Shown piece by piece: positions 1-64,000 of a stretch of 64,000 nucleotides of DNA. Location of the stretch: the NCBI GenBank assembly GCA_951804945.1, contig OX638151.1, positions 64,914,001-64,978,000 of the forward strand, written 5' to 3'. The notes beneath the pieces were generated by a model. The model searched no databases, was not told the origin of the DNA, and worked only from the letters and a program-made list of their open reading frames with translations. Origin of the DNA: Podarcis cretensis (lineage: Eukaryota). A program made the translations under genes and the position numbers. Numbering within the stretch: position 1 is the first letter of the stretch; each line of letters starts with the position of its first letter.

Positions 1-772
1 GCTCTTATGGACAAATGACCATATTCCCACACCCAATCCTTCACGCGACATGTTTCTAAATTTCACAGTTTTGCTCTGGAATGATTCATCCACAATAGCT
101 GTCAAACTTCTATTAGTATATGAGAGCTAAACTACCAACACATTAAAAAAAGTGTGGTTCTTTTTATCTTTGGTTTTCAATTTATTTTGCATGCCCACTT
201 TGAGAGGACCCCCCTCCCCTTGATTTAATGGTATAGAGAAGATGATTTTTTAATAAATAAATAAATACAAGTGTTCATTGAATTCCATTGGCTTTGCTCC
301 TAACATAGGGTGATTTGTACAACAACCAAATGCAACACCTAAACAGGGATCCAGGCCTGATTTCCCCTAGGGTGGTTTCATTTTGATGGCTTTAAAAAAT
401 AACACCATTGCTCTTGACATTTTAAAGACAAATTGTTTCCAGAGAATGCACAAAAAGGATGGATGGTGTCCAGCGCTAGTCAGATTGAAATTAATGGACT
501 TAAATGATTCCATTGCTTTTAATAGGTCTACTCTTAGTTGGATAGCACCCAAAGCATTTAATGGAAATCCAGACCTCATAGACCTCAATCTTATCAGCTT
601 TTTACAATGGGCGTTTAGCCTTCCATTAGAAGGCTAATCTTAGCCTAACTTTAACATTAGATAATGAAAACTGAAAAAAGAAAATTTCGATCCATGTGTA
701 AATGAAAACTATAAATTTATATCCGTGTAAGATCATCTTAAAGCTGGCCTTCTGATAGAAAGTATGCATATG

Positions 773-1573
773 TCTACCATTTGCCCAATAATAAATGTTG
801 GAAATGTAAAGACAATGAAGGTACATTCTTTCACCTTTGGTGGACGTGCCCAAGGATTAAGGCTTTCTGGGAGATGATATATAATGAAATGAAAAAGGTA
901 TTTAAATATACCTTTCTGAAGAAACCAGAGGCCTTTCTCCTGGGCATGGTCGGCCAATTGGTGTTAAAGAAGGATAGAACTTTCTTCATGTACGCCACAA
1001 CAGCAGCAAGAATACTAATTGCAAAGTATTGGAAGACACAAGATCTACCCACCCTAGAAGAATGGCAGATGAAAGTAATGGACTATATGGAACTGGCGGA
1101 AATGACTGGCAGAATCCGAGACTAGGGAGAAGAGTTGGTGGAAGAAGATTGGAAGAAATTTAAAGATTATTTACAGAAACATTGTAAAATTAATGAATGT
1201 TAATATGATGTCGGAATGAAACGAAGCGGTTTTAGTAATAAGGTTAAAAAGGAATATGAAAAAATGGATTGATAATAGAAGAAAATATAATGTTATAATA
1301 TGTTAAGATAAAGAGCTAAGATAAAATAAAGAGGGAAAGGATTTGCTGAATTAACTATTCGAACAGGAAAACAAAAAAGGGAGGTGTGAGGGAGTCATGG
1401 AAACAAGTAAATGAATTGTAAGACATAGAAAGAGGGATTTATTTTTAACTGTTTTTATTTTTTCTGTATTCTGTATTTCTTGTATTGTATTGCATTGTAT
1501 TGTTTAGTTCTTTTTCTTTTCTTTTCTTTTGTAATCTTTAAACTGCTAATAAATATTTTTTTTTTTAAAAAAA
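773..1573 (+). mobile_element. 5'-truncated L1-clade LINE (ORF2 C-terminus, 3' UTR, tail) with 16-bp TSD
   Basis: ORF 781-1125 has the L1 C-terminal cysteine motif CWKC..GTFFHLWWTC and YATTAARILIAKYWK; AATAAA at 1548-1553; identical direct repeat AGAAAGTATGCATATG at 757-772 and 1574-1589. Confidence 0.92.
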
Positions 1574-1980
1574 AGAAAGTATGCATATGCATTTATTCAT
1601 TAAACAAGACCTCTGTAGTTATCAGGATTGCTAGCTGTTTGTTTTCTTTTGCTGCTGCCAAGTAGGTTCTGTTAAGACAAAACAGATCATTACCCACTGT
1701 GGTCACTGACAAGATACAACGCAAAGAAGATGCCATGCCAGAGATGTACAAATGTTGCTTGAGAATCTTCACTCTACGTTTTACAGTACTTAGTTAAATT
1801 AGGCCACCTTGGTCTTCATTCTCAATATTTCAAGTAAACCAAAGAGGGAGAAGATACTTGTTGTGTGCCCCAAACTAATGGGTTTAAGGTGTTGTCATTA
1901 AACAAAAAATCAGTCAAAACTTTAACCTCATACAAGTAACATAAGTATCATGAAGTATGCTTTCTGTTCCAAAACTTGCA

Positions 1981-1981
<1 letters not shown>

Positions 1982-2025
<44 letters not shown>

Positions 2026-2315
2026 TATTATTTATACCCTGCCTGGGCAGTTTTCAACAAAGGATTAAAAATACATTAAAACATCAGTCATTAAAAGCTT
2101 CCCTAAACAGGGCTGCCTTCAGATGTCTTCTAAACGTCAGATAGTTGTTTATTTTCTTGACATCTGATGGGAGGGCGTTCCACAGGGTGGGTGCCCTGTA
2201 ACTTTGCTTCTCACAATGAGGGAACCGCCAGAAGGCCCTCAGAACTGGACTTCAGGTTCCGGGTTGAACGATGGGGGTGGAGACGCTCCTTCAGGTATAC
2301 TGGGCCGAGATCGTT
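1982..2315 (-). mobile_element. L2 LINE 3' end with (TTA)n tail
   Basis: (AAT)n at 1982-2024 is followed by the reverse complement of a squamate L2-like 3' region (minus strand TTTAGAAGACATCTGAAGGCAGCCCTGTTTAGGGAAG). Confidence 0.75.
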
Positions 2316-3343
2316 TAGTTTTGCAAACCAAACTACTCTAGAACAAGCTTTTCTATTCTAGGATAGCTTGGTGATCTGCATAATCTCACCAAAGAATAAG
2401 GAGGATTTTACTACAATCAGGTGTGAATGTGTGGGAGACTGTGACAGAATAATAACCTGTATGAACTTTCCCAAGCAAGAGAATTAGATATGCCTCAGCC
2501 CCACTGAAATAAATGCTTCATGTGAATTGACCTATTAGGAAATTGACCAACACCTTAATCCCATTACTTGGTTTCAACTGGGCATAAACACAACTAGATT
2601 TCAGAGTGACTGTATTCCCTTGCTGGTCTAGTCCCTCTTACTTGTCTGTTGAATGTGTGCTCAAAGGCTTGCTTGCAGAGGACTAGTTGCCAACATCTGA
2701 CCATTAATGATATCAGCAGCAACATCCCTTTGTATTATTTATTTATACTACAAAATTAAAAGTAATTGGATGGTTCTGCATTGCTATTATATTTGTGATT
2801 TCATTTCTAATTCTGCTGTGATTCGAAAGAAAGGTGCTAAGCAGCTTTTTGGCTTAGGAAGATACGTACGAGCTTCTGCTCCTGGATTTCTGTCAACGGC
2901 TATATTGCCATTTTTACACTGGTTGTGGGATGCTCTCTTTGAAAACTAATGCTCAGCACTGCATTTCCTTCTTATCCTCAGGGTTCATATAAAAACCTGC
3001 CTCATAGTTTAATTTAAAGCAGAGCAATGCACTATCACTCAAATGTTAAACTAGTTAAATGGACATTCTTTTATCTCTGTAGGACTCTCCCGCCACCCTA
3101 CAAACTTATGTCTGCTCTTTGAACTTTTGAAAAGCTGCAGCAACCTGGGTCAAGTTGACTGGGTCAGTCTCGCTTTCCAACAGAGTAAACACTGGAGGAA
3201 CATTAAAAAAAGAAGAACATTGAATTGTTATTCCCAATGGGCCAACTTATAGACTCAACCAGCTCAAGATATACTATGTGTGGTGGAGGAGTACACACGT
3301 GAACCCTTCCCACTGTGTGCAAGAGGTAATGTATGATATGAGT

Positions 3344-3471
3344 CAGGCTTCCTCAACCTCGACCCTCCAGATGTTTTGAGACTACAATTCCCTGACCACT
3401 GGTCCTGCTAGCTAGGGATCATGGGAGTTGTAGGCCAAAAACATCTGGAGGGCTGAGGTTTAGGAAGCCTA
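3344..3471. mobile_element. hAT-type MITE with 8-bp TSD
   Basis: TIRs CAGGCTTCCTCAACCTC / GAGGTTTAGGAAGCCTA; internal inverted symmetry; perfect TSD ATATGAGT at 3336-3343 and 3472-3479. Confidence 0.9.
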
Positions 3472-3511
3472 ATATGAGTGCTACATTCATGGAGCTCCTT
3501 TGCAAAAAAAA

Positions 3512-3995
3512 GAATTCCTTTGGGGATTATAGGGACAGAACTACCTAAACTGTATAGAAACTTATTCATATATGCTACTACAGCGGCAAGAATGTTATTT
3601 TTCCCCAAATGGAAAGGAGCAGAAGTCCTAACAAAGGAAGGATGGATACAAAAACTTATGGAATATGAGGAAATGGCAAAACTTACTGGAAGAATAAGAA
3701 ATCAAGATAGCAAACTTTTTATAAAAGAATGGAAATGGTTTATTGAATATTTACAGATAAATTGTAAACAGATAAAAACATTGGCAGGATTCTTGTAATA
3801 ACCTGCAGTTTCATAAGTGTATGTAATTAAAGAGGATTAATAAATGAGCAAATTAGGTTAATTTGGATATGCAGAAGATATTAAAAATAAATTTAAGGAA
3901 CCGCAGAAAGAGGGGGAAAGAAATCAAGTTTTGAAATGTCAAAATGATGGTAAAATTAGTGAAATGTATAAAATCAGTGAAATCTATAAACTTGG
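3512..3995 (+). mobile_element. L1-clade 3' fragment (second family)
   Basis: ORF 3478-3798 (LFIYATTAARMLF..W..KLMEYEEMAKLTGRIR) aligns by eye with the L1 C-terminus at 781-1125. Confidence 0.8.
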
Positions 3996-4319
3996 AAAGT
4001 ACAAAGTTGCAAAATTTGTGTGTACTATTGTGACATATGGCTGCTGCTTGATGATTCCACTAGCGCATACACATTTTTTATTGCAGCCCAAAGACCCGCA
4101 AAAACAATTTTGAAAGCAAAATACAGCAGAGATACAGGAAAATGGTACATATCCTGAAAGTCTGACTAGCTGAGGATAGGAAGCAATCCAAACCCAAAAT
4201 CTACCAGGATCGGGAAAGTTTCAAATAGTTTTTTCTCTGGTTGAGCCTGAGCTCAGTCAGGGCTTTGCAAGCTGAAGTCCCTCCTGGTTTAGCCAGAGAT
4301 AGACCACTGTCATATGTAG

Positions 4320-4850
4320 AATGTGGCTGCCTATTTAATGTATGATATAGCAAGAGTAGATCATATCACCCCATCCTCTGGGCACCAGCTACCTGTGAGA
4401 ACAAGTCAAGGTCTTAATACTAGTGTACAAAGCCCTAAAGGATTTAAATGACCTCAGACCCATGTACTAGAAAGATCACATTCTGCAGTACAAGCCACCC
4501 TCAAATCTTCAGTCTGAGGGAGAGGCTTCTCATGGTTTCCCCAGAAGGAATAATACAAAGACATGGCATTCTCAGTGGTGGCATCTCAGTTATGGAACTC
4601 GATCCCAAGGGGAATCAAACAGTCCCCCTCCTTCCCTTCATTCAGAAAACATGTGAATACTTTTTTTTTAAAAAAAAAAAAATCCAAGCTTTTGCCTGAT
4701 ACTGTAGTTTTATGAAGCTTTTATACTGCTGATTTTAACTCTGGTCTGTAATAGATCGTAGCAGTGTTTTGAATGGTTTTATGTGCTTGATAAGCCTCCT
4801 TGAGCTCCCCTTGGTGAGGAAGGGTAGGCTATCGATCTGAAATAATAAAT
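4320..4850 (+). mobile_element. Old L2 3' fragment
   Basis: Degenerate DHITPIL...KVLILVYKAL coding remnants followed by an AT-rich L2-like 3' UTR. Confidence 0.5.
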
Positions 4851-5540
4851 AAGTAATATTGCCACTGAGCCCATTTCACAGAAGGCAATTCCAATGTAAC
4901 TTCTTTGAAGTCCATAAGTTGATATAAACTCACAGGTAAATGTTTTTCAAGAGTCTCTCGGGAGGTGGGAACAACCGTGCGGCTCTGCAGAGCCCTGCCA
5001 TTTTGCAATAATAGGATAGTTTTGATTAAGATCAAGCCAAGGCACAGGTCACAGCAAGGGAACACTGGCCTTTGACAGAAGGGAGTTGACAAGTGATGAA
5101 GTCAGGAATGTGCTGATGTCCTTGAGCTGAAGCGAGGGGGCAAAGTGTGGGAAGCTGCAGAGCATCAAGATGAACTCTCTGTTGGGTTAATTAATTAGGG
5201 TGGGATGCCTGCACATTAAGAGGAGGAAAGGGGCTTGGATTGCCCTGAATCTAAATCTTGAGGAGCAGCTACAAAGGATTCTGGAGTGGCAGGAAGCATG
5301 GAAGTGTTGGGCACTGCTTAAACTGGCTGTGATCCAAAGGAGCGATGTCAAATATTAGTGAAAACAGGCTCCAGCTGCTGTGTGCAAGAGTGCTTCCCTT
5401 TGGAGCCTGCACTTACCATTCTAATACTTTCTAGGTGAAATTTCACTCATGTACAAATTACATCATGGCATAACCACTGGTGGGCACCAAGGGGATGTAT
5501 TTGAGCCAGGCAAGTGGGACTTCTTGGCTGGTTGAGGGAA

Positions 5541-5680
5541 GGGCCGTAGCTCAGTGGTAGATCCTCGGCTTTGTATGCAGGAGGTGTCTGATTCAATCCT
5601 TGGCATCTGCAGGTAGGGCTGGAAATGCCTCCAAACAGAAACCCTGGGGAGCTATTGACAGTAGACAATACTGAGCTAGA
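5541..5680 (+). mobile_element. tRNA-derived SINE (Squam3-like)
   Basis: Box A TAGCTCAGTGGTAG, box B-like GATTCAATCC, body ending GTAGACAATACTGAGCTAGA that is shared with the copy near 22059-22240. Confidence 0.7.
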
Positions 5681-7320
5681 ATATGCTCAATATTGAGTGC
5701 AAAGTCTGATGCACAATTGTGCCACCAGGACAGAATGTTGGGGCAGAAGAGAAGCCCTACACCAGCAGAAAAAGTAGGCTTCCCAAATGCAACAGTGTTG
5801 GCACCCTTTGAAGTCAGTGGATGAATACACGTCACCATCTAAAGAGGGCCTGCCATTTAGTCCAGAGTCTGAAATTTCTTCAGTGCACCACTGCTGATGC
5901 AAGCAAGCTATCTGCACTGTGGCAAATTGGTACAGTTCAGCTGCACCTTGGCTACACACCAACCAAGTCAGAAGATCCTCTACACTGCAAACAAAAACAG
6001 CTACAGAATGAGTAAAATTCAGTACACACGCCCCCACCCTGCTGCCCCAGGTTCAAATTCCAAACATTTGGGAAATGGGAAAAAATTATTCTCTTGAAAT
6101 ATTTTAAGGGAGTTGTACAAGCAGCATACTCAGGATGTACTTACTCATTAAAATCTTGCACTATTTCCTGTAGCTTCCTGCCTTTTCTTCCTGGAAGGTT
6201 AGATAGGGTGAAAGGAATGACCGAAGGGGTAATAATTACAGCCATCATATCAGAAGAAAGCTTAGAGAAGTTCTGGTCTTCCTTGGATTTCCTAGGAATT
6301 TTATAGTATTTGTCAAAAATATCTCTGTAACTCTCATTCTTTTACAGGGCTTTCATCCTCCTAATTCTGCTGACTGTAGTGCTCCATCCTTTGCAATTGA
6401 CACTTGGCTGCTCTGTTATGAAGCAGCAATTCTAGCAAGATTTAGGGTATTTAGGTCCTTAGTAAGACTTAGGTCCTGTTTATTAAACATTTGTTCAGAT
6501 TTGGTTTGCAGGGAGATTAGGCAACATTGGCTTCCTAATAAGCATTTATTCTGAATTATTTGTGGGGAGGTTAGATGATGTTGTGTCAAATATCTCACAC
6601 TTTCCAGTGTATTTTCCGGTCACTTTTCTTATTGCAAAAAGTCTGATCTTTTGAGGAGGTAGCTTTGTTGCACAAGACCTCCCAATCAACTCTAGTTGTG
6701 CAACCAGAATTGACTAGTATGAGATTAAATCCCACAAATTGTGATAGTCTGGAAGTGCCCGATAATATGCTGATTGCAGCAGTGTAGTGGCAAATTCAGG
6801 GTGCAGCCTCTCCATGCCCTCTCACAGCCACTGTCCCTTCTAAGATATAATAATGATAATAGATCCAGTGTAATGATCAATGCTGATCTTCATGTGTTGC
6901 CTTACAGCTAGATCTACTACTTTCTGTACACATACATGGGCAAATGATTTGGGGTCTATGTGTGTCCAATATTTTCTTTCAGAGTGGCTTAAGCTGTGTT
7001 TTTCTTGAAGTTCCATTATACGCAGCAGAACTTGCACACTTCTGTTTTCAGTGTTTCAAAATACTTACACTGGAGCATACAGAATCACAATTTCTCAGAG
7101 TTTTTGCTGCACACCTTCCCCAGAGTGACCCTAGTAGCCAATCCTCAGTGGCTGACCCACCTTCTTTCACTCTTATTGGCTCCAATCATCACAAAGGATG
7201 AGAAGATGCCTTACTAGTGGCTAAAAAGTTTCCCTTCCATGCTGATTGGATAGCTCTAAGGCACTGGAGACAGGGTCCCTGCTAGGAAACTGCTGCAGAA
7301 ATAGTAATGGTTCTTCAAGC

Positions 7321-7848
7321 CAGTGCCAGATTTACATATAAGCTAAACAACCTATAGCTTAGGGCCCCACTCTTGGGGGCCCCCAAAAAAAATTAAAGGG
7401 GAAAAAAACCTGGATGTACATTTCCAAAATATAAGAGAAAAAAACAAATAAAAGCTACATACAGCAACAGTGTTTTGTGTTGTGTAGGCTCCTATGATGT
7501 AAGTAATGGGCTCTGCCTGCTAGCCGGCTCTCTAAAATATCACTGGTTTTCTCATTTCTATATACATGGTGCCTACATTCTGCATATGCAAATGGCTTTA
7601 GATAATAGCTGTCAACGTTTTCCTTTTTTAAAGGGAAATTCCCTTATTCCGAATAGGATTGCTCTCAAGAAAAGGGAAAAGTTGACAGCTATGCTTTAGA
7701 TACCTATTAGGTCCATAAATTACAATATAGCATATATTCAACACACAAAAACAGCGACAATTTGTTGTTGACAAAGGACACCTGGACATATAAAGGGTCC
7801 CATTACCTTCAGTAGCTCTGGGCCTCATCAAACTTAAATCCAGCCCGG
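7321..7848. mobile_element. Non-autonomous hAT element with 8-bp TSD
   Basis: Imperfect TIRs CAGTGCCAGATTTA / TAAATCCAGCCCGG; perfect TSD CTTCAAGC at 7313-7320 and 7849-7856. Confidence 0.88.
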
Positions 7849-7969
7849 CTTCAAGCTCCTGCAACCCTCTGGTTGACTGACTGTGCTATCCCAATTCATT
7901 ACTGCAAAACTGGGGAAAGGGGATTGATTACATACCCATAATAGCTTGAAACAGTTATGCCAGGGTTTT

Positions 7970-8180
7970 AAGAACATGAAAAGAGCTCTGCTGGGGGCCA
8001 AAGACGTATCTCATTCCCACAGTGACCAACCAGATGCCTATGGGCAGCCCAGAAGCAGGACCCAGCTGCAACTTTCCCCACTTGTACTCCCTGGCAAGTA
8101 GGATTCAGTATCATATACTGCTTCTGATGCTGGACGTAATATATAGCCATCACAAACTAGTAGCCATTGACAGCCTTCTT
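7970..8180 (-). mobile_element. Old CR1-type 3' end fragment
   Basis: AAGAACATGAAAAGAGC...CACAGTGACCAACCAGATGCC...TAGCCATTGA; related copies near 10500-10660 and 37310-37570. Confidence 0.55.
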
Positions 8181-8888
8181 TTATTTTGACAAAGTTTGTT
8201 CAAATGGAACCATTTGTGTAAGCGTATTTTTAGCTCTGGAATAGCACGTTACTGATACTGTATTTTATTTTCAGGGTTTTGAACTAGAGAAAGGCCATTC
8301 CCTGTCCTGCTTTTCAGGGTATGTGACCTATTCTTGAGCCAGACTTGCTTACTGAAAGAAAGATAACAGACTTGATGAAGTTCAGAAATACAAATGTGGC
8401 CAACAGCATAAACAAGTTTATCATGTTTTCTGAGGAGGAGCAGAGAGAGTCTGTAAACAACTGCCATTCATATTTATTTGTCATTCCTTCCCATAAAATG
8501 TTAAGACGCAAAAATAGTTTTAAAAGATTCAACATCTTCTTTTGCTCGCTTGACTTCCACCCACCCCACCCCATTTACAACCATTTTTAATGCTTTCTAA
8601 TCAGGAGCTGTCTGTCTGCTTATTAGCAAATATGGCACAATTCATCAAGGTTTGCTGGTTTATTTCAGAACTGCCAAAACCATGCGAGTATAACAAGCCT
8701 CAATTGCATGCAACTTCCTACATTTAATTCATCTTTTTAATGAAGATTTAGGACAATGTTTTTACATGTCCTTTGGGAGGTGAAGTTTATACATGCAAAA
8801 CTAATGCAAATTCGGCGCACTTTTTATATCTTTCTGGGGAAGTCATCAAAGCTTTACCATATACTGTGAGATTTGAGATATTTTCCTG

Positions 8889-8926
<38 letters not shown>
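8889..8926. repeat. (TTTC)n microsatellite
   Basis: Direct reading. Confidence 0.95.
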
Positions 8927-8928
<2 letters not shown>

Positions 8929-9079
8929 AAACCCTCTTTTGTGTCAAACAAACATAACAACTGTTTGCTCTGACATGGTTAAAACTTAAAAATGTCTCCT
9001 TTTTCATTTCTATCTGGCTTTAGCAATCTTCGTATGTCCACACAAATACTGCAAGAGAGGACTAACAGTCACTTCCAAG

Positions 9080-9255
9080 GCTTTAATGCAGTATGGCTTC
9101 CTCCAAAGAATTCTGGGAACTGTGGCTTGTTAAGAGTGTGAGAGTTGTTGCGAGACCTCTGTTCCCTTCACAGTGCTCAGAGTGGCTTAACAGCCGGTCC
9201 CTCTTCCCAGAGAACTCTATATTCTTAGGGAAGTACATTTTGACACTACAGCATA
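9080..9255. mobile_element. Degenerate non-autonomous DNA element (CCAAAGAATTCTGGGAACTG family)
   Basis: The same core recurs near 39560-39680 and 42703-42900. Confidence 0.5.
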
Positions 9256-10200
9256 CCGTCCAACATTTTTTCCACTGAAACCAGGACACTCCATTTTTGT
9301 TCCTGAGCTTTCACACATGTGTGAGAGCATGAAACCAAAAGACACTTGTGCATATCAGCTCCCATGACAACATGGATAAAGGTGTGTGTAGGTGTAGAAA
9401 GTATCGTACCATAAAAGACAAAATTTACATTGCTATTTCTGGTCTCGCCCACCAGTGGCACAAGGTTGTCTAAAAGAGAATGCAGCCTTTTGACTGGAAA
9501 AGGTTCCTGCCCTCTACATTAGGGCTTTTTTTCATGTGGCCGCAGTGTGATGCCTACAGTTCACCAGTATGACAGAGTTGGGCTTCAGTAACTCCTACCG
9601 TGTTCAGTGGGGGTATATTCCTAGGTACATGTGCATTGGATCACAGTTGTAGCCACTATATGGCATCGTATTTAAGGTACTACTCCCTTCCCCTTGATTG
9701 CATCCGTTTGTCTGGGTTACGAAACCTGTACTATTTATTTGATTTCCGCTCCTGCCTACCGATGCCCCCTCTTTAAGCCCTTGAAGCTTCCAGCTTCTGA
9801 AGACAATTTTATTTCCATTTCCAGAAGTTACTGACCTGCAAAGGCAGCTAGAGGTCTCACTAGAACAAACCGAAGAGCAAACTGCTCTCGCTTTTTAAAA
9901 GCAGCCAGCAAGGATCCTGCCAAAACTGCAGTCGCAGCCTTCCTGTGCTTCAGTTCCTTGGACTTTCGAAAGCTGCTCTCGGTTGAGCTCCAAGAAAAAC
10001 ATCACAGAGATAACACCGACTGTAATGTTCAACATGCTGAAAGTTAAGTAATGCTCTCCCACTTACGTGTCTGATTTGCCCTGTCAAAAAGATCTGATTT
10101 GAACATGACCCAGTATTATGCATAACACACACTGAAGTTGTGTCTGTTTGCACGTGACTGTGCCAGGCCACAGCACTACAGTGGACAAGAGGCAACCTAG

Positions 10201-10345
10201 CAGTGTTTCTCAAACTATAGTTCCCTAGCTGTTGTTGGACTACAACTCCCATCTCCCATCATCCCTAGCTAGCAGAACCAGTGGTCAGGGATGATGGGAG
10301 CTGTAGTCCAACAACAGCTGGGGAACCAAAGTTTGAGAAACACTG
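10201..10345. mobile_element. hAT-type MITE
   Basis: Perfect 16-bp TIRs CAGTGTTTCTCAAACT / AGTTTGAGAAACACTG; internal body shared with 3344-3471; no matching TSD seen. Confidence 0.85.
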
Positions 10346-12339
10346 CTCAGATCCTGTGTGCTCTGAGACTATGCCAGAGGTCACCAGCCTTTTTGATCCA
10401 GAGAGCCAGAAAACTGGCATGGGCATCACACACACCGCAACCTATTCTATTGGCTGCAGCACAATGCTATTTCACACCTAATTTCAGCAGGGAGGCTGAA
10501 GAACCCTCTTGGAGCAGGCCAAAGGCTTGTCTAGTCCAGCATTTTGTTCTCACAGTGGTTCACAATTCCCCTAAGAAGCCTGCAAGCAAAATCTGTATGC
10601 AATAGCACTCTTCCCAACTAGTATTCAGAGGTAAACTGTCTCCAATATTCGAGGTAGAATAATAAATCCCTGTGTTCTACTTCTGTATTTGTATTTCTCA
10701 GAAGCACCGCACTGATATTCTCTTGGGAAACAAAGAAACTCAGCCCCCTTCTACATTAGTCATTTTTCTCTGGAATTCACATCATTATAAAAATCCAGAT
10801 GATATGACTGAGGCACCATTGCAGCTCAGTATTTTCCCTGCTGAGCTCCTCAATTTGGCTTTTGGCAATTATTCAGACTTCCAATGCAACCGCAGTGCTT
10901 TCCTTGTGGACCAGCCAAGCGCTATTGATTCACCTAGCAAGAACTTGATATTGTTATTCTATTACAGCATTGCCATGATGGGCTTTGGAGATGCAATTTA
11001 TTTGTCAGCTTTGTGCAGCTGGCTTTTGGATATGTGAACAAGAATAATGGAGCTCGTATGTCCACAAGGCTATCAATCTAGAGGGCAACTTCACATGCAG
11101 GAAGGGATTGATGCTGTTGCCCCAACCCAGAGAAGGAAGTCCACATGTGGAATCAAGTTTCTTGCTCAAGCAGCAGATGCAATGCAGAGAGGTGTGCAAT
11201 TGCATCATGATGCTGAACTGGCTACTGTGTCAATGCGTCTTTCAGTGGGGGTGTCTATTCGTATCTGGCTTTCATACAAAAAATTGCACCCCCTTAGAGT
11301 TGGATCAAGAGTACTGAGATGCTCGGTTTGGGGAAAGGAGTGGAGAAGGTCTTTGCACAGGAGCTCAGACTCTACCTCAGAATCCTTTGTTTTCTTCTAA
11401 AGTATTGATGTCCAAGGAATTACTGGAAATCCAAATGTGTGGTGTTTCAGGCTCAAATGAACCCACGAGTCTAGCCAATTTAGCCTGCATAGGTTCAACC
11501 TGGCAAACCTCATCTCTAAATACTCTTCTGTTCTTGCACTTTGGAACACAACTGGAACACACAGTCCTAAATTTATTTACTCCAAAGGAAGTGCCATTCA
11601 TTTCAATGAAGCTTCCATGTCTGGATGCTTAGGGTTGCCCCCTAAGTCTTTCCCATGGCTTCTGTCTGGGTAGTAATATATTCCTAAAGCAAAATGTATA
11701 GAACACTCACATAATCTTTTCAGATCCCAAAGTAAATGTTTTCACATAGCTGTGGACTGAATCCAAGCCAACGTCTATAAGATGACATTTCTGGAAGCAT
11801 TTGCATCTTTACATTATATTTAGTTTACACAATATGCTACACAACTGGAGGAAACAGCCCTGCAAGCCAGCCCAGCATTTGACCTCTTACAGAGCTGCCT
11901 TTGAGAAACAGCTATTCCATTCACCTCCCCCTGCACTAGCACCTTTTACATCAGACAATTTCAAAAACTGGGAACAACTTTGAAGTCTGTGACCGTTCTT
12001 ATATAGTTTACTTAAAAACATCACAACGCAAGTGAAACACTTTATTCATGCACTGCTTCACCCCATCCCCTCCCTCCTCTCCAGTTTTCAGCACTTGAGC
12101 ACAGGCTTGGATGACTTGCCTTGCTATATATCCCCCCCCCCAGTACCTTTATCAGAAACAAGACTGATTTATGGTACAATTTGCTTGGGGATCTAAGTGT
12201 CAGTTCAGCACATCAGAGTTCTGGACATGTTTGAATCAGGCTTCTTAGCTTCATTGGGTTGAGAACTGAGGCATATGTTGTGTCCTGTTCACCACTTTCC
12301 TTGACAAGCATCAGGCTGTTGATTTTAGCACCATGTCTC

Positions 12340-13030
12340 TTTCAAGAATTTACCATGTATGGTGGACAAGCCCAGTGATTGAGGGCTTTTGGAAGAAGGC
12401 TTTTCATGAGCTCCAACTGATTACATGGCAGCCGGTGACCCCAGATCCATTTATGCACTATTGTCTAGTTTTAATGACGGAGGCAAAAAATACTTTACAA
12501 ATTTATTGGTTTCCTTTTCTGTTGTGGCTACCCTATGGTGGTAGCCTCAACTGGAAATTAGTAGCAACCAATCTGATGGAAGAGTGGCATTCTCAGATTT
12601 GGTTGGTGGCCCTTATGGAAAAACTTACTTGCCAATTGTGGGAAAGGAACACCACAAAGAGAATGTATGTTTTATGTTTTATGTGAAATGTTTTTGTTTT
12701 ATTAAGTATTTTTTGGTCAAAGAGCATGACTGGTTTCTTACATCGGCTCATGGAATGATATTACAGGCTGATTGCGTTAATTTCTTCTTCTCTTTATGCT
12801 TGGCTAGTTGATTACTTCCATGATGCTTGTCTGATTGTTTCATTTAAGTGTTTGTTTGTTTGTTTGTTTGTTTGTTTGTTTGTGTGTTATGGATTGTATA
12901 TTTGTGGGAGATTTTCTGTTGTCTACTTGTTTTGCTCTTGTGTTTACTGTAACCAAAAGGTGTACGTGCTCCGAGTTTTTATTGCTTCTTTGCTTCTTTT
13001 TCTCTGACATGGAAAGACTTAATAAACTGT
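12340..13030 (+). mobile_element. Old L1-clade 3' fragment with (TTTG)n in the 3' UTR
   Basis: Degenerate HVWWTSPVIEGFW and W..ALMEKLT motifs (compare 29503-29694); AATAAA at 13021-13026. Confidence 0.6.
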
Positions 13031-15845
13031 TGAAGAGGCAGCAGAAGAAGATCCAGCCAAAGTTATGTACATTGTTGAGCTTAACTGGTTTCTAGAAGAG
13101 ACCACAGCCATTTTCAGATACTTGTTACCTGCAGTACATTGCCTATTTTGAAATGCATCTCTACATTTTCATTTGAGTTCCATCTTGCACATTTAACGAA
13201 GCCCAAATGTGATGTAGATGCAACAGCACATCCCAGTTGTGCACAGATAGGAAAGGACTGAATCTCAGTGGAAAGACACATGCATGGGGAAAATTCCAGG
13301 TTTAATCCCTGCTAAATCCAATTAAACCAACAAAAAAGCATTAGGCAGAAGGAAATGTGAAAGACCGATTCCTAAAGATCTTGGAGAGATGCCGCAGGAT
13401 AAGATGCACACAGAATAAGTTCGCTTCCTCCATTCTATGTTATATCCTTTGCTAATATTTCTCTGTGTGTGCTGCTTAACCTTCTCCCTGACTTTTCAGA
13501 AGCAAACTAACGGTAAAGCTAGCAGGCCATACAAGTTTATGCACCGTTTATTGTTCCTTGAGCAAAGTGGGAAATGAAAAGCTTCCCATCACAAAATGCT
13601 TCAGTGCAAGGAAATGCCTAACCAGAAGATAAAATAACTGACCTGTATGAAATGAAAACAAATAAAAAGCCAATTTGTCAAATAGCAGCATTTTAAATGC
13701 ACACACGCACAAAACACCAAGTCTTGGGACTTGTATGGGAAACTGAGAATACAAAGCAGTTTGGATCAGCGTCAAAAAGATTCCAGGCAATACTCTCAAG
13801 GAATGACACATTTCAAGAGAATTTGTAACCAGAAGAACACTGTGATAAATTGTAATCACAGCAGGATCCAGCTTTGTGGGAGGTGCCCAATACACAGACA
13901 TCATTTATAGGTTCCCAGTATGACCTACGTCTAAAAGACATTTTAATGATAACAAGGGAAAGTAGATGGATTGTCTGTGCAGAGTGTTGAAGGCCCTGCT
14001 TGTTGTCATCCTCAGCTCCTATAAAGACCAGAGATTTTCAGAGGTATTCATCCGTCTCGCTATCAGCCCACAATACCAAAAGGACGGAACTATCTCAGAT
14101 AAAGCATGCCAGAGAGAGACATTCACGCCTCAGCATTTCCTGTGGGAGTCTGACCCAAATAAAGCCATATTAATAAATATAAATTCTGGACCATTATCGC
14201 CTCCAGAAATGACTGTGCAAGGAAGTTTTACCCTTCGGTTCATATATCCTCCAGAGGTTTTCTTCGGGAGTTCAAACATTCTTCACGGCAACTGGTCAGA
14301 GTGTCAGGCCTTCCCACGGGGACAATTGTGTTTAAATTACATTAAAGACTCAAAGGCTCAGATAGATATCTAAAGCAAGGAGTATAATTTGTTAAATATT
14401 TTAACTAATATGCTATCTGGGAGTCCCATGTACACAGAGACTTTGAAAATGCTTGACAAATAGAGGCAAGCTGGGAGTATTTGCTGTTGTGTCCCCATTT
14501 TCTTATTTAGTTTTGAAGTACTAAAGAATATGAGTAAAAAAATAACATAGCCTGATCAAAACATTTTTGGAGTAGAGGGTGCAATGGCTTTGGAATGGGA
14601 TGTGCAGAACAACACAGAGTTCTTCTTCTTCTTCGTCTTCTTCTTCTTCTTCATTCAGGCCATTTGAATACACAAAGCTGTACTTTCTGATTTTTAAGAA
14701 TGAACTAGGCAACGTCTATTCATAAGAGAAGAAGACATGGATGAAGACACCTGTGTGCATGTTCTAATGAAAATATATTCTGATTTCTCTATTCTTGCAA
14801 TCTGTGATAATCAAAAAGAGATGTGTCCTTTTCCTTAGGAAAAAAAGAGCAAACATACATGAACTTGAGCAAGAATATTTTCCATTAGCATGAATCCTAT
14901 TGAAGGGAATGACCTTGATCCAAAGTTCAGAAAGTATACTACAGTACACACAAGCAGCTACTGGGATTTGTTTCTCCTTTAAGGTCGGCCTGGGTGGTTG
15001 TTTCTTACAACCACATTCCTATCATAATGTTTTTAATGCCAAGTGTATGTGCAGAATTGCAACGAAAATGTACTAGAGATGAACCTCTGAGTTACCTTCT
15101 CAGCTTCTTGTGAAAAACTTGAAGATTCCTGTTCTTGATCTTCTTTTATTAAAAAAATAACTTTGGCATGACTATAACCTTATTCAGGTCACATTAGCCA
15201 TTTCCCTTGGGGGCACCGTCTAATTGCTTCTCAACTGACCCTCCACCTTGTCCCAACAACTTTGCCCCAGAGGTCACTTTGCTAATCCATTATTTTCGTA
15301 GTAGAAAAAAGTGCTTCCTAAGAGTAAGCTTCTGTTCCTATTGGTGCTCAAGTGAGAGTTGATTAAAAGGGAAGGATTCGTAGACAACCTACTCCAGTCT
15401 TACTTAAGGAAACCCAACTTTTATAATATGTACAGACAGGATTTAGATATTGGAAAATAAATATAAAATAAAATGTGCATATGTCTTCACTGTCTTCTTT
15501 TGAAGAAGACAACGGTTGGAGAATCCAGGCCTATGTACCATCAGGCGTCCATGGCCCTCCTGCCCACCCCCCCCTCCCGCATCTCCAGATCCCTACCAAG
15601 TGAGCATGCACTGTAGAGAGTTCAAACCCAATAGGACTAGCAGAAGGAAAGAGCACAACACTTTCTCTGCTGGTGCATCCACCCACTGACACTGCTTTGT
15701 AAAGCCATTTGTCTCCTCAGAGTGCTCTGTGACTCAGTAGAATCCTCGCTGAGAAAGAAACTGCAGGGCTTCATTTCTGCATCACACAAGTTGAAGAAGT
15801 GTGGAATTTGAAGGACAGCTGCATTTCAACTTGTGCAATGAAAAT

Positions 15846-16180
15846 TGTTATGTACTAAGTTGAATAGGATCCAAAATGCAGCAGTCTGATTGGTCCTAGA
15901 ACAATAGGATTCAGAATGCAGCAGTCTGATTGGTCCTAGAACCATAGGATTCAGAATGCAGCAGTCTGATTGGGCCGCAGGAGCCACCCAATCCAACTCC
16001 GGGTGGAAGTGAATCTGCAACATGATTGACCTACAGGAGAATCCCAGAATTAGCCAATCATGTGGGGCCCATTGTGTAAATAATGTATATAAAGCAGACA
16101 TTTCAGGGGAACTTCCATTCCTCACTACTCTGAGCTGAATAAAGAGCATGAAATCCACACTCGACTCCGAGTATATTTCA
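15846..16180 (+). mobile_element. Solo LTR (335 bp) with 5-bp TSD
   Basis: TG...CA ends; TSD AAAAT at 15841-15845 and 16181-16185; TATATAAA near 16086; AATAAA at 16138-16143; about three 40-bp tandem units at 15863-15973, each with ATTGG. Confidence 0.88.
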
Positions 16181-16609
16181 AAAATGCAAACCTTGCTGAA
16201 TTACTTCCCCCTCTCAACCTGCAGTTTATCCAAGGAAGCATTCCGTCATTTCCTAATTTGTGTCCTAGCAATGTCAGGGTGTGGTTTTTTTGAGGGGGGG
16301 GGGCGGTTTGCAGGAGAGTTTCCCCTTCCATTTTCTCAGTCATTCCTATTCCTTCTATGAATGCCTTGTACACAACACATCTTCAGGGAAATGTTTGCAG
16401 CCTGACGTTCAGAATCATAGCATTAAATGCACAAGGCCCCCTCAAAATCACAATAGTGCTTTGCCTGTCCCAGGTAAGTGCTGCAATTATATTTCATTGC
16501 AATTTCTAAAAATAAAATAAAATAAAAATTCACCACAAGATGGTAACAAAGAAAATAGTGGTCTGCAATGATGTGACAAGCACTTTGCCTGAATTCTCCA
16601 GGAAATTCT

Positions 16610-17125
16610 CCATGGAAAAAGGGCTTTGCCTTTGGAGGTCAAGTCAAACTGTTGGAAGGTTACAGCACCTGCCGTGGCTGTATAGACCAATACGGGAGAA
16701 GTATGTTCTGTTGCAGCTGGGGCAGATGAAGGCGTCCAGTTGTGCTGCTGCAGATGCACCATAGCATTTTGTCTCCCTGTGCTTCTGCCAGTGGTCATTC
16801 CTCCTCTGTTCACTGCTATGGATACACAACCTGACTGTCTCCAGATCCCCATTGCTTCTTGAATGGATGTACACACTGTCTTCAGCAGAAGGCCTAAGAA
16901 AGCCACAGGGTGAAGAATATGCTAAAGAAAATTGAGGCAAGAATACAGCCCTGTTTCACACTGCTCTTTATAGGGAAGGCATCTGAGGATGAGCCATCCT
17001 ATTGGACAGTGCCACACATGTTCTTGTGGAAGGACACAATAATCTTGTGAAGCTTATTGAGCAGTGAGAAGAGTCCTTTTCGGCCAATGAGGTCAAAGGT
17101 ATTTGTCAGGTCTATGAGTGCAATG
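16610..17125 (-). mobile_element. RTE-clade LINE fragment (non-BovB), internally deleted
   Basis: Minus strand encodes RT remnants (IDLTNTFDL; DGSSSDAFPIKSSVKQGCILA) and the RTE C-terminal FICPSCNRTYFSRIGLYSH motif. Confidence 0.8.
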
Positions 17126-18447
17126 GGGAAATTAGGCAGGTACTTAATTCATCAATGGCATTTCAAAGTGCTTAATTTTATCTGGACTGGTCCTATTTTA
17201 AAAAATGGAATGGCCCTGTTGTTGGAGGAAAGTTGTTTTCTTTTGTTTGCAGGAAGTTGTATTGCTCATTGCCAAGTGATCACAGAGCACTTACTAATGG
17301 ACAGGGGTGACATTTGCAAAACCACAATAGACAGGCTAGTTGGGGATGGTAAAATAACAGTTTTCTAATTTTTTTTAAGATTTAAATTTCCCCAGTACCA
17401 GCACATTGTGCTTTGAATTCCAGGAAAATACAATGTTCTCATAATGGAAATGCAACCTGGAGGAAAGATACCTGAATTCTTCTTTGGATATAACAAATAA
17501 GCAATTATTGGGCATTTATTGTGCTAAAATGATGGTGTGGGAAAGTGCTGAGGTGGTAGAGGAAACGAGGGAGAGGCTCCAATTTCTTTGAGGGAGGAGG
17601 AAGTCCCCACCCGCCTTCTTGTGAACAAGCAAAGAGGCAGGAGAATGCAGCTAAAGCAAACAACAAAACAGGGTCCTAGGTTGTACATGCTGACAAGAGG
17701 CTAGGCACTGGGATGAAAATGTTTCATCCCAAGTATCCAATATCTGTCCCAATGGACATCTAGTAGGAGGAAGGAGGAAGCATGAGGTTAAGAATTCAGA
17801 AAGATTGGACAGATAGTCAAAGAGCCCGGCTAGATTAGATAGGCTGCAATTCGTTTACCAAGAGCAAGTCCCTGGGGAGTTTCACAATCACAAACATCCT
17901 ACAAGCATTAGAGAGTTTCAACTGTTTAGAAGCCAGTGATAATTGGTAGAACGATGTGTTATTTTATATGCATTTATAGTGATAGCAAACCAACCATTAG
18001 AATGCCTGTGTTTGGGCAAGACTTTGGTTCCTAGACTTTTGTACAGCACCTACAGCCTTTTAGACTTTGGTACCACGTTGCTGCTGCTTCTTCATCATTA
18101 ACGTCAGTATTCAGATCCTTCCTGGATATTAAAACTGTCCTCATAAATGAACAATCTGAAACAGAGGTGAAGATAGGAGGCAATGAATATAAATATATTC
18201 CCGTGTACAAGGAGCCATTTGGGGCGTGGGGAGGATAAATGAGGTATTACGTCAAGGCAGATGGTGATGATTTCAATGCGCACATGGCTTTTTTGCATAA
18301 ATGTGTTCCAGGAGCGGGCCATTTAAATGGCCAGGGTGTGGACCCAAGAAAGCCTTCCTGATCCATTGGCTCCACCCCCTAACCCAGCCCGTGTCCAAGC
18401 CTGCAGCCCCATTTGCCAATTCTGGGTGCAGGCTAGCATCCTGTTCC

Positions 18448-19876
18448 TAGAATCATAGAATCATAGAATCATAGAGTTGGAAGAGACCACAAGGGCCATC
18501 GAGTCCAACCCCCTGCCAAGCAGGAAACACCATCAGAGCACTCCTGACATATGGTTGTCAAGCCTCTGCTTAAAGACCTCCAAAGAAGGAGACTCCACCA
18601 CACTCCTTGGCAGCAAATTCCACTGTCGAACAGCTCTTACTGTCAAGAAGTTCTTCCTAATGTTTAGGTGGAATCTTCTTTCTTGTAGTTTGGATCCATT
18701 GCTCTGTGTCAGCTTCTCTGGAGCAGCAGAAAACAATCTTTCTCCCTCCTCTATGTGACATCCTTTTATATATTTGAACATGGCTATCCCTCTTCTCCAG
18801 GCTAAACATGCCCAGCTCCCTTACCTGTTCCTCATAAGGCATTGTTTCCAGGCCTTTGACCATTTTGGTTGCCCTCCTCTGGACACGTTCCAGTTTGTCA
18901 GTGTCCTTCTTGAACTGTGGTGCCCAGAACTGGACACAGTACTCCAGGTGAGGTCTGACCAGAGCAGAATACAGTGGCACTATTACTTCCCTTGATCTAG
19001 ATGCTATACTCCTATTGATGCAGCCCAGAATTGCATTGGCTTTTTTAGCTGCCGCGTCACATTGTTGGCTCATGTCAAGTTTGTGGTCAACCAAGACTCC
19101 TAGATCCTTTTCACATGTACTGCTCTCAAGCCAGGTGTCACCCATCTTGTATTTGTGCCTCTCATATTTTTTTTACCCAAGTGCAATACTTTACATTTCT
19201 CCCTGTTAAAATTCATCTTGTTTGTTTTGGCCCAGTTCTCTAATCTGTCAAGGTCGTTTTGAAGTGTGATCCTGTCCTCTGGGGTGTTAGCCACCCCTCC
19301 CAGTTTGGTGTCATCTGCAAATTTGATCAGGATGCCCTTGAGTCCATCATCCAAGTCGTTGATAAAGATGTTGAATAAGACCGGGCCCAAGACAGAACCC
19401 TGTGGCACCCCACTAGTCACTCTCCTCCAGGATGAAGAGGAACCATTGATGAGCACCCTTTGGGTTCAGTCAGTCAGCCAGTTACAAATCCACTGAGTGG
19501 TAGCATAGTCAAGTCCGCATTTTACCAGCTTCTTTACAAGAATATCATGGGGCACCTTGTCAAATGCCTTTCTGAAATCAAGGTAGGCTACATCCACTGT
19601 GTTACCTTCATCTACCAGGCTTGTAATTTTGTCAAAAAACGAGATCAGGTTAGTCTGACATGACTTATTTTTCAGAAATCCATGCTGACTATTGGTGATC
19701 ACAGCATTCCTTTCTAGGTGCTCACAGACTGTTTGCTTAATGATCTGCTCCAGAATCTTCCCTGGTATTGATGTCAGACTGACTGGGCGGTAATTATTTG
19801 GGTCCTCTCTTTTCCCCTTTTTGAAAATAGGGACAACAATTGCCCTCCTCCAGTCTGCTGGGACTTCGCCTGTTCT
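18448..19876 (-). mobile_element. Young 5'-truncated CR1 LINE (RT region to tail), frameshifted
   Basis: ORFs 19466-20020, 19100-19456, 18657-19145 and 18533-18781 give [49 protein letters not shown]; (TTCTATGA)3 tail. Confidence 0.97.
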
Positions 19877-20168
19877 TCCACACCACCCATTATGCCTACA
19901 CCACCTATCCGTAGAGGAAGCTGAACCCGGGATTCCCACGTCGGGGTCTGAGAGGGGTCTCCACCATCCTGCAACGCTGCAGGACCAAAAGGGGTGAGCA
20001 GTCTTGCGATACAACAGCAAGAATACATGTCAATTCATCATTACAATAAACTGTCTGATTCCAGTTCATTTCAAAACATAATATGGTTGTCCAAAATAAC
20101 TACAAAATCAAAACAGATCACTTTAATTTCAGAACACTTTAAAATTTGTGGCAATAATCAACTGACCA

Positions 20169-20169
<1 letters not shown>

Positions 20170-20209
<40 letters not shown>
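20170..20209. repeat. (TTA)n microsatellite
   Basis: Direct reading. Confidence 0.95.
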
Positions 20210-20210
<1 letters not shown>

Positions 20211-20349
20211 AATTTGTCTATTGCCTTTCATCCAAAGATGCCAGGGCAGTTCACAACAGAAATCTCATATCTCAGTGGATGGAAACACTCAGAGAAATGC
20301 CACAGCTGATGACCTCAAGGTGCTCCCTAAAAAAGTTTCCCAAGTTCTG

Positions 20350-20950
20350 TTTTTTTATGTATAATTTTTTATTAAATTTTCTGTTTTACAATTTCAAATA
20401 CTCATTGTACATCCTTAAGATATCAATGACTTTCCTTCTTCTCTTTCCATGATTCATTTTACATATCATAAATCCCTGCATATTTTACAAAAACTATACC
20501 ATTCAGTAGTACATTACTGCATCCATAAAAACTTATTTAATGTACACTGTTGAATTTATCTTAATGCTGCCAGCGTTTTCAGCTGTACACAATTATTTCC
20601 CATATATTCAATAAACATTTTCCAATCTTCTTTAAACATTATGTTCTTCTTGTTCTCTTATTCTATATGTTGTGTTTGCAAGTTGTGCATATTCTGTCAA
20701 TTTAAGTTGCCATTCTTCTTTGGTTGGGACCTTGCTCGTTTTCCATTTTGGGGCTAACAAAACATGGGCTACAGTAGTAGCATACAAGCCCCCCCTTTTT
20801 TTTACACCTGGGAATTTCAGTCTGAATTATCCCCAACAGAAAGGACTCTGGTGGGGGGGGGAAAGTACTTTTAAACATTTTTTTCCAATTAATTATGGAT
20901 CATTTCCCAATACTCTTTCACCCTTTTACAAGTCCACCACATATAAAATG
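20350..20950 (-). mobile_element. 5'-truncated L1-clade LINE with 13-bp TSD
   Basis: Minus-strand FYMWWTC and LLGII remnants; T-rich tail with TTTATT; TSD TTCCCAAGTTCTG at 20337-20349 and 20951-20963. Confidence 0.85.
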
Positions 20951-22058
20951 TTCCCAAGTTCTGACTCTGTCTCCTATAGTCTCTCAGCCATGCACCTTCT
21001 GACCAGTCAGGTTTCTTAAAGTCAGGTCTTTTGTCCTCATCTGCAATCACCATCTGGATAAAGCTACCAATGCCTGCAATTGCTTATGCTTACAATTTGC
21101 ATTGTGGGATGAGGGAGGGATTCCTTTGCAACAAAATGGCATTGACCATACTTTCCTGCCTTGAGCACCATGGCCCTGCAGCTGGTTTTTGTTTTATTTT
21201 TTTAAAGAAAACACCCGGAAATTTTAGCACAGATCTTCTGAATGTTGTCTCCTTCAGCCCAACTGCACCTGGCTGCTTTCCTGTAGAGGAATTTACACCC
21301 GCTTCAGAGCACAGACATGACCAGGATTCAACACAACTGTTCAACATATAGAATTATGTGCAATTAGACAAAAGAACTGCACACTTGAAGGCATGTTCAA
21401 AGATCTGTGAGATTATAATCTTGGACATGTCTTCTTTAAGTAAATTGAAAAGTCCCTTTAAACCTTGTGTCCTTAATTTTTCTTCTTCTTCATGCATTAG
21501 CTGTTGAGTTGTCACATAGCTTTGGTCATAGAACTATGTCTGTTCAAGTTCTTCATGTAAAAAATACAAGATGTGAAACCTAGCACAAATATATACATGT
21601 AAAAGGCACATTAAGTAATCAGGGAAAAATGCAACTCTGCCCATGTATTCTTTCAAAAGAGATATAAATATTTACAAATGACAGAGTTAAATCCAACTTG
21701 TGGAAATGATATGTATGCAGGAACTGGAAGAGGAATTGCTGAATTCCAGACAGCATGAGAATGACATATCAGATTCTTTCTGATGGAAATCTTACACAGT
21801 TTTAAAACCATAGGGCAGGGGCAGCAGAAGACAGATGAAATCTGGTTGATTGTCGACTAGCAAGAAGTTCTTGCTCTTAATGGCTTAACAACAATGACCA
21901 AAAGCCCTCCTTTTCCTTACAAATTAAGACACTGATATCAAGGATGCTTGAAAAAGCAAGCGTAGATTTTCCTTTTAAAGGAGATGTGTGGGAAGTCCAG
22001 TTCTGGTACTGAAAACAAATTCCCAGGCTCAACATATGCTCAAACCACCTCCTTCTGT

Positions 22059-22240
22059 GGGCTGCAGCTCAGGGGCAGAACATTGGCCTTGCTTGCAGCA
22101 TGTCCCAGGTTCAATTCCTGCCTGCTCCAGGTAAGGCTAGGATAGACCCATGCCTGAGACCTTGGAGAGTCACTGCCAGTCAGTGTAGACAATACTGAAC
22201 TAGATAGGCCACTTCAGTACCAGGCAGCTTCCTTTCTTCT
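22059..22240 (+). mobile_element. tRNA-derived SINE (Squam3-like)
   Basis: AGCTCAG box A remnant, GGTTCAATTCC box B, GTGTAGACAATACTGAACTAGAT...GGCAGCTTCCT 3' body. Confidence 0.7.
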
Positions 22241-22769
22241 ATGGCTGCTTTCCCAAGACCCTATTTTGTACCTGGCTCTGGTGGGTGGACCTCTAGGTCC
22301 TAGTGGAAAACAAAGCAGAACCTGCAGCTCAAAAGTCTGCTAGTGCCTGCAGAAGGAAGCCTAAATTATAATTTGCACAGTGGTTTTATATTCATGCTTT
22401 ACGCACAGGAGAAATTCTTCCTGGAAGTATAATAGTACTGCCTTTAAGGGCCCATCTGCAGCACAGGCAATAAAACTCAGCTATTAATTAATTATTAAGA
22501 GCTCAGGCGATCCAAAAATTTGGCTGTATTGTTAGTGCATGATTCACAGTTCATGATCCTTTGTTTCTACGTTCCAAAGAACTCAGTTGCTGCTCCTCCT
22601 TTCCAGCTTTTCTTCTTCCTGCACTCACATACTCCTTCGCCAAGAATAAAAAAAAGGTCATTCTTCACTTAAGGGTGGAACATGGCCAGTTCATAGTCAG
22701 CAGCACTGAGCAACCGCCAGGCCATTCTCTCTCTCTGCTGTTTTCAGTGGACTTGCGATGAGGCCAGAC

Positions 22770-23100
22770 TAGTGTAGCTGGGCCAGGATTGGAGTTATAT
22801 GCTCAAACCATCTTGCCCCGGTGAGCAACCTGGCCGCTGAATTCTGCACCAGCTGAAGTTTCTGAACTGTCTTCAGAGGTAGCCCCTTGTATATGCAGCG
22901 ATCTAACCTAGAGGTTACCAGAGCATAGACAACAGGAATTAGGCTATCCCTGTTCATATAGGGGTGCAGCTGGGCCACCACCAAAACTGATGGAAGGGAC
23001 TCTGTGCCACTGAGGCCATCTGAGTCTCACGTGACAGCAATGGGTCCAGAAGTATCCCCAAGCTACGTACCTGCTTCTTCAGAGGGAGTTTAACCCCATC
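22770..23100 (-). mobile_element. L2 LINE ORF2 fragment
   Basis: ORF 22769-22984: ALVTSRLD..GLP..VQKLQLVQNSAARLLTG..HITPILAQLH, a typical L2 motif series. Confidence 0.88.
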
Positions 23101-24652
23101 ATGAGTAGGCCACCACCCATCCATCTGTTCTCATTCTAATCTGGATTGAGCTGCAGTTGAGCTTCGGTTTGATGGCTCTCTTAATAGCAGTTAACAGCAG
23201 GAAGCTATGGGACTAATTGGACATTAAGCAGGATGAGCTCTCCAAAACTTTTGCAGGCACAGTGATGAAAACAGGATGGTTCCAGTGCCATCATGAGCAC
23301 AATACCATCATGCTCCAATACCATCATGAACACAAATCATAAAGAATATGCAATAAAAAGGCTACCTGGAGGTAGCCCTCAAAATCAGCTGGTTGAGGCA
23401 ACCGCTTCATTCTGCCAATGGTAGGCCAAGCCTGGAAAATGAAAATGTTCTTCTTAATCATCCCTATTACTGTACTCTTAGGGTTCAAGAAACTGTTCAG
23501 AATAACATAGGCAAATATGTCTTTGCCCTATTAAACTTACAGTCTGTTTCAACAGTGCAGAGACAGAAGCAAGAGTCCAGGGGAGATGAGATGGAAGAGA
23601 AGGACAACTTTCAGAGATTAGACACCCTGAACGTTTTTGAGAAACAACAAGAAAACCACCAGAAGTTGTCGAGCAATTTTTCAATTGACTTGCCTAAGAT
23701 CCAGGACAAAGCACCACCTTTCATAAATTCCCCCCAGATGTCAATTCCACCTTTGAGATCCCAGCAATGTCCAGGAAAATCTGGATGTATGGCAGCCCTA
23801 GATTAAACATCTGGTTCTCAGAAGTGCTTCTTTTTTGTGGGAGGTTTGCTGGACAGTTAGGAAACTTCACATTATAGGTTTCACAAAAATTCTTCATTTA
23901 GAATAAAACAAACCGATTAAAAGGCAAATACAAAACAAAGGCACAATAATCTAAGCAGGCCCATATCATACTTGAATGACACATCTTCCTTAACACACAT
24001 GCACAACTATGTTTATGGTAGAACACACAAGAAGGTCTATCTGAAATTTAAAAAAATACCTGACTGCTCCAAGATTACTGACCTAAAGAAAAATGTTGTG
24101 GCTGGGCGGGTTGCACCTCTAACCTCCAACCCTTCAACAACAAATGGCCAACTTCTAAGTTAGAGCTTTGACATCCTCCCCTTATGCATCTTTCCTAAAG
24201 ATTTATTTCCTCTGAGGGACTTCATAAAAGACAAAATATTTCTCCTTTCTTTTTGTTTAGTGTTGTTTTATCAAATTTCCTGGCATTTCCTAGATATAAT
24301 GGAAACCTCCTCCTAGGCTTGCAGTTGCTTTCTTCTTTTGTAGCCTCTTCCTGCAAAACATTCCTTTACCCCATGGGATGGTCACATACATGAACTCAGA
24401 GTCTGCATTTTGCTTTGCAGGTTCTCACATGAGCTTTCCGATACAACAAGGATGCATACAGGGCACTTCCAGCTGACTAGTTTTCTGAGCATCCATGTTG
24501 ATTTGTTTACAGGGAGGTTAGACTAGGGCTGTGTCCACATTGCCAGCTTAAAATCCAGCTAAGTCATTATTTTTCTCAACTTCGATCGAAGTCGCTTTCG
24601 GCAAAAACATAGCAAGATGCTATATTTCATCCGAAATAACAGGATATATATA

Positions 24653-24883
24653 CAGTGGTACCTCAGGTTACAGATGCTTCAGGTTTACAGACGCTTCAGG
24701 TTACAGATTCCGCTAACCCAGAAATAGTACCTTGGGTTAAGAACTTTGCTTCAGGATGAGAACAGAAATTGTGCGGTGACAGCAGGAGCCCCATTAGCTA
24801 AAGTGGTACTTCAGGTTAAGAACAGTTTCAGGTTAAGAACTGACCTCCAGAATGAATTAAGTTCTTAACCCAAGGTACCACTG
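24653..24883. mobile_element. Tc1/mariner (Tigger/pogo-like) MITE, TA TSD
   Basis: TIRs CAGTGGTACCTCAGGTTA / TAACCCAAGGTACCACTG with TA on both sides; three copies in the window. Confidence 0.9.
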
Positions 24884-25091
24884 TACATGGCAGATATAGA
24901 TTGGGGTTAACATCATGTGTACACCACTTCTGAAACCAGTGGCGGGATCCCACTGGGTGTGGAGCAAATGGGAGTTGAAAATAGTAAGTCTGGAAGTGCC
25001 ATGGCAGTTATATATTGTATTCATTTAAAAAAAAGAAATCTCCTGTCTCAATTGTATTTTACACATATCTATCAAATCCCCATAAGGCAAA

Positions 25092-25220
25092 CTGGGTAAT
25101 CTTTGGTCAGTGACTCTCTCTACCTAATCTACCACACAGCGTTGTTGTGGCAATAAAATAGAGAAAAGGAGAGCTACATACAGTACCTTGACCTTCTTGG
25201 AGGAAAGGTGATATATAAAG
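25092..25220 (+). mobile_element. Old SINE 3' part (Squam2/CORE-like)
   Basis: Degenerate similarity to the body and tail of the SINEs at 49194 and 62584. Confidence 0.4.
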
Positions 25221-25271
25221 TGTAGCAAGGCTGCAATCCTATACACATTTACCTGGAAGTCCCATTGGAAT

Positions 25272-25681
25272 CAAGCCAAGCCTTATGAGGAACGGTTGAA
25301 GGAGCTAGGTATGTTTAGCCTGGAAAAGAGACTGAGAGGGGATAAGATAGCCATCTTCAAATACATAAAGGTCTGTCACATGGAAGATGGAGCAAGCTTG
25401 TTTTCTCCTGCTCTGGAAGGTAGCACTCAAACCAATGGCTTCAAGTTACAAGAAAGGAGATTCCGACTAAACACACGAAAAAACTTTCTGGCAGTAAGAG
25501 CTGTTTGACAGTGGAACAGTCTCCCTTGGGAGGTGGTGGACTCTCCTTCCTTGGAGGTTTTTAAGCAGAAGTTGGATGGTCATCTATCTTGGATGCTCTA
25601 GTTTAGATTCCTGCATTGCAGAGGGTTGGAGTAGTTGACCCTTGAGGTCCCTTCCAACTCTAAGAGTCTGCAATTCTATGA
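25272..25681 (+). mobile_element. CR1 3' end
   Basis: ORF 25296-25508 [30 protein letters not shown]; tail ends TTCTATGA. Confidence 0.92.
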
Positions 25682-27540
25682 GCTAAATAAAGCATTCAGG
25701 TTTTCTTACTATTTAGAATCTTACCATTCTGTTGTTAAATCAAGATGACTTCTATCAATCAGCAAAGTACTGCTGCACAATAAACCCCTTCATTAAAAAT
25801 ATGACGTAACAAACAAAACACCCCACAAAGAAATATAACCTTCAATTCCTGCAACAACAGTGATGTCAAATAATTTGGTGCAATTGGGAGATTGTTCTCA
25901 GTGGCCCTGAATCAGTGCTCCCCACCAACAGCTCCCCCCTCCCTGAGATGAAAGAGCATGCCACCAATTATATGATATACAGTGATATCCATGGCTGATG
26001 GATAAGGTTGGGAAATGGAAGCCTAATTCAGCACACATATCGTCCCAAGCTGGATCAAGACAAAAGAAGCATCATTAGCTGTGGTGTTGACACACTGATT
26101 GCTTCTGCCCCATTGTCTCTGGCCAAACATATTGGTGTAAGGAACGCCAACTGAAAAAAATGCAATATATATTTGTCCAAGAGTAATGGGGGAACTGTGG
26201 GTATATGTACCTTCAACTCTATGGATTTTTATTTTTTTAAAAAAAACGAGTCTGTGCCATTATTTCCATGCTGCTCAAATATTGTTTATGAATGCCAAGG
26301 CAATACTTTACAGGAGGAACATAGCACAGCTTGCTTAGCACTACATAGTGTAAGATGAAAAGAAAAAGATTGTTTTTCAGGGGTTTCGTTTCTCAATTGC
26401 CAGTTGCTAATTCTTGAAGTTCCTTGCTGCTCTGAATGGATTTCAAAACAAATCAACAGACACATGAGAGACCCGGATTATTTTTGGCTAGTGTTGAATA
26501 AATGAATAGCCCCAAATGTTTCTGACATTGTGCCAAGTATCTATGTGCATGAAGCTTAAGAGCAGTGTTTTTCAAGAAACCTTGAAGTCTGGCTGAGATT
26601 TATGGTTCTGATACTGTCATCCATTACTGTATTCAAAGGAGCTGCCTGCATAAAGGTTGGTAGAGGGCAGTCAAACCTTTTGCACCGCTCAAAATTATAT
26701 CATTAGGTGTCTGCCTATGGGCTGACTTGTTCTCAAGCCCTTAAAGCTAAACACAGCTGAGATCTAAATCCCATGACAAATGAAGGAAATGTGCAAGGAT
26801 CATGAATAACACATGGCAAATGGAATTTCTAAACATCACTCTGCCATGCAGTATAGTACACCTGATAAATGACTGTCTGTAATAATGCTGTTGAAAAGAC
26901 ACTGGAGGCAGGCCTCATGTACGACAAGAAAACCCTTAACATAAAAGTGCAATGCACATTTTAAAGCTGGCACTGATGCTCCACTGCCCTACTTCCCTCA
27001 GTCATGTAAGGATGGCATTCTTGAATATGTACATTATCATAAGGCTGGGAAAGTTTTGGGGAAAGTATACATAATACTAATAATAAAAAGGTCACCCAAA
27101 TCAAATGTTGCATCAAAAACAATCAAATTTTCTAGCTGAAAAAACTGTGCAAAATATGAGTTTATTTTGCACAGTTTAATTTGTTGTACTACCCACAGAA
27201 TTGTGTAAGGCCCCCTCCTGGATGCCTGGTTTACTTGATGTCTTCTCAGAGGTTCAGAGACATCCAATAATAATAAAATGATGAGCCAAGAAAGCAAAAT
27301 AAGGCACTCCAAAAACTACTACCGGTGCCACATAATACTCATTCCACATTTCTCCCAAGTTGCAAAGGGCGGTTTGCCAAGCTCTTCGCATTGTGAGGTG
27401 ATGCCAGCTACAAAATTGCCTGGATTTGCTAGACTCTTGCATGGAAGTTTGAACTCAGGATCCCAGTGGACACACTTTAAGAGGTTGCAGACTTGTCTAT
27501 ATATTTTATTTTTGGCTGGTTTCTGGTTTTGTCCACTCAC

Positions 27541-27776
27541 CACAGCTCCTTAACAGGAAGTACCTATGTTAAACACATCTCTGTCGATTCCAAGATGAAA
27601 GAAACATTCAAGCATTACAAGAAAGCTCCTCTCCCTCTCCCCCTCTCTTCTCTTGCCATGGGTTTCTTGCCGAGGGTCCTCTCTTTGTTCGTTTTGTCTT
27701 TCAATGTGTATTTGCTATCAGGAAGATAAGGTCTTGGAAGCAGAATCTTCCCAGCTGTTGCGACCGGGCCTTATTG

Positions 27777-27808
<32 letters not shown>

Positions 27809-27960
27809 GCTCCTGTCCGTAGACAGCAGAACGATCCAGAGCACCCGCAGGCATGGCAGGGTCAGGAGAGAGCATATGTTCTCTGTACACAGTAGCAGGA
27901 GTCCAATAGACAGCAATTAGCACCAGCCGAATGAAGATGAACGGTCATATACGTAACCTT
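27541..27960 (-). other. Candidate non-coding (5' UTR-like) exon containing a (CTG)9 tract
   Basis: No repeat family recognised; CpG-containing and GA-rich; consensus donor GTG|GTGAGT on the minus strand at 27535-27540; all three frames stop shortly before the donor. Confidence 0.3.
27781..27808. repeat. (CAG)9 trinucleotide repeat
   Basis: Direct reading. Confidence 0.95.
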
Positions 27961-29011
27961 CATAAAAATGTCATGGAAAGGGGAAAATCCTACACCATAT
28001 GAATCCAAGTGATGTGTCCTCCTTGGTAGAAAGGAAAAGGCTGTGGCATGCCTTCTCCCTTGCTCATTCTTGCAACCAGGAATGTCAAAGCAGCCTTTTT
28101 ATTACAAAGCCCTTTCTTTGAGGTTGCAGCTCAAGTCATATGTAATGTCTGGGCAGCGCAGAGAGTGAGTTTGGCTCAATTTTTTTTTTTTAAAAAAAAA
28201 GCATTTTCATCCTTCCCTCACCCAAATTGGGTATCAGAGCAGGAACAGATCAATAAAAACTAAGATCTTCCCCGCCCCTAGGATTACAATAAAAAAGACA
28301 TGCAGCAAAATGAAAAAAGGATGAGAGAGAGGAGGAAAAGAACAAACTTGGCATTTTGGGTTTAGTATGTCAGTCAGTGGGATTGGTATCAGTCCTTGTT
28401 TCATTATTAAATCATGTCTAGGAAAACCATTTTCCAAAATATATGGAAAGATTCTCTCCAGGTAGCTCCTGAATTACAAGTGCTATGTGGACTGTGGTAG
28501 CATGATCCTGCATATCTAGTACTAGGACAGAGAAAATAAAACCATCTCTGTCCCCTTTCTTCTCACTGCAACCTCAATTGTGTCCCACCACCACAATCAC
28601 TTCCCTTTTTTCTAAACAAAAAAAGCCTTTAATAGATAGGCACACCAAGTAAAAATAAATAAAACTAGGAACTTTCTATTTGTAGCAATTAAGTTTGTAG
28701 TAAAGTATTTGTAACAGCTATATTTTTTGAGAGCTTCTGATAAGGCAGGAGTGGCATACACTTGGCAGCTTTTGGGGAGATGGTGTTCCTAGACATAATT
28801 TAATAACGAAACAGACTGATACCAATCCCTTTGTTAGGATTACTTAGGATATGAGCTGGGCCAAATGGAGGCTGTTTGAGTAAAGAATTTACTTTATATT
28901 TTTTGTTAGATGCCAGGATGGTTGTTCTAAGGAAATTGAACTTTCCTGAGAAGTTAATTAAGTTTTTGTGGTATTGTTAAGCTAGAGGACAAATATAACA
29001 AGATACATTTT

Positions 29012-29714
29012 TTAAAAAAATATAATCCATTTATTAATTTGATTTATTATATTTCTATGCTGCTTTTCATTCACGTGAATTGCAAAGCGGCTTGCAAAAA
29101 ATAAATAGCAATAATGAAATGGAACGTCACGAATACGATACAAATCATAGAGAATACTGTATTTTTTTTAAGAAACCGTATTTTTTATTAAAGATTTCTT
29201 GGTTTACAAAACTACGTGTAATGTCTCTTTTTTCAAGTTACATTTTCTACAGATCAGTTTCATTTGTTGAGACAGTGTTACATTAGGAAGAAAAGGGGGG
29301 AGGAGGTGGAGGGGGGCATGGTGGATGGGGGTGGAGTCGGGTGGCAATGATTATGTTTTACTTAATGTATGTTTTGTGTCAGCTTCGCTTGTGTTCCTTT
29401 GGTGGTGGGAGAGGTTGGGGTTGGCCTAGGGTGTGGTTGTTTGTGATTGGCTGTGCTGAACTTTGTTTTCATGTGTGAGTGGAGTGGGTGTGTGTTTTTG
29501 AATCAGGTTAGCCATATTGATTCGTATGCTGTTGGTGGATTTTTGTCATTATCTTGTTGGGCTGTGTATGTGATAAAGGGGAGCCATACCAGGGTGAAGA
29601 TGTCTCCTTCCATTTGTCCCCATGTCACTTTCAGTTTATTGGTTAGTTTTTCTAATAAGGCTGTTTCCCATACTATTTGATACCATTGGTCCATGCTTAC
29701 TCCTGACAGGTCTT
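29012..29714 (-). mobile_element. 5'-truncated L1 with extra 3' segment, 14-bp TSD
   Basis: ORF 29503-29694 (WYQIVWETALLEKLT..W.PFITY) is an L1 C-terminus; TSD ACAAGATACATTTT at 28998-29011 and 29715-29728. Confidence 0.82.
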
Positions 29715-31483
29715 ACAAGATACATTTTCAATTATGTGGCAAAAAGTATTTTGTATATAATGCCTCCTGTGAAATATGCTACTATTTGGAATTATTTGAA
29801 ACTTTTCAGTTTCAAGTGAAAATGTCATAAGGATCTTAGGGATAACTTGATATTTATCAACATAGTAATATCAATAATAATAGTCTTTCCTAGGGTTTGT
29901 GAATGCAACAACCAAAATTTGTTTTAGTGTGCATGTTTTTAATTTCAGTTTTCATGCAATGGTTTTTTTCCCTATTCATTTTTTTTTTTTGTATGCTATT
30001 GAACTTTACATTAGTGGTTAAATAAATAAAAAGATTTATAAATGAGCAGTCAGGAATAAGCATAGGAGCCCATAATATCCTCAGGCTAACAAAGCAAAAA
30101 TTCAATTTTGTTGGGGGGAGGGGAGAGGAAACCCTCTCCTTAAGAAATTAAAACACTATTATCTTTTCAAAGACAGCTTATAGCTGCACAGACATATGCC
30201 TTGCAATGCCATCCTATCTTCCTGCTAACTTGCTAGGGTGCTGACAGCGTTCTGCCTGCAGAATGCATTTAACCCTGAAGGCCCTCTTAAAAGGGCATGG
30301 CGTATTTCTTCACAAACCTTCATGCTCCTAGAAAGCGAAGAGAAATATGTGACTGCAAAAATAGCATTTGAACGTGTTACCTTTGCAGAGCAATGAATCG
30401 CCTTTGGACAGAGGGAAACTGACCCCCTCCTCCTCTCTTATCCATCTCCTCACCCCTACCTCCAAGAACATCTGGTTTTGAAATATTAACTCATAAGGAC
30501 TATTGACTTAAGATGATTAAATGAGGCAACTGTTTTCCATCAATAGTCCTAAAATCCTTTTTATTATCTTCCCCATGTCAGACTTTGATAAGGAGCAAGA
30601 AAGATGAAGCTATTTATATTGCGGACGACTGCTACCAAAAGTATTTAAAACCAGCTACGCAGCTAAGTCAAGAGTGTGCGTCTAAATCAGCCAAAATGAA
30701 AGACTTCGCTTTCAAAGAAGTTATTAAAACTGACAAAACCAGTTTTGACCTTACAATCTTTTCGGTGTCAAAATCATTCTTGCTTTTATTATAAGGAGAC
30801 GCTCGAACCATTCTCTGTAAAGGTTGGTTGGAAATTTGCTTCAGAGCAAACATGCATTTGTTTGTCTTCATTTTGGATGAATGTAGGCAATTCTTTTAGA
30901 GTAGCAGTTTAGCATGGAGTGAATAGAACCAACTTCTTGAACTGGTCAGCTGCCTGAGCAACTATCCCTCTAAGGCAATAAAGAGAGCTGCTTCTGCTGC
31001 AATGGATTAACATGGGGACCTTTCTGCATATCTTACCAAGAGCCTATCTACCACCCCCTTGCTTCCCCAGCTTTCTAACTGAGCACAAGGACAGCGTAAG
31101 ATTATTTTCAGCACTTTTCTAGAAAAGCAGCTGATCCGATGGGAAAATTGTACCTGAGCTGCTTTCTTTAAAATCAGTTTTTATTAACGATTTTCTTTTG
31201 TTACAAAACAAACAAATAAACGAGGAGGTGTACATATAGCACCCCTACTTTCAAGCCAGTCTTTTGAGTTACTGGTGGGAGCAACATTAGGAGGCAACAT
31301 TAGGAGGCAGAGTCACAGCAAGGGTCCTGCTTACTGGGAGGGAAAATAGCCTCTTCGATTGCAGGGAGCCAGGGGTGGTGGTGGCAGGTAAGCCCTGTCC
31401 CACATAATAAATCACAAGACATAGCACACAAATGCCATTTGAATGGCAATTTGAATGGCCCACAAATATTTTATTGGGGGGTG

Positions 31484-31824
31484 CAGCGGCATAGCTAGCC
31501 GCTCAGGTGCCTGGTACGGGGGCGTGTCCTGCAGCTGGGGGCCAGGCAATCGGTCCATTGGGGCCGGGCGATCCTCTCTGCTGCTTGGAGCCTCTTCGCC
31601 ACTTCCCCCTCCGCTGTAGGGCAGCTGATGGAGAGGCAGTAGGCAGACACAAGTCCCACGCTGCCGTTTCAGACAGCATGGAACCTGCAGGCGCCTAAGC
31701 CACCATGTCACTCCTAAAAAGTTCTGCGAGCCCATTTTTTTTTTTTTAAATCATTTTTTCACCTCCTCTCAGTAATGACACCCGGGGTGGGCTACACCCC
31801 CTGCACCCCCTTCCTCTGCCACTG
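31484..31824. mobile_element. GC-rich non-autonomous hAT-like element
   Basis: Ends CAGCGGCATAG / CTCTGCCACTG; near-TSD GGGGGGTG vs GGGGGGGC. Confidence 0.55.
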
Positions 31825-32639
31825 GGGGGGGCGGGTGAAGGCCCCTTGGCTGCTAGGAGTTGGCTCCTTTGCTGGGAGGAGAAAGCTTGAGCGGAGCCAG
31901 ACAGGAACTTCTGCTAGTGCACCTGCACAGCCTCAGGGCAGATGTATGGTACACCCCCTAGGGATGAATGTCAATTTCAGCTCTCCATGTTTCTACAAAA
32001 AAATAGTATTTAAAAAAAAAAATCTTCATGAGAATTCACCAGCATTTTACTGCTCATTTCTCCAAGTAAACACATGTTTGTATGCATTTGGTGTGATCCA
32101 TCAGGGCTGTTCTTTATGTTTTTATCCAAGCACAATGTTAATAACAGTGGGGATCACAGGTGAAATGCTGACCTCATTGGAAAGAGGAAAGAAGCAGGGA
32201 AATAGCCAGAAAGATGCAAAGCACCACTTGGTCCTATCTAGCCCTAGACACTTGCTGCCACTTCTATATGGAGCAAACGACACTCCAACATTAAGTGCCT
32301 TATGGACAGTTTAGCAAACCGAGTTCTATAAGTAAAAGCCAACCGTAATATTAGAAATGGTGTTTATTTTATAGCCTAGAAACTGCATCTTAAATGTTAG
32401 TGCAGGTTTATATGACAGTTCTATTTAATATAAAATAGACCTATTACAGAGAAAACCCTTTTTGCCTGTTTTTATCTGTGTTTAAATGGCACAGCCAGCC
32501 CTGCAACTCTTCAAATAAGACATTTTAAAAACCTTATTTATATTACAGCCATAACAAACTCGCAACTAGAAAATTATAATGGGCACAAACAGCTAATAAA
32601 AATGAGATTGTTGAGAAATACTTCTTAATAGCGGCTTAC

Positions 32640-32870
32640 GAGGGATCCTGATAAAGCAGAGCCGAGGCTCTCTCTGCTTGGAAAAGGGCCACTGCTTCTA
32701 AGCAGAGCCATTTGGCAGAAGGCACTGCTCTCTACCTTTCCAATCCCTGCGTGACCAACTTTCTCCAGGGCTGCTGAAGAACAGGTTTTGGGGGAAGTGT
32801 CTTCCCCGCTGTTCTTGAAAGTGCCTTGCTGCCTCCAAGTCATTGCTGGGTTGGCGGACGTTTTCTTTTC
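32640..32870 (-). other. Candidate 231-nt exon of an unidentified transcript
   Basis: Minus-strand acceptor TTCCTGTTGATATTAG|G and donor CTC|GTAAGC; phase-0 frame open throughout (EKKTSANPAMTWRQQGTF...SALSGSL); protein not recognised. Confidence 0.28.
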
Positions 32871-33071
32871 CTAATATCAACAGGAACAACTTCAAAATGA
32901 AACCAACAGACAGTGGGAAACCATGAACCAATTGACCGTGGGACATGGGTGGATGGGATAAAGGAGCTAGAAAATCTCAGGCAGCTGCAGGGATATAAGA
33001 AGCAGACAGGTACCTCTGTGGGACTGCTGGTCCATGCAATGCTCTTTCTGACAGGCTATAGTACTGCATTA

Positions 33072-33288
33072 CAGTGGTACCTCGGGTTACAAACACTTTG
33101 GGTTACAGACTCCGCTAACCCAGAAATAATACCTCGGGTTAAGAATTTTACCTCAGGATGAGAACAGAAATCTCATGGTGGCGGCGTGGCAGGCCCCATT
33201 AGCTAAAGTGGTGCCTTTGGCTAAGAACTGTTTCAGGTTAAGAACAGACCTCCGGAATAAATTAAGTTCATAACCAGAGGTACCACTG
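33072..33288. mobile_element. Tigger-like MITE copy 2, TA TSD
   Basis: Same TIRs and body as 24653-24883. Confidence 0.9.
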
Positions 33289-33857
33289 TATTGTGGGTTT
33301 GCCTGCGTAGCTCCTTCCAGCATTTTCTGTCAGGAGGTTGTATCTAGCATTTGAACCTGGGACCTTATGTGTTCTAGAACTGTGCTCCCTAAGTCCTGTC
33401 TGGTTCCCAATGGCATTACAAGCATTCAGTTACATCTCTTTCTTAGAGACATGAAGGTCCTGAAAAACAAAGAGAAAAGTTTGGAGGACCTGATTAGTTT
33501 TCTTGAATTTTTTTTTTTTTTTTAAGTAACTGAAGAAAAGAGAACTGGGAGGGTCAGGCCTCATATCTCCAGACTTTCTTCTTGCTGTGGTCTGTGGTTA
33601 GCAAGCTGTTCTGCAGAATGGGTGTTACAGAGTCTAGCCTTTTTTCTTCCACCCACTTTGCACTCTGTCATAAACGTTGCTCGCCAAGCTATGAACAGAA
33701 CTTGAAACCCCCTTTGCGGTTCCTCATCCGAGTGCTCTTTCTTGTGTAGATAACCAGAGGGGTGCTGGCCTCTCTTGGCTTCCTGTCGTGGGTCTCACTG
33801 TTTCTTGAGCACTTGGCCCACACCCTTAGAAAAAATGTTTGTATTCATGCTGTAAGG

Positions 33858-34224
33858 CAGGGGTCGGCAAGGCTTACCAGGCATGGGCCAGATCACTCCC
33901 GTGGAGATCCTCCGTGGGCCGGACCGGTGCAGCACGATGCCAGAAATTGCTTCTGCACATGCCCAGACACCGAAAATCACGCCTGCACAGAAGCGATTTT
34001 CAGCATCTGGGCATGTGTAGAAGCGATTTCCGGCACGGCAGACATGCGTAGATGCAATTTCCGGAGCCACGGAAGAGTTTCCGTGCCACGCAGTGCTGGT
34101 TTATCACAGCGTGCGGGGACTCACCAAGCGGGCAGCTCAGTTTGGTTCGGGGGCGGCTCATGGGCCGGTTAAGCAACCCTCATGGACTGCTTTCAGCCCA
34201 TGGACCTTAGGTTGCCGACCTCTG
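33858..34224. mobile_element. hAT MITE with 8-bp TSD
   Basis: TIRs CAGGGGTCGGCAA / TTGCCGACCTCTG; TSD CTGTAAGG (33850-33857) vs CTGTGAGG (34225-34232); internal GAAGCGATTT repeats. Confidence 0.88.
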
Positions 34225-34422
34225 CTGTGAGGCGACTTGTGTAATGTGCAGGCTGGCAACATGGGGTCATTTTGCCATTGTCATACATGGCTTGGTTCTG
34301 AGGGGCTAATGAGGGGAAATCGCCTGTGCACAATGGCACGACTGGTGATCATGGCAGCGTTGCTATGGATGCTGTGAAACTGCTGTGTTGCATATGGACT
34401 TGCAGCTAACTGAGCTCCATTC

Positions 34423-34522
34423 TAGAATCATAGAATCATAGAATCATAGAGTTGGAAGAGACCACAAGGGCCATCGAATCCAACCCCCTGCCAAGCAGGA
34501 AACACCATCAGAGCACTCCTGA
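34423..34522 (-). mobile_element. Extremely truncated young CR1 (100 bp)
   Basis: Near-identical to 18448-18547, including the (TTCTATGA)3 tail. Confidence 0.92.
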
Positions 34523-35282
34523 TCTAATCTGCTTCTAATCCACTTCTAATGTGCTTCTTTTGCCTGACCTTTCTTGACTCCTGTGTCTGGCCTAGTAATA
34601 TTGGGGAAGCAGTGCAGAACAACTTAGAGGGACAAATGGCATGTGGATGCTCCAATCTAAGTCAATCACCAATGAATTATCATTGTGCCAATGACACCAG
34701 CAAAGAGACCACCACGCTGAAGGGGTCTTTCCTTTATTTTATCCACTCCCGCCCCAAAACAAGATGTATATAACTGGAACAGAAATCTGTTATGCTTCCA
34801 AATTTATCCCACAAACTTGGGTGTGTGCATGTGCGAGTGCAGGCATTGATTTATAAAATTGTTTTATGTAAAGTCCTATTGTTAGTACAGTAAGCACTAA
34901 ATAACTTTGAGCCAGACCTGAGGGGTTGCCTTTCTCCAGACATTTCTGTCCCTACCCATGGAGAGTGGCTGGAGTGGTGCTTTTCACTGTGCCTCATGCA
35001 ATTCATCTGGCAGCTTCTATGAAAGGAGCATTTTTTGTGTGATTGCACCAGTTCTGTAGAATGCTTTGCCAGTGCATTCTGCCTCTGGGTTTGTATTCAT
35101 AAAAATTTACTTTGCAACATTTACTTTCTATATGTGGGGTGGTGGGATAAGACAGGTGATTTATTGTCTACACAAGGAATCATGTATTGGGTTTGAATAT
35201 GATGCATTATCATCCACTGCCCCCCCCCTTTTTTTGCTTTTTGGCATCTGGCAAACTGAGAAAGAGAGCTATTAACAGGATA

Positions 35283-35374
35283 TGCTGAACAATCCTATGT
35301 ATGTCAACTCAGAGGAAAGTTCTGCTGAGTTAATTGGGACTTTCTCCTGTATAATTATGCATAGAATTTCAGCC
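35283..35374. mobile_element. Small palindromic MITE (CAATCCTAT...CATAG(A/G)ATT family)
   Basis: Degenerate terminal inverted symmetry; partial copies near 9580-9650, 25229-25272 and 46728-46790. Confidence 0.4.
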
Positions 35375-35577
35375 TGCACTCAGTTTCATAGGCAGATTGG
35401 TTACCTCTGTGCACCACCACTTTCCTTTCTGTGAAATGGGTTGTTCAAACTGATTTGTTACACTAGCAAACGCCATGGCTCTGTTTTACAGTGATCTGCT
35501 GCACGTTCCACTTCAACAGGCCGAATGGGCACCATACGCCATTGACAGTTGCTACATTCTTTCTTTATGGAACTAAT

Positions 35578-35691
35578 AATCATAGCATTGCAGAGCTGGA
35601 AGGGACCATGAGGATCATCTAGTCCAACCCCTCAATCTCTTGCTCAACCTGGGACTTGAACCCATGATCCTGAGATTAAGAGTATCACACT
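35578..35691 (-). mobile_element. SINE-like element: tRNA-Lys(CTT)-like head plus CR1 tail
   Basis: 35641-35691 matches the reverse complement of tRNA-Lys-CTT (CTCTTAATCTCAGG.TC.TGGGTTC.AG.CCCA.GTTG); 35578-35631 matches the CR1 3' tail. Confidence 0.75.
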
Positions 35692-37146
35692 GTGAATATG
35701 CTGTACAGTATAGTTTGTTGCTGAGGATGCATAGGATCTCAACTACTTTACCCAAACCCATTTTAGTGGCTGCTGCTGGACCCCAGAGGACTGCCCTGTT
35801 AAGGGAGTTAGGTTTGCCCCAACTGACAGTGAATCTGACCATTTCCCATAAGCTGGAAATAGATTGGAGCTATTAACATGTTTTTTAAGCTATGCTAATG
35901 AGATTTGCCTTTACTTGCATAGTTGCCCTTCTTAACATGAGTGCCTTAATAGAGTAAAATGTTTATCCTGGTAAGACATCAAAGGCAGTGATTTTAGAAA
36001 TTGGATTTTATATAACGCAGGACCCCCTGAACTTTCTCCGAAGGTTCACTGCATCAGTTATCACTAATCATCTGAGAGTCTGGTGTTCTACCAACGAAAA
36101 CATAACATGATGAATAATGGAATCCTCCACATTTGAAGTGAAATATGGATTAAAAGTCTGAAAGAAAAGTAAGGTAATGTGTTACAGGGGGCTAGCGTCT
36201 GAAATAGCAACAGTGTGTGTTAACCATGTTTGAACTTTAACTTTTTAAAATAAAATTAAAGGGAACAGTACTTAAACTACAGTAAGATCTGCCGATTCAG
36301 AAACACATTTAGCTACAATCCACATAGGAGTTTGTGATGCTTAATTAATTCCATTCAGAGCTCAGATGGGGAAACACAAGCAAAGAGTTAAAACGTCACT
36401 CTTTTTGAGTTTGCTACAGATCTTGTATTTGCTGACACAAATTAAGAGGTAAGTGGATCACAAGGAAACATTTTCTTCTCTTTGAAGTAAGGTAGAAGCA
36501 GGAAGAGGGTCAAGCTAAATTTCCCAGGAGGAAAATTAAGGGCCCCTCCCTGGCTCGCCAAGCCTATATACACTCACACATTCACTGAGCAGAGGTTTTA
36601 AAAAGTGAGAGGAAGAAGGTTTTGGAGAAAGAGTATGGGAATGGCCAGGCATACTAGGGGATGTGCACAGGGTAGTGGTGGAGTAGATGTTGTGCAGGCA
36701 ACCGGTCTAAATATATTAATTCAAATGTGAGCTATAATATACATTGCAAAAGTAGACTCCTTGCCTAGGAATCCTGCAAGGTTGCACCAACAGGTTAAGT
36801 AAGTGGCATGATGAGAATAACTGTGCAGGATTGTTTGGTCCAAGTTTTATTCAAAAGTTGTAGCATCTAAACAAATACCTGCATAGGTGCAGCTCCCCCA
36901 CCTACCCTGACATGTGTCCTCTGAGTACTTACAGCTGATTTGTAGAATCTTTCAAGGCACAAGGCCCATATCACACATTACTTTATGAGTATAGCATGTG
37001 GGTTCTGCATACTCCTACTGTTCCAGAACATCTACTACTATGTGTAGAAGCCAGCAATGATTCGCAGGGTAAATTCTTGATTTGCTTGCTTTCTCCAGTT
37101 GTGGATAGTGATTTACTTACATGGCTCCCTTCCCCTCACTGGCAAA

Positions 37147-37670
37147 GGGGCATAGCTCAGTGGAAGAGAGCATGCTTGGCATGCAGAAGGTCCCAGATTT
37201 AATCTCAGGCATTTTGGCTTTAAAAAAAGAATAGTAGCAGGTGGATGAGCATTACCTCCCAACCTGAGAGGGTGAGAGCTGCTGCTGCTCTTGAGAGAGG
37301 ACAATGCAAGGAAAACAAGACAAGTATGATGGATCAGGTCAATGACTTATCTAGTCCAGCATCCTTTTTTTCACAGTGGCCAACTAGAGCCAAGCATAAG
37401 AGCACTCCCCCCTCCTGTGCTTTCCAGCAACTAGTATTTGGAAGCGTTTTGGCTTCCAGCTGTGAAGCAGAGCATAGCCACCATGGCTAATAGCTACAAT
37501 AGTCCTCTCCATGAATTTGTCTAATCCTCTTTCAAAGTCATCTAGGCTGGTGGCAATCCCTGCCTCCTGCGGACAGCTGCTTCCAGCCAGAGTAAACAAT
37601 ACTGGTCTAGATAGATACATAAGGGAGATGGTCCAATGACTTGATGGTATACAAGGCAGATTCATATGGT
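37147..37670 (+). mobile_element. Squam3-like SINE interrupted by an antisense CR1-type 3' fragment
   Basis: tRNA head GGGGCATAGCTCAGTGG at 37147; SINE body resumes near 37575; AGCTGCT occurs at 37277-37283 and 37575-37581 around the insert. Confidence 0.55.
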
Positions 37671-40600
37671 GATTGAGAACTCCATTTGTCAAGGTCCTGA
37701 GTGGTAATGGATGCCTTGAAAGGTGAGGTCTCTGCCACTGATAAAAGTGCCTCACCACAGTCCTCTCCAGCACTGAGAGGGATCAAAATGACTTGTTACT
37801 TCTTAAACTGGGGGAGCTAGTTTCTGCTCCCCAACCCTTATTTCAGTTCAAGGTTTCAGTGCCATTACTGCTGGTGACATCTTAAAAACGACAACAACAC
37901 CAGGAGATATTTAATATTTAGGACAGGAGGTATTTAATATTTCGGACAGAACAATTTCAATTCAGGGAGCTGCTCATTAAGCCTACAAAATGCAATAATC
38001 CATGGACAATCTCTGCGACAAATTCTTTCTATTTGCTACTATTCTGAGTTCAACCTCTACTGACCAAAAAGACTTTCTATGAAAATCTACATGCCATTAT
38101 CTTTGATTATCTGGCCAAGTTTTCCCTGGTGCCAAAACACCTCTTCCTGAACATTAGAACTGGGGGCATTTTCACTTTCCAGACCATTGTGAACTAGAAA
38201 GGGGAATAATGACCATGGGGAAGGGAAACTATAGCTCCCATCATCCCTGACCACTGATCATGCTTGCTAAGACTGATGGGAGATGGAGTCCAACAGGTCA
38301 GCAGAGAAAACCTACATTTGTTTCATCACATCCCAATGAACAAGAAAGAAAACATGCTTCCATCTTCCTCTAGACATCCTGCCCCCCATCAACTGCAGTC
38401 CTTTAAAAATAACCACCAGCCCTGATGGTCATTTAATAATTGTGAATGAACTATAGCTTTATTGTAGAGGGCTCACCTAGTGATGAATTTCTTTTTGCCC
38501 CAGGGACGGAGTACAAAGTAGAGAAATTATCGCAGTGATACTTTTAATAACTTCCTGTGGGAATGCAAATGCCATCCGGAGCTGTCTCTGCCAAAGAGTT
38601 AAATCATGTAATTTCACAGATTAGACAACATAGGGTTACTAATGAGAAACTGTGTTTCAGTGATAAACTTTTTTTCCCCCTTCAAGAATATTTTGAGAGG
38701 CCTGTAACCTTTGGCTGACACCCAAGGAGGCTATTAGTTTAAGCATGGGATGCACCAGTAAATGTTCAACAGTCAGCAGAACCCCTCTCCTTTTCAGAGA
38801 GTGGCTTGTAACCTTCTCCGCAAAGGCTTTGAAAACCCAGGAGGAGTCGATAGGAGGGAGAAAATGCACAGAAAATAGGGGTCGGCATTATCAGCTTCCG
38901 ATAGCTACGTTGCTTCGGCTTCCAATTTCTTTTCAACAACATTGGTTCACCATAGCAGCTCCAGATCCCATTTAAAATGTCATGCTGCCCTCTGTTCTAT
39001 AAACATGTATCATCCATCACTAAATATTTAGATCTGAATTGTTGGAGCTGAGTTCTGTGCCAGGGGTAGGGGGATTAATTCTTTTCAAGGTCCTCACATG
39101 ATGGATTTCTTGCTGAAGTAAACATCCGAGAAAGAGCATAGACCGTGGCCATAAAGCACAGAAATGCAGTTGAAAGTTTAATGAAGACAGCACTATTTAA
39201 AGCGTTTTGTCATACTTTACAGCATACTTTTCATTTGTTAATTTGCATGACTAGTCATAAATAGGTTCCTCCCCCGTTAGACGAAAGTTGCTGTTGGGTT
39301 AAAGGCTTCAGGCTTGCTACAGAAAGGCATGTGCCCCCCCCCCAAACACACACACCAGGCTTTGGGGGTTCCCAAACACAATGCATCATGACCCTTTTGC
39401 TATCTCACATCTGCCTAATGAACTGAGATGTTTTACAGACACAGGAAAACCATGTCAGCGTTTACAGAAGAGGTGACACCGGGAAGTTCTTTGAGTGAGT
39501 TGCTGGGTTCTCCAGTTAGACCTTCTGAATTAAAAGTGCCTATTTGGAGCGCAGGAGTTCCTCCAAAGAATTCTGAGAACTGTAGGTGATCTCTCACTGA
39601 ACTACAATTCCCAGCACCCATAACAAGCTACAGTTCTCATGATTCTTTGAAGAAAGCCATGCGCTTTAATGTATGGCATAATCTCACAACCCCCTTTTCC
39701 TAATGCTTCTGGAGTGAGGAGGTAGGGGTGGGGGAAGATACATATTAGTTAGAGGGTATTTAATTTGGAAGTAACTTTAGATAACACAGCGCAAAGAAAT
39801 CCAAGACACAGGAAAATACAGATTTATCCATGTAGGGTATGCTTGAGTAGGCAGAGTCTGAAATGTGTGTAAATCACCAAACAATTCTTGTAAGCTATGT
39901 CAGAAAGAATTAGTGTGTAAAAGGGTTCTTCCACATTCATTATGTAACATAATGCTGATAAAGACTCTCCAAAATCTTTAACATTAGATAACAAGTTTTG
40001 CCTCTAGGTAGTTTTGAAATTTAATGAGACCTTAATCATCATGACAGCCTAAAAGCTAAGGGAGTCTCTAAGGTTACATGTTATTTCAAACATAATGCAA
40101 TCAAATATTTTTGATAAGATACAAGGAGGCCCACCTAGGAGGAATGTTCTACCATTCCGACTCAAGGTGAAAGTGAAACTAACATAGAACCTTTTTCACA
40201 TGAGATTCCACCACACAGTAGAGAAGTCAGTGGAAAGGATGGTGCGCAATGGCTCTAAGTTGTACAGACATAATTTAAATTCCAGCACATATGTTTCCAA
40301 ATATTGGAAGAATGGGGCGAAGCAAAAGTTGAGTCTTCACAGTGATGGGCAAATCTATTCAATCTGGTTTCTCGGTTTCTCATTTCCCCCCAATATTAAG
40401 GTCAGCTCCCTGCATAAGTTTCTGATTTTATTTTATTTTTTTAAGTTGTCATGAAAATTAATCAGTGAATTTCTTCTAATAGACAGATGTTTCTTTGCAA
40501 TTTTGCCTAATATAAACAGTTTTGCAAAGCAGTTTTGTCTAACACAATGCATTTTTGTTGTTGCTCGCAAGGTAAAAAATAAGTATAAAAGGAGAATTTT

Positions 40601-41386
40601 CTGGATGGCAAGATCCAGGTTTGGGGCAAGTACGCTTTGGTAAAGGAACCCCAGCAGAAATTTAAAATCACAAAATATGCAGCAAAATAAAGCATGAAAA
40701 TAGACTGTTAAGCCTTTAAAATAAGCCCTAAGTTGCTTCCAAAGTTCCCCTCTTCCCCTTGCATAGAAAAAGACCACACATTTTTTCAAGTTAAAAATGG
40801 TTTACAACTCTCCAAAGGTCAGAGTAATATGCTTTTCCATACAGCAGTCAGAAAACACACAGTAAAACTTGGCTTAGTTCCTAAATTATTGGTACAATTT
40901 AGGTTCAGACCTCTTTACACCTTGAGCTTCTCGGGTAGACTGAGGTGAGCAAAAGGCTTGGCTTGATTACCTTCCTTACAAAGTGAAGCAGAGTGACCTA
41001 GCTAAGCCTGGAAGGACAGTTTATTCTGTAGCATTAACCCCTTCATGCATTTATGAGACTTGAGAATGTTAGTTATATGAGGCTGTTTATCCCATTTTAA
41101 ATGTTAACAATTTTTAGCTTGAAACATGCCCAATTGCTGTCTTGCTTGACAGTTAAATCAGTGTGCCGTCTTTCAGCCTCACAAACTGAGGATATTGGTG
41201 GCCTTTCCTGTGGCTAGGGACTCAGCTACACAGATGCAAATAAAACATTGTAAATGTGTTGTAAAGTGCAATATACAAATATGACACTAGATGGCAAAAG
41301 TGAGCTATGCAAAATTCAATGTATTTTTCAAACCATTTTTTTAAAAAAGGCATTTTCACAGCATTTATTACATGTGTGTAGATTCC

Positions 41387-42506
41387 TTTTTTTAAAAAAT
41401 AATTTTTATTAACTGGCCAATCACATCAAATTAAATCACATCATATAAATTCCGAATTACAAAGCCAAATTTTTAAATTTTGTTGGGGGAACCCATACTT
41501 CAAGATCCAAAGGGGAATTCAGATCATCTTCTTATTACTGCGTTAATGTCCAAATCAGTCCCAATCAGTCCAAACAAAGTTCATAATTCTATCCAGTCTT
41601 ATCTTGGTGTTGCCACACCATATCTTGTTCATATAATTTCTCTTTTTCGTTTACGATCTCTTCTGTTAGTCTCCTTAAGCCGATAGCAAGTGTAATAATC
41701 CTGTGTGGATTTCCCGTTCCTTCACTAAGTCCAGATGGTTTCCATATATCTCCTTCGTAGATAACATCACTTTATCCATCGTAATTTTTGGCATTTGTCG
41801 CTCTTAAGTCCCACCGAGGAGTTGATTCACGATATGTAAACAACTCTATTTCTCTCTTTCTCCTCCCAGACCCAAGAGCTCCCACAATGCCTCACAAAAT
41901 GGCGAACGGCATTTTTTCCTGACTGTGTCACTCCAAAACTCTTAGCTTTCCAGCTTCATCTTGAAACATTGCTTTGGATCGAAAGTTTATCTCCACACAG
42001 CCTTAAATCCACAGCTTAAGTCCTTAATTTCTGACTCATTAGGGGAGGGGGATTCTTGTTAAATCACATAAAAAGGTAGAGGCAGGTTTTTCCCCCCCTC
42101 CCCCCTCAGTCATTACCGTATCTTGACGTTCTTCTCGTATTTTATTGTTGTCTTGTTATCAGAGATCTCTTCTGTCAGCAGTATTTACTCCCCTTTTTCC
42201 TTGATGTATGTGCAATTAATCATGTCCAAATTATTTCTTTTAAAGATCACTGCAACCAGCGGCGCGAATCGGAGACGGCGTCGAGGAGTGCCGAAAATCC
42301 CACAGGAGGGCTTTGTGCCTAGTGCCCCCACCCCCACAAATTCGGGGGTGGTATAGGGCACAGCAGGCAAGGGCCGCCCCCCACCCCCATAATCCTGGGG
42401 GGGTTAAGGAGGCTAATTACCCCCATCATAGCCTCCAAATTACCTCGTGTGGGTCGGAGAGATGTTATTGTCAGCCATCTTCCGATGCGCCACCTAGTGG
42501 CCCCCC
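41387..42506 (-). mobile_element. Complete 1.1-kb non-autonomous L1-dependent retroposon (HAL1-like or L1 5'-derived)
   Basis: Perfect 18-bp TSD TACATGTGTGTAGATTCC (41369-41386, 42507-42524); begins GGGGGG; CpG-rich 5' part; AATAAA (41405-41410, minus) and A tail; no RT or EN motifs. Confidence 0.82.
42474..42500 (-). promoter_or_regulatory. CTCF-consensus and YY1-like motifs at the element's 5' end
   Basis: Minus strand CCACTAGGTGGCGC (42487-42500) fits the CTCF core; AAGATGGC (42474-42481) fits the YY1 core found at L1 5' ends. Motif match only. Confidence 0.55.
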
Positions 42507-42702
42507 TACATGTGTGTAGATTCCACCTAGATTAGACATTAGTTTTATCTAAAGTTGTGGTCAGGAACATAGAAGGTATTTCTCTGTTGACCTGGTGTCA
42601 GGATTTGACAAGGCTAGAACCAGTAACCTTCCATTCTGCATGCAGCCGTCCCATGTCGCGATCTATCAGAATTGCAGTTTGGAACATCTTACCGGCGAAG
42701 CA

Positions 42703-43597
42703 TGTTGCATCCACATAATACACTCAATGCCATTTTCAACCACTTGAATAGCCATGCCTCCCCCCGTAAAGAATCCTGGGAACTCTAATTTCATAAGGGT
42801 GCTGAGACACCCCTCACAGAGAACTCCTCATAATGAACTACAGTTCCCAGGATTCTTGCAGAGAAAGGACACCATGGCTGTTAAAGTGGTATAATAGAGC
42901 TTTATACCACTGGTCCCATCACCTCCTGGCAAATAGAAGGGGGAGAAATGGAGGCAGTGAGAGATTTTTCTTTCTTGGGCTCCATGATCACTGCAGATAG
43001 TGACAGCAGCCACAAAATTAAAAGACGCCTGCTTCTTGGGAGAAAAGCAATGACAAACCTAGACAGCATCTTTAAAAGTAGAGACATCACCTTGCCAACA
43101 AAGGTCCGTATAGCAAAAGCCATGGTTTTCCCAGTAGTGAAGTATGGAAGTGAAAGCTGGACCATAAAGAAGGCTGATCGCTGAAGAATTGATGCTTTTG
43201 AATTATGGTGCTGGAGGAGACTCTTGAGAGTCCCATGGACTGCAAGAAGATCAAACCTATCCATTCTTAAGGAAATCAGCCCTAACTGCTCACTGGAAGG
43301 GCAGATTGTGAAGCTGAGGCTCCAATATTTTGGCCACCTCATGAGAAGAGAAGACTCCCTGGAAAAGACCCTGATGTTGGGAAAGATGGAGGGCACAAGG
43401 AGAAGGGGACGACAGAGGACGAGATGGTTGGGCAGTGTTCTCGAAGCTACAAACATGAGTCTGACCAAACTGCGGGAGGCAGTGGAAGACAGAAGTACCT
43501 GGCGTGCTCTGGTTCATGGGGTCACGAAGAGTCAGAAACGACTAAATGACTAAACAACAACAACAAAGAGCTTTAAATGTATGGTGTAGATGTGGCC
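42703..43597. mobile_element. Non-autonomous DNA element interrupted by BovB
   Basis: Degenerate TIRs GCATCCACATAATACA / TGTATGGTGTAGATGTGGCC; core as at 9080-9255. Confidence 0.55.
42905..43566 (+). mobile_element. BovB (RTE) LINE 3' portion with 9-bp TSD
   Basis: MEAVRDFSFLGSMITADSDSSHKIKRRLLLGRKAM...LKLQYFGH-like...WRALVHGVTKS; (CAA)n tail; TSD AGAGCTTTA at 42896-42904 and 43567-43575. Confidence 0.95.
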
Positions 43598-44098
43598 ATA
43601 CTCTCTGGTTATACCGATTACATCTCTCCAAGCTTCCCATTGGTCTTGTGCTAAAACGTTTCTTGTTTGTGGGACTGGTATCTTAATTGAACAAGATCTT
43701 TCTGGCTGTGGCTCCCTGGCTCATGTCTGACAGCTGCCATTGTGCTCGGGCAGGTGAACAGCGTCAAGACGTGGTAACGTTGTAAAAGCTGCGAGTTTGT
43801 TCAACACTCATAAGCAACACATGTGCTAAGGGTGTGTGATTAGGATTCTAAATGATACAGAACAAGCTGCCCTCTTCAGACCTTCACTACAAACACAGAA
43901 AGTGCAGCGGGGCCAGTCAACTGGGATGTGATGGAGGGGAGGACCAATGAACACTTTCCTACCCACCCCTTTGCACAAGGAATTGTATACCTGAACAGGG
44001 CTTTGAACATTTACCATTCTGGCTATGAATGGAAGGTATTGGCTGAGATGATGCAAACGACAGCTGTATCTAAAATGGCTACAAAGATGAACACTCAT

Positions 44099-44230
44099 GC
44101 CTGGGTAGCTCAGTTGGTTAGAGCCTGGTGTTGATAATGCCAAGGTTGCAATTTACCTGCACTGCAGGGGGTTGGACTAGATGATCCTTAAGATCCCGTC
44201 CAACTCTACAGTTCTAGGATTCCTATGATT
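44099..44230 (+). mobile_element. SINE-like element: tRNA-Ile-like head plus CR1 tail
   Basis: TAGCTCAGTTGGTTAGAGC.TGGTG.TGATAA.GCCAAGGT matches the tRNA-Ile 5' part; then CTGCAGGGGGTTGGACTAGATGA...CCAACTCTA...CTATGATT CR1 tail. Confidence 0.78.
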
Positions 44231-46090
44231 TCCCGGTGCCTCTTGGCTCAGAGTCATAGAAATTGCCCTAGGCTGAATGTGTACGCTGCCGATTCTAGTC
44301 CATTGGTTTTGTATATAGCAGTATCTTCTGCACGTGGATTTCAGAGCAAATGTTTTCCCCTAATAGGATTACATGAGGAGGCAAGCCATTATTTTCCCTG
44401 TGTGAACAGCCCTAAGGACTTTAGATTATTTAGGTTTAGATAATGAGGGGCCTGCTTTTTATCTTCCTTTCTTTCCAAATATGATAAACAGCGACAGAAA
44501 GAGAGAGGGAGAGAGACCGTAACATTTTAAAAAGGATCTTTGATTCTGATTAAGAGTCATAACCATAAACAAAACTTGATAAGTGTTTTACCTAGTAATG
44601 GTTGGCTGTGGTACCACTGGCATACCTGCCAATCTTTGAAAGCTTAAAAGATGAAGGCTTAGCCCCCAGCCTCAACTTTTCAGTCCCCCTCCCCACTCCT
44701 CCAGCCTGACCCATCCTGAATTAAAACTAGTAAAACCTAGGTGAGGTGTTTTAACAGTTGCATCGCATCAGATCATATTCCTGTTCCAGCGTTCCATATA
44801 TCTGGGGTGCCTCGTATAAAAATGTTGAAGATGACTGTAAGAGTTTTACAAGACATTGCTGCTCATATTCCACAGTGACCAATAAATCCTCAAGGAGATC
44901 TTTAATATAAACATTAATAGTTTCCCACATCTTTGTTTAGAGAACAGGCCAAGGATTTCTAAACTTGAAGATCTAACTCTTTCCAGAGAAATGGTTCTAC
45001 TTATAAGCACCTAATTCTTGACTTTCCTAAAATCTGGCTTATTAGAAAGCTCATCAGGAATTTGCAGGTTATTGCATTTCACTGTCTGGAATTTCTGATT
45101 CTCATATACTCCCCATTAACTAATCCCAATTGAATCAATCTAGGTAGAAAGTGCAGGAAACGTTTTATTTTTCTATGCTGTAGGATCTGAATGCCTTGCA
45201 GTGTCAAAATATTCACTTGGCCTGCTGTGGGTGTCCTTAACATGCACTAAAGAAACTCAAGAGAGATTATTTATTTTATTAATTACATTTCTATCCCATC
45301 ATTCCTCCTAAAGGAGTCCAAAACAGAAAACAACAAAAGCTATGTTTACAGTCAAATATCCTCTCAACCATTAATTCCTCCTCAGTTACTAAAATGTGCA
45401 GAATCAATAACTTCATGCTGCTCTGGCAGGTTATCAGTTCTTAATCATTTATGGGATGGGGATGATATTTGAAGAAGTATGAAGCAAATACATATTTATT
45501 TTGCTCTGGGATTAGGTGCTTAAAAAACAGTCTAGTCAAAATAGGGATGAGAGTGTGGTCATGCCACAATATCCAGCAATAACAGCAAAGGGCCATAAAT
45601 GTAACTTTCTTTACCAGGCAGCTTATCAAACATGAACCAAACTAAGAATAGAGAGGATAACTTCTGTAGATCTCTGAGGGTGCAGGGGCAAAAAGCAAGT
45701 GGGCAGGGGGAGAGGATGAAAGAAAGGAGTTATGGATCCCCTCTCATCTACATTTGAGGGCGGGGGGGGGGATGACAGCATATAAATGAGCCCAAACCAT
45801 AGGCAGGAGTCAACTAACAAATCCCATCAGTTTAAGTCCTGAGCAAGATCTTCCACTTGCACATTGGGGCTTTTAACCCCTCTCTTCTTTCTGCACCACC
45901 CCAAAATTTGCTCTGGGGGTGTTGGGAGAACTTCTAGAACAGCACACAGGGGGAGCAGATGGGATTATTCGATTTGGCAAGCCATATATATTTGCCCTGA
46001 TGGAACAACTGCCATAGTGTGATGTTTAATTCCTCCCTATCATTTTCTTTATCCTGATGTTGTACTGTCATTGTCCAGCTTTTGTTTTTA

Positions 46091-46315
46091 CAGTGGTACC
46101 TCGGGTTACATACGCTTCAGGTTACATATGCTTCAGGCTACAAACTCTGCTAACCAAGAAATAGTACCTTGGGTTAAGAACTTTGCTTCAGGATGAGAAC
46201 AGAAATCGTGCTTCGGCGGCACAGCGGCAGCAGGAGGCCCCATTAGCTAAAGTGGTGCTTCAGGTTAAGAACAGACCTCCGGAATGAATTAAGTACTTAA
46301 CCCGAGGTACCACTG
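46091..46315. mobile_element. Tigger-like MITE copy 3, TA TSD
   Basis: Same TIRs and body as 24653-24883. Confidence 0.9.
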
Positions 46316-46589
46316 TATTTTGATTGCAGCTATTCCTTACTGGCGCTTGGATTTGTTTGTTTGAACCATTAAGAGCTGAATTATGTGGATCATCATCTGT
46401 CACCCACTGCCTTTGTGTGGCTGAGTGGCAGTCTATAAATGTAGATAGCATAAGTAACTTGGAATCAGGTTACTTAAGAGAACATAATTTCCTATATAGC
46501 CTTACCTGTTCACTCAGATCATTAGAAGGGTGGTACATAAATAAACACAATAGACTTGAATACCAAGTGTATATAGACTTGACTACCAA

Positions 46590-46690
46590 GGTGCAAAGCC
46601 ATTCAACTAGCTGTGTGACCTTGGGCAAGTCCTAATCTCTCTTCTTAACTTACTTCATGGTTGTCATGGTGGATAACATAAAATGGAATA
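46590..46690 (+). mobile_element. Ancient CORE-SINE (MIR-like) fragment
   Basis: ACTAGCTGTGTGACCTTGGGCAAGTC is the hallmark CORE motif. Confidence 0.6.
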
Positions 46691-47039
46691 ACCATCCACC
46701 CCACACATTCTCCTAAGATTCCCCAATGCTGTAATCCTATACACTCTTTCTTCTGAGTAGACACATGTAGAAATCTTACTGTATGCTCTTTGAAATGACA
46801 TCATACAAATGTATACTTTTATTTTAGCCCACACATAGACGAATAAGAGCATTCATCCAATGAAAAAGGAAATACGAACCCATCTGCACAGGAATTACTA
46901 CATTGCCATTAGAGTTGCAAAATCACTTCCATGCTCTCACCTTGGACCAGAAGAGCTAGGACAGCAGTTGCCAACTTCAGAAGACATGAAGGTACTTGCT
47001 ACCTTCAGTGGAGATGACATTAGAGAAGGGGAATTGAAG

Positions 47040-48311
47040 CCTAGAGATGAAAAGCTGGGAGGAAGAAGTGGGAAGTACTCAAACCATATGTTTCCGGCCT
47101 TTGTAACTTATCCCAACAATATCAATATAAGCTTCAATAAACAAGAGGGGGAAGATTTGAGAGCAACAGAAGCAGACCTCAGAACACTCCAAGCAGCCTT
47201 TGGAAGGCACAGTCCACAGAATGAGTCCTGCTACTCCCCAGAGGAGGAGGAGACAAGTGGTGGTGATAGGTGATGCCCTACTGAGGGGAACAGAGGCAGT
47301 AGTGTGTGGAAGAAACAGGATGTCTTCCAGGTGCAAAGATTCACGATGTGATGGAGAAGTTGCCAAGTCTTATAAAGCTCACTGACCGCTACCCCTTTTT
47401 TCTGATTCACATGGGTACAAATAATACTGCCACACATAGCCTGTAACATATAGCAAGGGACTATGAGACACTGGGCAAGGAGCTGAAGTGGCTTGGAGCA
47501 CAGGTAGTCTTTTCACCACTCCTTCCTGTTAAAAGGAAGAAGAGAGGAAAATATTTGAGGTAAACCACTGGCTGTGCAGGTGGTGTTGTCCAGAAGGATT
47601 TGGCTTCTTTGAAGATGGCCTTCACTTCCTTGAGGTAGGACTTCTGGCAAGAGATGGGCTGCACCTCACAGCAGTTGGCAAGAATGTGTTTGCCAAGAGT
47701 CTTGAGAATCTGTTCAGGAGAGCTTTAACCTGGATCTTGAGGGGGAGGGAGAAAACAATACGAATGACAAAAGAGCACCTGGCACTGGAGATAATAGCTT
47801 CATTGATGCTCAGGAAACGGAGGTGGTGCTCCAGAAACCTGCTAAAGGGCAAGAAACTACTGGAACGTGTGCAGAGGAAGGCAACCAAGATGATCAAAGG
47901 TCTGGAAACTAAGCCTTATGAGGAGTGCTTGAAGGAACTGGGTATGTTTAGCCTGGAAAAGAGGAGTCTGAGAGGAGATACGGGAAACATCTTTAAATAT
48001 CTTAAGGGCTGTCACATGGAGGAGAGAGCATGCTTGTTTTCTCCTACTCTGGTGGATAGGATTTGAACTAATGGTTTCAAGATGCAAAAAAGGAGATTCC
48101 AAATAAGCATTCAGAAAAACTTTATGGCAGTAAGAGCTGTTCAGCAGTGGAAGAGTCTCCCTTGGGAGGTGGTGGACCCTCCTTCCTTGGAGGTTCTGAA
48201 GCAGAGGTTGGATGTCCACCTGTCATGGATGCTTTAGCTGAGATTCCTGCAAGGGTCATCTGTTGGACTAGATGACCCTTGGGGTCCCTTCCAGCTCTAA
48301 TATTCTATGAT
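47040..48311 (+). mobile_element. CR1 with decayed ORF1 (SGNH/GDSL esterase-like) joined to the last ~400 bp of ORF2/3' UTR
   Basis: VVVIGDALLRG (~47258-47290), HMGTNNT (~47410) and DGLHL (~47653) esterase blocks; then LERVQRKATKMIKGLE from ~47855 and TTCTATGA tail. Confidence 0.85.
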
Positions 48312-49193
48312 ACTAACAATTCCAATGACTGAAACACAGAAGGTGACTGAAAGGGGGGCGGAGGGCAGCAATTACCAAGCTATCAGCAATGAGAATTAAG
48401 AAAAGTTTTTCCTTGTGAACTAAATTTTGGTAGGTATTATTGGCTCCTCAATTTTTAATTACAGTTATTTTATCTACTTTAAAAAGCCCTCCATTTATAT
48501 TTATGGTTTGCCTCTAAAATAACATACATTTTAAAGGAGTACAGGATTTTTTTAGGGCCTGGAAACAAAAATTGAAATGAAAGACTAAAGAGCCTTTATC
48601 AGAGGTAAACTGGCAATCTCTAATGGGACATTTATAATTTAATTGTGTCATGGAGCAACTATAAATTTCTTCCAGAGCTCATATCCATGTTGTTTTTATA
48701 ATGAAGATAAAGTAGCACACATACCAACAATCACTTGAAATATGTAGGCTGCAGCTTCTTCCAAAAAGATAGCAAGGACCTATGTCCTGTTTATGGCATT
48801 TTCATTTTATTGCACAACCATGTTTGCAGCAGAATTGTGTGATGTGCTTAGCAGCTCATTCTGTAGGCATCCAATAATTCAACATTTACTTATTTATTTT
48901 TTGTAATCGGGGTCTAATCTTTTGGAACCAGATCAATAAAAATAAGGAGGGGGAAGAAACTCTACCAAGCTACACATGGATGCCTTATATAAACTTTATG
49001 AGGAGCCTGTGCAATGTTTGATGTTTTCCGTGGAGAAGGAAATGTTCTAACCTCCTGCAACAAAGGCACATGTGGGTGGAATTCGTAAAGCCTCTCAACG
49101 AATATGGATATCAGAATTAAAAACCTGATTCAACACAAAAACAAAGAAGGCAACATCTTCCTGACTTTCTTATAGCTGCTAAAATTGGGCATT

Positions 49194-49490
49194 GAGAGCC
49201 AGTGTGGTGTAGTGGTTAAGAGCGGTAGTCTCGTAATCTGGGGAACCGGGTTCGCGTCTCCGCTCCTCCACATGCAGCTGCTGGGTGACCTTGGGCCAGT
49301 CACACTTCTCTGAAGTCTCTCAGCCCCACTCACCTCACAGAGTGTTTGTTGTGGGGGAGGAAGGGAAAGGATATTGTTAGCCACTTTGAGACTCCTTAAA
49401 GGGAGTGAAAGGCGGGATATCAAATCCAAACTACTACTCTTCTTCTTCTTCTTCTTCTTCTTCTTCTTCTTCTTCTTCTTCTTCTTCTTC
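49194..49490 (+). mobile_element. Young tRNA/CORE SINE (Squam2-like) with (TCT)n tail
   Basis: Box A TGGTGTAGTGG, box B GGTTCGCGTC, CORE GGGTGACCTTGGGCCAGTCAC; near-identical copy at 62584. Confidence 0.88.
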
Positions 49491-49879
49491 TGTGGAATGT
49501 CTGCTTGCTTGACCCTGATTCAGCAGAGCTAGGACTTAATAGATCTTTCACTTTAATGGCTAATACCAGGTGTGGAAAACATTAAGCTGCAATGATTAAG
49601 TAAAGTCTTGCCTTTCCAACTCTAGCAAATGTTTTCATGAAAATGTTAGAATATTTTTAGAATGTAATGAAGAAAGAAGGGACATAGTTCAATGCTAAAG
49701 CACATGCACACTCCCAGGTTCAACCTGTGGCTACTTGTGCTAGGATTGGGAAAGAAACCCCAGGGAGCCACTAACAGCCAATGTGGAGCAGGAATGAGGA
49801 TGGCTGGTGTTGGATTCCATCAGTCTCAGTCTTTGGAGGGCCACAGATTTTCCAGCCTTGGTGCAAACATGGACTGTGC

Positions 49880-50430
49880 TCCTTAAAAAGAAGATAGATG
49901 TGATATACTTGGGCATTCAGAAAGCTATTTGTGAAGAACCTCACTCTAGGTTTCTGCATAAATGTATCAAGTCACAGGTAAGAGGGTCTTGGGTAGGATT
50001 CATAAATGGTTAAAGAACAGGAGGAAGGAGCTAGGAAGAAATGAGCAAGAGGCAGAAAGTAAGCAATGGGCTTCCTCGATCTGTACTGGGAGGACTGATG
50101 CTATTTAACATTTATAAATGATCCAGAGTCAAGGGTGAACAGTGAAGCAGCCAAGTTCATAGATGACACCAAGTTACTGAGGATGGTAAACATAAGCAGA
50201 CTGGGAAGAGCTCCAAAGGGGCCTCTCCAAAAAGGATGAATAGAATGGGAAACAAAATGTAAATGTGGTCCAGTGCAAGCAAGTCTAAAGGGATGCTCTT
50301 TGGAGGTTCCTTCCCACAACACATATATGCAATAGTAGGGCCTGAAAGGGGAGAGATGGACCAGGAAGGAGATCTTGGCATTGTGGAAGAGAGATCAAAT
50401 TATACCATCTAGTCAGTGTGTGAAGGTGAT
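49880..50430 (+). mobile_element. Old CR1 RT fragment
   Basis: IDVIYLGIQKA (from YLDFQKAF) and KFIDDTKLLRMV (from FADDTKL) remnants. Confidence 0.7.
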
Positions 50431-50544
50431 GGAATAGTCGAATTCAGAGATATTGGTTATTGGGAAAGGTATGTAAAATAACATGGCCAGTGTCATAATG
50501 CTTTGATATCTCAGTATCAAAAAGGGATATCATACGTTGGAGAT

Positions 50545-50940
50545 GCCTTTTCCCAGCTTCAGCTGGATCACCAATCACAACCCTTCCATACAAGACTGAC
50601 TTTGACCCTAGTGGCCATTTACAGATTGGACTACCGTCATGCACCATATCTGGACCTGTCCTTGAAAAGTGCCCAGAAACAGCAAGTAGTACAAAAAGAT
50701 GCTGCCAATTTATTGATGGATGACTGGTGCTTTTACTTCACTGAACTCATTCTGCATGGCCTGTACTGTCAATTTTGTTTCCAGGCTCAATTCAAAGTGC
50801 TGGTGTTAACCTTTGAAGCCTGGGGCTTGGGTACTTTGAGGATTCTTCCATATGCTGCTCTCTGTATGGTCTGATCATCATCTGAAGCCCAGTTCAAAGG
50901 CACTGCTGATGGCAACTGTGAGCAGGACATTCTCTGTGGC
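50545..50940 (+). mobile_element. Old L2 ORF2 fragment
   Basis: RLDY..Y.DL.LK..QKQQVVQKDAA.LL...FQAQFKVLVLTF. Confidence 0.7.
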
Positions 50941-52592
50941 AGGATGCCTTGCCAAGGGAGATGCATCAGGCTCCATCCCAAATGGGATGGGCCACTAAGT
51001 TTTATGACCTGGTGGCACATTTGCAACCCTGAGATACTGTTGTGGGCTCCACACCACCGTACAACCAGGCACACATGCAACCTGGTCTGTTGGCAACACT
51101 AAAAATGCTTGATTCAAAATATCAGGAAGAGTCCCACCCCTCTCTTCTTCCTGTGAAATAAACATGTTCTCCCATGACTATAAGAAGGCAAGTAGGCTAA
51201 AAATTGCATTTACAGCTCCACTTGGATGGAAATGTTTATACTTTGTTTCTGAAAATATACTGAGCACTTCAATAGTGTAGCACAAAGTTCAGACTCTTCA
51301 ATGTGAAGAGGGTTGTGTGGGATGGAGGAAGACCCTGGGGTTAGCTCAGAGTGTCCTCCCTGGGAATGCTTGCTAAAATATTTGCTACAATTGGGTGCAT
51401 CTCAAGGGAAATAAATGGTATTTATTATGAACTCCAGGTCCCCTCAGATAAAGAATGATCTGGCAGAGATGTGATAACATAGAGAGGGCAAACTGCATCA
51501 ATATGTTCTACCAGAAACAGACTTTCCTATACAACAACCAGTTCATAAATCTATGGAGCATTGAAAAATCAAGATTAACCATAGCTTCAAATGGTATACC
51601 AACTGTGGAGGGAGAAAATGGTTTTCATTCAATTTGATGTCTTTGGTACCCAAAAGAGGATATGTGATCAAGAAGGCAGGTATGCATTTCTGGAGCTCAA
51701 GGAAGAAAACCCAAGGACTAGTTAATGCATGGATAACTTCAACACTTGTTAGGTCTGGAGGCACATGAAACCACCACCACTTTGCTGAAGTGCACCTGGG
51801 CCTGGTCCATGCCTGGATGGATGGCCACTTAGGAACCAAACACGTGCTGTCTTGAAAATATAATACAAAATAATTGAAAGTGATGACTTGCATTCATGAA
51901 TGAAGCACCAGAGACAGAATTTTCACATTAACCACTGTATGCATATTGACATTTCTTTCTCCCTTTTCACTGGAGACCAGTTAAGACATTTGGTTGAGAG
52001 TCATCAGGCACTGAGTCATCAAGTGCTACATGATCAAGTGATGATACGTTTTTGCCATCCCCAGCTCTAGTTGGGAATGAGGTGATGTAATTGGTATAGA
52101 CTTCTCAGCCAATCTGTTGAATGGAGGTATAAGAACCCCACTCCTTTTTGCATAGTGTACATTTCTTCTGAATGTACTTCATCTCAATTGTGATGTGGAT
52201 TTATCGGCAGCATAAAGTCATTTTCAGTGACTAGAAAGCATACGAAAGTTATCCCCACCCAAAACTATTTTCAACTGGCTTGCTAATCACTGGTAAGTCT
52301 AGTTTATATTCTCTTCAGAGATGACACACATACTGGATTAAAATTGGGCATTTTCTTTTAAATTTCCTTACTACTGGAATTTAAAAAATATATATTTTGC
52401 AACAGAAAATACTTCAGAATAACCTAATCAAGAGCATCAAAATAATACAAAATGACTCTATCATCTATCTTAAAATGAAAATATCTTTTAAAAAAGACCT
52501 CAAACCAATGTCATTTTTAGTGCTGTATCTGTACCGATTGATATGTGTATGGCAGAGAAGAGCAGGGAATTGCAGCCCAGGCGAGGGCTTCA

Positions 52593-53437
52593 CAGGGCTG
52601 ACCCAAAACATTTTGGCACCTGAGGCAAACTATAAAATGGTATTCCCCCACCAGGGAACAAGGAGGGAGTGAAGATCTACATTGGGAACAAGAGAAGGAA
52701 TCCAAATAAACATTTGAAGTGGGAGGAACAGGCTGTGGTGGGTGGGGGTGGAGAGGTCTTCTCTGAATCATACTGGGTGGTTGCATAGCCCAGGAGAACC
52801 CCCCCCTTTTATTGAATTTATATACTTCCCTATACATGGGGGTCTCAGGGTGGTTCACAGAATAAAATCAAGATATAAAACCACAAAATACATAATAAAA
52901 ACAACCCAGTAGCCCCTCCCCACAAAAAGTACATTTTAAAAGGGCATAGGATGTAAATTGGATCAACCAAGGTCCTGGTTAAAAAGGAACGTTTTTGCCT
53001 GGCGCCTAAAGGTGTATAATGAAGGCACCAGGAGAACTTCCCTGGGGAGAGCATTCCACAGACAGGGAGCCACTGCAGAAAAGGCCCGTTCTCGTGTTGC
53101 CACCCTCTGGACCTTTCGAGGAGGAGGCACACAAAGGAGGGCCTCAGAAGATGATCTCAGGGTCCAGGGAGGTTCATATGGAAAGAGGCGGTCTTGAGGT
53201 ATTGTGGACAGCCCTCGCTATTTCCTTCCTAGTGATGGGAGACCAGCAGCGCCTTGTATTCGCTGAGAAGCTGCTGTAGAGGCAGCATGAAGGGACTGCC
53301 AGGAAATGGACTGCAGCCATTGCTGCCACCATGGCAGCAGCAAGCGATGCATTCCTTGGAGGCCAGATCTGCTGCCTCTGTGGGTCCTGCTGCCTGAGGT
53401 GCTCGTCTCACCTTGCCTCATGGGTCAGCCAGCACTG
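52593..53437. mobile_element. hAT element containing a nested L2
   Basis: TIRs CAGGGCTGAC / GCCAGCACTG; TSD GGGCTTCA (52585-52592) vs AGGCTTCA (53438-53445); subterminal (G/A)CCTGAGG motifs. Confidence 0.7.
52808..53207 (-). mobile_element. L2 3' end nested in the hAT element
   Basis: L2-like 3' region (minus strand LPVCGMLSPG / TTTAGGCGCCAGGCAAAAACGTTCC) ending in an AATAAA-rich tail. Confidence 0.8.
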
Positions 53438-54557
53438 AGGCTTCATCTGTGGCAGCTCCTAAACTGTGACATTCCCTCTCCACAGAGCTGCACCTAGCAT
53501 CATTGTATAGCTTCGACTCTAGCCTAAAGGTGCACCTCTTTCCCCTGGCCTTTGCCCCTGGCATTGTCCTGTTGACTGCGCAGAGCATTCCTTGCTGTGG
53601 AAGTGGCTGGGGCAGCCCATGCAGTCATTCAGAGCTGTTCATGTAGACTTGAACAGCTGCATAGAAGTTGCAAAGCTCCAACCTTATGCTACTTCAACAA
53701 ACATCCTTCTGAAGGGCCCGTAGGCCCCAACACTGCCTTCAAATGCTACAGAGCCACCAGGAGCTGCTGCGAAGGTTAACAATGAAGAGCTCGGCAGCTG
53801 CAAACTGTCGTATAACATCTCACTTAAAATGTCCTGCACGCTACTTGGTTGAAACTGTCACCCCTCCAGCAACCACAAACAATGCAAAGAAAGCAGATGT
53901 GTTTTCTATTTGGAATTAAACAGTTTATCTCAACCACTGTCATTGTTGCCGAGGGGAAATAAATAAATAGCCATGGTAATGTAAACTGCAATAGGTATGT
54001 CCTTGCCAAAATGGTGATTTTTAAGTCCAGAGTCCACTGAGAAACTACGTTTTGGCCACAAAGGTTTCTCTCCCCCCTCACTGCAAAAAAAGGGGGGTGC
54101 TGGCAGCTCATCCTGTAGCAGAGTGGTCAGAAAGAATTTTTGGCTACTCTTGGTGTCCCATAACTCATGTCATTTGCACGTAATGGTCCAGAAAATTTAA
54201 GTAAACATCATAAATGTCTTTTGTTATTAAACTTTCCATTCAAGCATTTCGTTGAACTCTTAATGGATAGTAAAGAAGACAAAATGATACATGTGCTCAT
54301 TTGCCTACATCTGTATGTGAGTCACCAGCCTTGAAATGGAAGGTTGAACCAAAACCTCACCCCAAGTCCTGTGCTGCAAAACTAAAACCAGTACCCAGTG
54401 TTAGCTACTTGTGCACTCTGTGTAGACCAAGGCTCTTCCAAGCTGAGGTTGGTGTAGATGGTCCACGAGCTGGATTTTGCTCTTGTGAACTAGGAAATTT
54501 TAATTCTTGTTATTGTGATCCACTTTGAGCTCAACATGGTTGCAGCATCCAAGTATA

Positions 54558-54800
54558 CTAGCAGCCTCAGGAATTCTAAGAACCCCCCCCCCATCAATGC
54601 GGCTTTGAAATTGGTGGTAAAAATCTGTTCAATTTTGAAAGGTTCAGCCCTTGATTCAAAACGACATCCAATTGTATCCAAACACATAGAAACCTGCTCC
54701 TTGATCTCAGGAACCACCATGCAAATTTGGGTTAAGTATCTTACGGGATGTCCAAATGCTTAGCAAACAGACAAAAAAACTTTCCACAATATGTGGTTGA
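54558..54800 (-). mobile_element. Candidate non-autonomous Helitron
   Basis: Minus strand A^TC start at 54800, CTAG^T end at 54558, no TSD, imperfect palindrome CTCAGGAATTCTAAG near the 3' end. Confidence 0.42.
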
Positions 54801-57023
54801 TTCAAAGTTCCATGCTCTAGCAATGCTGCTATTTTCAAGGTAGCTTTAGTGATATAGATGCAAACACTGAAGCCAGTTTTCCAAGTAGTTTCCTTTGATC
54901 AGAAAGCTGCTATATTCTTATTTGTCAATCACCCCAAACTTTCAGTAATGCATCCTTTTCTGACAGCCAATACCAATATGCATCACAACCTCCGCAAATC
55001 TGCAATGAACCTATGATGAATACATTAAAGAAATATATTGCTTCTAGATTAGAATGATACAGTGAAGGACTATAGTTCCAAAGATGGGAACCCATAGCAG
55101 TGATGGTGGCATAGAAATCATATAGGTTTGCTGTGTAGATATAAGTAGTTCACGTTAAAGGAGTACCACTGTCATTTGCCACAGCTACAGCCTATTATAA
55201 ACTTCACTGTCCTTTTCATTCACATGAGCATAACCTCTCCCCTGCTTCAGCCATGCGTCAATGCTAACCAAGTCAAGAATTTCAGAGTCTCCGTCATTTA
55301 GGAATCTCTTTTAGACACAACAACCAGATATCTACTGACATTCAGCTTCCATCTTGCCCTGGACTTGGAAGGCAGGCAATTTTTCAAAAGTATACTAAGT
55401 ACTAACTAAGTCTGTTATTGTTTTAAAAGGAAAGCAAAAAATTATGCAGATGGTCAATCCTGGAAGGCCAGGTGGACTGCATCTGGCAGTGTTTATCAGT
55501 TTTAATATTTTGAAACCAGATGTTGGTGCAAAGAATGGCTGTTGGTTGCAGCCATAGGAAGCATTGTTGTAGAAAGTGACTTGCTAACCTTTGGTACGAA
55601 ACTACACTGTTTTGATCCAGTTAAGATCAGCTATTAATATACAACTGGCTAACCACTGCTGCAAAATGTTTAAAAAATCAGAAACAGATGCTTGATAGTT
55701 TTTCTTCTATCAGCCAAAGCATTCCTGATCTTTACATAAAAATGTAAACTTCAAATATTTTATTTGTCTTGTAATGAACTGCTATGGAACAGCTTTAGTA
55801 GTCAAAACATTTCACAAGATTATGCACATGCAATTTGTCATCGGTTAATATAGTCCATCTTCCAACCATTCCTCTGGGAAAATGGGCACCAAGGTTCCCA
55901 TTTAGAAGGATGACAAATGCAAGACCCCAGGATGTACTGAAGAAGCTGGCATGAATCCTCTGTGTTGTACCATCATCTGGGGGGGGGGGTGAGGGTGGCA
56001 TTCTGCTATTGCTCAGAGCACATGCTCTATAGGTAGGGAACAGACTATTGGTGGGACATGCAGCTACTCTTGTCCACCTTAACATTAAGAAGAGCAGTGA
56101 GGGTTGTGAGAACACTCTGAGGTAAACAAAGAGCCAACTGTTTCATTATTCCACAGATGGTGGAATATTGTCTTGACTCTGTGTGGTCCCTCTTGCTTCC
56201 TCTGATTACCCAAACCTCTGTATATCAGTAAAATTCAGTGAATCACTAGTAAACTGGACATGAAATCATATCGCAAGGATGCTCCATGATACCAGTTCAG
56301 CATCAGGATGTTCTTAGTTGATTTTGGTGATGAGAGAGAAGCCAAGGAGACATCAAAGTCCTTATCCACGCCTGAGAAAATCCTGGATCACTTGAGTTGC
56401 TCCAACAGAAGCTCTTTTGCTGACATCTCAAAAGAAACATTCGCAGACAAGATGGCTACTTTGCAAGTCTACCCAAACACAAATTTGGAAACACTTAAGT
56501 TTTGTGCAACAACCTTAATTAGAACCCGACCATCGTAGCAGTCCATAACACCTCCAAGAAGGCAGTTTCTGTTCACAACTGAATTGTTTAATCTTTTGCT
56601 CAAGAACATTCCCCCCTCCTGGCACTGGACAACATATAATCTCTTCTGCTCATGTTCCAGTACATCTGGCATTGTCTCTGCTATTCATCTGGCAGCTGGA
56701 GCAAATTAGATTACATTAGTTCCCTTGATGCCGTTGCCCCACTTCTAGAGTATCCTGCCCCCCCAAAAAATGTGCTTGTTCTGTACCCTTCTGTCTTCTG
56801 CCATTTGCCAATAGTTTATTCACTTTTCCATTGAGCAACCTATGTTTTTATAGGCAGGGCTAAAGAAAATAGATGAAATGACATCTCCATCAAAAGATGA
56901 CAGATCACTGCAATGCTATTGGTTTATATAGTACACTCACTTGGTACTAATTCAGTTACAAGCACTGGGAAGGACTTAATCGTCAGACTCTTTCTCTGTG
57001 TCCAAAAGTGCAACATCCAAAGT

Positions 57024-57061
57024 TATTCATTCATTCATTCATTCATTCATTCATTCATTCA
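57024..57061. repeat. (ATTC)n microsatellite
   Basis: Direct reading. Confidence 0.95.
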
Positions 57062-57533
57062 GCTAGCACAGGGTATTTTTCAGAACTGATCACTGTATTT
57101 TCAAATATCCATACCCTGTACTGGATCTGGTTCAGGAAAAGTCATGATTCCCCATAGAAAAACTTCCATGTATATAGAAAGCATGATAGAAACATGATAG
57201 AGAAAGTTCCAGCCTGACCCTCTGCTTGATCCGCTGGTTTGCAGTATGCAAAGTGTTTTTGTAATAAAAAAATAAACAAGTTTTTCAACTGGAGTCAAAA
57301 GCAGTTATAATCCAAGGAGGATTATGTCAGATGATTTTTTCTAAATGTTTTCTCTCTATGCTGAGAGAACAGCTGATGCAGTGCACCCAAAAGTGGAATG
57401 CATGCAGCATCAAGGCAAACCTCACCCAGTTCTTGTTCCATGGATAAGAAAGGAAAAAAACAACTCAGGTGGTGAAAAGAAGGCCATTTCCCTTTATCAT
57501 GTACCACACAGGAAGCAAAAATCACCACCCTCC

Positions 57534-58156
57534 TAGAATCATAGAATCATAGAATCATAGAGTTGGAAGAGACCACAAGGGCCATCGAGTCCAACCCCAT
57601 GCCAAGCAGGAAACACCATCAGAGCACTCCTGACATATGGTTGTCAAGCCTCTGCTTAAAGACCTCCAAAGAAGGAGACTCCACCACACTCCTTGGCAGC
57701 AAATTCCACTGTCGAACAGCTCTTACTGTCAGGAAGTTCTTCCTAATGTTTAGGTGGAATCTTCTTTCTTGTAGTTTGGAACCATTGCTCCGTGTCCGCT
57801 TCTCTGGAGCAACAGAAAACAACCTTTCTCCCTCCTCTATGTGACATCCTTTTATATATTTGAACATGGCTATCATATCACCCCTTAACCTCCTCTTCTC
57901 CAGGCTAAACATGCCCAGCTCTCTTAGCCGTTCTTCATAAGGCATCGTTTCCAGACCTTTGACCATTTTGGTTGCCCTCCTCTGGACACGTTCCAGTTTG
58001 TCAGTGTCCTTCTTGAACTGTGGTGCCCAGAACTGGACACAGTACTCCAGGTGAGGTCTGACCAGAGCAGAATACAGTGGCACTATTACTTCCCTTGATC
58101 TAGATGCAATACTCCTATTGATGCAGCCCAGAATTGCATTGGCTTTTTAAGCTGCC
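57534..58156 (-). mobile_element. Young 5'-truncated CR1
   Basis: Uninterrupted ORF 57619-58083 (RPHLEYC...FKQRLD); near-identical to the 18448 copy; (TTCTATGA)3 tail. Confidence 0.96.
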
Positions 58157-58287
58157 CAATAATTTGCTATGGAAGTTAATTCATCTAGATTCTAGACGGA
58201 ATCTCAGAATGAAACTGAAACGCATCAACTTCACCTTCACAAGACAAAGCCAGCTTCAACTTTTTAGTGCAAAGATTTGAAGCAATA

Positions 58288-58715
58288 GTTATTTATTTAG
58301 ATTTCCTACCTTCGCCATAAAGTCCCAGGATAGATTACAGCAACAAAAACAGTACAATCAAAAACAAAATGAAACCAACCATACACAACACTCATGCTAA
58401 TTACTTAAGTAGGTCATGAAAAATACTTCTCAGCTGTCAAAGGCCAGGGTAAAGAGGTCCGTCTTCGGCCTATGATGAGAGCTGAATAATAATGGCAGTA
58501 AGTGCACACCTGCAGGGGGGCTATTCCATAATTTTGGGGACACCACAGAGAATACCCTGTCCTGGGTCATCACTCCTCAAAAGTCTGAGAGTAGTGGAAC
58601 TACCAACAGGTGGTGGATCCCCCAACAGGGCTTCCTCTGCCAATCTTAATACCCAGTAAGGACTTGAGGGAAAGAGGCTGTCAGACACTTGGGACCCAAG
58701 CCATGTCAGGTAGTG
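58288..58715 (-). mobile_element. Old L2 3' fragment
   Basis: TTATTTATTT tail followed by degenerate L2-like sequence (TATTCCATAATTTTGGGGACACCACAGAGAA). Confidence 0.5.
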
Positions 58716-59306
58716 AACACCATGAAATCATTAACCTTCTCTATTCCACCGGGGCCAGACTAAACATGGCATTGTTCACACAATTCATGCCAGTGGGAAC
58801 TTTAATTCGGTTTGGTTCCTTTTTAAGCACACGTGGAGGGCCCAGACCAGGTCAGGGCCACCACAGCAGGTCTGAGGGGTTGAGCCCCTCCCTCTCCCAC
58901 CAGGGTCCTTTCTGAATCAGGGGCCCCACATCAGTAATTTTCACATTACATTTTTCACTTTGAAAAACATTCACAGTTTCTAGTTGCATTAATCATGTCA
59001 CGTTTAGTTTGACTCTCAGAGAAAGTGGTGATGGGGTTGAGGGAAACCCAATTTACACAGGGGGAGGTGCAGAGGGATAGCTCTCATGACATACCTTGTT
59101 GTCCATTGTAATCAGCTGTTTTGTGGGATAGGGGAGCACAAATTACATTGGGGGAAGGCTGTGTGACCTTCCTCCCGATCATAATTGCAAAATTTGATGT
59201 TGAGTGGGCAACAAAGATGACTTAACCATGGGCCATGCATTGCTCATGCATGACTAAATACTAGGAAATTTCCAGTTAAAAAAACCTACCAGTTTGGAGA
59301 GGTGTC

Positions 59307-59457
59307 GTTGTTGTTGTTTAGTCGTTTAGTCGTGTCTGACTCTTCGTGACCCCATGGACCAGAGCACGCCAGGCACTCCTGTCTTCCACTGTCTCCCGCA
59401 GTTTGGTCAAACTCATGCTGGTAGCTTCGAGAACACTGTCTAATCATCTCGTCTTCT
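59307..59457 (-). mobile_element. BovB 3' tip (151 bp) with 8-bp TSD
   Basis: Reverse complement of ~43412-43563; TSD GAGGTGTC at 59299-59306 and 59458-59465. Confidence 0.9.
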
Positions 59458-59614
59458 GAGGTGTCACAGGTAGGCAAATAGCTCATAGTACTGATCCCTG
59501 ATTCTTTTATTTCACCAAAGTGCTGTTGAAAATCTGGGCTGGATTGGCTTGCAATTACCCACCGCCCCCACCCCAACAAGAAGCAATAAACACAGACAAG
59601 GTCACTAATGAACA

Positions 59615-59848
59615 CGGATGTATGAGAAATTTGGTTCATTTGGCATCAAAAGGCATTCAAATATGCACTTTCTGAAACACTATGAGAACCAAAACACAAC
59701 CATTCTTCAAAATTCACATGTATCCAATTTTGTGATGCAGTTCTCCAACCAATCGCTAAAAAATGCATATATAAAAAGGAAAAGAGTGCATAAAAACCTG
59801 TATCAACATCTTTCTAAATAAACAAAAATAACATTCTATCTATCGATC

Positions 59849-59886
<38 letters not shown>

Positions 59887-60063
59887 GGAAATTGCTTGCC
59901 CAAATGTGTATGGTAGTCAAAACTATAAGGTGTTTTGAAGAAAAATTTGCATAAATATGCTGATGAATCATCATGAGGATTTTTGAAATTACTATTGCAG
60001 ATGGCTGCAGAAATATGGAGAACTGATTTTAAGAACCAAAATTGACAGGTGTCTCCACCCCTA
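59615..60063. mobile_element. Degenerate AT-rich non-autonomous DNA element containing (TCTA)n at ~59836-59886
   Basis: Ends CCCCTA; loosely related sequence near 31960-32090 and 40340-40560. Confidence 0.4.
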
Positions 60064-60124
60064 CTCAGAAACACGACAGATACTTCCAAACACCTCCACT
60101 CTAAGCAAGCTGCCTGTGGCATAA

Positions 60125-61000
60125 AGCAATGACCGCTCCCCGCTGAAAACGGGGGGCGCCCTTTGCGTGGACGTGCGCAGCCCTGGATCTAGAGCGGCCC
60201 CATCAGCATAGGCTTGGCTTTGCCTTCCCTCAGGTGGGATACCTGGAGGTCTCCGCCTACCTCAGTCAGTTGTCCAATCCCACCTGGGGGAAGCGTTGCC
60301 AAGGAGACCAGGCCAGGTAGGGGAGGGATTACCTGCCCACACAATAGAGGGAGGATCTTACCTGGGAATCCTCACTTGGCTCCAGAGCTTCTCCCACCCT
60401 ACCCACCCTCAGTTAATGTCTTCTTTTGCAGGTTAACTTTTCTTCATAGGTTTTGCAGGTTAACTTTTCTTCACAGGTTTGCGGGCGCTGCTACGATAAG
60501 GTCGCTGTTAAAGGGCGGGAAAGGAATTTCCCTGCATTGGCAGGTTTCGCCTTTCCCGTAGCAAAACGTCACAACTCTGGCGGTATCAGGCCTTGGGCGG
60601 AATCCTTTAGTCCATCTTCCTCTTTGTGGCGGCGATACCAGGGTTCCCCGTTAAAGGGGTTTCTGAAGGGAGGCTTTGACCGTACGCCGAAAGGTCATCA
60701 TTGCTCTCCCCTGCAGCGGTGGTGTAACGGGGGCGGCTATCTCTGCTTGAACATATGTTCTCCAGAGCCAGCCCATCTCCCCCCCCCCACACACTGGATA
60801 ACCCTGAAGCTCCCTAGGTCCCCGGCTGGGGACTGGGGAGGGAGAACGCCCAATGCCTGAGCCAAGGTCTACCCACATTTGAAATTTAATAAAGTTGTGG
60901 CCAATTTAATCCCATAGCACGTTGTCTTGAGTCGTTATTCCACATGACGGGGGGGGGGGGTACTGCGCGGGATCTGGGGACTCCGCCTGTCCACGCAACA
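60125..61000 (+). mobile_element. Young CpG-rich terminal-repeat-like element (ERV solo LTR or DIRS/Ngaro-type)
   Basis: Sharp GC/CpG-rich block; AATAAAGTTGTGGCC at 60888; 10-bp inverted repeat TTGCGTGGAC (60163-60172) / GTCCACGCAA (60989-60998); ends in CA; no RT ORF. Confidence 0.5.
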
Positions 61001-62583
61001 TAATTTGTAGCACTTTCGCTAACTTTACACATTGCAAAACAACCAGCTGTTCTGGGCTAGATTGATTTCATTGTCTTGGCTGACGAATAACACAACTGTA
61101 AACGTTGTGCGAAGATGGTTTTTTAATGTCATCATTTAGCACCCCACATTCATTCACAATTCACTCTCTTAGAAATAAAAAAAGGTCTTATTATTTGCCT
61201 TATACACTTTGAAGTGTTGGCACAGTAGAAAGTGAAAATCGGTGGTGGTGGTGAATTCATTCCTTTAGTACACCAGAAGGCAGCATAGAAAACACAGTTC
61301 CAAGATTACAATGCCCTCTTGTGTTAGACATAGGGCACTTGACAAAGAATTTTTTTTAAAAAAAAAAAAGGAAAGAAGCCACATTTATATGGGACTATAA
61401 AACAAGCAAACAAAAAAGAGTAAACTATCCATTATAAGCAAAACAAGCCTCAAAAGATGTAAGATCTGGTCCTCTAGTCCCCAATATATAGTACCCTAGG
61501 GTAGCTTAATATCCAAAATATAGTATCCGTTTGCTCTTTGTGGTTTCTTTCGTTGAATTTTGGTTATTGAAACATTAATATTTGCTCATTTAATATAGGC
61601 TCATTTCACGGGTTTTTGTTTACTTACTAGTTAAAATATATCCACCCTACCTTTTAATGCATGTTCTCAGTGTGGTTTACAGACAGCACCTCAAAATGCT
61701 AAAATGTTGCTAACAAAATTTTAAGAATTGCCACCAGCTTCTGAGCAGGAAACAACAAGCACACCAGCGATTATAATTTCACATGAGAAATATACTAAAG
61801 AATATACTAAAGAAGCGCTACCTGTACTTTGTGCACCAGTTGTCCTGGGCAAATGATGTTTTAGGGCATGGATGGGGAATGCTAGATGTTTCTCTCTCTG
61901 GCCCACAGGACACTTGCCTCACCACACCCCCTCTCCAGCAGCACCCCTTCTCCCTAGGCCAGGCCCCTTAGCATTCTTTGAATTGCACCCTCAAGCAGTT
62001 GCACGTGGCTGGAATGTGCCCTAGACGATGCCTCTTGCTTGCCTGCATGGAGGATCGAGAGGCATATAGAAACCAGCCTACTGTACAAAGGTTCCATCTC
62101 CATTTGTTGCTGTGCCCATTTTTGCCTCTGGCCCAACCCAACCCTGGGATGTGACCCCTGGAAGGTTACCCAGGAGGAGATGGGGCCCTTGGGCTGCAAA
62201 GGGTCCCCTATGTCTTTGGTGCTTTATTCCAGGAAGTGGCACCAAGCCCCCGGCCTCCCAGCAGCAGAGTCAGTGCCGCTTCCCTGCAGGGAGAGGGCGA
62301 AGAGAGAGGCAGCAGGGAAGTTGGTGCTGTGTGGCTGCCTTGGCAGAGGACCGGACTGATGCACCTGCACAGCATCATTCTCCCCATTGCTTCACCCCCC
62401 TCCCAGTAAGCACCAATTCTGCTGCTGGGAGGCCAGGTGTGTTGGTGCCATCCTCACCAACTGCTTCTGTTTTAGTCTACAGTACATACATAAATTGGTT
62501 TAGCAGTGATTTCCCCCTCTTCGGTGAATGCAGGGAACTATCATTTGGGGTGGAGTTCTTTAAAAGAGCTTCTTGCCAAACTA

Positions 62584-62880
62584 CAGTGTGGTGTTGTGGT
62601 TAAGAGCGGTGGACTCGTAATCTGGGGAACCGGGTTCGCTTCCCCGCTCCTCCACATGCAGCTGCTGGGTAACCTTGGGCCAGTCACACTTCTCTGAAGT
62701 CTCTCAGCCCCACTCACCTCACAGAGTGTTTGTTGTGGGGGAGGAAGGGAAAGGAGAATGTTAGCCGCTTTGAGAGTCCTGAAGGGGAGTGAAAGACAGG
62801 ATATCAAGTCCAGACTCTTCTTCTTCTTCTTCTTCTTCTTCTTCTTCTTCTTCTTCTTCTTCTTCTTCTTCTTCTTCTTC
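62584..62880 (+). mobile_element. Squam2-like SINE copy 2 with (TCT)n tail
   Basis: Near-identical to 49200-49490. Confidence 0.88.
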
Positions 62881-62936
62881 TGTTTCAAGGATTCCTTGGG
62901 GCAAGCCATATCAGTTAAACTGCTATTGTTTTAGTT

Positions 62937-63120
62937 CCAGTTGGGTAGCCGTGTTGGTCTGCCATAGTCAAAACAAAAAAATTTCCTTCCAGTAGCACCT
63001 TAAAGACCAACTAAGTCAGTTCTTGGTATGAGCTTTCGTGTGCATGCACACGAAAGCTCATACCAAGAACTGACTTAGTTGGTCTTTAAGGTGCTACTGG
63101 AAGGAAATTTTTTTGTTTTG
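62937..63120. mobile_element. Penelope-like pLTR fragment in fold-back (inverted) arrangement, 16-bp TSD
   Basis: GTAGCCGTGTTGGTCTG...GTAGCACCTTAAAGACCAACT pLTR motif; perfect palindrome at 62969-63120; TSD TGCTATTGTTTTAGTT at 62921-62936 and 63119-63134. Confidence 0.85.
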
Positions 63121-63479
63121 CTATTGTTTTAGTTATTATTTGCTTATTTTTGATTTCCCCCCTGTAACTTGACAACATAGCTCAAAGGATCTCCAGAAAG
63201 GTTTACAGCATATTTTCCTTTTTCTTCTTTTTTTGAAAGAGCAGTGAACAGAAGGCACAGATATTACCAGAAGAGGGCAGCATGTCCCTACACAGATCGT
63301 TTCTTGCTAGGAAGGTTTTCAGATATTGGTAGCACAAACAAACAAACAAACAAACACCCTCTCTGTACAGAAAGATTTAGAGCAGTCATTTTGCTTTCAA
63401 GAAATTTGACCCCACAATTGCAGCCAATTTTATATCAAGCTCTAGAAGGACAACAAGCAAACATGTCAGATAGTAGCAC

Positions 63480-63700
63480 ACATTTTCGGCACCAGCTAAA
63501 ACCATTTTTGTTTAGGCAAGCTTCTCTGAACATGTAAAAGCTGTTATGGGTTATCTGGTTTTAGCTTATTGTTGGTTTTAATTATTATTAATTTTTGAAT
63601 TTTGAAAATCCTGATCCTATTTTATTGCTTTTATTCGCTTTGTAAACGCTTTGAGGTTTTATCACAATCCAGCAGTATATCAATGTTGTGAAATAAATGA
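63480..63700 (+). mobile_element. Old L2 3' end
   Basis: FRHQLKPFLFRQA C-terminal motif, then an AT-rich UTR with TGTAAACGCTTTGAG and an AAATAAA tail. Confidence 0.6.
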
Positions 63701-64000
63701 CTAAAACAAATTTAGCAAATAGTGGTGATAAGTCAGAAACAAAGTTTTATTTTTTAGTGTTTTCAAGTACCAAAACATCCTCTTTGCGGATGGTTGACCT
63801 ATGGCCTCAGGCTCAGGCTAGATAAATCACCAGAGGTCTCGTTTGGCGATGCAGGAAATTGAGATTACTCTTCAACCCCCTTCCTTGTGGAGAGATTCTT
63901 TTCAGATCTCGACCTTAATCATCAGGCCATTGGCCAGAGAACCTTTAAAAGAGGGACATTCAAGAATGGAACACAATGAAATGATAGGGACAGTTTGGAA

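Follow-up and report, generated by a model that had tools for sequence, protein, structure and literature searches.

L1 retrotransposons strongly prefer their own RNA, and the best-understood way around this preference is the 7SL-derived Alu domain. That domain has been proposed to hold its RNA at the place of ORF2p synthesis (PMC11760393; this and the other papers are cited for the accessible part of their text). The retroposons SVA and Sadhu are mobilised by LINEs and have been set apart from both SINEs and deleted LINEs (PMC4494074). HAL1 elements combine L1-type ends and target site duplications (TSDs) with the lack of a reverse transcriptase (PMC5753468, PMC5786205), and encode ORF1p (PMC5753468). 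The ORF-less bipartite LINEs RIME, NARTc, Bov-A and Vingi-N are non-coding, fixed in length, conserved at their ends and probably transcribed by Pol II (PMC5786205); the accessible part of that paper records such elements for RTE, Ingi, Vingi and R2 alone, and both of their ends match a known parent. Squamate repeats have been described as poorly classified (PMC5381603).

Here we analysed a retroposon copy in a stretch of lizard DNA of 64,000 nucleotides (the whole stretch is called the window below). The copy belongs to a large superfamily of non-autonomous retroposons, with at least a thousand copies in the genome. Like HAL1, the family has L1-type ends, TSDs and no reverse transcriptase, but it keeps no long frame. 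Like the bipartite LINEs, it is non-coding, of fixed length, conserved at its ends and probably made by Pol II, but no parent matching both ends was found. The explanation that we prefer overall, and consider likely, is an L1-mobilised non-coding Pol II retroposon with a CTCF/YY1 head and a folded 5′ domain.

Results

The copy occupies positions 41387-42506 on the minus strand, as do all features of the element given below. Its match to other genome copies places it in the youngest subfamily of lineage I, and it diverges by 0.81% from the consensus of 30 close copies. It is bracketed by exact 18-bp repeats at 42507-42524 (5′ TSD) and 41369-41386 (3′ TSD), the perfect duplication that an earlier note on this DNA had described around a minus-strand unit. 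Read from 42506 to 41387, the head also has the order reported there: six G (42501-42506), which comparison of copies identifies as the fixed start of the element, a CTCF-like 14-mer (42487-42500), a 5-nt spacer and AAGATGGC. The 14-mer, delimited by lineage comparison, matches what we take to be the CTCF consensus, and is a candidate site on sequence grounds. A YY1-type motif (42474-42481; for the motif see PMC5381506) overlaps the first ATG, which stands in strong Kozak context and opens a 12-codon ORF (42440-42478, seen in the lineage comparison); a splice-donor-like motif lies at 42438-42446. At the other end, a 3′ block conserved between lineages (41394-41530) includes AATAAA at 41410-41405 and is followed by a tail of seven A (41387-41393), again as claimed. 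The 5′ ~300 bp, which had been called CpG-rich, is indeed GC-rich (56%, 14 CpG), but CpG is not specific to this part, the observed/expected ratio being 0.61 in the 5′ 300 nt and 0.60 in the remainder of the element, against 0.23 in the window. G-rich and C-rich inverted arms at 42042-42105 are kept across lineages, with two of nine predicted pairs changed on both sides. No long tandem array was found within the element.

The window holds several other repeats. There are 3′ fragments of two L1 lineages (742-1125 and 12270-12686; ORF2 C-terminal zinc-knuckle region), CR1-like LINE fragments at 18433-20029, 25273-25681, 47859-48311 and 57519-58156, classed by eye from their translations and including two that are 97-98% identical, and an RTE/BovB-like fragment (42902-43553, also classed by eye), which starts ~400 bp beyond the 5′ TSD of the element. 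A perfect 76-bp inverted repeat without spacer lies at 62969-63120 and a 40-bp unit in three tandem copies at 15863-15982. A stretch of 47 nt at 30073-30119 is weakly like the conserved 3′ block of the family (E 0.09), probably by chance. A plasmid collection gave no match to the element.

We found that the best 40 genome matches scored, of 2,363 candidates, were all full length and 98-100% identical, and that 29 of 30 fetched copies carried a flanking repeat of 14-28 bp of their own, so the window element is not a chance arrangement. Thirty of the 40 scored matches differ by a mean of 0.42% from their consensus, a value that the way they were selected pushes downwards. Exact patterns for the young subfamilies returned 467 heads and 652 tails (reversed controls 0), and a degenerate CTCF+YY1 head pattern returned 1,013 exact genome matches (reversed control 0). 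When heads were taken in positional order (n=30), 28 reached the same 3′ end, one was rearranged and one broke at nt 447; among tails taken in the same way (n=30), 22 belonged to full-length copies. The 5′-truncated copies mostly have TSDs of their own. These matches, heads and tails bear out the earlier proposal of a full-length multi-copy family with shared ends.

Searches with divergent copies and relaxed heads recovered further lineages; lineage I is a ladder of subfamilies, followed by lineages II-V. Identity to the window's subfamily is 88, 79, 68, 62-63 and 56%. The at least five lineages are all 1.10-1.17 kb long and have the same head and tail, despite differences of up to 44%, and conservation is highest in the first 100 and last 130 nt of the element. 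Copies of lineage II lie 1.4-3.6% from their lineage consensus, and two lineage V copies at different loci, with different TSDs, are 99.6% identical; such near-identical young copies indicate that several lineages were recently active. Words of the element were found in 20 of 24 listed public sequencing runs (10 organism labels, 11 studies). In one copy (L050) the 3′ end is inverted upstream of the head, and another (L056) has an internal duplication of ~70 nt. Two copies (L374 and L375; G000:C7, 55.06 and 55.15 Mb) have an identical TSD and probably sit in a segmental duplication.

The 40 of 40 full-length matches at 98-100% identity rule out a single-copy processed transcript. Processed pseudogenes of one gene were rejected on the nested subfamilies, the at least five lineages with young copies of their own and the lack of a spliced form. 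Premature polyadenylation of an L1 5′ piece was rejected for both full-length L1 families recovered locally. An internal AATAAA lies near nt 356 in lineage I and, contrary to expectation, has not produced short copies.

Of the distinct copies whose 3′ end is intact (n=177), 143 are flanked by TSDs of at least 10 bp, with a median of 17 bp. At target position -1 we found T in 61% and C in 27% (pyrimidine 88%), and A in 44-75% at +1 to +4, a target preference of Y/AAAA. An insertion signature with such TSDs and target is described for LINE/L1 elements in PMC2848041. The family also has a 3′ A tail, shows random 5′ truncation and lacks EN and RT motifs of its own, the last as the earlier note had stated. 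It is thus highly probable that an L1-clade element mobilises the family; the TSDs, target site, A tail and shared ends all agree with the L1-mobilised, non-autonomous family that had been proposed.

Local L1 copies have 17-18-bp TSDs (three cases), and at the 3′ end local L1s have an AATAAA-containing terminus identical or nearly identical to that of the family, the last 14 nt being common to both. We infer the partner from the insertion signatures and from this AT-rich 14-nt terminus, which includes the poly(A) signal. At one locus (L092, G000:C2:90597400-90605500) a full-length 5.9-kb L1 with a 17-bp TSD lies antisense within a young family copy (98-99%), inside the predicted stem P0 (see below); its ORF1 has 337 codons, and its ORF2 frame has one stop between the EN and RT parts. 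Because it sits inside a 98-99% copy, this L1 was active after the young copy had inserted. The ORF2 C-terminus of a local full-length L1 is up to 89% identical to Podarcis muralis proteins over its full length and 40-43% identical to Anolis proteins, which makes a lacertid lizard the most likely host. A second young L1 family (L254/L273 at G000:C13, about 16.434-16.442 Mb, and L253, L255, L257 and L258) is ~8 kb long, with copies 98-99% identical; its 5′ UTR is long and of low complexity, its ORFs are separated by ~0.7 kb, and its ORF2 frame has 1,290 codons.

An autonomous partner that shares the head or body was not found among the L1-containing loci examined. Three head-tail pairs 6-7 kb apart were rejected as candidates, as they are interrupted family copies (by the L1 in L092 and by an LTR element in L111 and L202), and so were six early-breaking heads (L061, L094, L211-L214), which do not continue into L1. 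By eye, the LTR retrotransposons within the L111 and L202 copies are copia-like and gypsy-like.

Across lineages the core of the CTCF 14-mer varies only at two degenerate positions (Y and K), a conservation that is biased by the recovery of some lineages via the CTCF+YY1 pattern itself. The YY1-type motif was invariant in 8 of 8 lineage sequences compared, and the conserved CTCF+YY1 head of the original proposal holds across lineages. The strict CTCF core has 1,720 exact matches in the genome (control 3), and family heads make up 49 of the first 100. Insertions of the family would seed candidate CTCF sites, known here as motifs alone. A different young repeat (L318-L329, L349, L350) is the source of many other strict-core matches, including 12 of 12 fetched sites of a variant; the motif in L350 lies inside a 1,317-codon copia-like ORF and may be a coding coincidence.

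A start with a G-run and a YY1 site had been taken as a hallmark of L1. This is the mammalian pattern (PMC5381506), and the two local full-length L1 families start instead with the lizard clade-1 motif described in the same paper. The lizard clade-2 start motif has 7 matches in the genome (control 0), none of them linked to the family.

CpG sites in the copies mutate ~4-9 times faster than other sites. Within the first 30 nt, CpG changes number 5/248 versus 9/1,585 at other sites in the young group and 24/172 versus 17/1,096 at other sites in the oldA group, and 0/24 in lineage II, the faster rate thus being seen in two of the three groups only. The fast CpG mutation suggests that many copies are methylated and silent, and counts against a function of the head. 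The start of the 12-codon ORF is shared by 17 of 17 lineage sequences and its stop, which overlaps the donor-like motif, by 16 of 17; in lineage III the ORF is extended by a 1-nt deletion. Lineages differ within it by synonymous as well as non-synonymous changes, which gives no sign of selection on the peptide.

The 5′ ~205 nt of the element are predicted to form RNA helices with compensatory changes, in a fold that overlaps the CTCF-consensus 14-mer, the YY1/Kozak ATG and the 12-codon ORF. The model consists of hairpin H1 (42454-42485), nearly invariant and thus showing little covariation, and a multi-helix domain (42299-42453) with H2, H3, H4/H5 and a closing stem P0 around a four-way junction. 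Shared helices were first hinted at by single-sequence folds. In an alignment of 19 copies (A2), pairing holds in 93.4% of cells, and both sides have changed in 9 of 58 pairs (shuffle mean 5.5, the value being reached by 14 of 500; slid controls 2-4), and at the level of lineages there are 7 double Watson-Crick changes versus 0.94 expected (0 of 20,000 simulations), or 4 versus 0.5 (P 0.0003) without the hard-to-align H3, all counts being inflated by the derivation of the fold from the same lineages. Out of sample, 10 of 10 copies of lineages IV/V score 117-175 bits against the model. With these lineages added, 18 of 58 pairs are changed on both sides in alignment A3, which is fitted to the model, and a plain alignment (A4) recovers H1, H2, H3 and H4/H5 with new compensations, including some in H4/H5. 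In addition, paired columns are about half as divergent as unpaired ones (18/116 versus 22/67; 10/116 versus 14/65). The closing stem P0 is less secure than the predicted hairpins: it has a probability of at least 0.7 in only 10 of 19 single-sequence folds, and is present in the A2 consensus fold and absent from that of A4. H1 is absent from the A2 consensus fold. The 3′ end has 8 predicted pairs, none of them covarying.

The loci and profiles examined gave no parent L1, tRNA, 7SL or Rfam origin for the element; more remote relatives, or a parent outside these sequence-level searches, may have been missed. The strongest rival, with perhaps a one-in-three standing in our judgement, is that the family descends from an L1 or Tx1 element that long ago lost its interior (a bipartite derivative), leaving the parent's 5′ UTR, a decayed ORF2 C-terminus and the 3′ UTR, the parent being extinct, rare or unsampled. 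Indeed, the body is purine-rich (A 34-36%, G 26-27%), the 3′ end resembles local L1 ends and the head resembles the mammalian L1 start (PMC5381506). The oldA consensus, aligned with frameshifts to the L1 ORF2 C-terminus, scores 59 versus 33±3.9 for shuffles (0 of 150), and a best-of-181 null reached 48 in 12 shuffles. This ORF2 register is, however, absent from the other lineages, except for a weaker score of 48, within the null, in neighbouring midB, while an implausible alignment scores 62 for another lineage. The likeness to ORF2 is suggestive by eye, but profile searches were not significant. DNA profiles of the family showed no homology to 50 loci containing L1 or to two types of L1 5′ UTR (best E 0.006, for a 58-nt candidate piece). 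The two full-length local families recovered showed no homology to the element in their 5′ UTRs, the RNA model matched no L1 5′ UTR, and the three head-tail pairs described above are nested insertions. Comparison of both ends with autonomous LINEs gave 14 shared nt at the terminus and a single ORF2 signal that was not replicated. A bipartite origin is compatible with the mechanism proposed below, as it concerns origin only.

It is unlikely that the family derives from a cellular gene's 5′ end, with a CTCF/YY1 promoter, a short first exon and an intronic poly(A) signal, which was retroposed unspliced and then became self-propagating. Such an origin could account for the placing of the first ATG, with its strong Kozak context, within the YY1 motif, for the 12 codons and the donor-like motif that follow in all lineages, and for an acceptor-like pyrimidine-CAG near nt 470 in lineages IV/V. 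However, spliced copies were not found: the 15 genome matches that lack the donor G are all unspliced copies with a point mutation, and none joins a second exon. The sole head with a longer CTCF-YY1 spacer reads as a family head with one extra base, and covarying helices that extend across the exon and the "intron" would be unexpected for such an origin.

Transcription by Pol II, on which our preferred reading of the family as an L1-mobilised retroposon also draws, is probable from the T-runs, the terminal poly(A) signal, the lack of a B box and the lack of a tRNA, 7SL or Rfam source. Each of 17 lineage sequences contains 3-6 internal stretches of at least four T. The earlier statement that the element has no tRNA boxes is right for the B box, which was not found in any of eight sequences scanned, and ARAGORN found no tRNA in the window and Rfam no convincing match on the element; it is not right for an A-box-like 11-mer, present in the window's subfamily and two close ones. 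This 11-mer of the three youngest subfamilies, absent from the five older consensus or copy sequences scanned, could speak for a Pol III SINE whose tRNA or 7SL head has decayed, as could the best local match of the window's subfamily, to a tRNA-Met of the genome (score 30, reached by 1 of 200 shuffles; 26 distinct tRNAs tested). The match, however, is lost in older lineages, where 20, 167 and 187 of 200 shuffles reach it, and the genome's 7SL gene has no similarity to the element, which, with the T-runs and the missing B box, makes a Pol III SINE very improbable. No RNA run was listed as a holder of the element among the 24 public runs. Pieces of it occur, as contigs only, in three runs presumed to be RNA and in one of unstated kind, which is uninformative on transcription.

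The frame at 41589-41912 is as the earlier note gave it (107 codons, stops at codons 7 and 47, the quoted ending), but its reading as an ORF1 remnant of HAL1 type did not hold. Both stops lie in the consensus of 30 young copies, and indels between lineages are multiples of 3 in 2/21, 4/20, 4/33 and 6/40 cases. In 17 lineage sequences no stretch without a stop exceeds 119 codons, as compared with 337 and 431 codons in local ORF1 frames. When alignments to two local ORF1s allowed for frameshifts, scores stayed within the null in 9 of 10 tests, and the one marginal similarity was not replicated. No homologue was found among longer proteins; a Pfam search of the element returned nothing, and a PF02994 search of the genome also found nothing and is uninformative. 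A HAL1-type element with an ORF1 functional in master copies, which frames of 100-119 codons in some copies and subfamilies might suggest, and against which the Pfam negatives weigh little as the local L1 ORF1 also escapes Pfam, is therefore the least credible of these readings.

Discussion

The copy number, shared and conserved ends, TSDs, target preference, lack of a conserved long frame and covarying helices of the family are read directly from its copies. As an L1-mobilised Pol II retroposon, it may work as follows. An internal promoter, positioned by YY1 (CTCF/YY1), would give a capped, polyadenylated RNA, and its first ATG and 12-codon ORF would load a ribosome. The folded 5′ domain would keep this RNA at the site of L1 ORF2p synthesis. 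Reverse transcription would then be primed at Y/AAAA nicks by the A tail and the L1-like terminus, and every full-length insertion would deposit a CTCF-consensus motif. The role of the fold in capturing the ribosome or ORF2p is drawn by analogy, and we put it forward only tentatively. A bolder joint reading, which we regard as doubtful, is that of an undescribed class of vertebrate L1 parasites that owes nothing to tRNA, 7SL, 5S or a LINE, a Pol II retroposon that captures ORF2p by its own four-way junction and 12-codon ORF, whose promoter needs CTCF, and whose insertions have over tens of millions of years supplied lacertid genomes with CTCF sites that are bound.

In vertebrates tens of thousands of CTCF sites are bound. 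The ~1,000 sites of the family would probably be a few percent of all bound sites, and many copies look methylated. Even so, some lineage-specific chromatin boundaries in lizards may stem from the family, and its insertions may serve as markers. Its copies stay about three-quarters full length, and it has been active in several lineages. With an RNA fold of its own and a tiny ORF, it offers a second, testable way round the preference of L1 for its own RNA.

The literature, as covered by titles and the starts of abstracts, gave no description of the family; supplements of lizard genome papers could hold repeat libraries, and an automated, unclassified consensus may well exist in Dfam/Repbase. 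The earlier reader had seen neither the depth across lineages nor the covariation in the 5′ helices, nor the 12-codon ORF. The predicted helices of the 5′ ~205 nt, with compensatory changes and in overlap with the CTCF, YY1 and ORF features, appear to be new. By the list in the accessible part of PMC5786205, a deleted L1 would itself be a new case.

Among the known systems, the Alu domain model (PMC11760393) likewise has a structured 5′ RNA domain in an A-tailed L1 parasite, but the lizard element has no similarity to 7SL, and its predicted fold is larger and different. The SVA, LAVA, PVA and FVA elements of apes (PMC5753468, PMC4494074) are, like the family, non-coding, L1-mobilised and of Pol II type with a poly(A) signal, and neither SINEs nor deleted LINEs (PMC4494074). 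The lizard family differs from them in lacking an Alu-derived part, a VNTR, a hexamer repeat and an ERV part, in its uniform length, in having no identifiable donor sequences and in its much deeper lineage diversity. An SVA-type composite was rejected, given no 7SL similarity, no long tandem array and uniform length.

Sadhu of Arabidopsis, as the accessible part of PMC2848041 describes it, differs in having ~20 copies versus about a thousand full-length ones here, and in being a plant rather than a vertebrate element. The lizard family also has CTCF and YY1 motifs, AATAAA and covarying 5′ helices; the term "secondary structure" is absent from the accessible main text of PMC2848041. Both are non-coding, of fixed length (~0.9-1.1 kb in Sadhu), with a conserved 5′ motif and poly(A), LINE-type TSDs with T and then an A-run at the nick, no A/B boxes, no tRNA or 5S similarity, deeply diverged subfamilies and no known source RNA. 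A relation in sequence between the two is not expected. On these sequence features the family appears to work most like Sadhu, and would extend the Sadhu/SVA-like retroposons to reptiles.
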